From assembly GCF_024223415.1 (NCBI RefSeq), contig NZ_CP100500.1: a DNA stretch of 64,000 bases. One strand, written 5' to 3'. Under the pieces are notes generated by a model that was given only the letters and a program-made list of their open reading frames with translations, did no database searches and had not been told where the DNA came from. Each line of letters starts with the position of its first letter. Positions within the stretch are counted from its first letter, which is position 1. The position numbers were made by a program, and so were the translations under genes. This document shows, piece after piece, positions 1 to 64,000 of the stretch. This DNA is from Escherichia coli. GTDB taxonomy: Bacteria > Pseudomonadota > Gammaproteobacteria > Enterobacterales > Enterobacteriaceae.

Positions 1-23027: not shown

Positions 23028-23755
23028 GTAAGCTGATTGTCCCGCAGTGGCCGCTGCCAAAAGGTGTTGCGGCTTGTAGCTCTACTCGTATCGGCGGCGT
23101 GAGCTTGCCCCCGTATGACTCGCTCAACCTCGGTGCCCATTGTGGCGATAACCCGGATCACGTTGAGGAGAATCGCAAGCGACTTTTTGCTGCGGGCAAT
23201 TTGCCTTCTAAACCGGTCTGGCTTGAGCAGGTACACGGCAAAGATGTGCTTAAGCTTACTGGCGAACCTTATGCCTCAAAACGAGCAGATGCCTCTTATA
23301 GCAATACGCCTGGCACGGTTTGCGCAGTGATGACTGCCGACTGCCTCCCTGTGCTGTTTTGCAATCGAGCGGGAACGGAAGTCGCCGCCGCTCATGCTGG
23401 CTGGCGTGGACTGTGCGCAGGCGTGCTGGAAGAGACAGTTTCCTGTTTTGCTGATAATCCGGAAAATATTCTCGCCTGGTTAGGGCCGGCAATTGGTCCA
23501 CGCGCGTTCGAAGTGGGGGCGGAGGTTCGCGAGGCGTTTATGGCAGCAGACGCCAAAGCGAGTACAGCTTTCATTCAGCATGGTGATAAGTATCTGGCGG
23601 ATATTTATCTGCTTGCCCGGCAGCGTCTGGCGAGCGTTGGTGTTGAACAAATTTTCGGCGGCGACCGTTGTACATATACGGAAAATGAGACTTTCTTCTC
23701 TTATCGTCGCGACAAGACCACCGGGCGTATGGCAAGTTTCATTTGGCTGATATAA
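23024..23755 (+). CDS. yfiH: YfiH/PgeF family (DUF152) protein
   Basis: 243-aa ORF overlapping the rluD stop by 4 nt. Confidence 0.93.
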   Translation: MSKLIVPQWPLPKGVAACSSTRIGGVSLPPYDSLNLGAHCGDNPDHVEENRKRLFAAGNLPSKPVWLEQVHGKDVLKLTGEPYASKRADASYSNTPGTVCAVMTADCLPVLFCNRAGTEVAAAHAGWRGLCAGVLEETVSCFADNPENILAWLGPAIGPRAFEVGAEVREAFMAADAKASTAFIQHGDKYLADIYLLARQRLASVGVEQIFGGDRCTYTENETFFSYRRDKTTGRMASFIWLI

Positions 23756-23762
23756 CCTAAAG

Positions 23763-23905
23763 AATCAAGACGATCCGGTACGCGTGATTTTCTTTTCACA
23801 TTAATCTGGTCAATAACCTTGAATAATTGAGGGATGACCTCATTTAATCTCCAGTAGCAACTTTGATCCGTTATGGGAGGAGTTATGCGTCTGGATCGTC
23901 TTACT
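23763..23905 (+). ncRNA. ryfD: Possible RyfD small RNA / clpB 5' leader (approximate coordinates)
   Basis: Placed only from recollection that RyfD maps to the clpB upstream/5' end region in K-12; I did not identify a promoter or terminator in the sequence. Confidence 0.3.
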
Positions 23906-26458
23906 AATAAATTCCAGCTTGCTCTTGCCGATGCCCAATCACTTGCACTCGGGCACGACAACCAATTCATCGAACCACTTCATTTAATGAGCGCCCTGCT
24001 GAATCAGGAAGGGGGGTCGGTTAGTCCTTTGTTAACATCAGCTGGCATAAATGCTGGCCAGTTGCGCACAGATATCAATCAGGCATTAAATCGTTTACCG
24101 CAGGTTGAAGGTACTGGTGGTGATGTCCAGCCATCACAGGATCTGGTGCGCGTTCTTAATCTTTGCGACAAGCTGGCGCAAAAACGTGGTGATAACTTTA
24201 TCTCGTCAGAACTGTTCGTTCTGGCGGCACTTGAGTCTCGCGGCACGCTGGCCGACATCCTGAAAGCAGCAGGGGCGACCACCGCCAACATTACTCAAGC
24301 GATTGAACAAATGCGTGGAGGTGAAAGCGTGAACGATCAAGGTGCTGAAGACCAACGTCAGGCTTTGAAAAAATATACCATCGACCTTACCGAACGAGCC
24401 GAACAGGGCAAACTCGATCCGGTGATTGGTCGTGATGAAGAAATTCGCCGTACCATTCAGGTGCTGCAACGTCGTACTAAAAATAACCCGGTACTGATTG
24501 GTGAACCCGGCGTCGGTAAAACTGCCATCGTTGAAGGTCTGGCGCAGCGTATTATCAACGGCGAAGTGCCGGAAGGGTTGAAAGGCCGCCGGGTACTGGC
24601 GCTGGATATGGGCGCGCTGGTGGCTGGGGCGAAATATCGCGGTGAGTTTGAAGAACGTTTAAAAGGCGTGCTTAACGATCTTGCCAAACAGGAAGGCAAC
24701 GTCATCCTGTTTATCGACGAATTACATACCATGGTCGGCGCGGGTAAAGCCGATGGCGCAATGGACGCCGGAAACATGCTGAAACCGGCGCTGGCGCGTG
24801 GTGAATTGCACTGCGTAGGTGCCACGACGCTTGACGAATATCGCCAGTACATCGAAAAAGATGCTGCGCTGGAACGTCGTTTCCAGAAAGTGTTTGTTGC
24901 CGAGCCTTCTGTTGAAGATACCATTGCGATTCTGCGTGGCCTGAAAGAACGTTACGAATTGCACCACCATGTGCAAATTACTGACCCGGCAATTGTTGCA
25001 GCGGCGACGTTGTCTCATCGCTATATTGCTGACCGTCAGCTGCCGGATAAAGCCATCGACCTGATCGATGAAGCAGCATCCAGCATTCGTATGCAGATTG
25101 ACTCAAAACCAGAAGAACTCGACCGACTCGATCGCCGTATCATCCAGCTCAAACTGGAACAACAGGCGTTAATGAAAGAGTCTGATGAAGCCAGTAAAAA
25201 ACGCCTGGATATGCTCAACGAAGAACTGAGCGACAAAGAACGTCAGTACTCCGAGTTAGAAGAAGAGTGGAAAGCAGAGAAGGCATCGCTTTCTGGTACG
25301 CAGACCATTAAAGCGGAACTGGAACAGGCGAAAATCGCTATTGAACAGGCTCGCCGTGTGGGGGACCTGGCGCGGATGTCTGAACTGCAATACGGCAAAA
25401 TCCCGGAACTGGAAAAGCAACTGGAAGCCGCAACGCAGCTCGAAGGCAAAACTATGCGTCTATTGCGTAATAAAGTGACCGACGCCGAAATTGCTGAAGT
25501 GCTGGCGCGTTGGACGGGGATTCCGGTTTCTCGCATGATGGAAAGCGAGCGCGAAAAACTGCTGCGTATGGAGCAAGAACTGCACCATCGCGTAATTGGT
25601 CAGAACGAAGCGGTTGATGCGGTATCTAACGCTATTCGTCGTAGCCGTGCGGGGCTGGCGGATCCAAATCGCCCGATTGGTTCATTCCTGTTCCTCGGCC
25701 CAACTGGTGTGGGGAAAACAGAGCTTTGTAAGGCGCTGGCGAACTTTATGTTTGATAGCGACGAGGCGATGGTCCGTATCGATATGTCCGAGTTTATGGA
25801 GAAACACTCGGTGTCTCGTCTGGTTGGTGCGCCTCCGGGATATGTCGGTTATGAAGAAGGTGGCTACCTGACCGAAGCGGTGCGTCGTCGTCCGTATTCC
25901 GTCATCCTGCTGGATGAAGTGGAAAAAGCGCATCCGGATGTCTTCAACATTCTGTTGCAGGTACTGGATGATGGGCGTCTGACTGACGGGCAAGGGAGAA
26001 CGGTCGACTTCCGTAATACGGTCGTCATTATGACCTCTAACCTCGGTTCCGATCTGATTCAGGAACGCTTCGGTGAACTGGATTATGCGCACATGAAAGA
26101 GCTGGTGCTCGGTGTGGTAAGCCATAACTTCCGTCCGGAGTTCATTAACCGTATCGATGAAGTGGTGGTCTTCCATCCGCTGGGCGAACAGCACATTGCC
26201 TCGATTGCGCAGATTCAGTTGAAACGTCTGTACAAACGTCTGGAAGAACGTGGTTATGAAATCCACATTTCTGACGAGGCGCTGAAACTGCTGAGCGAGA
26301 ACGGTTACGATCCAGTCTATGGTGCACGTCCTTTGAAACGTGCTATCCAGCAGCAGATCGAAAACCCGTTGGCACAGCAAATACTGTCTGGTGAATTGGT
26401 TCCGGGTAAAGTTATTCGCCTGGAAGTTAATGAAGACCGGATTGTCGCCGTCCAGTAA
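23885..26458 (+). CDS. clpB: Chaperone ClpB (AAA+ disaggregase)
   Basis: ATG preceded by GGAGG ([21 protein letters not shown]..., 857 aa) with two Walker A motifs; the track ORF is 4 codons longer. Confidence 0.97.
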
Positions 26459-26463
26459 TGATA

Positions 26464-26490
26464 AAACGAGCCCTTCGGGGCTCGTTTTTG
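26464..26490 (+). terminator. clpB intrinsic terminator
   Basis: AAAACGAGCCC-TTCG-GGGCTCGTTTTT immediately after the clpB stop. Confidence 0.7.
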
Positions 26491-26572
26491 TCTATAAGTT
26501 AGACGGAAAAGACTATATTTAAGATGTTTTGCCTGAAAAATGAGCGAACGATAAGGTTTTTATATTTTTCGC

Positions 26573-26600
26573 TTGTCAGGCCGGAATAACTCCCTATAAT
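26573..26600 (+). promoter_or_regulatory. rRNA operon promoter P1
   Basis: -35 TTGTCA (26573-26578), 16-bp spacer, -10 TATAAT (26595-26600), with an AT-rich UP-like region upstream. Confidence 0.8.
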
Positions 26601-26691
26601 GCGCCACCACTGACACGGAACAACGGCAAACACGCCGCCGGGTCAGCGGGGTTCTCCTGAGAATTCCGGCAGAGAAAGCAAAAATAAATGC

Positions 26692-26719
26692 TTGACTCTG
26701 TAGCGGGAAAGCGTATTAT
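26692..26719 (+). promoter_or_regulatory. rRNA operon promoter P2
   Basis: -35 TTGACT (26692-26697), 16-bp spacer, -10 TATTAT (26714-26719). Confidence 0.8.
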
Positions 26720-26900
26720 GCACACCCCGCGCCGCTGAGAAAAAGCGAAGCGGCACTGCTCTTTAACAATTTATCAGACAATCTGTGTGGGCACTCGAAG
26801 ATACGGATTCTTAACGTCGCAAGACGAAAAATGAATACCAAGTCTCAAGAGTGAACACGTAATTCATTACGAAGTTTAATTCTTTGAGCATCAAACTTTT

Positions 26901-28442
<1,542 letters not shown>

Positions 28443-28527
28443 CCTTAAAGAAGCGTTCTTTGTAGTGCTCACACAGATTGTCTGATAGAAAGTGAAAAGC
28501 AAGGCGTCTTGCGAAGCAGACTGATAC

Positions 28528-28603
28528 GTCCCCTTCGTCTAGAGGCCCAGGACACCGCCCTTTCACGGCGGTAACAGGGGTTCGAATCCCCTAGGGGACG
28601 CCA
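28528..28603 (+). tRNA. gltW: tRNA-Glu (UUC) in the 16S-23S spacer
   Basis: GTCCCCTTCGTCTAGAGGCCCAGGACACCGCCCTTTCACGGCGGTAACAGGGGTTCGAATCCCCTAGGGGACGCCA, 76 nt with anticodon loop CTTTCAC. Confidence 0.97.
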
Positions 28604-28787
28604 CTTGCTGGTTTGTGAGTGAAAGTCACCTGCCTTAATATCTCAAAACTCATCTTCGGGTGATGTTTGAGATATTTGCTCTTTAAAAATCTGGATCAAG
28701 CTGAAAATTGAAACACTGAACAACGAAAGTTGTTCGTGAGTCTCTCAAATTTTCGCAACTCTGAAGTGAAACATCTTCGGGTTGTGA

Positions 28788-31691
<2,904 letters not shown>

Positions 31692-31783
31692 ACAACGCCG
31701 AAGCTGTTTTGGCGGATGAGAGAAGATTTTCAGCCTGATACAGATTAAATCAGAACGCAGAAGCGGTCTGATAAAACAGAATT

Positions 31784-31903
31784 TGCCTGGCGGCCGTAGC
31801 GCGGTGGTCCCACCTGACCCCATGCCGAACTCAGAAGTGAAACGCCGTAGCGCCGATGGTAGTGTGGGGTCTCCCCATGCGAGAGTAGGGAACTGCCAGG
31901 CAT
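31784..31903 (+). rRNA. rrfG: 5S ribosomal RNA (120 nt)
   Basis: TGCCTGGCGGCCGTAGCGCGGTGGTCCCACCTGACCCCATGCCGAACTCAG ... GGGAACTGCCAGGCAT. Confidence 0.98.
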
Positions 31904-31914
31904 CAAATAAAGCG

Positions 31915-31943
31915 AAAGGCCATCCGTCAGGATGGCCTTTTTG
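31915..31943 (+). terminator. rRNA operon terminator
   Basis: AAAGGCCATCC-GTCA-GGATGGCCTTTTT directly after 5S. Confidence 0.7.
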
Positions 31944-31959
31944 CGTTGGTGAAAAAAAT

Positions 31960-31987
31960 ACCTGATGCGACGCTGCGCGTCTTATAC
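31960..31987. repeat. REP-like element fragment
   Basis: CCTGATGCGACGCTGCGCGTCTTATAC resembles the REP consensus (GCCTGATGCGACGCT..GCGCGTCTTATC). Confidence 0.4.
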
Positions 31988-32223
31988 TCCCACATATGCC
32001 AGATTCAGCAACGGATACGGTTTCCCCAACTTGCCTACTTCCATACGTGTCCTCCTTACCAGAAATTTATCCTTAAGCTCCTCAATAACCATTTTCCTGC
32101 TAACTAAATTCATGGTTAAGGTTGCATAATGATAGGCAACAAATGTATAACATTTTCTTTACCAAAAGAAATAAACAAAAGCGACCGACAAAAGCATCGG
32201 ATTACGGCAGGAGACATAATGGC

Positions 32224-33522
32224 ATGGCTGAAAGTACTGTAACGGCAGACAGCAAACTGACAAGTAGTGATACACGTCGCCGCATTTGGGCGATTGTGGG
32301 GGCCTCTTCAGGTAATCTGGTCGAGTGGTTCGATTTCTATGTCTACTCGTTCTGTTCACTCTACTTTGCCCACATCTTCTTCCCTTCCGGGAACACGACG
32401 ACTCAACTACTACAAACAGCAGGTGTTTTTGCTGCGGGATTCCTGATGCGCCCAATAGGCGGTTGGCTATTTGGCCGCATAGCCGATAAACATGGTCGCA
32501 AAAAATCGATGCTGCTATCGGTGTGTATGATGTGTTTCGGCTCACTGGTAATCGCCTGTTTGCCTGGTTATGAAACAATCGGTACGTGGGCTCCGGCATT
32601 ATTGCTTCTCGCGCGTTTATTTCAGGGATTATCCGTTGGCGGAGAATATGGCACCAGCGCCACCTATATGAGTGAAGTTGCCGTTGAAGGGCGTAAAGGT
32701 TTTTACGCATCATTTCAGTATGTGACGTTGATCGGCGGACAACTGCTAGCCCTACTGGTTGTCGTGGTTTTACAACACACCATGGAAGACGCTGCACTCA
32801 GAGAGTGGGGATGGCGTATTCCTTTCGCGTTAGGAGCTGTGTTAGCTGTTGTGGCGTTGTGGTTACGTCGTCAGTTAGATGAAACTTCGCAACAAGAAAC
32901 GCGCGCTTTAAAAGAAGCTGGATCTCTGAAAGGATTATGGCGCAATCGCCGTGCATTCATCATGGTTCTCGGTTTTACCGCTGCGGGCTCCCTTTGTTTC
33001 TATACCTTCACCACTTATATGCAGAAGTATCTGGTAAATACTGCGGGAATGCATGCCAACGTGGCGAGTGGCATTATGACTGCCGCATTGTTTGTATTCA
33101 TGCTTATTCAACCACTCATTGGCGCGCTGTCGGATAAGATTGGTCGCCGTACCTCAATGTTATGTTTCGGTTCGCTGGCAGCGATTTTTACCGTTCCTAT
33201 TCTCTCAGCATTGCAAAACGTTTCCTCGCCTTATGCCGCTTTTGGTCTGGTGATGTGTGCCCTGCTGATAGTGAGTTTTTATACATCAATCAGTGGAATA
33301 CTGAAGGCTGAGATGTTCCCGGCACAGGTTCGCGCATTAGGCGTTGGTCTGTCATATGCGGTCGCTAATGCTATATTTGGTGGTTCGGCGGAGTACGTAG
33401 CGTTGTCGCTGAAATCAATAGGAATGGAAACAGCCTTCTTCTGGTATGTGACCTTGATGGCCGTGGTGGCGTTTCTGGTTTCTTTGATGCTACATCGCAA
33501 AGGGAAGGGGATGCGTCTTTAG
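32224..33522 (+). CDS. kgtP: Alpha-ketoglutarate permease (MFS transporter)
   Basis: [41 protein letters not shown]..., 432 aa from the internal ATG; the track ORF is extended 34 codons. Confidence 0.95.
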
Positions 33523-33842
33523 TGACGGGTCAGTTGCCAGACGGTATAGCCGGTGCTTGCACCGGCGACATCCCAGGCCAAATCCTTCCAGCTCCAGCCG
33601 CTCCCTTCGGGGCGGCTATCCCAAAGCTCTTTTGACGCCCCCAAACTGACAGAGAACATCAATCCAAACATGGCACTGCGATCCCGGCTCATCCCCTGAT
33701 GCTGTGAATATTCATTTCCGGCGGCGGAAAGCATCGCCGAGGCGATAAAGTGTTGAGCTTTATCCTGCCCGCTCCAGCTATCGTTAGCCATATGGCTGCA
33801 TCCAGAAAGTAACAATAGCGAACAGACAAAAAGAATACGCAA
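33519..33842 (-). CDS. yfiM: Lipoprotein YfiM
   Basis: TTG start at 33842, 7 nt after GGAGG, giving (M)[20 protein letters not shown]... (107 aa); the track ORF starts at another TTG 7 codons upstream. Confidence 0.8.
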
Positions 33843-33887
33843 AACGTGGCCTCCAAAAAACAAACCCCGTACAGGACGGGGTTGTGA

Positions 33888-35243
33888 TTACAGGATGCGG
33901 CTAATTAATCGGTCGATGCGGATACGGCGCAAACGGCGGATGAGTTTACGAACCTTCACCGGATAATCGGCAATACTTTGCAGATCGCGATAGTGCTTAA
34001 CGATGGTGGTATGCTCGCGGATCAGCTCCAGTTCTTTCTCTCGCTGTGGCGCAAGCTCCAGTTGCGGATCGTGGATCAAAATGGCGTTTTCCAGATCCAG
34101 ACGCCAGGCGCGCGGGTTCAGGTTATTACCGGTGATCAACATCCACTTATCATCAACCCACATCCCTTTCAGGTGATAGGTGTTGTCGTCATCTTTCCAT
34201 AACCGAACCACTAACTGGTCAGTATTGACGTAATACTGCAAACGGCTCAGGAAACGACGCAGATTGATCTCATAGAGATAAGGCAATGCGCCAATTATCT
34301 TGAAAGGTTCATCTTCCGGAATGTAGAAGTCGTTCGCGGTTTTATCACCAACAATAATTTCGACCTTTTTCCCTTCGCGCAGCAACTGGATAATATTGCG
34401 CACAAGGATTGCTGGCAGGTTGAAGTATGGCGTACAGATGGTTAGTTTCTGCTCGGCACAAGGCATAAGATGGAAAATGGTCTTGTTCAACAGACTCGAT
34501 TTCCCCAGCCCCACTAGCGGCGTTACGGAAAGCTGATCGTTGTCGGCATCGCCCTGGAAATGATAAGCGGCATCACGCAGCTCCTGGCGGAACAGACGAA
34601 TATCATTCTTGATTTCCGGGCTTTTTGGCCGATTAACATCATCCAGACGATTAACGCCGCGGCCATTCATAATATTCTGTGTAACCCATTCAAACATAAT
34701 GTCTGACATCTTACGGTTACGGATAAGATGATAACGGTCGTAGCGATATTTATCGTGCTGATGCAGGTAAACATCGTTCAGGCTGGCACCGCTATAAAGT
34801 ACGCTATCGTCGATGATAAAGCCTTTAAAGTGCAGAACGCCAAGGGCTTCACGGGTATTGATTGGAACGCCATAAACCGGAACATCTACGCCCGGATTTT
34901 CCTGCGCCATGCGGCAGTACCAGTCAGCGTTAGTGTTAGATGCCGCAGCGCCAATGCGTCCACGTTGTGCACGATGCCAGTCGACCAGCACCCGCACATC
35001 CAGTTCCGGACGCTGCCTTTTAGCTTCATACAACGCGTTCAGAATGCCTTTGCCACCGTCATCCTGTTCGAGATACAGGGCGACAATGCAAATGCGCTGC
35101 TTCGCGCTGGCTATTTTTTCCAGCAGCGTCTCCCGGAAGTCGGCGGGAGCGTAAAAGAAATCGACATCATCAACTGATTGAGAAATCTTGGGTAGTTGGG
35201 CAAGGTGTTGTTGATGTTTATTACGCTTAAATTTTGACAACAT
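33888..35243 (-). CDS. pssA: CDP-diacylglycerol--serine O-phosphatidyltransferase (phosphatidylserine synthase)
   Basis: MLSKFKRNKHQQHLAQLPKISQ..., 451 aa with two PLD-type HKD motifs; ATG at 35243 (the track begins at the preceding GTG). Confidence 0.95.
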   Translation of the reverse strand: MLSKFKRNKHQQHLAQLPKISQSVDDVDFFYAPADFRETLLEKIASAKQRICIVALYLEQDDGGKGILNALYEAKRQRPELDVRVLVDWHRAQRGRIGAAASNTNADWYCRMAQENPGVDVPVYGVPINTREALGVLHFKGFIIDDSVLYSGASLNDVYLHQHDKYRYDRYHLIRNRKMSDIMFEWVTQNIMNGRGVNRLDDVNRPKSPEIKNDIRLFRQELRDAAYHFQGDADNDQLSVTPLVGLGKSSLLNKTIFHLMPCAEQKLTICTPYFNLPAILVRNIIQLLREGKKVEIIVGDKTANDFYIPEDEPFKIIGALPYLYEINLRRFLSRLQYYVNTDQLVVRLWKDDDNTYHLKGMWVDDKWMLITGNNLNPRAWRLDLENAILIHDPQLELAPQREKELELIREHTTIVKHYRDLQSIADYPVKVRKLIRRLRRIRIDRLISRIL

Positions 35244-35356
35244 CACAGTGCATTTCTTCTCTGTTCATTGAAGGGTCCTCTGTGCAATGCAGACGACATA
35301 AGCGGGCAATAATAACACCAGTCCCGATTAAGTGGTCAACATTTCCAGTACCTTAC

Positions 35357-38017
35357 TCATGATTCCTCGCGTTGGGCAAGATTTAGCGTAAGCCCAACGA
35401 TCCCCTCTTCGAGCTGGATATCAACGTTAAACCCGAGCTTGCGGGCCAGCGCCACCATGCCACGATTATTTGGCATCGTAATACCATTCAGACGTTGTAG
35501 TCCGTGATCTCGCGTATAGGTAATCAACTTTTCCATTAAGCGTCGACCTAAGCCTAACCCTTTGAGATCCGAGCGAACCAGCACGGCAAATTCGGCATCG
35601 ATGTTATCAGGGTCGGAGATCGCACGCGTGACGCCGAGGATCTCTTCCGTTTGATCAATACGTCGTACCGCTACAAACGCCATTTCCCGATCGTAGTCGA
35701 TCTGCGTCATGTTGGCTAAATCTTCATGGGTAAATTCGTTGATCTCGCTAAAGTAGCGGTAATAAAGATCTTCTTTGGTGACTCGCGAAATGAATTGCTG
35801 AAGTTGTGGCTCATCTTCTGGCAAAATCGGGCGGAACAAGCAGCGTTCACCGTTTTTCAATTCTACCCATTCTTCCAGCTGATGCGGATAAGGGCGCACT
35901 GCCAGCCGACTCTCGTTATCGCCTTCAAACGGCGCGATATCCAGCGTGACATCCAGCGCGTTAAATTCACTGCCAGAAGCCAGCAAAGGATGAATATCCA
36001 GACGCTGAATTTCCGGGCAATCGACAATCAAGTTGGAAACCTGCACCAGAAGCTGGCTCAAGCCTGCAACATCCAATGGGCGTAGCGCACTGCGCGCACG
36101 AATCTTTTTACTTTTGATCCCCTGAATAACCAGATAGCGGGCCAGGTTCATATTCAGCGGCGGCAGTGCGACGACGGCTTGATCTTCAGGACGCCACTCC
36201 ACACCGCCTTCACCCAGCATGATCAACGGCCCAAAAACCGGATCGTGCTCAACCACAACCCGCAACTCCTGAGCGCCAGCACGGTTAGCCATACTTTGCA
36301 CCAACAGGCCGTGGACCCGCGCCTGCGGCCAGGTCATTTTTACGCGATCGAAAATAGCGTTTGCCGCTTGCTGGACTTCATTGGCTGTACGCAGGTACAG
36401 CATGACGCCCTGAACTTCCGATTTATGTGGAATATCCGGCGAACGCAATTTCAGCGCCACCGGATAACCAATCTGTTCGGCAATATGCACCGCTTCGGTG
36501 CTATCACTGGCAATCCAGGTAGGGAGCGTGTTCATGCCATACGCTTGCAGGATGGGCTGAACTTCATGGGTATCGAGCGACGTAGCCCCTTCGGCAATCG
36601 CCTGTTGCAACAGAAGATGCGCTTTTGCGGTATTGGAAGTCAGATTGCTGGGCAACGCCGGCGTTTCGCGTAGTTGCTTCTGATTACGCCGGTACTCCAC
36701 CATATGCATAAAAGCAGTGATGGTTCCTTCCGGGGTACGGTAGGTCGGCAGCCCGGCTTCGCTGAATAAACGTCGTGCCTCTTGCGAGGAGTGCTCGCCG
36801 CACCAGTTCGTCAGCAGAGAAACATACTTGCTGCGGGGATGATGCTTTACCGCTTCAATTAATGCTTGCGCACTTTCTGTTGCGGGAGCAGCGGCGCTGG
36901 GCGAATGAATAACCATCAGCGCATCAAAATCCTGGCTATGGAGCAGAATGTCCAGCGTTTTGACATAATGCTCGCTGCTGGCGTCATCGCGCAGATCGAG
37001 CGGGTTAGAGATTGCCACATGTCCTGGCAGTGCATCGCGCAGTTTCTGGCAGGTTTCTTCGCTTAGTGTTGCCAGCTTGCCATTGCGTGACCATAAGGCA
37101 TCCAGCGCCAGCGCGGCAGGCGCAGCACCGTTGCTGATAATCATCAACCGGTCGCCACGCAGCGGGCGCATATGGCTAAGGGTTTCTACCGCCGAAAACA
37201 GTTCGTGGGTGTCCTGTACCCGCAACAAACCGGCACGCTGAATAGCCGCATCCCATGCCGGGTCCATTCCTGCCGTCGTGTTGAGCAGTCGCTGTGCCGC
37301 CGGGCTACGTCCGCTTTTAATCACCAGAATCGGTTTATTACGCGAGGCACTACGGGCCGCCGAAACAAAGCGTCGCGCGTCGCTTAACTGTTCGAGATAG
37401 AGCAGGATGGCGCTGGTTTTACTGTCGCGTGCCAGATAGTCAAGCAATTCATCAACGTCGATATCCAGGCTGTCGCCGAGCGCAATAAAGTAGGAAAAGC
37501 CCATCTCACGTTGTTGCGCCCAGTCGAGGATGGTGTTGGAGACGGCAGCCGATTGTGAAATAAACGCCAGCTTGCCGCGTTTAATAGGTACCGGCGAAAA
37601 GCTGGCATTCAGACCTTGCCAGGGAGCCAGTAAACCCAGACTGTTTGGTCCAAGCAGGCGCATGTTATGGCGCAGGGCGCAGGCGCGGAGATCTTCGTGT
37701 TGCGATGCCGGGGCGGAAAGAATAATGCAGGTTTTACAGCCTTTCTCGCCGAGCTCTTCCAGAAGAGCAAGATTACGGCTGGCATTGGTACATAAAACCG
37801 CAAGGTCGGGTGTAAAGGGCAAGCTGGCAATATCCGGCCAGGCCAACACACCCAACACCGCTTTCCAGGCTGGCGTCACCGGGAGTACCGGTCCGTTAAA
37901 GCCTCCCGCCAGCAGGTTACGCATCATCAGGTAACCTGCGCGATTGGGTTTCATCGACGCGCCAATTACCGCTATCGATTTTGGTCGCAGTAGTGCTTCC
38001 AGTCCTCGCTGACTCAT
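35357..38017 (-). CDS. patZ: Protein lysine acetyltransferase PatZ/Pka (YfiQ; CoA-binding, ATP-grasp and GNAT domains)
   Basis: 886-aa ORF; C-terminal GNAT region (…FVAVRRIDQTEEILGV…). Confidence 0.95.
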   Translation of the reverse strand: MSQRGLEALLRPKSIAVIGASMKPNRAGYLMMRNLLAGGFNGPVLPVTPAWKAVLGVLAWPDIASLPFTPDLAVLCTNASRNLALLEELGEKGCKTCIILSAPASQHEDLRACALRHNMRLLGPNSLGLLAPWQGLNASFSPVPIKRGKLAFISQSAAVSNTILDWAQQREMGFSYFIALGDSLDIDVDELLDYLARDSKTSAILLYLEQLSDARRFVSAARSASRNKPILVIKSGRSPAAQRLLNTTAGMDPAWDAAIQRAGLLRVQDTHELFSAVETLSHMRPLRGDRLMIISNGAAPAALALDALWSRNGKLATLSEETCQKLRDALPGHVAISNPLDLRDDASSEHYVKTLDILLHSQDFDALMVIHSPSAAAPATESAQALIEAVKHHPRSKYVSLLTNWCGEHSSQEARRLFSEAGLPTYRTPEGTITAFMHMVEYRRNQKQLRETPALPSNLTSNTAKAHLLLQQAIAEGATSLDTHEVQPILQAYGMNTLPTWIASDSTEAVHIAEQIGYPVALKLRSPDIPHKSEVQGVMLYLRTANEVQQAANAIFDRVKMTWPQARVHGLLVQSMANRAGAQELRVVVEHDPVFGPLIMLGEGGVEWRPEDQAVVALPPLNMNLARYLVIQGIKSKKIRARSALRPLDVAGLSQLLVQVSNLIVDCPEIQRLDIHPLLASGSEFNALDVTLDIAPFEGDNESRLAVRPYPHQLEEWVELKNGERCLFRPILPEDEPQLQQFISRVTKEDLYYRYFSEINEFTHEDLANMTQIDYDREMAFVAVRRIDQTEEILGVTRAISDPDNIDAEFAVLVRSDLKGLGLGRRLMEKLITYTRDHGLQRLNGITMPNNRGMVALARKLGFNVDIQLEEGIVGLTLNLAQREES

Positions 38018-38048
38018 ACCGGTCTCCCGCAGAAGTGACCGAATGATT

Positions 38049-38747
38049 TTAAACGCTTTCTAACTGTTCTGCTGTGATGCTACCCAGATGTTGCGTTTTT
38101 CCTGCCAGATAGCGTGTTTTAAAGCGGGTAAAATGCTCGCCTAACCCTGCTGCCGCCCCGGTATCGCCGGCCATATCTAACAGTGCGATGGCTACCTCGG
38201 CAGTACAATATTGGCCTTCAGCCTGGGCTTCACGCAGGCGATAGGCAGAAAGCCGGGAAAGATCGACGGAAATGACGGGAAGATTATCCAGATACGGACT
38301 TTTACGAAACATCTTGCGAGCTTCCGGCCAGGTACCATCGAGCATGATAAACAGCGGTGGCTTACCGGAAGGCGGGGTGAAGATCACTTCCCGTTGCTCA
38401 TCAGCATACGAGGCTGGAAAGACCACCATTGGCTGATAATCCGGATTTTGTACCAGATCCAGCAAATCCTGCGAGGGTTCGGTACGCGACCATTGAAACG
38501 CAACGGTATCAGGTAAAATATCAGCAATCAGACGCCCGGTATTACTGGGCTTCATTGGCTCGGTGTCGAACATCAGCAAACAGAAGCGACTTTTTGCTTG
38601 TGCTGGGGTAATTGTCGAACAGAGACATAATTTCTCTGGCAAAAGACAGCGTTGGCAGCGACGAACGCGATTACCGCGGGCAAGAAAAGGACGTGTTGCG
38701 CGCGCAATACGCTCGGCGCGTAACTGGAGAACAGCGTTTTCGGTCAT
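38049..38747 (-). CDS. yfiP: DTW-domain protein YfiP (tRNA aminocarboxypropyltransferase family)
   Basis: MTENAVLQLRAERIARATRPF... with DGTW motif (FIMLDGTW), 232 aa from the internal ATG. Confidence 0.9.
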   Translation of the reverse strand: MTENAVLQLRAERIARATRPFLARGNRVRRCQRCLLPEKLCLCSTITPAQAKSRFCLLMFDTEPMKPSNTGRLIADILPDTVAFQWSRTEPSQDLLDLVQNPDYQPMVVFPASYADEQREVIFTPPSGKPPLFIMLDGTWPEARKMFRKSPYLDNLPVISVDLSRLSAYRLREAQAEGQYCTAEVAIALLDMAGDTGAAAGLGEHFTRFKTRYLAGKTQHLGSITAEQLESV

Positions 38748-38815
38748 AAGAGAGCGTCGAAAAAACGCCATTGTCGCAGAGGAGAATACGGGGCACAAGA
38801 TGCGCCCCGGTAAGA

Positions 38816-39235
38816 TTAAAGAGATTCGTTCAGCCAGCTATCGAACGGCGCTTTCGGTACTGCGCCATTAAGCATGTCGACAACCTGACCGTTTTTGAAA
38901 ATCATGATCGTCGGTATACTACGAATTCCAAAGCGACTGCTCAATTCACGTTCAGCTTCGGTATTCACTTTCACAAAGCGCACTTTACCGCTACGCTCTT
39001 GCGCGACATCTTCAAAAATTGGTGCGAAATTACGGCAGGGGCCGCACCACGGTGCCCAGAAGTCGATCACCACTGGTAGATCATCTTTCAGCAATTTGTC
39101 GAGCGTTTCACCGGTCGCATTAATCACCTCTCCGTCAAACAAGTCGTGACCGCAGCGTCCGCATTTTGCCGCATCTTCGATCCGATCGTCGGGAATGCGA
39201 TTGATGGCCTGACAATGGGTACAAACGGTATTCAT
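38816..39235 (-). CDS. trxC: Thioredoxin 2
   Basis: 139-aa ORF with N-terminal zinc-finger cysteines (CTHC...CGRCGH) and WCGPC active site. Confidence 0.95.
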
Positions 39236-39441
39236 AACTAACCTCGGGATGAGTAAGGAGACTTATCGGCAACGACGCCGGTATGTTTCTAATATGTTAC
39301 ATATTATCGGGGACATTGTTCCAGACAACAATCTGTTTTATTCAATAGGTATGATAGTCGCAGGCTTTGGTACGAAATCATGGCGAACCGCGCGGACTTC
39401 GGGTAATCTGCGCGCTTCGCGCAGCGCTGGTGGAGAAAAGC

Positions 39442-40479
39442 ATGAACGATGAAATGAAAGGTAAAAGCGGCAAGGTCAAAGTGATGTATGTCCGCAGTGA
39501 TGATGATTCTGATAAACGTACCCACAACCCGCGTACCGGGAAAGGGGGCGGGCGTCCAGGAAAATCTCGTGCTGACGGTGGCCGTCGCCCCGCCCGCGAT
39601 GACAAACAGAGTCAGCCCCGTGACCGCAAGTGGGAAGAGTCGCCGTGGCGCACGGTTTCCCGCGCGCCGGGTGATGAAACGCCGGAAAAGGCCGATCACG
39701 GTGGCATCAGTGGTAAAAGTTTTATTGATCCAGAAGTTTTGCGTCGTCAGCGTGCGGAAGAAACCCGCGTCTACGGCGAAAATGCATGTCAGGCACTGTT
39801 CCAGAGCCGTCCGGAAGCGATTGTTCGCGCCTGGTTTATCCAGAGCGTAACGCCACGTTTTAAAGAAGCCTTGCGCTGGATGGCGGCAAACCGCAAAGCG
39901 TACCATGTGGTGGATGAAGCGGAATTGACAAAAGCGTCAGGCACGGAACATCACGGTGGCGTTTGCTTCCTGATCAAAAAGCGTAATGGCACAACCGTGC
40001 AGCAGTGGGTAAGCCAGGCAGGTGCGCAGGATTGCGTACTGGCACTGGAAAACGAATCTAACCCGCATAACCTGGGTGGCATGATGCGCAGCTGCGCGCA
40101 CTTCGGCGTGAAAGGCGTTGTGGTGCAGGATGCGGCACTGCTGGAGTCGGGTGCGGCTATCCGTACCGCAGAAGGCGGCGCAGAGCACGTTCAGCCGATT
40201 ACTGGCGACAACATTGTTAACGTGCTGGATGATTTCCGTCAGGCGGGTTACACCGTAGTGACAACTTCCAGCGAGCAGGGGAAACCGCTGTTCAAAACCA
40301 GCCTGCCAGCGAAAATGGTACTGGTGCTGGGTCAGGAATATGAAGGGTTACCGGATGCCGCACGCGATCCGAACGATCTGCGCGTGAAGATTGACGGTAC
40401 GGGCAACGTTGCCGGGCTGAATATCTCTGTCGCAACCGGCGTTTTGCTTGGTGAATGGTGGCGTCAGAATAAAGCCTGA
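39442..40479 (+). CDS. yfiF: SpoU/TrmH-family RNA methyltransferase YfiF
   Basis: [22 protein letters not shown]..., 345 aa, basic N-terminal region then SpoU methylase fold. Confidence 0.9.
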
Positions 40480-40526
40480 TAAATCAGCCGGGTGGCAACT
40501 CTGCCATCCGGCATTTTCCCGCAAAT

Positions 40527-41216
40527 TTACTCACTCTCTGCCGGTAATACTGGCATCCAGTCAATCGGCGTCTCGCCATGTTGTTCCAGCCACTGATTTG
40601 CCAGCACAAAATGGTTGCAGCCAAAGAATCCACGATGCGCCGAAAGCGGCGACGGATGCGGTGCTTTCAGTACATGATGGCGTTGCTTATCTATAATCGC
40701 CCCTTTCTTTTGCGCATGAGATCCCCACAACAAAAACACCACGCCTTCGCGATGCTGGTTAATCAGGCTGATCACTTTATCGGTGAAGGTTTCCCAGCCG
40801 AGGCTGGCGTGGGAATGCGCCTGACCTGCGCGTACCGTCAACACAGTATTGAGTAGCAGAACGCCCTGACGCGCCCAGCTTTCAAGATAACCATGATTAG
40901 GGCGGGTGAAGCCCGGAATAGTATTTTCGAGCTCTTTATACATATTCAGCAGTGACGGAGGAGTGGCGATTCCGGGGCGAACGGAAAATGCCAGCCCATG
41001 CGCCTGTCCCGGTCCGTGATAAGGATCCTGGCCGAGAATCACCACTTTAACGTCACCCAACTCGGTAAAGCGGAACGCGTTAAAGACATCTTTTTGTGGT
41101 GGATAGATAGTGACGCCGGACTGCCGCTCGCTGGCGACGGTCTGAAGGGTATTAAGAAAATAGGGTTGCTGCTTCTCTTCAGCCAGCACGTCATGCCAGG
41201 TTAATTTGTTAGCCAT
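40527..41216 (-). CDS. ung: Uracil-DNA glycosylase
   Basis: 229-aa [27 protein letters not shown]... with GQDPYH motif. Confidence 0.97.
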
Positions 41217-41346
41217 CTCGCTCTCCTGCGAATCTTCAATCCGCCTAGCTTAACTGCTTCTTTCTACAGAACAAAATCATGCTCATTTTTTAGACTTAAA
41301 CGAGTGCAAAAAAATGTAAATTGGTAAAATTTCACACCCGCATAAG

Positions 41347-41413
41347 TTGATGTAAAACAATAAAATCCATTTACGACCACAATCGATGTGTGGTTTCTAT
41401 TGATTTAAATCAA
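41347..41413 (+). promoter_or_regulatory. Two FNR-type boxes upstream of grcA
   Basis: TTGATGTAAAACAA (41347-41360) and TTGATTTAAATCAA (41400-41413; exact TTGAT-N4-ATCAA); consistent with the known anaerobic induction of yfiD/grcA. Confidence 0.6.
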
Positions 41414-41520
41414 AGAATCAAGGGTGTTTGAGGAGTATATATACACTCAAGCAACAATGGTTTTACCAATTGGCCGCGACAGGCTGAACAAATCAAATAA
41501 TTTTGCCGGGGAGGCATCAC

Positions 41521-41904
41521 ATGATTACAGGTATCCAGATTACTAAAGCCGCTAACGACGATCTGCTGAACTCTTTCTGGCTGCTGGACAGCGAAAAAGG
41601 CGAAGCGCGTTGCATCGTTGCAAAAGCAGGTTATGCAGAAGATGAAGTGGTTGCAGTAAGCAAACTGGGTGACATTGAATACCGTGAAGTTCCAGTAGAA
41701 GTGAAACCAGAAGTTCGCGTTGAAGGTGGTCAACACCTGAACGTAAACGTTCTGCGTCGTGAAACTCTGGAAGATGCAGTTAAGCATCCGGAAAAATATC
41801 CGCAGCTGACCATCCGTGTATCCGGATATGCAGTTCGCTTTAACTCTCTGACTCCGGAACAGCAGCGCGACGTTATTGCTCGTACCTTTACTGAAAGCCT
41901 GTAA
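41521..41904 (+). CDS. grcA: Autonomous glycyl radical cofactor GrcA (YfiD)
   Basis: [23 protein letters not shown]... ending ...[31 protein letters not shown] (glycyl radical motif). Confidence 0.95.
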
Positions 41905-41925
41905 GGCTTAAGTAGCAAGTTACTA

Positions 41926-41957
41926 AGCGGAAGAGGGCGACTTCTTCCGCTTTTTTT
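41926..41957 (+). terminator. grcA terminator
   Basis: AGCGGAAGA-GGGCGAC-TCTTCCGCT followed by TTTTTTT. Confidence 0.6.
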
Positions 41958-41959
41958 CG

Positions 41960-42547
41960 TTAATAGAAAATGCGTACCGCGCAATAGACCAGCAACAGTG
42001 CAAGCACGATATTCAACTGGCGACCATACTGGCGAAACAATCGCTGAAACAGATGCCCCGCCAGCGCCCAGCACACATTGCCAAACGTCCCAATCATCGC
42101 CAGCAAAACGCTGACGCCAACTACCCAGCTTAACGCCTGTGTTTGCGGCAGAACAAATGTCGACAGTGCCGTAACACCGTACAAAATGATTTTGACGTTC
42201 ACAAACTGCAAAGCAAAGCTGGCCCAAAAACTGATTGGTTTTGTCTGAAGCCCGTCTTCCTTTGTTGGACTGGTAGCGATTTTCCACGCCAGCCAGACAA
42301 TATATGCCGCCCCCGCCCAACTCAACAGATGCACAGCTGCCGGGTCGATAACAGCCAGTGAAAACGAAATGCCCGCACACAGCAACATGACGATTAAAAA
42401 TCCCAGACTCATCCCTGCCAGCACGCGGGTACTCTGATGAAATCCGTGCGTTGTGGCTGAGCTAAGGGCGAGAATATTGTTCGGTCCTGGCGTCATGGCG
42501 GTAATCAGGGTGTAAGTCCAAAAAGCACTTAAAAGGGTCGGTGTCAC
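41960..42547 (-). CDS. eamB: LysE/RhtB-family exporter EamB (YfiK)
   Basis: 195-aa polytopic membrane ORF MTPTLLSAFWTYTLITAMTPGPNNILALSSA... Confidence 0.93.
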   Translation of the reverse strand: MTPTLLSAFWTYTLITAMTPGPNNILALSSATTHGFHQSTRVLAGMSLGFLIVMLLCAGISFSLAVIDPAAVHLLSWAGAAYIVWLAWKIATSPTKEDGLQTKPISFWASFALQFVNVKIILYGVTALSTFVLPQTQALSWVVGVSVLLAMIGTFGNVCWALAGHLFQRLFRQYGRQLNIVLALLLVYCAVRIFY

Positions 42548-42649
42548 TTGTTATCTCCTCTGTTTTGGTAGACAGTACCCGACACGGAATATTTAAAAAA
42601 ATGAATGTTTTTACATTCTAAATTCGATATTTTCGATAGGTTTGGGGTT

Positions 42650-43531
42650 ATGGATCTGCGCCGTTTTATTACGCTTAAAACCGTGGTGGAAGAAGGTTCC
42701 TTTTTGCGAGCTTCGCAAAAATTGTGCTGCACACAATCGACGGTGACTTTTCATATTCAGCAGCTTGAGCAGGAGTTCTCAGTCCAGTTATTTGAGAAAA
42801 TTGGTCGACGAATGTGCCTTACCCGCGAAGGGAAAAAGCTGCTGCCGTACATTTATGAACTCACCAGAGTGATGGATACCCTTCGTGAGGCTGCCAAAAA
42901 GGAGTCGGATCCGGACGGGGAACTACGCGTTGTTTCGGGCGAAACGTTGCTCTCTTACCGAATGCCGCAGGTGTTGCAGCGTTTTCGGCAACGCGCCCCA
43001 AAAGTGCGTTTATCGTTGCAGTCTCTGAACTGTTACGTGATCCGTGATGCGCTATTGAATGATGAGGCCGATGTCGGGGTTTTTTATCGCGTAGGGAATG
43101 ATGATGCCCTGAACCGACGAGAATTGGGTGAGCAATCGCTGGTGCTGGTAGCTTCACCGCAAATTGCAGATGTCGATTTTACTGAGCCGGGAAGACATAA
43201 CGCCTGTAGCTTTATTATCAACGAACCGCAATGTGTATTCCGGCAGATATTTGAGAGCACGCTGCGCCAGCGGCGGATCACGGTGGAAAATACCATTGAG
43301 CTGTTAAGCATTGAAAGTATCAAACGTTGTGTCGCGGCGAATATCGGTGTCAGTTACTTGCCCCGCTTTGCGGTGGAAAAAGAGCTTGAGAGCGGAGAAT
43401 TAATTGAATTGCCTTTTGGCGAACACTCGCAGACCATTACGGCAATGTGCGCTTACCATGCCGGAAAAGCGGTTAGCCCGGCGATGCACACTTTTATTCA
43501 GTGTGTTGAAGATTGTTTTTTGCCGGGATAA
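42650..43531 (+). CDS. yfiE: LysR-family transcriptional regulator YfiE
   Basis: MDLRRFITLKTVVEEGSFLRASQKLCCTQSTVTFHIQQLE... (N-terminal HTH), 293 aa. Confidence 0.9.
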   Translation: MDLRRFITLKTVVEEGSFLRASQKLCCTQSTVTFHIQQLEQEFSVQLFEKIGRRMCLTREGKKLLPYIYELTRVMDTLREAAKKESDPDGELRVVSGETLLSYRMPQVLQRFRQRAPKVRLSLQSLNCYVIRDALLNDEADVGVFYRVGNDDALNRRELGEQSLVLVASPQIADVDFTEPGRHNACSFIINEPQCVFRQIFESTLRQRRITVENTIELLSIESIKRCVAANIGVSYLPRFAVEKELESGELIELPFGEHSQTITAMCAYHAGKAVSPAMHTFIQCVEDCFLPG

Positions 43532-43563
43532 AAATAATGCCGGGCTTAAACCCGGCATTGAGA

Positions 43564-44898
43564 TTACTCTTCTGTCGTTTGCGGTGGCACGCCCGTTCCG
43601 CTTGGTTTACGGCGCTTACCAATATTTTTGGTATCGCGATGGCGTTTTTTCACCCGCGGCTTCTCTTTCTCTTTAGCTTTTTTCTTCTCGGCGCGTTTTG
43701 CCAGTACTTTCTTCGATGGCTTGCCGGTCTGCTTCTCGCTTGGTGCACGCGTTTTCGGGCGTAACTCATCAATTACGCGAGCTTTAATTGGCTCTTCAAT
43801 ATAGCGACCAACTTTGCCCAGCAGCAGATGGTCATGGGCTTCTACCAGCGAAATTGCGGTGCCTTTACGACCGGCGCGCGCGGTACGTCCGATACGGTGC
43901 AAATAAGTATCGCCACTGCGCGGCATATCGAAGTTAAAGACGTGGCTGACGTCAGGAATGTCGATACCGCGCGCAGCAACATCGGTTGCAACCAGTACGT
44001 TTACGCGACCTTCGGTCAAACGCTTGATCGCTTCGTTACGCTTGCCTTGTACCATCTCACCTTCGAGATAGCAGTTGTTGATGCCCGCTTCGCGCAGCCA
44101 GTTTGCCAGCTCATGCACACGTTCACGCTTACGCACAAACACAATTGAGCGGGTCGCTTCCGGCTGTTTTAACAGATGCACCAGCAACGCGGTTTTATGC
44201 TCAAGATCATCGGCGCGGTAATACCACTGATGAATTTTTTTGCGCTCACGGGTGGACGGATTGGCAGAAACTTCCACCGGATCTTCCAGCAGACGCTCGG
44301 CAAAGTCCTGAATCGCATCGCCTTCCAGAGTTGCCGAAAAGAGCAGGGTCTGTTTACGCCAGCGCGTTTCGCCAGCAATATGTTCGATATCCTGAGCGAA
44401 GCCCATATCCAGCATACGGTCTGCTTCGTCGAGGATCAGCGTTTCAACCGCGCGGCAATCGAAGTTCTCTTCTTTTATGTATTGCAGCAGACGTCCGGTC
44501 GTGGCGACCACGATGTCCTGATTTTCGCTGAACACTTCCGCGTGGTTCATATAGGCTACGCCGCCGGTGATGGTGGCGATATCCAGATGCGTATGTTTCG
44601 CCAGTTCGCGGGCATGATCGGCCACCTGCATCGCCAGCTCGCGAGTTGGGGTGAGGATCAAAATACGCGGCGGACCGGATTTCTTACGCGGGAAATCGAG
44701 CAGGTGCTGCAACGCTGGCAGCAGATACGCCGCCGTTTTACCGGTGCCTGTCGGCGCAGAACCGAGTACATCACGGCCATCGAGCGCAGGCGGAATGGCG
44801 GCAGCCTGAATGGCGGTCGGGCGAGTGAAACCTTTATCCTGGAGGGCTTCCAGCAGGCTTTCGTCGAGTTCAAGTTCGGAAAAAGTCGTTACAGTCAT
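43564..44898 (-). CDS. srmB: ATP-dependent RNA helicase SrmB (DEAD-box)
   Basis: 444-aa ORF with [12 protein letters not shown] and SAT motifs and basic C-terminal tail. Confidence 0.95.
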
Positions 44899-45029
44899 GT
44901 TCTACCTCTGTGTGGGGCGCTGATTATAGACGTTACGGCTGCAATCTTCATCTGTTTGTATGGATATCGCTTCTCGGGTATTGTTCTCACCCGGTGCTAT
45001 CGCCGTTTTTCCTGCAAGGTTTTATTTTC

Positions 45030-47383
<2,354 letters not shown>

Positions 47384-47629
47384 TTAATTTACTAAACATG
47401 GTTTGGTCAGCATAGCATCATGTTGTGCGAATAAACACCTGCTATTTTAATATTTGTTACAGTGGCTAAACACGCTGACGCAGGGCGGCGAGAAAAAGAG
47501 AAGTTACTGGCTGGTGGAGGATTAGGTGGTGAAATAAAAAGGCCGTTGGGTTACTCTTCAGGCAGTTAAATGGGCATTTCTACACAGATAATGCGATGTT
47601 CAGATTCTGTAGACTTATAATGATAGATA

Positions 47630-47785
47630 ATGATCCGTCTACAGCATGACAAACAAAAACAGATGCGTTACGGAACTTTACAAAAACGAGACACTCTAAC
47701 CCTTTGCTTGCTCAAATTGCAGCTAATGGAGTGGCGTTTCGATAGCGCGTGGAAATTTGGTTTGGGGAGACTTTACCTCGGATGA
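47630..47785 (+). CDS. rseD: 51-aa upstream ORF translationally coupled to rpoE (RseD-type leader ORF)
   Basis: ATG at 47630 to TGA at 47783-47785, which overlaps the rpoE ATG (ATGA); product MIRLQHDKQKQMRYGNLQKRDTLTLCLLKLQLMEWRFDSAWKFGLGRLYLG. Below the ORF-track cut-off. Confidence 0.65.
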   Translation: MIRLQHDKQKQMRYGTLQKRDTLTLCLLKLQLMEWRFDSAWKFGLGRLYLG

Positions 47786-48357
47786 GCGAGCAGTTAACGG
47801 ACCAGGTCCTGGTTGAACGGGTCCAGAAGGGAGATCAGAAAGCCTTTAACTTACTGGTAGTGCGCTATCAGCATAAAGTGGCGAGTCTGGTTTCCCGCTA
47901 TGTGCCGTCGGGTGATGTTCCCGATGTGGTACAAGAAGCTTTTATTAAAGCCTATCGTGCGCTGGATTCGTTCCGGGGAGATAGCGCTTTTTATACATGG
48001 CTGTATCGGATTGCTGTAAATACAGCGAAAAATTACCTGGTTGCTCAGGGGCGTCGTCCACCTTCCAGTGATGTGGATGCCATTGAAGCTGAAAACTTCG
48101 AAAGTGGCGGCGCGTTGAAAGAAATTTCGAACCCTGAGAACTTAATGTTGTCAGAAGAACTGAGACAGATAGTTTTCCGAACTATTGAGTCCCTCCCGGA
48201 AGATTTACGCATGGCAATAACCTTGCGGGAGCTGGATGGCCTGAGCTATGAAGAGATAGCCGCTATCATGGATTGTCCGGTAGGTACGGTGCGTTCACGT
48301 ATCTTCCGAGCGAGGGAAGCTATTGATAACAAAGTTCAACCGCTTATCAGGCGTTGA
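47782..48357 (+). CDS. rpoE: RNA polymerase sigma-E (sigma-24)
   Basis: MSEQLTDQVLVERVQKGDQKAFNLLVVRYQHKV..., 191 aa. Confidence 0.97.
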   Translation: MSEQLTDQVLVERVQKGDQKAFNLLVVRYQHKVASLVSRYVPSGDVPDVVQEAFIKAYRALDSFRGDSAFYTWLYRIAVNTAKNYLVAQGRRPPSSDVDAIEAENFESGGALKEISNPENLMLSEELRQIVFRTIESLPEDLRMAITLRELDGLSYEEIAAIMDCPVGTVRSRIFRAREAIDNKVQPLIRR

Positions 48358-48389
48358 CGATAGCGGGATACTGGATAAGGGTATTAGGC

Positions 48390-49040
48390 ATGCAGAAAGA
48401 ACAACTTTCCGCTTTAATGGATGGCGAAACGCTGGATAGTGAGCTGCTTAACGAACTGGCTCATAACCCAGAAATGCAGAAAACCTGGGAAAGCTATCAC
48501 TTAATCCGTGACTCAATGCGGGGTGATACTCCCGAGGTGCTCCATTTCGATATCTCTTCACGCGTGATGGCCGCCATTGAAGAAGAGCCAGTACGTCAAC
48601 CGGCGACATTGATCCCGGAAGCCCAGCCTGCGCCGCATCAATGGCAGAAAATGCCATTCTGGCAGAAAGTACGTCCGTGGGCGGCACAGCTTACCCAAAT
48701 GGGCGTAGCCGCATGCGTATCGCTTGCAGTTATCGTTGGCGTCCAGCACTATAATGGACAATCTGAAACGTCCCAGCAGCCCGAAACGCCGGTATTTAAT
48801 ACACTGCCGATGATGGGTAAAGCCAGCCCGGTTAGCCTGGGAGTACCTTCTGAAGCGACCGCAAATAATGGTCAACAGCAGCAGGTACAGGAGCAGCGTC
48901 GTCGCATTAATGCAATGTTGCAGGATTACGAACTGCAACGCCGACTCCACTCTGAACAGCTTCAGTTTGAGCAGGCGCAAACCCAGCAAGCCGCTGTACA
49001 GGTGCCAGGAATTCAAACTTTAGGAACGCAATCGCAGTAA
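48390..49040 (+). CDS. rseA: Anti-sigma-E factor RseA
   Basis: MQKEQLSALMDGETLDSELLNELAHNPEMQKTWESYHL..., 216 aa, single TM segment. Confidence 0.95.
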   Translation: MQKEQLSALMDGETLDSELLNELAHNPEMQKTWESYHLIRDSMRGDTPEVLHFDISSRVMAAIEEEPVRQPATLIPEAQPAPHQWQKMPFWQKVRPWAAQLTQMGVAACVSLAVIVGVQHYNGQSETSQQPETPVFNTLPMMGKASPVSLGVPSEATANNGQQQQVQEQRRRINAMLQDYELQRRLHSEQLQFEQAQTQQAAVQVPGIQTLGTQSQ

Positions 49041-49996
49041 TGAAGCAACTTTGGTTTGCCATGTCATTAGTGACAGGTAGCCTGTTATTCTCTGCTAACG
49101 CCTCGGCCACTCCCGCGTCCGGGGCGTTATTACAGCAGATGAACCTGGCCAGTCAGTCACTGAATTACGAGCTGTCATTCATCAGCATCAATAAACAGGG
49201 TGTTGAGTCTCTGCGTTATCGACATGCACGCCTCGATAACCGTCCTCTTGCACAATTGTTGCAAATGGATGGCCCGCGCCGGGAAGTGGTACAGCGCGGC
49301 AATGAAATCAGCTATTTTGAACCGGGACTTGAACCGTTCACGCTTAATGGCGATTACATTGTTGATTCTCTGCCATCGCTCATTTATACCGATTTCAAAC
49401 GCCTTTCTCCTTACTACGACTTTATCTCCGTCGGGCGCACGCGTATTGCTGATCGTCTTTGCGAAGTCATTCGCGTGGTTGCCCGAGATGGTACACGCTA
49501 CAGCTACATCGTGTGGATGGACACCGAATCGAAATTACCGATGCGGGTTGATCTTCTTGATCGCGATGGTGAAACGCTGGAACAATTTCGCGTGATTGCT
49601 TTTAACGTCAATCAGGATATCAGCAGCAGTATGCAGACGCTGGCGAAGGCAAATTTGCCGCCGTTGCTTTCTGTTCCTGTAGGTGAAAAAGCTAAATTCA
49701 GCTGGACGCCAACCTGGTTGCCACAGGGTTTTAGCGAAGTTTCCAGTAGTCGACGTCCGCTACCGACGATGGACAACATGCCTATCGAATCACGTCTCTA
49801 TTCCGACGGATTATTCAGCTTCTCGGTAAACGTTAACCGCGCTACGCCATCGAGCACCGATCAGATGTTGCGCACCGGACGCAGAACCGTCAGTACAAGC
49901 GTACGTGATAACGCCGAAATCACCATTGTCGGTGAACTGCCGCCGCAAACGGCGAAACGCATTGCCGAGAATATTAAGTTCGGGGCAGCGCAATGA
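49040..49996 (+). CDS. rseB: Sigma-E regulatory protein RseB
   Basis: 318-aa ORF with signal peptide. Confidence 0.95.
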   Translation: MKQLWFAMSLVTGSLLFSANASATPASGALLQQMNLASQSLNYELSFISINKQGVESLRYRHARLDNRPLAQLLQMDGPRREVVQRGNEISYFEPGLEPFTLNGDYIVDSLPSLIYTDFKRLSPYYDFISVGRTRIADRLCEVIRVVARDGTRYSYIVWMDTESKLPMRVDLLDRDGETLEQFRVIAFNVNQDISSSMQTLAKANLPPLLSVPVGEKAKFSWTPTWLPQGFSEVSSSRRPLPTMDNMPIESRLYSDGLFSFSVNVNRATPSSTDQMLRTGRRTVSTSVRDNAEITIVGELPPQTAKRIAENIKFGAAQ

Positions 49997-50472
49997 TCAA
50001 AGAGTGGGCTACCGTCGTCTCCTGGCAAAACGGGCAGGCGCTGGTCAGTTGTGATGTTAAAGCCTCATGCAGCAGCTGCGCTTCACGCGCCGGTTGCGGT
50101 AGCCGCGTGTTGAATAAACTTGGCCCGCAAACCACGCATACCATTGTCGTACCCTGTGATGAGCCGTTAGTGCCGGGGCAAAAAGTGGAATTGGGGATCG
50201 CCGAAGGCAGCCTGCTTAGCTCCGCATTACTGGTTTATATGTCGCCGCTGGTGGGATTATTCCTCATCGCTTCGCTATTTCAGCTACTCTTTGCTTCTGA
50301 CGTCGCAGCATTATGTGGTGCGGTCCTCGGCGGTATTGGCGGGTTCCTGATTGCGCGTGGCTACTCGCGTAAGTTTGCTGCCCGGGCAGAATGGCAACCG
50401 ATCATCTTAAGCGTGGCATTGCCGCCTGGCCTTGTGCGATTTGAAACATCTTCGGAAGACGCGAGCCAGTGA
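49993..50472 (+). CDS. rseC: RseC (SoxR-reducing system-like membrane protein)
   Basis: 159-aa ORF overlapping the rseB stop. Confidence 0.95.
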   Translation: MIKEWATVVSWQNGQALVSCDVKASCSSCASRAGCGSRVLNKLGPQTTHTIVVPCDEPLVPGQKVELGIAEGSLLSSALLVYMSPLVGLFLIASLFQLLFASDVAALCGAVLGGIGGFLIARGYSRKFAARAEWQPIILSVALPPGLVRFETSSEDASQ

Positions 50473-50669
50473 TTTCACTGGCTTTGTTGCATTTTGCATA
50501 ACAAATGCGAGGACGTTTCCAGATACCACAATCCATACGGTATGAACATTTCCTCGCCTCAATGTTGTAGTGTAGAATGCGGCGTTTCTATTAATACAGA
50601 CGTTAAGCTCAGAACAGCGACTTCTAAAAGCCTGGTTAACCGGGCATTAAGGCACAATAATCATACTTT

Positions 50670-52469
<1,800 letters not shown>

Positions 52470-52484
52470 CCCTTAGGAGTTGGC

Positions 52485-53459
52485 ATGGCGAATATGTTTG
52501 CCCTGATTCTGGTGATTGCCACACTGGTGACGGGCATTTTATGGTGCGTGGATAAATTCTTTTTCGCACCTAAACGGCGGGAACGTCAGGCAGCGGCGCA
52601 GGCGGCTGCCGGTGACTCACTGGATAAAGCAACGTTGAAAAAGGTTGCGCCGAAGCCTGGCTGGCTGGAAACCGGTGCTTCTGTTTTTCCGGTACTGGCT
52701 ATCGTATTGATTGTGCGTTCGTTTATTTATGAACCGTTCCAGATCCCGTCAGGTTCGATGATGCCGACTCTGTTAATCGGTGATTTTATTCTGGTAGAGA
52801 AGTTTGCTTATGGCATTAAAGATCCTATCTACCAGAAAACGCTGATCGAAACCGGTCATCCGAAACGCGGCGATATCGTGGTCTTTAAATATCCGGAAGA
52901 TCCAAAGCTTGATTACATCAAGCGCGCGGTGGGTTTACCGGGCGATAAAGTCACTTACGATCCGGTCTCAAAAGAGCTGACGATTCAACCGGGATGCAGT
53001 TCCGGCCAGGCGTGTGAAAACGCGCTGCCGGTCACCTACTCAAACGTGGAACCGAGCGATTTCGTTCAGACCTTCTCACGCCGTAATGGTGGGGAAGCGA
53101 CCAGCGGATTCTTTGAAGTGCCGAAAAACGAAACCAAAGAAAATGGAATTCGTCTTTCCGAGCGTAAAGAGACACTGGGTGATGTGACGCACCGCATTCT
53201 GACAGTGCCGATTGCGCAGGATCAGGTGGGGATGTATTACCAGCAGCCAGGGCAACAACTGGCAACCTGGATTGTTCCGCCGGGACAATACTTCATGATG
53301 GGCGACAACCGCGACAACAGCGCGGACAGCCGTTACTGGGGTTTTGTGCCTGAAGCGAATCTGGTCGGTCGGGCAACGGCTATCTGGATGAGCTTCGATA
53401 AGCAAGAAGGCGAATGGCCGACAGGTGTGCGCTTAAGTCGCATTGGCGGCATCCATTAA
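52485..53459 (+). CDS. lepB: Signal peptidase I
   Basis: 324-aa ORF with catalytic Ser motif (PSGSMMPTL) and GDNRDNSADSRYWG box. Confidence 0.97.
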   Translation: MANMFALILVIATLVTGILWCVDKFFFAPKRRERQAAAQAAAGDSLDKATLKKVAPKPGWLETGASVFPVLAIVLIVRSFIYEPFQIPSGSMMPTLLIGDFILVEKFAYGIKDPIYQKTLIETGHPKRGDIVVFKYPEDPKLDYIKRAVGLPGDKVTYDPVSKELTIQPGCSSGQACENALPVTYSNVEPSDFVQTFSRRNGGEATSGFFEVPKNETKENGIRLSERKETLGDVTHRILTVPIAQDQVGMYYQQPGQQLATWIVPPGQYFMMGDNRDNSADSRYWGFVPEANLVGRATAIWMSFDKQEGEWPTGVRLSRIGGIH

Positions 53460-53472
53460 TAGCCATCTTCGT

Positions 53473-53503
53473 TCACGTTGTCGCCGTTATGGCGACAACG
53501 TGA
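53473..53503 (+). terminator. Hairpin after lepB (TCACGTTGTCGCC-GTTAT-GGCGACAACGTGA)
   Basis: 13-bp perfect inverted repeat 14 nt after the lepB stop, followed by an AT-rich run. Confidence 0.5.
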
Positions 53504-53603
53504 ATTATTTATGAGATAAATCTCCCGTGGCTAACGACATCCCCCGTCGTTGTGTATAGAATATTCCCCCGAAGTTTAAGGTTGGCACCTCCAGGTTGCC
53601 ACG

Positions 53604-55313
<1,710 letters not shown>

Positions 55314-55324
55314 GAGTAACTCCG

Positions 55325-56053
55325 ATGGAAGGCTGGCAGCGCGCATTTGTCCTGCATAGTCGCCCGTGGAGCGAAACCAGCCTGATGCTGGACGTCTTCA
55401 CGGAGGAATCGGGGCGCGTGCGTCTGGTTGCCAAAGGCGCACGCTCTAAACGCTCTACCCTGAAAGGTGCATTACAGCCTTTCACCCCTCTCTTGCTACG
55501 TTTTGGCGGGCGTGGCGAAGTCAAAACGCTGCGCAGTGCTGAAGCCGTCTCGCTGGCGCTGCCATTAAGCGGTATCACGCTTTACAGCGGTCTGTACATC
55601 AACGAACTTCTCTCCCGCGTACTGGAATACGAGACGCGCTTCTCTGAACTCTTTTTCGATTACTTGCACTGCATTCAGTCTCTTGCAGGGGGCACTGGTA
55701 CGCCAGAACCCGCGCTGCGCCGCTTTGAACTGGCACTGCTCGGGCATCTGGGTTATGGCGTCAATTTTACCCATTGTGCGGGTAGCGGCGAGCCGGTAGA
55801 TGACACCATGACGTATCGTTATCGCGAAGAAAAAGGGTTTATCGCAAGCGTCGTTATCGACAATAAAACGTTCACCGGAAGGCAGTTAAAAGCGTTAAAC
55901 GCACGGGAATTTCCTGACGCAGACACACTGCGCGCCGCGAAACGCTTTACCCGCATGGCGCTTAAGCCGTATCTTGGCGGTAAACCTTTAAAGAGCAGGG
56001 AACTGTTCCGGCAATTTATGCCTAAGCGAACGGTGAAAACACATTATGAATGA
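55325..56053 (+). CDS. recO: DNA repair protein RecO
   Basis: 242-aa [44 protein letters not shown]... Confidence 0.95.
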
Positions 56054-56064
56054 TGAGGATTGTC

Positions 56065-64000: not shown

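Follow-up and report, generated by a model that had tools for sequence, protein, structure and literature searches.

The window, that is, the whole stretch of 64,000 nucleotides of Escherichia coli DNA analysed here, carries yfiM on the minus strand (33519..33842, 107 codons plus stop), a gene recognised by annotation, by the NCBIfam family NF008028 and by the Pfam domain DUF2279. It lies between pssA (phosphatidylserine synthase), the upstream gene on the same strand (33888..35243), and the convergent kgtP on the plus strand (32224..33522), both of them annotated and with Pfam domains in their proteins (PLD in pssA, MFS in kgtP). The assignment of the window to E. coli is borne out by a 601-nt region query, which matches 5425 of 5426 complete genomes of the species, many at 100% identity. 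Reading along the minus strand, the pssA stop TAA (33890-33888) is followed by an intrinsic terminator, identified by a terminator scan and by folding, with the hairpin AACCCCGTcctgtACGGGGTT (33863..33883) and the T-tract TGTTTTTT (33855..33862), the latter seen in the sequence and in Term-seq data. Immediately afterwards come a Shine-Dalgarno (SD) sequence GGAGG (33850..33854), a spacer of 7 nt, CCACGTT (33849-33843), and the initiation codon TTG (33840..33842), codon 1 of yfiM, read as fMet and backed by sequence, annotation, ribosome profiling and orthologues. The yfiM frame closes at a TAA (33521-33519). At the other end of pssA, near window position 35243, K-12 has a small ORF of 13 codons, pssL (b4782, 2722702-2722743), which overlaps the pssA start.

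The pssA stop (33888-33890) is in frame with the yfiM start (33840-33842), 48 nt apart, so that it is the pssA stop that limits the mechanical open reading frame. In its maximal form (33519-33863) it opens not at TTG 33842 but at another TTG, 33863, the start-type codon nearest to the in-frame stop and thus the one that a mechanical ORF finder picks. From the pssA stop (33890-33888) to the yfiM lipobox Cys, just three codons of the types ATG, GTG and TTG are in frame, and all of them are TTG (33863, 33842 and 33815, the last being Leu10). The original prediction was right in holding that there is no in-frame ATG 5' of the lipobox, since the first one is Met18 at 33791, 3' of the Cys. After TTG 33842 the codons run CGT ATT CTT TTT GTC TGT TCG CTA TTG TTA CTT TCT GGA TGC, so that residues 1-14 make up the signal peptide coding region (33801..33842), ending in the lipobox L12-S13-G14-C15 (33798..33809), where LSGC fits the pattern [LVI][ASTVI][GAS]C and Cys15 is encoded by TGC (33800-33798). 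Arg2 in a short n-region, a hydrophobic h-region and the LSGC lipobox are the features of a type II signal peptide, and the n-region with Arg, the hydrophobic core and the lipobox are common to bacterial type II signal peptides and the predicted YfiM precursor. The position of GGAGG 7 nt before TTG 33842, as first proposed, holds base for base, and the codon does directly precede a signal peptide with a lipobox.

The arrangement of GGAGG, spacer and TTG is uninformative alone, given that the window has 9 matches to GGAGG-N5-9-TTG where chance predicts 8.4, and the support for the start comes from context, comparison and published data. The predicted SD duplex with the 16S 3' end ACCUCCUUA amounts to -9.3 kcal/mol for TTG 33842, compared to -5.6 for TTG 33863, whose pairing bases are part of the terminator stem, and -3.1 kcal/mol for ATG 33791. 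The initiation region (33790-33862) is not more structured than shuffled controls (z = +1.0). Weak structure is usual at real start sites. We also considered sequestration of the SD, as in a 121-nt fold GGAGG pairs with the CUUUC of the Leu-Ser lipobox codons, and rejected it, the larger fold being marginal (z = -1.8) and the initiation region itself having z = +1.0.

The position of the start is conserved. We compared 80 orthologous loci from other species, one per species and from more than 20 genera of Enterobacteriaceae, and all 80 have a start codon 14 or 15 codons ahead of the lipobox Cys (ATG in 57, GTG in 18, TTG in 5). GTG is used in Salmonella and most Citrobacter, among others, all five TTG cases are Escherichia, and in the nucleotide alignment TTG, GTG and ATG share one column, followed by an invariant CG. 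The lipobox Cys is likewise invariant, in the context LTGC (36 species), LSGC (33), ISGC (4) or others (7). Escherichia and most Citrobacter retain GGAGG. Just 5' of the start the variation is not in triplets: the T-tract ranges from 4 to 8, the spacer from the T-run to the start from 10 to 17 nt, and a 2-nt indel sits beside the TTG. Judging from these alignments, the DNA directly upstream of the start column behaves as non-coding. E. coli sensu stricto carries a TT insertion at 33843-33844 compared to E. albertii, E. whittamii and two other Escherichia species, so that 7 nt instead of 5 separate its SD from the start. The TTG of E. albertii is immediately preceded by an ATG in the same frame, and from this sequence the codon used in E. 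albertii may differ by one from that of E. coli. In 4591 of 5425 E. coli genomes the 66 nt centred on the start are the same, and the commonest variant seen downstream of it, the one inspected, has the synonymous TTA in place of TTG at Leu10. An ATG or GTG start allele in an otherwise identical 66-mer was found in 0 E. coli genomes, a count to which alleles with a second difference are invisible. The same comparison bears on initiation at a rare non-canonical codon nearby, such as ATT 33836 (Ile3), which shares the upstream GGAGG. Its spacing from GGAGG would be 13 nt, residue 3 varies among species (I, V, L, F, T, C and others) so that there is no conserved ATT, and a product starting there would be without Arg2, which gives the n-region its positive charge, all of which makes such a start barely conceivable.

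The TTG start is the one in current reference annotations. In a RefSeq genome that is 100% identical here, the PGAP coding sequence of yfiM maps to window positions 33842..33519 (WP_001300818.1, 'YfiM family lipoprotein'). In K-12 MG1655, yfiM (b2586, NP_417081.2, 2724128..2724451) has ttg as its first codon, preceded by the same ggaggccacgtt, and is the same gene without any difference in protein, start codon, SD or the neighbours pssA and kgtP. The equivalog NF008028 scores 194.8 bits against a cutoff of 117 and aligns residues 1-105 of the 107-residue form to model positions 1-105 of 106, and DUF2279 (PF10043) covers residues 24-100 with 39.3 bits against a gathering threshold of 28.6. The only correction to be made to the original prediction is that this start is not a new proposal; it was published well over a decade ago. 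The CoBaltDB paper (PMC2850352, 2010) describes how the MG1655 YfiM start was moved by adding 17 residues, by which the protein becomes a predicted lipoprotein, and credits the change to Riley et al. (2006), whereas Nakahigashi et al. (2016; PMC4909307) place the start at the ATG for the U00096.2 ('2006') record and at the TTG for U00096.3 (2014), so that the two sources disagree on its date. The reference annotations are thus already right and nothing needs changing, and what the locus mainly demonstrates is that a non-ATG start can be recovered from sequence alone. The choice is of consequence for the predicted product, an exported lipoprotein of 107 residues or a cytoplasmic fragment of 90, and it mattered historically for inventories of E. 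coli lipoproteins.

Published experimental backing for the TTG start exists, albeit weak. In the tetracycline-inhibited ribosome profiling (TetRP) of Nakahigashi et al. (2016), yfiM is entry 42 of Table S2, with the site at 2722150 (U00096.2), equivalent to 2724128 (U00096.3), at a TTG codon, the same as in the 2014 annotation and shifted by -51 nt, i.e., 51 nt upstream of the '2006' start. The signal in three replicates was 0/16.7/2.3 at the TTG versus 0/0/0 at the old ATG; it is weak, and zero in one of the three replicates (Nakahigashi et al., 2016). The same work describes ybeZ and yliA (Table S2) and ftsH (text), in which, as in yfiM, a UUG lies upstream of the former AUG and the arrest signal is found at the UUG and not at the AUG, although that of yfiM is much weaker and yfiM is not among the sites tested with lacZ fusions. 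The supplements of TRAINSPOTTER (deformylation-assisted N-terminomics) contain no yfiM entry.

These data weigh directly on translation solely or additionally from the Met18 ATG (33789..33791), which would yield a 90-residue cytoplasmic protein devoid of the signal peptide. Being the first in-frame ATG, this codon was the earlier K-12 annotation, 90-residue forms are still predicted by some gene callers (P0110, P0121), and an ATG is kept at the position in 70 of the 80 species. In the other 10, however, the position reads ACG, CTG, CAT, ATA, GTT or ACT, the SD is weak, the TetRP signal is nil, and the 17 codons before Met18 keep a signal peptide and its invariant lipobox Cys across the species, a pattern that untranslated DNA would not preserve. 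We regard initiation at Met18 as very unlikely.

Upstream of the start, the pssA terminator has a folding energy of -12.5 kcal/mol (z = -2.6), and a hairpin with a T-run precedes the yfiM start in 78 of the 80 species loci, one of the other two (L029) having only 6 nt of upstream sequence. Adams et al. (2021; PMC7815308, supplementary file 2) list a 'primary' pssA Term-seq 3' end at K-12 2724116, which corresponds to window position 33854, bordering the T-tract and 12 nt short of the TTG. The ratio of RNA coverage downstream/upstream of this end was 30/179 without bicyclomycin and 46/90 with it (Adams et al., 2021). Transcripts of pssA that end at the terminator are consequently without the yfiM SD. 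A sigma-70 scan found no minus-strand promoter in 33300-34300, including the last 400 nt of pssA, a weak negative, and Rfam gave no match in 33300-34100 at E up to 1. The yfiM mRNA that is translated probably comes only from the minority of transcripts that pass the terminator, in keeping with the weakness of the TetRP signal.

The terminator also bears on the upstream in-frame TTG (33861..33863), initiation at which would give a 114-residue precursor. It is the codon favoured by a mechanical ORF call, as mentioned above, and E. coli and E. whittamii both have it in frame. It falls, though, within the pssA terminator (3' arm of the stem and T-run), without an SD at a usable distance, and terminated transcripts end 3' of it but without the rest of yfiM. 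In three sister Escherichia (sp. E1V33, MOD1-EC7003 and the SCPM representative) it is out of frame, owing to a 2-nt deletion or a 1-nt change in the T-tract. Moreover, NF008028 aligns only from residue 9 of the 114-residue form, leaving the extra residues unaligned, and the TetRP table lists no second initiation candidate for yfiM (Nakahigashi et al., 2016). Translation from TTG 33863 is, on this evidence, extremely improbable.

Overall, it is highly probable that E. coli yfiM is translated from the UUG at window position 33842, the codon originally predicted, on which the RefSeq/PGAP and K-12 annotations, the TetRP site and the start codons of 80/80 species loci agree. Direct or cited support is provided by the sequence, the annotation, the ribosome arrest at the UUG, the conservation of the start codon and the 3' end at the terminator. 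The sequence of events would be as follows. The SD and the start would be present only on transcripts that read through the pssA terminator, which appear to be the only source of yfiM mRNA, and since they are limited to these transcripts low yfiM expression is expected. On such an mRNA, GGAGG would position the 30S subunit at the UUG 7 nt downstream, in a weakly structured initiation region, and the product would be a 107-residue precursor, residues 1-14 of which would act as a type II signal peptide ending in the lipobox LSGC. Cys15 would then be lipidated and become the mature N-terminus by way of Sec, Lgt, LspA and Lnt, the standard bacterial lipoprotein pathway, and cleavage by LspA would be followed by sorting to the outer membrane directed by the Ser at +2. 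In E. coli, according to the +2 rule, Ser at this position predicts outer-membrane sorting. The yfiM papers found by our literature search contain no experimental report of YfiM lipidation or of globomycin-sensitive processing.

A more speculative idea is that terminator, SD and UUG form a selected two-layer throttle that holds YfiM well below PssA. Its basis is, on the one hand, that RNA downstream of the conserved terminator is about one sixth of that upstream and rises with the Rho inhibitor bicyclomycin and, on the other, that in Escherichia the start has gone from ATG or GTG to the weaker TTG, with the E. coli TT insertion taking the spacing from 5 to 7 nt. We consider it doubtful; if it were true, terminator read-through might be regulated.

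Regarding its family, YfiM has been placed in the Lipocone superfamily, which has a four-helix core with a conserved His (H2), Glu (H3) and Asp (H4), and is proposed to exchange the serine head group of phosphatidylserine (Burroughs, Nicastro and Aravind, 2025). The same authors describe a conserved operon consisting of a thioredoxin, a DTW enzyme, a PatZ-like protein, PssA and YfiM-1 (Burroughs, Nicastro and Aravind, 2025), which the order patZ, pssA, yfiM of our window matches. The invariant YfiM residues H31, E72, D75, D87 and D91 appear to fit the Lipocone His/Glu/Asp pattern. In the AlphaFold model the signal peptide helix comprises residues 2-18, with three helices left in the mature part. 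Just before the conserved W-G-x-DK-x-x-HF motif, distant relatives (32-60% identity) have a lipobox in some cases and a signal peptidase I type signal in others; being at the same place in these relatives, the N-terminal export signal is a feature of the whole family. Because relatives swap the two types of signal there, the first helix of YfiM is probably a cleaved export signal and not a Lipocone core helix. The possibility that the signal peptide stays as a permanent first Lipocone helix was considered and appears unlikely, the export signals being interchangeable among relatives at this range of identity. Here too the start codon matters, in this case for tests of the proposed link between YfiM and phosphatidylserine metabolism.

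Rare natural lesions affect yfiM in some E. coli genomes. Strain C012 (L083, NZ_CP119577.1) has lost the lipobox (LLSGCSHM) through an in-frame deletion of 21 nt and has a T-tract 2 nt shorter, and in strain SCU-306 (L085, NZ_CP053231.1) the gene is split by an IS3-family insertion. These two sequences suggest that yfiM may be dispensable in some strains.

At its 3' end, yfiM overlaps the convergent kgtP by 4 nt (33519-33522), with the kgtP stop TAG at 33520-33522 on the plus strand and the yfiM stop TAA at 33521-33519 on the minus strand. Abundant published Term-seq 3' ends on the kgtP strand, K-12 2724397 and 2724366, correspond to window positions 33573 and 33604, antisense to yfiM and 51 and 82 nt into that gene, and the one at 33573 is located 6 nt past the hairpin GCCGGTGcttgCACCGGC (33550-33567). 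The yfiM-kgtP pair is an excludon candidate in ExcludonFinder.

What the first reader, a model, noticed from the sequence alone, without database searches (positions are those of the whole stretch)
41347..41413. Two FNR-type boxes upstream of grcA
One exact FNR consensus (TTGATTTAAATCAA) and one near-consensus box lie about 53 bp apart upstream of grcA, consistent with its known anaerobic induction; listed for completeness.
Basis: partly seen in the sequence, partly recalled or inferred. Interest (0 to 1): 0.15.

Follow-up and report, generated by a model that had tools for sequence, protein, structure and literature searches.

The report
Known tandem FNR sites of grcA (yfiD)
The two boxes are the already mapped FNR binding sites at -40.5 and -93.5 of the E. 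coli grcA (yfiD) promoter, a textbook oxygen-responsive switch, so the finding is real but ordinary.

Summary
TTGATGTAAAACAA lies at 41347-41360 (one mismatch to TTGAT-N4-ATCAA). TTGATTTAAATCAA lies at 41400-41413 and is the only exact match in the 64-kb window. Their centres are 53 bp apart, in the ung/grcA intergenic region of an E. coli chromosome.

Published K-12 data place the yfiD transcription start at a base that maps to window 41447. The box centres then fall at exactly -40.5 and -93.5, the positions of the mapped yfiD FNR sites (Green 1998; Marshall 2001).

K-12 ChIP-seq lists these same two 14-mers under one FNR peak. A published promoter mutant alters exactly the upstream box and raises anaerobic output.

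The interpretation needs one correction. Only the -40.5 box activates. The weaker -93.5 box dampens expression under full anaerobiosis, which the literature links to a microaerobic peak.

I add three observations:
- Both boxes are invariant in 10 diverse E. coli alleles, while 11 of 39 spacer columns vary.
- Among the 80 species loci, 62 (Enterobacterales genera) carry such a pair. Their spacing is 53 bp (58) or 52 bp (4), while the distance to the ATG ranges from 102.5 to 159.5 nt.
- The upstream box's defect (A at position 11) is kept in 90% of these loci.

Verdict: already known, low interest.

The parts
41347..41360 (.). FNR II: the upstream, sub-optimal FNR box TTGATGTAAAACAA, centred at -93.5. 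It is the down-regulating site.
   Evidence: 1 mismatch. Listed as a predicted FNR site under the ChIP peak, PWM score 13.87 against 17.25 for box I. The published yfiD-m mutant changes exactly this box to TTtATGTAAAAaAA and is much stronger anaerobically. Invariant in 10 E. coli alleles. Present at 52-53 bp from box I in 62 species loci.
41361..41399 (.). 39-bp spacer between the boxes. Its length is fixed and its sequence is free.
   Evidence: 11 of 39 columns are polymorphic among 10 E. coli alleles, with no indels. Mean column identity is 59% across 58 species loci, while spacing stays at 53 bp. It contains a strain-variable inverted repeat at 41375-41395 that was flagged as terminator-like.
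41400..41413 (.). FNR I: the exact-consensus FNR box TTGATTTAAATCAA, centred at -40.5. It is the class II activating site.
   Evidence: only exact match in the window. Myers 2013 main table gives yfiD at -40.5 and supplement file 6 lists the 14-mer. The half-site columns that are conserved at 100% are listed. Invariant in E. coli.
41435..41441 (+). -10 region (GTATATA) of the FNR-dependent grcA promoter. There is no recognisable -35.
   Evidence: The position follows from the TSS at 41447. The TATAT core is at least 95% conserved across 62 species loci. The consensus sigma-70 scan found no full promoter, as expected for an activator-dependent class II promoter. The K-12 sigma-70 ChIP peak at 2714546 maps to window 41446.
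41447..41447 (+). Transcription start (+1) as used in the K-12 literature, giving a 74-nt leader.
   Evidence: Park 2013 supplement: site 2714524-2714555 = TGGTAAAACCATTGTTGCTTGAGTGTATATAT, listed as -10/+22. Its reverse complement is window 41437-41468, so +1 is 41447. This was transferred by sequence identity and not measured in this strain. The exact base may be off by 1-2 nt.
41437..41468 (.). Published predicted ArcA binding region (-10 to +22).
   Evidence: Park 2013 supplement files 1, 4 and 7: ArcA ChIP peak at ung/yfiD and the predicted site sequence. The sequence is identical in the window.
41456..41470 (.). PdhR-like palindrome AATGGTTTTACCAAT, centred near +17.
   Evidence: It has 1 mismatch to ATTGGT-N3-ACCAAT; the consensus is from my memory. 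It is strongly conserved across 62 species loci. PdhR repression of yfiD is stated in PMC3181329, citing Wyborn 2002. That the published PdhR site is this box is my inference.
41510..41514 (+). Shine-Dalgarno sequence GGAGG.
   Evidence: Sequence; conserved.
41521..41904 (+). grcA (yfiD) coding sequence: 127 aa, autonomous glycyl radical cofactor.
   Evidence: ORF. RefSeq annotation of identical DNA. 82-99% identical proteins in 80 species.
41925..41960 (+). Intrinsic terminator of grcA: a 12-bp stem followed by a T run.

Best explanation
These are the two mapped FNR sites of the E. coli grcA (yfiD) promoter.

When oxygen falls, [4Fe-4S]-FNR dimers bind first to the exact-consensus box centred at -40.5. 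That box overlaps the missing -35 element, and FNR there activates RNA polymerase in the class II manner. As active FNR rises further under full anaerobiosis, the weaker one-mismatch box at -93.5 is also filled. FNR bound there damps the activation. The result is that grcA, the spare glycyl-radical domain that rescues oxygen-damaged pyruvate formate-lyase, peaks under microaerobic conditions.

ArcA (-10 to +22) and PdhR (about +17) add redox and pyruvate inputs.

What is shown here: the positions, the identity with the published sites, the conservation and the spacing. What is taken from the literature on K-12: FNR binding, the activating and damping roles, and the TSS. What is inferred: that affinity ordering (exact box before imperfect box) sets the order of filling. 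The contact by which the upstream FNR represses is not known.
For: - Boxes and spacing.
- Locus identity: the same intergenic DNA is annotated ung/grcA in 5425 of 5426 complete E. coli genomes, and both boxes are identical to MG1655.
- Published sites: yfiD at -40.5, with an FNR ChIP-seq peak at 2,714,605. Both 14-mers are listed at 2714579 and 2714632, with a sigma-70 peak at 2714546.
- TSS: the ArcA site listed as -10/+22 fixes +1 at window 41447. The centres 41406.5 and 41353.5 are then -40.5 and -93.5.
- FNR dependence: yfiD is scored as activated and is reduced to 0.11 in the FNR expression table.
[quoted passage not shown] The yfiD-m promoter (G and C of box II mutated; primers) and yfiD-P1 (box II deleted) are much stronger than wild type anaerobically, and wild type is higher under microaerobic conditions.
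- Conservation: spacing is 53 bp in 58 and 52 bp in 4 of 62 species loci, while the box I to ATG distance ranges from 102.5 to 159.5 nt. Box II position 11 is A in 90% of these loci. Boxes are invariant and the spacer is polymorphic within E. coli.
Against:
- The primary papers (Green 1998, Marshall 2001, Wyborn 2002, Barnard 2003) could not be read. Their content is taken from titles, citing papers and supplements.
- The TSS falls on a T, which is unusual for a start base, so it may be 1-2 nt off.
- Binding and regulation were measured in K-12, not in this strain. The window's spacer allele differs from K-12 at 5 spacer positions.
- Park 2013 scores the ArcA effect on yfiD as negative, whereas Wyborn 2002 reported it as positive. 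The ArcA part of the model is unsettled.
Confidence: 0.95

Rival explanations
1. Both boxes act as co-activators. On this view the upstream site adds to anaerobic induction rather than limiting it, which is the simplest reading of the first reader's note.
For: Tandem activator sites can act synergistically at other promoters. FNR placed at many upstream positions still allows induction. The sites lie about five helical turns apart, on the same face of the DNA.
Against: Removing or mutating the upstream box raises anaerobic promoter output. Citing papers state that the -93.5 site down-regulates. Upstream FNR between -85 and -95 represses.
Confidence: 0.03
2. The upstream box mainly serves the divergent ung gene, or another regulator such as ArcA or IHF, and only incidentally resembles an FNR site.
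For: The box lies 137 bp upstream of the ung start codon, in a shared intergenic region. Myers 2013 flags IHF ChIP-chip signal at both sites. Park 2013 cites Wyborn 2002 as suggesting that ArcA activates yfiD by disrupting FNR binding.
Against: The spacing to box I is fixed at 52-53 bp in 62 species, which ties it to the grcA promoter geometry. Mutating it changes grcA promoter output on a plasmid that lacks ung. A role at ung as well is not excluded.
Confidence: 0.02
3. The boxes are chance matches or CRP sites rather than FNR sites.
For: An exact box occurs by chance in 15 of 100 shuffles of the window. FNR and CRP sites are related palindromes.
Against: Both half-sites read TTGA, not the GTGA of CRP sites (established knowledge). 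The boxes lie under an FNR ChIP-seq peak and are conserved in position and sequence across Enterobacterales.
Confidence: 0.005

Closest known systems
E. coli K-12 yfiD (grcA) promoter with FNR I at -40.5 and FNR II at -93.5 (Green, Baldwin & Richardson 1998; Marshall et al. 2001)
   Same: It is the same locus. Both 14-mers, the 53-bp spacing, the -10 region, the leader and the coding sequence match. The box sequences are identical to MG1655 and to the sites listed by Myers 2013.
   Different: There are seven substitutions relative to MG1655. Five are in the 39-bp spacer and one lies 4 bp downstream of box I. None touches a box or changes the spacing. This exact 128-bp promoter allele is rare: 6 of 5425 genomes are at least 99% identical.
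Standard class II FNR-activated promoters with a single site at -41.5, for example narG, dmsA and nirB
   Same: A TTGAT-N4-ATCAA dimer site overlaps the -35 position, and there is no -35 hexamer.
   Different: The site is centred at -40.5 rather than -41.5, and a second FNR site lies upstream. That arrangement is otherwise described for FNR-repressed promoters.
Synthetic tandem-FNR melR-derived promoters (Barnard, Green & Busby 2003)
   Same: An upstream FNR dimer between -85 and -95 represses a downstream class II FNR activation.
   Different: Those are engineered promoters with two consensus sites. Here the arrangement is natural, and the upstream site is conserved as a weaker site.

Membership tests
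FNR-dependent class II promoter | An inverted repeat matching TTGAT-N4-ATCAA | tested here: met
   Exact match at 41400-41413.
FNR-dependent class II promoter | Site centred near -41.5 relative to a mapped transcription start | tested here: met
   The TSS transferred from the K-12 data (ArcA site listed as -10/+22) is window 41447, so the centre at 41406.5 is -40.5. Myers 2013 lists -40.5. The TSS was not measured in this strain.
FNR-dependent class II promoter | FNR occupancy in vivo and FNR-dependent expression | not testable with these tools
   Published for K-12: a ChIP-seq peak and an 'Activated' call, with an expression ratio of 0.11. The boxes are identical in the window.
yfiD-type tandem FNR architecture (activating site plus down-regulating upstream site) | A second FNR box centred at -93.5, that is 53 bp upstream of the first and within the -85 to -95 repressing zone | tested here: met
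   Centre 41353.5 is -93.5. The repressing zone is described.
yfiD-type tandem FNR architecture (activating site plus down-regulating upstream site) | The upstream box is a weaker match than the downstream box | tested here: met
   It has 1 mismatch against 0. The published PWM scores are 13.87 and 17.25. The defect is conserved in 90% of 62 species loci. Actual binding affinities were not measured.
yfiD-type tandem FNR architecture (activating site plus down-regulating upstream site) | Inactivating the upstream box raises anaerobic expression | not testable with these tools
   Published for K-12 constructs whose primers match this sequence.

The most novel reading that the evidence does not exclude
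The geometry appears to be under selection, not only the boxes. The 53-bp spacing is rigid, the upstream box is kept deliberately imperfect across Enterobacterales, and the spacer is unusually polymorphic within E. coli. Natural spacer alleles such as the rare one in this window might change DNA bending or IHF/ArcA access. That could tune the oxygen level at which grcA peaks, and would offer a natural allele series for probing the still-unknown mechanism of repression by upstream-bound FNR (one search states that the mechanism is unknown).
Probability: 0.1. Interest if true: 0.3.

Novelty: already known. Interest (0 to 1): 0.07.

Why it matters
The finding has little importance as a discovery, because the promoter has been dissected since 1998 and is already used as an oxygen-responsive part in metabolic engineering. 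The comparative data collected here are a modest addition. They show a fixed 53-bp spacing, a conserved defect in the upstream box and a free spacer sequence across 62 species. These fit the published two-affinity model and could guide work on how upstream FNR represses.

Tried and rejected
- The primary papers were not held: Green 1998, Wyborn 2002, Thomason 2015, Ogasawara 2007 and Barnard 2003. Conway 2014 has no stored supplements. A dRNA-seq literature search found nothing. The TSS was therefore derived indirectly from the Park 2013 supplement.
- The sigma-70 consensus scan found no promoter in 41150-42050. This is expected for an activator-dependent promoter without a -35, so I did not count it as evidence against.
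- The terminator-like hairpin at 41375-41395 in the spacer was rejected as a terminator. No + strand gene lies upstream, because ung is divergent, and the stem bases vary between strains.
- Rfam found no RNA family in the ung-grcA-eamB region.
- The other four one-mismatch FNR hits lie inside coding ORFs and were treated as chance.
- The trxC/yfiF intergenic region, where Myers 2013 lists an FNR peak, has no box with up to 3 mismatches.
- The PdhR-pattern search is not significant on its own at 2 mismatches: 2 hits against 2.52 expected. The box is supported by conservation and the literature, not by that count.

Full report
**What is there.** The window is E. coli chromosome. ung lies on the - strand at 40527-41216 and grcA (formerly yfiD) on the + strand at 41521-41904. 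grcA is followed by a strong intrinsic terminator at 41925-41960, and then by eamB on the - strand. The 305-bp ung-grcA intergenic region is present once in 5425 of 5426 complete E. coli genomes. A search for TTGATNNNNATCAA finds one exact match in the 64 kb, TTGATTTAAATCAA at 41400-41413. Allowing one mismatch adds TTGATGTAAAACAA at 41347-41360.

**Is it more than chance?** The exact box alone is weak evidence: 0.16 are expected, and 15 of 100 shuffles gave at least one. With one mismatch there are 6 hits against 2.53 expected. The other four lie inside long coding ORFs, so the only promoter-region hits are this pair. Conservation settles the matter, as described below.

**Identity with the mapped sites.**
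- Myers et al. 2013 (PMC3688515) list yfiD with an FNR ChIP-seq peak at 2,714,605 (U00096.2) and a site at -40.5.
- Their supplement lists two predicted sites under that peak: TTGATTTAAATCAA at 2714579 (score 17.25) and TTGTTTTACATCAA at 2714632 (score 13.87). The second is the reverse complement of the window's upstream box. The two are 53 bp apart. The supplement also gives a sigma-70 peak at 2714546.
- The window's boxes are identical to those of MG1655.
- The sites were first described by Green, Baldwin & Richardson 1998 ('FNR occupying a site at -93.5') and Marshall et al. 2001. I could not read these papers and rely on citing papers.

Park et al. 2013 (PMC3798270) give a predicted ArcA site at yfiD, 2714524-2714555, with sequence TGGTAAAACCATTGTTGCTTGAGTGTATATAT. 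They list its position as -10/+22. Its reverse complement is window 41437-41468, so +1 is window 41447, giving a 74-nt leader. The box centres 41406.5 and 41353.5 are then -40.5 and -93.5 exactly. The K-12 sigma-70 peak maps to window 41446. The mapped start is therefore fully compatible with the boxes. One caveat is that +1 falls on a T and may be off by a base or two. It was also not measured in this strain.

**How it works.**
- The downstream box is a class II activating site. It overlaps the -35 position, and the consensus scan finds no -35/-10 promoter here, as expected for an activator-dependent promoter.
- yfiD is FNR-activated in K-12.
- The upstream box is negative. [quoted passage not shown] The upstream site down-regulates even when the downstream site is filled, and FNR placed between -85 and -95 represses in synthetic promoters. 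The mechanism of this repression is unknown.
- Wichmann et al. 2023 (PMC10208419) rebuilt the promoter with primers that match this sequence. Their yfiD-m changes the upstream box to TTtATGTAAAAaAA, and their yfiD-P1 starts downstream of it. Both are much stronger than wild type anaerobically. They cite Marshall et al. 2001 for the wild-type promoter being more active under microaerobic conditions than under complete anaerobiosis.
- The literature also reports ArcA (+) and PdhR (-) inputs. The window carries the published ArcA region at 41437-41468 and a PdhR-like palindrome AATGGTTTTACCAAT at 41456-41470.

**New comparative evidence across species.**
- GrcA loci from 80 species were fetched.
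- Sixty-two of them, from Enterobacterales genera (Escherichia, Salmonella, Citrobacter, Enterobacter, Klebsiella, Yersinia, Serratia, Erwinia, Pectobacterium, Hafnia, Edwardsiella and others), carry two boxes. The spacing is 53 bp in 58 and 52 bp in 4.
- The distance from box I to the ATG takes 21 different values, from 102.5 to 159.5 nt.
- Spacer columns average 59% identity.
- The box I half-sites are 93-100% conserved.
- Box II keeps its defect, A instead of T at position 11, in 90% of the loci. This fits selection for a weaker upstream site.
- A footprint of the alignment shows conserved blocks at both boxes, the TATAT of the -10, the PdhR-like box and the Shine-Dalgarno sequence.

**New comparative evidence within E. 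coli.** Ten alleles were sampled across the identity range. Both boxes are invariant (0 of 28 columns). By contrast, 11 of 39 spacer columns and 4 of the 22 columns between box I and the -10 vary, and there are no indels between the boxes. The sample was chosen by identity over 41337-41464, so it is not random.

**Comparison and novelty.** This is the K-12 yfiD promoter itself, in another strain, so it is already known. The strain's promoter allele is uncommon: 6 of 5425 genomes are at least 99% identical over 128 bp. Every difference from K-12 lies outside the boxes. Interest is low. The most novel reading still open is that the spacer alleles tune the oxygen response, and I give that about 10%.

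Noticed in passing
window 41361-41434: There is a polymorphism hot spot inside an otherwise conserved intergenic region. Among 10 E. coli alleles, 11 of 39 spacer columns and 4 of the 22 columns between box I and the -10 vary. Only 2 of the 85 leader columns vary, and none of the 28 box columns. The window's own 128-bp promoter allele is rare: 6 of 5425 genomes are at least 99% identical. C at 41397 is seen only in the window among the 10 sampled alleles.
   Followed up: partly
window 41375-41395: The inverted repeat GACCACA-N7-TGTGGTT, followed by T-rich sequence, was flagged as terminator-like. It lies between the two FNR boxes with no + strand gene upstream. Its stem bases differ between strains. 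It is probably chance.
   Followed up: partly
L046, L056, L060, L065, L070, L077, L082 (Pasteurellaceae grcA loci), 190 nt upstream of the ATG: The predicted architecture differs from that of Enterobacterales. Two FNR-type boxes lie 42-44 bp apart, and the better match is the upstream one. They fall at about -47 and -90 relative to a conserved extended -10 (TGATAAAAT). A TTGAA-N3-TTCAA palindrome overlaps the -35 position. The TSS is assumed, not mapped. Several other Pasteurellaceae loci have only the upstream box.
   Followed up: partly
window 41456-41470: The palindrome AATGGTTTTACCAAT is centred near +17 and has one mismatch to the PdhR-type ATTGGT-N3-ACCAAT (consensus from memory). It is among the best conserved blocks of the promoter across 62 species. 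This fits the published PdhR repression of yfiD.
   Followed up: partly
window 41306-41322: The block GCAAAAAAATGTAAATT, about -141 to -125 from the grcA start and 90-106 nt upstream of the ung ATG, is invariant in the sampled E. coli alleles and E. albertii. It is partly conserved across Enterobacterales. It has no assigned function. It could be the ung promoter or a further regulator site.
   Followed up: no
window 41519-41523: An ACA triplet overlaps the A of the grcA ATG (CATCACATG). From memory, the yfiD mRNA was reported to be cut by MazF at an ACA just before the AUG, giving a leaderless mRNA. Papers linking MazF and YfiD appeared but were not read.
   Followed up: no
window 39284-39301 (trxC-yfiF intergenic region): TGTTTCTAATATGTTACA is a TGTT direct repeat with 11-bp period, typical of ArcA sites. 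It lies where Park 2013's ArcA site at trxC/yfiF (2716706, U00096.2) maps. Myers 2013 also lists an FNR ChIP peak in this region, but there is no FNR box with up to 3 mismatches.
   Followed up: partly
window 1-32000 compared with L091: The closest fully matching strain at the grcA locus (NCTC10444) carries two IS4 copies, near raiA and clpB. Its coordinates are offset from the window by about 2.9 kb at the Phe leader (window 20335 against locus 17449). The window therefore differs from that strain by insertions or deletions upstream of the rrn operon.
   Followed up: no

What the first reader, a model, noticed from the sequence alone, without database searches (positions are those of the whole stretch)
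47630..47785. 51-codon upstream ORF coupled to rpoE, missing from the ORF track
An ATG-initiated 51-codon ORF ends in ATGA, where ATG is the rpoE start. This matches what I recall as the rseD leader ORF that couples rpoE translation to upstream regulation, but it is shorter than the 60-aa cut-off of the supplied track and so easy to miss.
Basis: partly seen in the sequence, partly recalled or inferred. Interest (0 to 1): 0.4.

Follow-up and report, generated by a model that had tools for sequence, protein, structure and literature searches.

The report
Known rpoE leader ORF rseD
The 51-codon ORF is real and is the already described and annotated E. coli leader gene rseD, whose stop codon overlaps the start of the stress sigma-factor gene rpoE, so the finding is correct but ordinary.

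Summary
An ATG-initiated 51-codon ORF lies at 47630..47785 (+), and its TGA (47783-47785) overlaps the rpoE ATG (47782-47784) in an ATGA. The window is the E. coli nadB / rseD-rpoE-rseA-rseB-rseC locus. RefSeq annotates "rpoE leader peptide RseD" at exactly these coordinates, and the DNA matches a genome whose RseD has the same protein accession as in K-12. The peptide scores 104 bits against NCBIfam NF033697 (cut-off 35). Held papers treat rseD as the first gene of the operon, list it among EcoCyc leader peptides, and report its expression (lacZ fusion, PIRT-seq).

My own analysis adds some nuance:
- The ATGA alone says little, because nearly all gamma-proteobacterial rpoE genes start ATG-A.
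- The full-length ORF is found only in Escherichia, Shigella, Citrobacter and a few scattered species.
- Its substitutions show no coding signature (6/7/7 by codon position, omega about 0.6, against 0.03 for rpoE).
- Its conserved parts coincide with regulatory DNA and RNA elements: the sigma-E promoter inside the ORF, GGA motifs of the CsrA type, and the Shine-Dalgarno (SD) sequence.

So what matters is probably the act of translating it, and only on transcripts from the distal promoters. Interest is low.

The parts
47630..47785 (+). rseD coding sequence (51 codons plus TGA), the rpoE leader ORF
   Evidence: ORF list. RefSeq annotation at identical coordinates. NCBIfam NF033697 at 104 bits.
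47782..47785 (+). ATGA overlap: rpoE start codon ATG (47782-47784) and rseD stop codon TGA (47783-47785)
   Evidence: Sequence. Annotated 4-nt overlap of rseD and rpoE.
47782..48357 (+). rpoE coding sequence (191 aa), the downstream coupled gene
   Evidence: TIGR02939 RpoE at 328.7 bits. Annotation.
47672..47699 (+). Sigma-E-dependent (autoregulated, 'P6') promoter inside rseD: -35 GGAACTT 47672-47678, 16-nt spacer, -10 TCTAA 47695-47699. The predicted start site is about G47706, downstream of the rseD ATG.
   Evidence: Only exact match to GGAACTT-N16-TCTAA in the window. Hexamers nearly invariant in 24 Enterobacterales. Motif, spacing and 5/6-nt discriminator come from PMC1312014. PMC8595263 states that promoters lie upstream of or within RseD. 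The start-site position is inferred.
47751..47782 (+). Three GGA motifs of the CsrA-binding type in the 3' part of rseD: GUGGAAA (GGA 47751-53), the rpoE SD GGGGAG (47764-47769; GGA 47766-68), and CGGAUGA over the rpoE start codon (GGA 47780-82)
   Evidence: Motif positions. Blocks conserved across Enterobacterales. PMC7652899 reports three CsrA sites in rpoE mRNA, two over the SD and the start codon. PMC5694010 reports EMSA Kd of 5 nM and repression of an rpoE'-'lacZ fusion. Assigning the three published sites to these motifs is my inference.
47616..47621 (+). Perfect TATAAT hexamer ending 9 nt before the rseD ATG, conserved as AGACTTATAATGA in Enterobacteriaceae. It is a candidate -10 of one of the distal rpoE promoters.
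   Evidence: Sequence and alignment A1. There is no recognisable -35, and the two-hexamer scanner found nothing. Its function is inferred, not shown.
47706..47713 (+). Conserved GCTTGCTC box at the predicted 5' end of the sigma-E transcript. It can pair (47705-47713 with 47784-47792) with the G of the rpoE AUG and codons 2-4.
   Evidence: MFE fold. Consensus fold of 24 Enterobacterales. 98.6% of cells paired against 24-44% when slid, but there is no covariation because the 3' arm is invariant coding sequence. Hypothetical.
47726..47728 (+). Internal in-frame ATG (RseD Met33). It is the only in-frame ATG that would be present on the sigma-E-promoter transcript, and would give a 19-codon ORF ending at the same TGA.
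   Evidence: Start-codon list. 19-21-codon ATG ORFs at the same place in Serratia, Photorhabdus and Enterobacter cloacae. There is no SD, and use of this ATG is untested.

Best explanation
This is rseD, the known leader ORF of the E. coli rpoE operon.

Ribosomes that start at the rseD AUG (47630) can do so only on transcripts from promoters upstream of it. They translate 51 codons through the rpoE leader and terminate at the UGA of AUGA. They then restart at, or clear the way for initiation at, the overlapping rpoE AUG.

This raises rpoE translation, whose own initiation region looks weak. The SD GGGGAG lies 12 nt from the AUG, the region has pairing potential, and three GGA sites bind the repressor CsrA.

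The peptide itself is probably not the functional product.

Shown here: the ORF, the overlap, its identity with annotated RseD, its conservation pattern, and the regulatory motifs inside it.

Taken from the literature: that it is translated, that CsrA binds and represses, and that coupling exists.

Inferred: that coupling is limited to distal-promoter transcripts, and that it works by opening an occluded start region.
For: Identity:
- RefSeq rseD lies at the same coordinates, and the 201-nt region is at least 99% identical in 5425 of 5426 complete E. coli genomes. rseD was annotated in 40 of 40 sampled genomes.
- NF033697 scores 104 bits.
- Homologues are named RseD.

Translation:
- A lacZ fusion and PIRT-seq both detected expression (PMC12350097).
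- EcoCyc lists it as a leader peptide.

CsrA:
- There are three sites, two over the SD and the AUG (PMC7652899).
- EMSA and repression in vivo are reported (PMC5694010).
- GGA motifs sit at 47751, 47766 and 47780.

Coupling geometry:
- The overlap is ATGA.
- The uORF frame stays open for a median of 38 codons in 32 Enterobacterales, against 18 and 14 in the other two frames. It is at least 30 codons in 23 of 32, against 8 and 4.

Act of translation rather than peptide:
- E. coli versus Citrobacter substitutions fall 6/7/7 by codon position with omega about 0.6. For rpoE they fall 3/1/31 with omega 0.03. Both E. coli versus E. albertii changes are non-synonymous.
- Indels between the conserved blocks are not multiples of three.
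- The conserved peptide segments coincide with the sigma-E promoter, the SD and the GGA motifs.

From my own recollection of Yakhnin et al. 2017: loss of coupling lowered rpoE translation by more than 50%.
Against:
- No SD precedes the rseD ATG or any other in-frame start, so how initiation occurs there is unclear.
- The autoregulated sigma-E promoter is predicted to fire at about 47706, inside the ORF. The stress-induced transcript therefore cannot encode full-length RseD, and coupling cannot explain rpoE translation from it.
- The ATG start and the 51-codon length are not conserved outside Escherichia and Citrobacter. Several Enterobacterales have only 8-20 open codons.
- The substitution counts are small (20 differences).
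Confidence: 0.9

Rival explanations
1. RseD is a functional small protein that takes part in the envelope stress response as a peptide. Under this view, coupling mainly serves to set the ratio of RseD to RpoE.
For: - The ORF is at least 99% conserved in all E. coli genomes.
- It is expressed (PMC12350097).
- It is the first gene of an operon whose other Rse proteins regulate sigma-E.
- From memory, Yakhnin et al. 2017 raised this possibility.
Against: - There is no coding-type substitution pattern: 6/7/7 by codon position, omega about 0.6 against 0.03 for rpoE.
- Homologues are limited to Escherichia, Shigella and Citrobacter.
- The frame and the start are not conserved in Enterobacter, Pantoea, Serratia and others.
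- Variants truncated to 39-40 aa are deposited for E. coli (P0006, P0013).
- There is no Pfam domain.
- The high conservation within E. coli is explained by the promoter, SD and CsrA elements inside the ORF.
Confidence: 0.08
2. The long ORF is largely a by-product of conserved regulatory DNA and RNA that happens to lack stops in one frame. Translation of full-length rseD is a minor contributor. rpoE is made mainly from the sigma-E-promoter transcript, which lacks the rseD AUG, by direct initiation or via a short 19-codon ORF from Met33.
For: - The sigma-E promoter lies inside the ORF, with a predicted start site at about 47706.
- There is no SD before the rseD ATG.
- The conserved part is only the last 20 or so codons.
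- 19-21-codon ATG ORFs ending at the same ATGA occur in Serratia, Photorhabdus and Enterobacter cloacae.
- The chance rate of such an ORF is 0.7-2%, which is not negligible.
Against: - Translation of rseD has been detected twice by reporter fusions.
- The uORF frame is open for longer than the other two frames across Enterobacterales.
- Distal promoters, for example sigma-S-dependent P4, are described as among the most active (PMC5736990).
- From memory, the coupling loss of more than 50% was measured.
Confidence: 0.2
3. It is a chance ORF that is not translated.
For: - The sequence-only probability is 0.7-2%.
- The ATGA is forced by the Met-Ser start of RpoE.
Against: - Reporter-fusion and PIRT-seq evidence show expression.
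- There is a curated NCBIfam equivalog and an EcoCyc entry.
Confidence: 0.02

Closest known systems
rseD (ORF51), the rpoE leader peptide gene of E. coli K-12 (Yakhnin et al. 2017; NCBIfam NF033697; WP_001303621.1)
   Same: Everything tested matches: position, frame, 51 codons, the 4-nt ATGA overlap with rpoE, and an identical protein accession.
   Different: Nothing. This is the same gene in another E. coli genome.
idlP-iraD (a short upstream ORF translationally coupled to iraD, with CsrA acting through the uORF). Mechanism from my own knowledge of Park et al. 2017; idlP appears in the EcoCyc leader-peptide list.
   Same: A short leader ORF is translationally coupled to a stress-regulator gene, and CsrA is the repressor of the system.
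   Different: In idlP-iraD, CsrA blocks the uORF's own ribosome-binding site. Here the GGA motifs lie at the 3' end of rseD, over the rpoE SD and AUG, so CsrA acts on the downstream initiation site.
uof-fur (an upstream ORF coupled to fur; listed as a leader peptide). Mechanism from my own knowledge.
   Same: Translation of a global regulator depends on translation of a short overlapping upstream ORF.
   Different: uof is controlled by the sRNA RyhB. No sRNA site is known or was found here, and Rfam gave no match.
Classical attenuation leader peptides (trpL, hisL, leuL, pheL and others)
   Same: A short translated ORF in the 5' leader of an operon, called a 'leader peptide'.
   Different: There is no terminator-like hairpin between the ORF and rpoE and no run of regulatory codons. 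The ORF overlaps the downstream start instead of preceding an attenuator.

Membership tests
RseD (rpoE leader peptide; NCBIfam NF033697 equivalog) | Sequence scores above the curated cut-off of the family model | tested here: met
   104.2 bits against a cut-off of 35, E = 3e-30, covering residues 7-51 and profile positions 1-45 of 45.
RseD (rpoE leader peptide; NCBIfam NF033697 equivalog) | Lies directly upstream of rpoE on the same strand, with its stop codon overlapping the rpoE start codon | tested here: met
   ATGA at 47782-47785. RpoE identified by TIGR02939. Annotated the same way in RefSeq.
RseD (rpoE leader peptide; NCBIfam NF033697 equivalog) | Same frame, length (51 aa) and sequence as the published K-12 gene | tested here: met
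   The window DNA is 100% identical to strain C over 47375-47900. RseD in strain C is WP_001303621.1, the same accession as in K-12 BW25113.
RseD (rpoE leader peptide; NCBIfam NF033697 equivalog) | The ORF is translated in vivo | not testable with these tools
   Literature only: lacZ translational fusion and PIRT-seq in-frame reporter insertions (PMC12350097).
RseD (rpoE leader peptide; NCBIfam NF033697 equivalog) | rpoE translation depends partly on translation of the ORF (translational coupling) | not testable with these tools
   The primary paper is not held. The coupling result is recalled from memory. The geometry (4-nt overlap) is compatible.
CsrA-repressed mRNA leader | GGA-containing sites overlapping the SD and/or start codon of the repressed gene | tested here: met
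   GGA at 47766 (within SD GGGGAG), 47780 (CGGAUGA over the AUG) and 47751, all conserved. Binding itself comes from the literature.
Transcription-attenuation leader peptides (trpL type) | An intrinsic terminator or antiterminator between the leader ORF and the structural gene | tested here: not met
   No terminator-like site in 47375-47800. The ORF overlaps the rpoE start, leaving no room for one. No Rfam leader family matched.

The most novel reading that the evidence does not exclude
rseD may act as a promoter-isoform-specific translational booster.

Only transcripts from the distal (sigma-70, sigma-54, sigma-S) promoters would carry its AUG. That AUG might be used with a very short leader, or none, from the conserved TATAAT at 47616-47621.

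The sigma-E-autoregulated transcript would start at about 47706 inside the ORF. Its 5'-terminal GCUUGCUC box would then pair with the rpoE AUG and codons 2-4, damping translation of the autoregulatory isoform unless a 19-codon mini-ORF from Met33, or relief from CsrA, opens it.

None of this is excluded by my evidence. None of it is shown either.
Probability: 0.25. Interest if true: 0.3.

Novelty: already known. Interest (0 to 1): 0.08.

Why it matters
RpoE (sigma-E) is essential in E. coli, and both too little and too much of it are harmful, so every layer that sets its level matters. rseD is one such layer. It has been named since 2017 and is annotated in RefSeq, EcoCyc and NCBIfam.

For the scan, the finding shows that functional ORFs under 60 aa are lost by the ORF-track cut-off, and that the first-stage reader can recover them.

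The open points are modest:
- which transcript isoforms actually use rseD;
- how its SD-less AUG is recognised;
- why the long ORF exists only in Escherichia and Citrobacter.

Tried and rejected
- The primary papers were not held: Yakhnin et al. 2017 and Klein et al. 2016. Exact published start sites and the coupling data could not be checked, so I used secondary sources.
- Pfam gave only a sub-threshold DUF7878 hit (12.7 bits against 25). I reject it as noise.
- Rfam at E <= 1 gave nothing in 47300-48500.
- The two-hexamer sigma-70 and terminator scanner found nothing in 47375-47800. The TATAAT at 47616 therefore remains only a candidate -10.
- The covariation test of the 5'-box:start-codon helix was uninformative because the 3' arm is invariant coding sequence.
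- Looking further out (Vibrio, Pasteurellaceae, Aeromonas, Shewanella) did not support the helix. Those taxa show a different local GCUCG...CGAGC pairing around the AUG. Pasteurellaceae keep a GCTTGCT box although rpoE starts with different codons.
- The longer 173-nt leader is not unusually structured (z = -0.76). The 96-nt sigma-E leader is only weakly so (z = -1.59).
- I considered a classical attenuator and rejected it: there is no terminator.
- Salmonella and Klebsiella pneumoniae were not among the 80 loci returned, so rseD status there was not tested.

Full report
**Observation.** The sequence and the ORF list show an ATG-initiated ORF at 47630..47785 on the + strand. It has 51 codons plus TGA and encodes MIRLQHDKQKQMRYGTLQKRDTLTLCLLKLQLMEWRFDSAWKFGLGRLYLG. 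The tetranucleotide ATGA sits at 47782-47785. The downstream gene therefore starts at 47782, and the two reading frames overlap by 4 nt. The downstream ORF (47782..48357, 191 aa) is RpoE (TIGR02939, 329 bits). It is followed by rseA, rseB and rseC, and nadB is divergent upstream. No ORF of 30 aa or more lies on the opposite strand under the feature.

**Is it more than chance?** From sequence alone, only moderately. In 20,000 dinucleotide-preserving shuffles of the 407-nt nadB-rpoE spacer, an ATG ORF of at least 51 codons ending at this ATGA appeared in 0.7%. Of all 541 ATGA sites in the window, 2.2% have such an ORF. The ATGA itself carries no information. Nearly all of the 80 gamma-proteobacterial rpoE loci fetched start ATGA, because RpoE begins Met-Ser or Met-Asn. 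The case therefore rests on annotation, experiments and conservation.

**Identity.**
- The 526-nt region is present once in 5425 of 5426 complete E. coli genomes. RefSeq annotates "rseD: rpoE leader peptide RseD" there.
- In strain C, which is 100% identical to the window, rseD lies at L001 2756..2911 and rpoE at 2908..3483. These map exactly to window 47630..47785 and 47782..48357.
- Its protein accession, WP_001303621.1, is also the RseD of K-12 BW25113.
- The core 201 nt (47600-47800) is at least 99% identical in all 5425 genomes. All 40 genomes sampled evenly down the ranking annotate rseD.
- The peptide scores 104.2 bits against NCBIfam NF033697 "leader_RseD" (equivalog, cut-off 35).
- Its database homologues are named RseD.

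**Literature.**
- PMC8595263 and PMC9147696 describe the operon as rseD-rpoE-rseA-rseB-rseC, with RseD as the rpoE leader peptide. PMC8595263 also states that all rpoE promoters lie upstream of or within RseD.
- EcoCyc lists rseD among leader peptides (bioRxiv 10.1101/2020.07.18.207399).
- PMC12350097 detected rseD expression by PIRT-seq. It notes earlier validation by a chromosomal lacZ translational fusion, citing Yakhnin et al. 2017.
- The primary paper was not held. From my own recollection of it, ORF51/rseD was shown to be translationally coupled to rpoE, with more than 50% loss of rpoE translation when coupling was abolished.

**What is conserved.** I used RpoE as an unbiased anchor and compared 32 Enterobacterales loci.
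- The uORF frame stays open for a median of 38 codons, against 18 and 14 in the other two frames. It reaches at least 30 codons in 23 of 32, against 8 and 4. Openness of this frame is therefore favoured, although related sequences are not independent samples.
- A full-length ATG ORF of about 50 codons occurs only in Escherichia, Citrobacter and a few scattered species. Many genera have no ATG in the frame, and some have only 8-20 open codons.
- The alignment shows conserved blocks separated by indels that are not multiples of three. The blocks are a TATAAT just before the rseD ATG, the sigma-E promoter hexamers, a GCTTGCTC box, and the stretch GAGTGGCGTTTCGAT..ACGCGTGGA..GGGGAGAC.TTACCTCGGATG.
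- Between E. coli and Citrobacter, rseD differences fall 6/7/7 on codon positions 1/2/3, with omega about 0.6. For rpoE they fall 3/1/31, with omega 0.03. Both E. coli versus E. albertii differences are non-synonymous.
- Truncated variants of 39-40 aa are deposited for some E. coli.

The peptide sequence therefore shows no sign of purifying selection. Its apparently conserved segments are the translation of regulatory DNA and RNA.

**Anatomy and mechanism.**
- The only exact GGAACTT-N16-TCTAA in the window lies at 47672-47699, inside rseD. With the 5/6-nt discriminator and purine start preference of sigma-E promoters (PMC1312014), the autoregulated transcript should begin at about G47706. That is 76 nt before the rpoE AUG and 76 nt after the rseD AUG. 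Full-length RseD can therefore be made only from distal-promoter transcripts. Six rpoE promoters are described (PMC6358824), and the sigma-S-dependent P4 is among the most active (PMC5736990).
- The rpoE initiation region looks intrinsically poor. The SD GGGGAG (47764-47769) is 12 nt from the AUG. GGA motifs lie at 47751, 47766 and 47780. The SD and start can pair locally.
- A ribosome terminating at the UGA of AUGA is ideally placed to reinitiate, and would have displaced structure and possibly CsrA. That is the coupling explanation.
- No SD precedes the rseD AUG. How it is recognised is open. The conserved TATAAT ending 9 nt upstream suggests a very short leader, but this is speculation.

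**A possible extra layer.** The predicted 5' end of the sigma-E transcript (UGCUUGCUC, 47705-47713) can form nine pairs with 47784-47792, the G of the AUG plus rpoE codons 2-4. This appears both in the single-sequence fold and in the consensus fold of 24 Enterobacterales.
- All 11 one-sided changes keep pairing. Overall, 98.6% of cells are paired, against 24-44% when the partner is slid.
- There is no compensatory change, because the 3' arm is invariant coding sequence.
- The z-score is only -1.6.
- More distant taxa do not support it.

I record it as a hypothesis only.

**Comparison and verdict.** This is not merely like rseD. It is rseD. Functionally it belongs with coupling-type leader ORFs such as idlP-iraD and uof-fur. 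It does not belong with attenuation leader peptides, because there is no terminator and no Rfam match. Interest is low. The residual questions are isoform specificity, SD-less initiation and the narrow taxonomic range of the long ORF. These are refinements of a known system.

Noticed in passing
window 47672-47699 (predicted start site about 47706): An exact sigma-E promoter consensus (GGAACTT-N16-TCTAA) lies inside the rseD reading frame, downstream of its ATG. The autoregulated, stress-induced rpoE transcript therefore cannot encode full-length RseD, and coupling can apply only to distal-promoter transcripts.
   Followed up: partly
window 47616-47621: A perfect TATAAT ends 9 nt before the rseD ATG. 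It is conserved as AGACTTATAATGA across Escherichia, Citrobacter, Enterobacter, Pluralibacter, Pseudescherichia and Superficieibacter, and has no recognisable -35. It may be the -10 of a distal rpoE promoter, giving rseD a very short leader or none. The rseD ATG has no SD.
   Followed up: partly
window 47705-47713 with 47784-47792: A conserved GCTTGCTC box at the predicted 5' end of the sigma-E transcript is complementary to the rpoE start region (G of AUG plus codons 2-4). The pairing is kept in 24 Enterobacterales, with only compatible one-sided changes and no covariation. Outside Enterobacterales a different local GCUCG/CGAGC pairing flanks the AUG.
   Followed up: partly
window 47726-47728; L025, L029 and L004 upstream of position 1501: The internal in-frame ATG (Met33) would give a 19-codon ORF ending at the same ATGA on the sigma-E transcript. 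Serratia grimesii and Photorhabdus have 19-codon ATG ORFs, and Enterobacter cloacae a 21-codon one, at the equivalent place.
   Followed up: no
proteins P0003, P0004, P0006, P0013: Deposited RseD variants include a premature stop after residue 40 (P0006; 20 contigs), a frameshifted 39-aa form, and a 48-aa form. The 48-aa form has a 3-codon deletion that falls in the sigma-E promoter spacer. There is also a 64-aa Shigella flexneri form that reads past the ATGA. Some may be sequencing errors.
   Followed up: no
window 47764-47781; L033-L081 upstream of 1501: The long distance from SD to AUG for rpoE is conserved from Enterobacterales to Vibrio, Shewanella and Pseudoalteromonas. It is 12 nt after GGGGAG in E. 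coli and about 11 nt after GGAG in the others. This suggests that a deliberately weak or structured rpoE start site is ancient, while the long uORF is recent.
   Followed up: no
window 22104-22131 (- strand): A one-mismatch match to the sigma-E promoter pattern (GGAACATTTCGGCCAAAGCCTGATCTAA). About 0.17 such matches are expected by chance in the window, and I did not examine it further.
   Followed up: no
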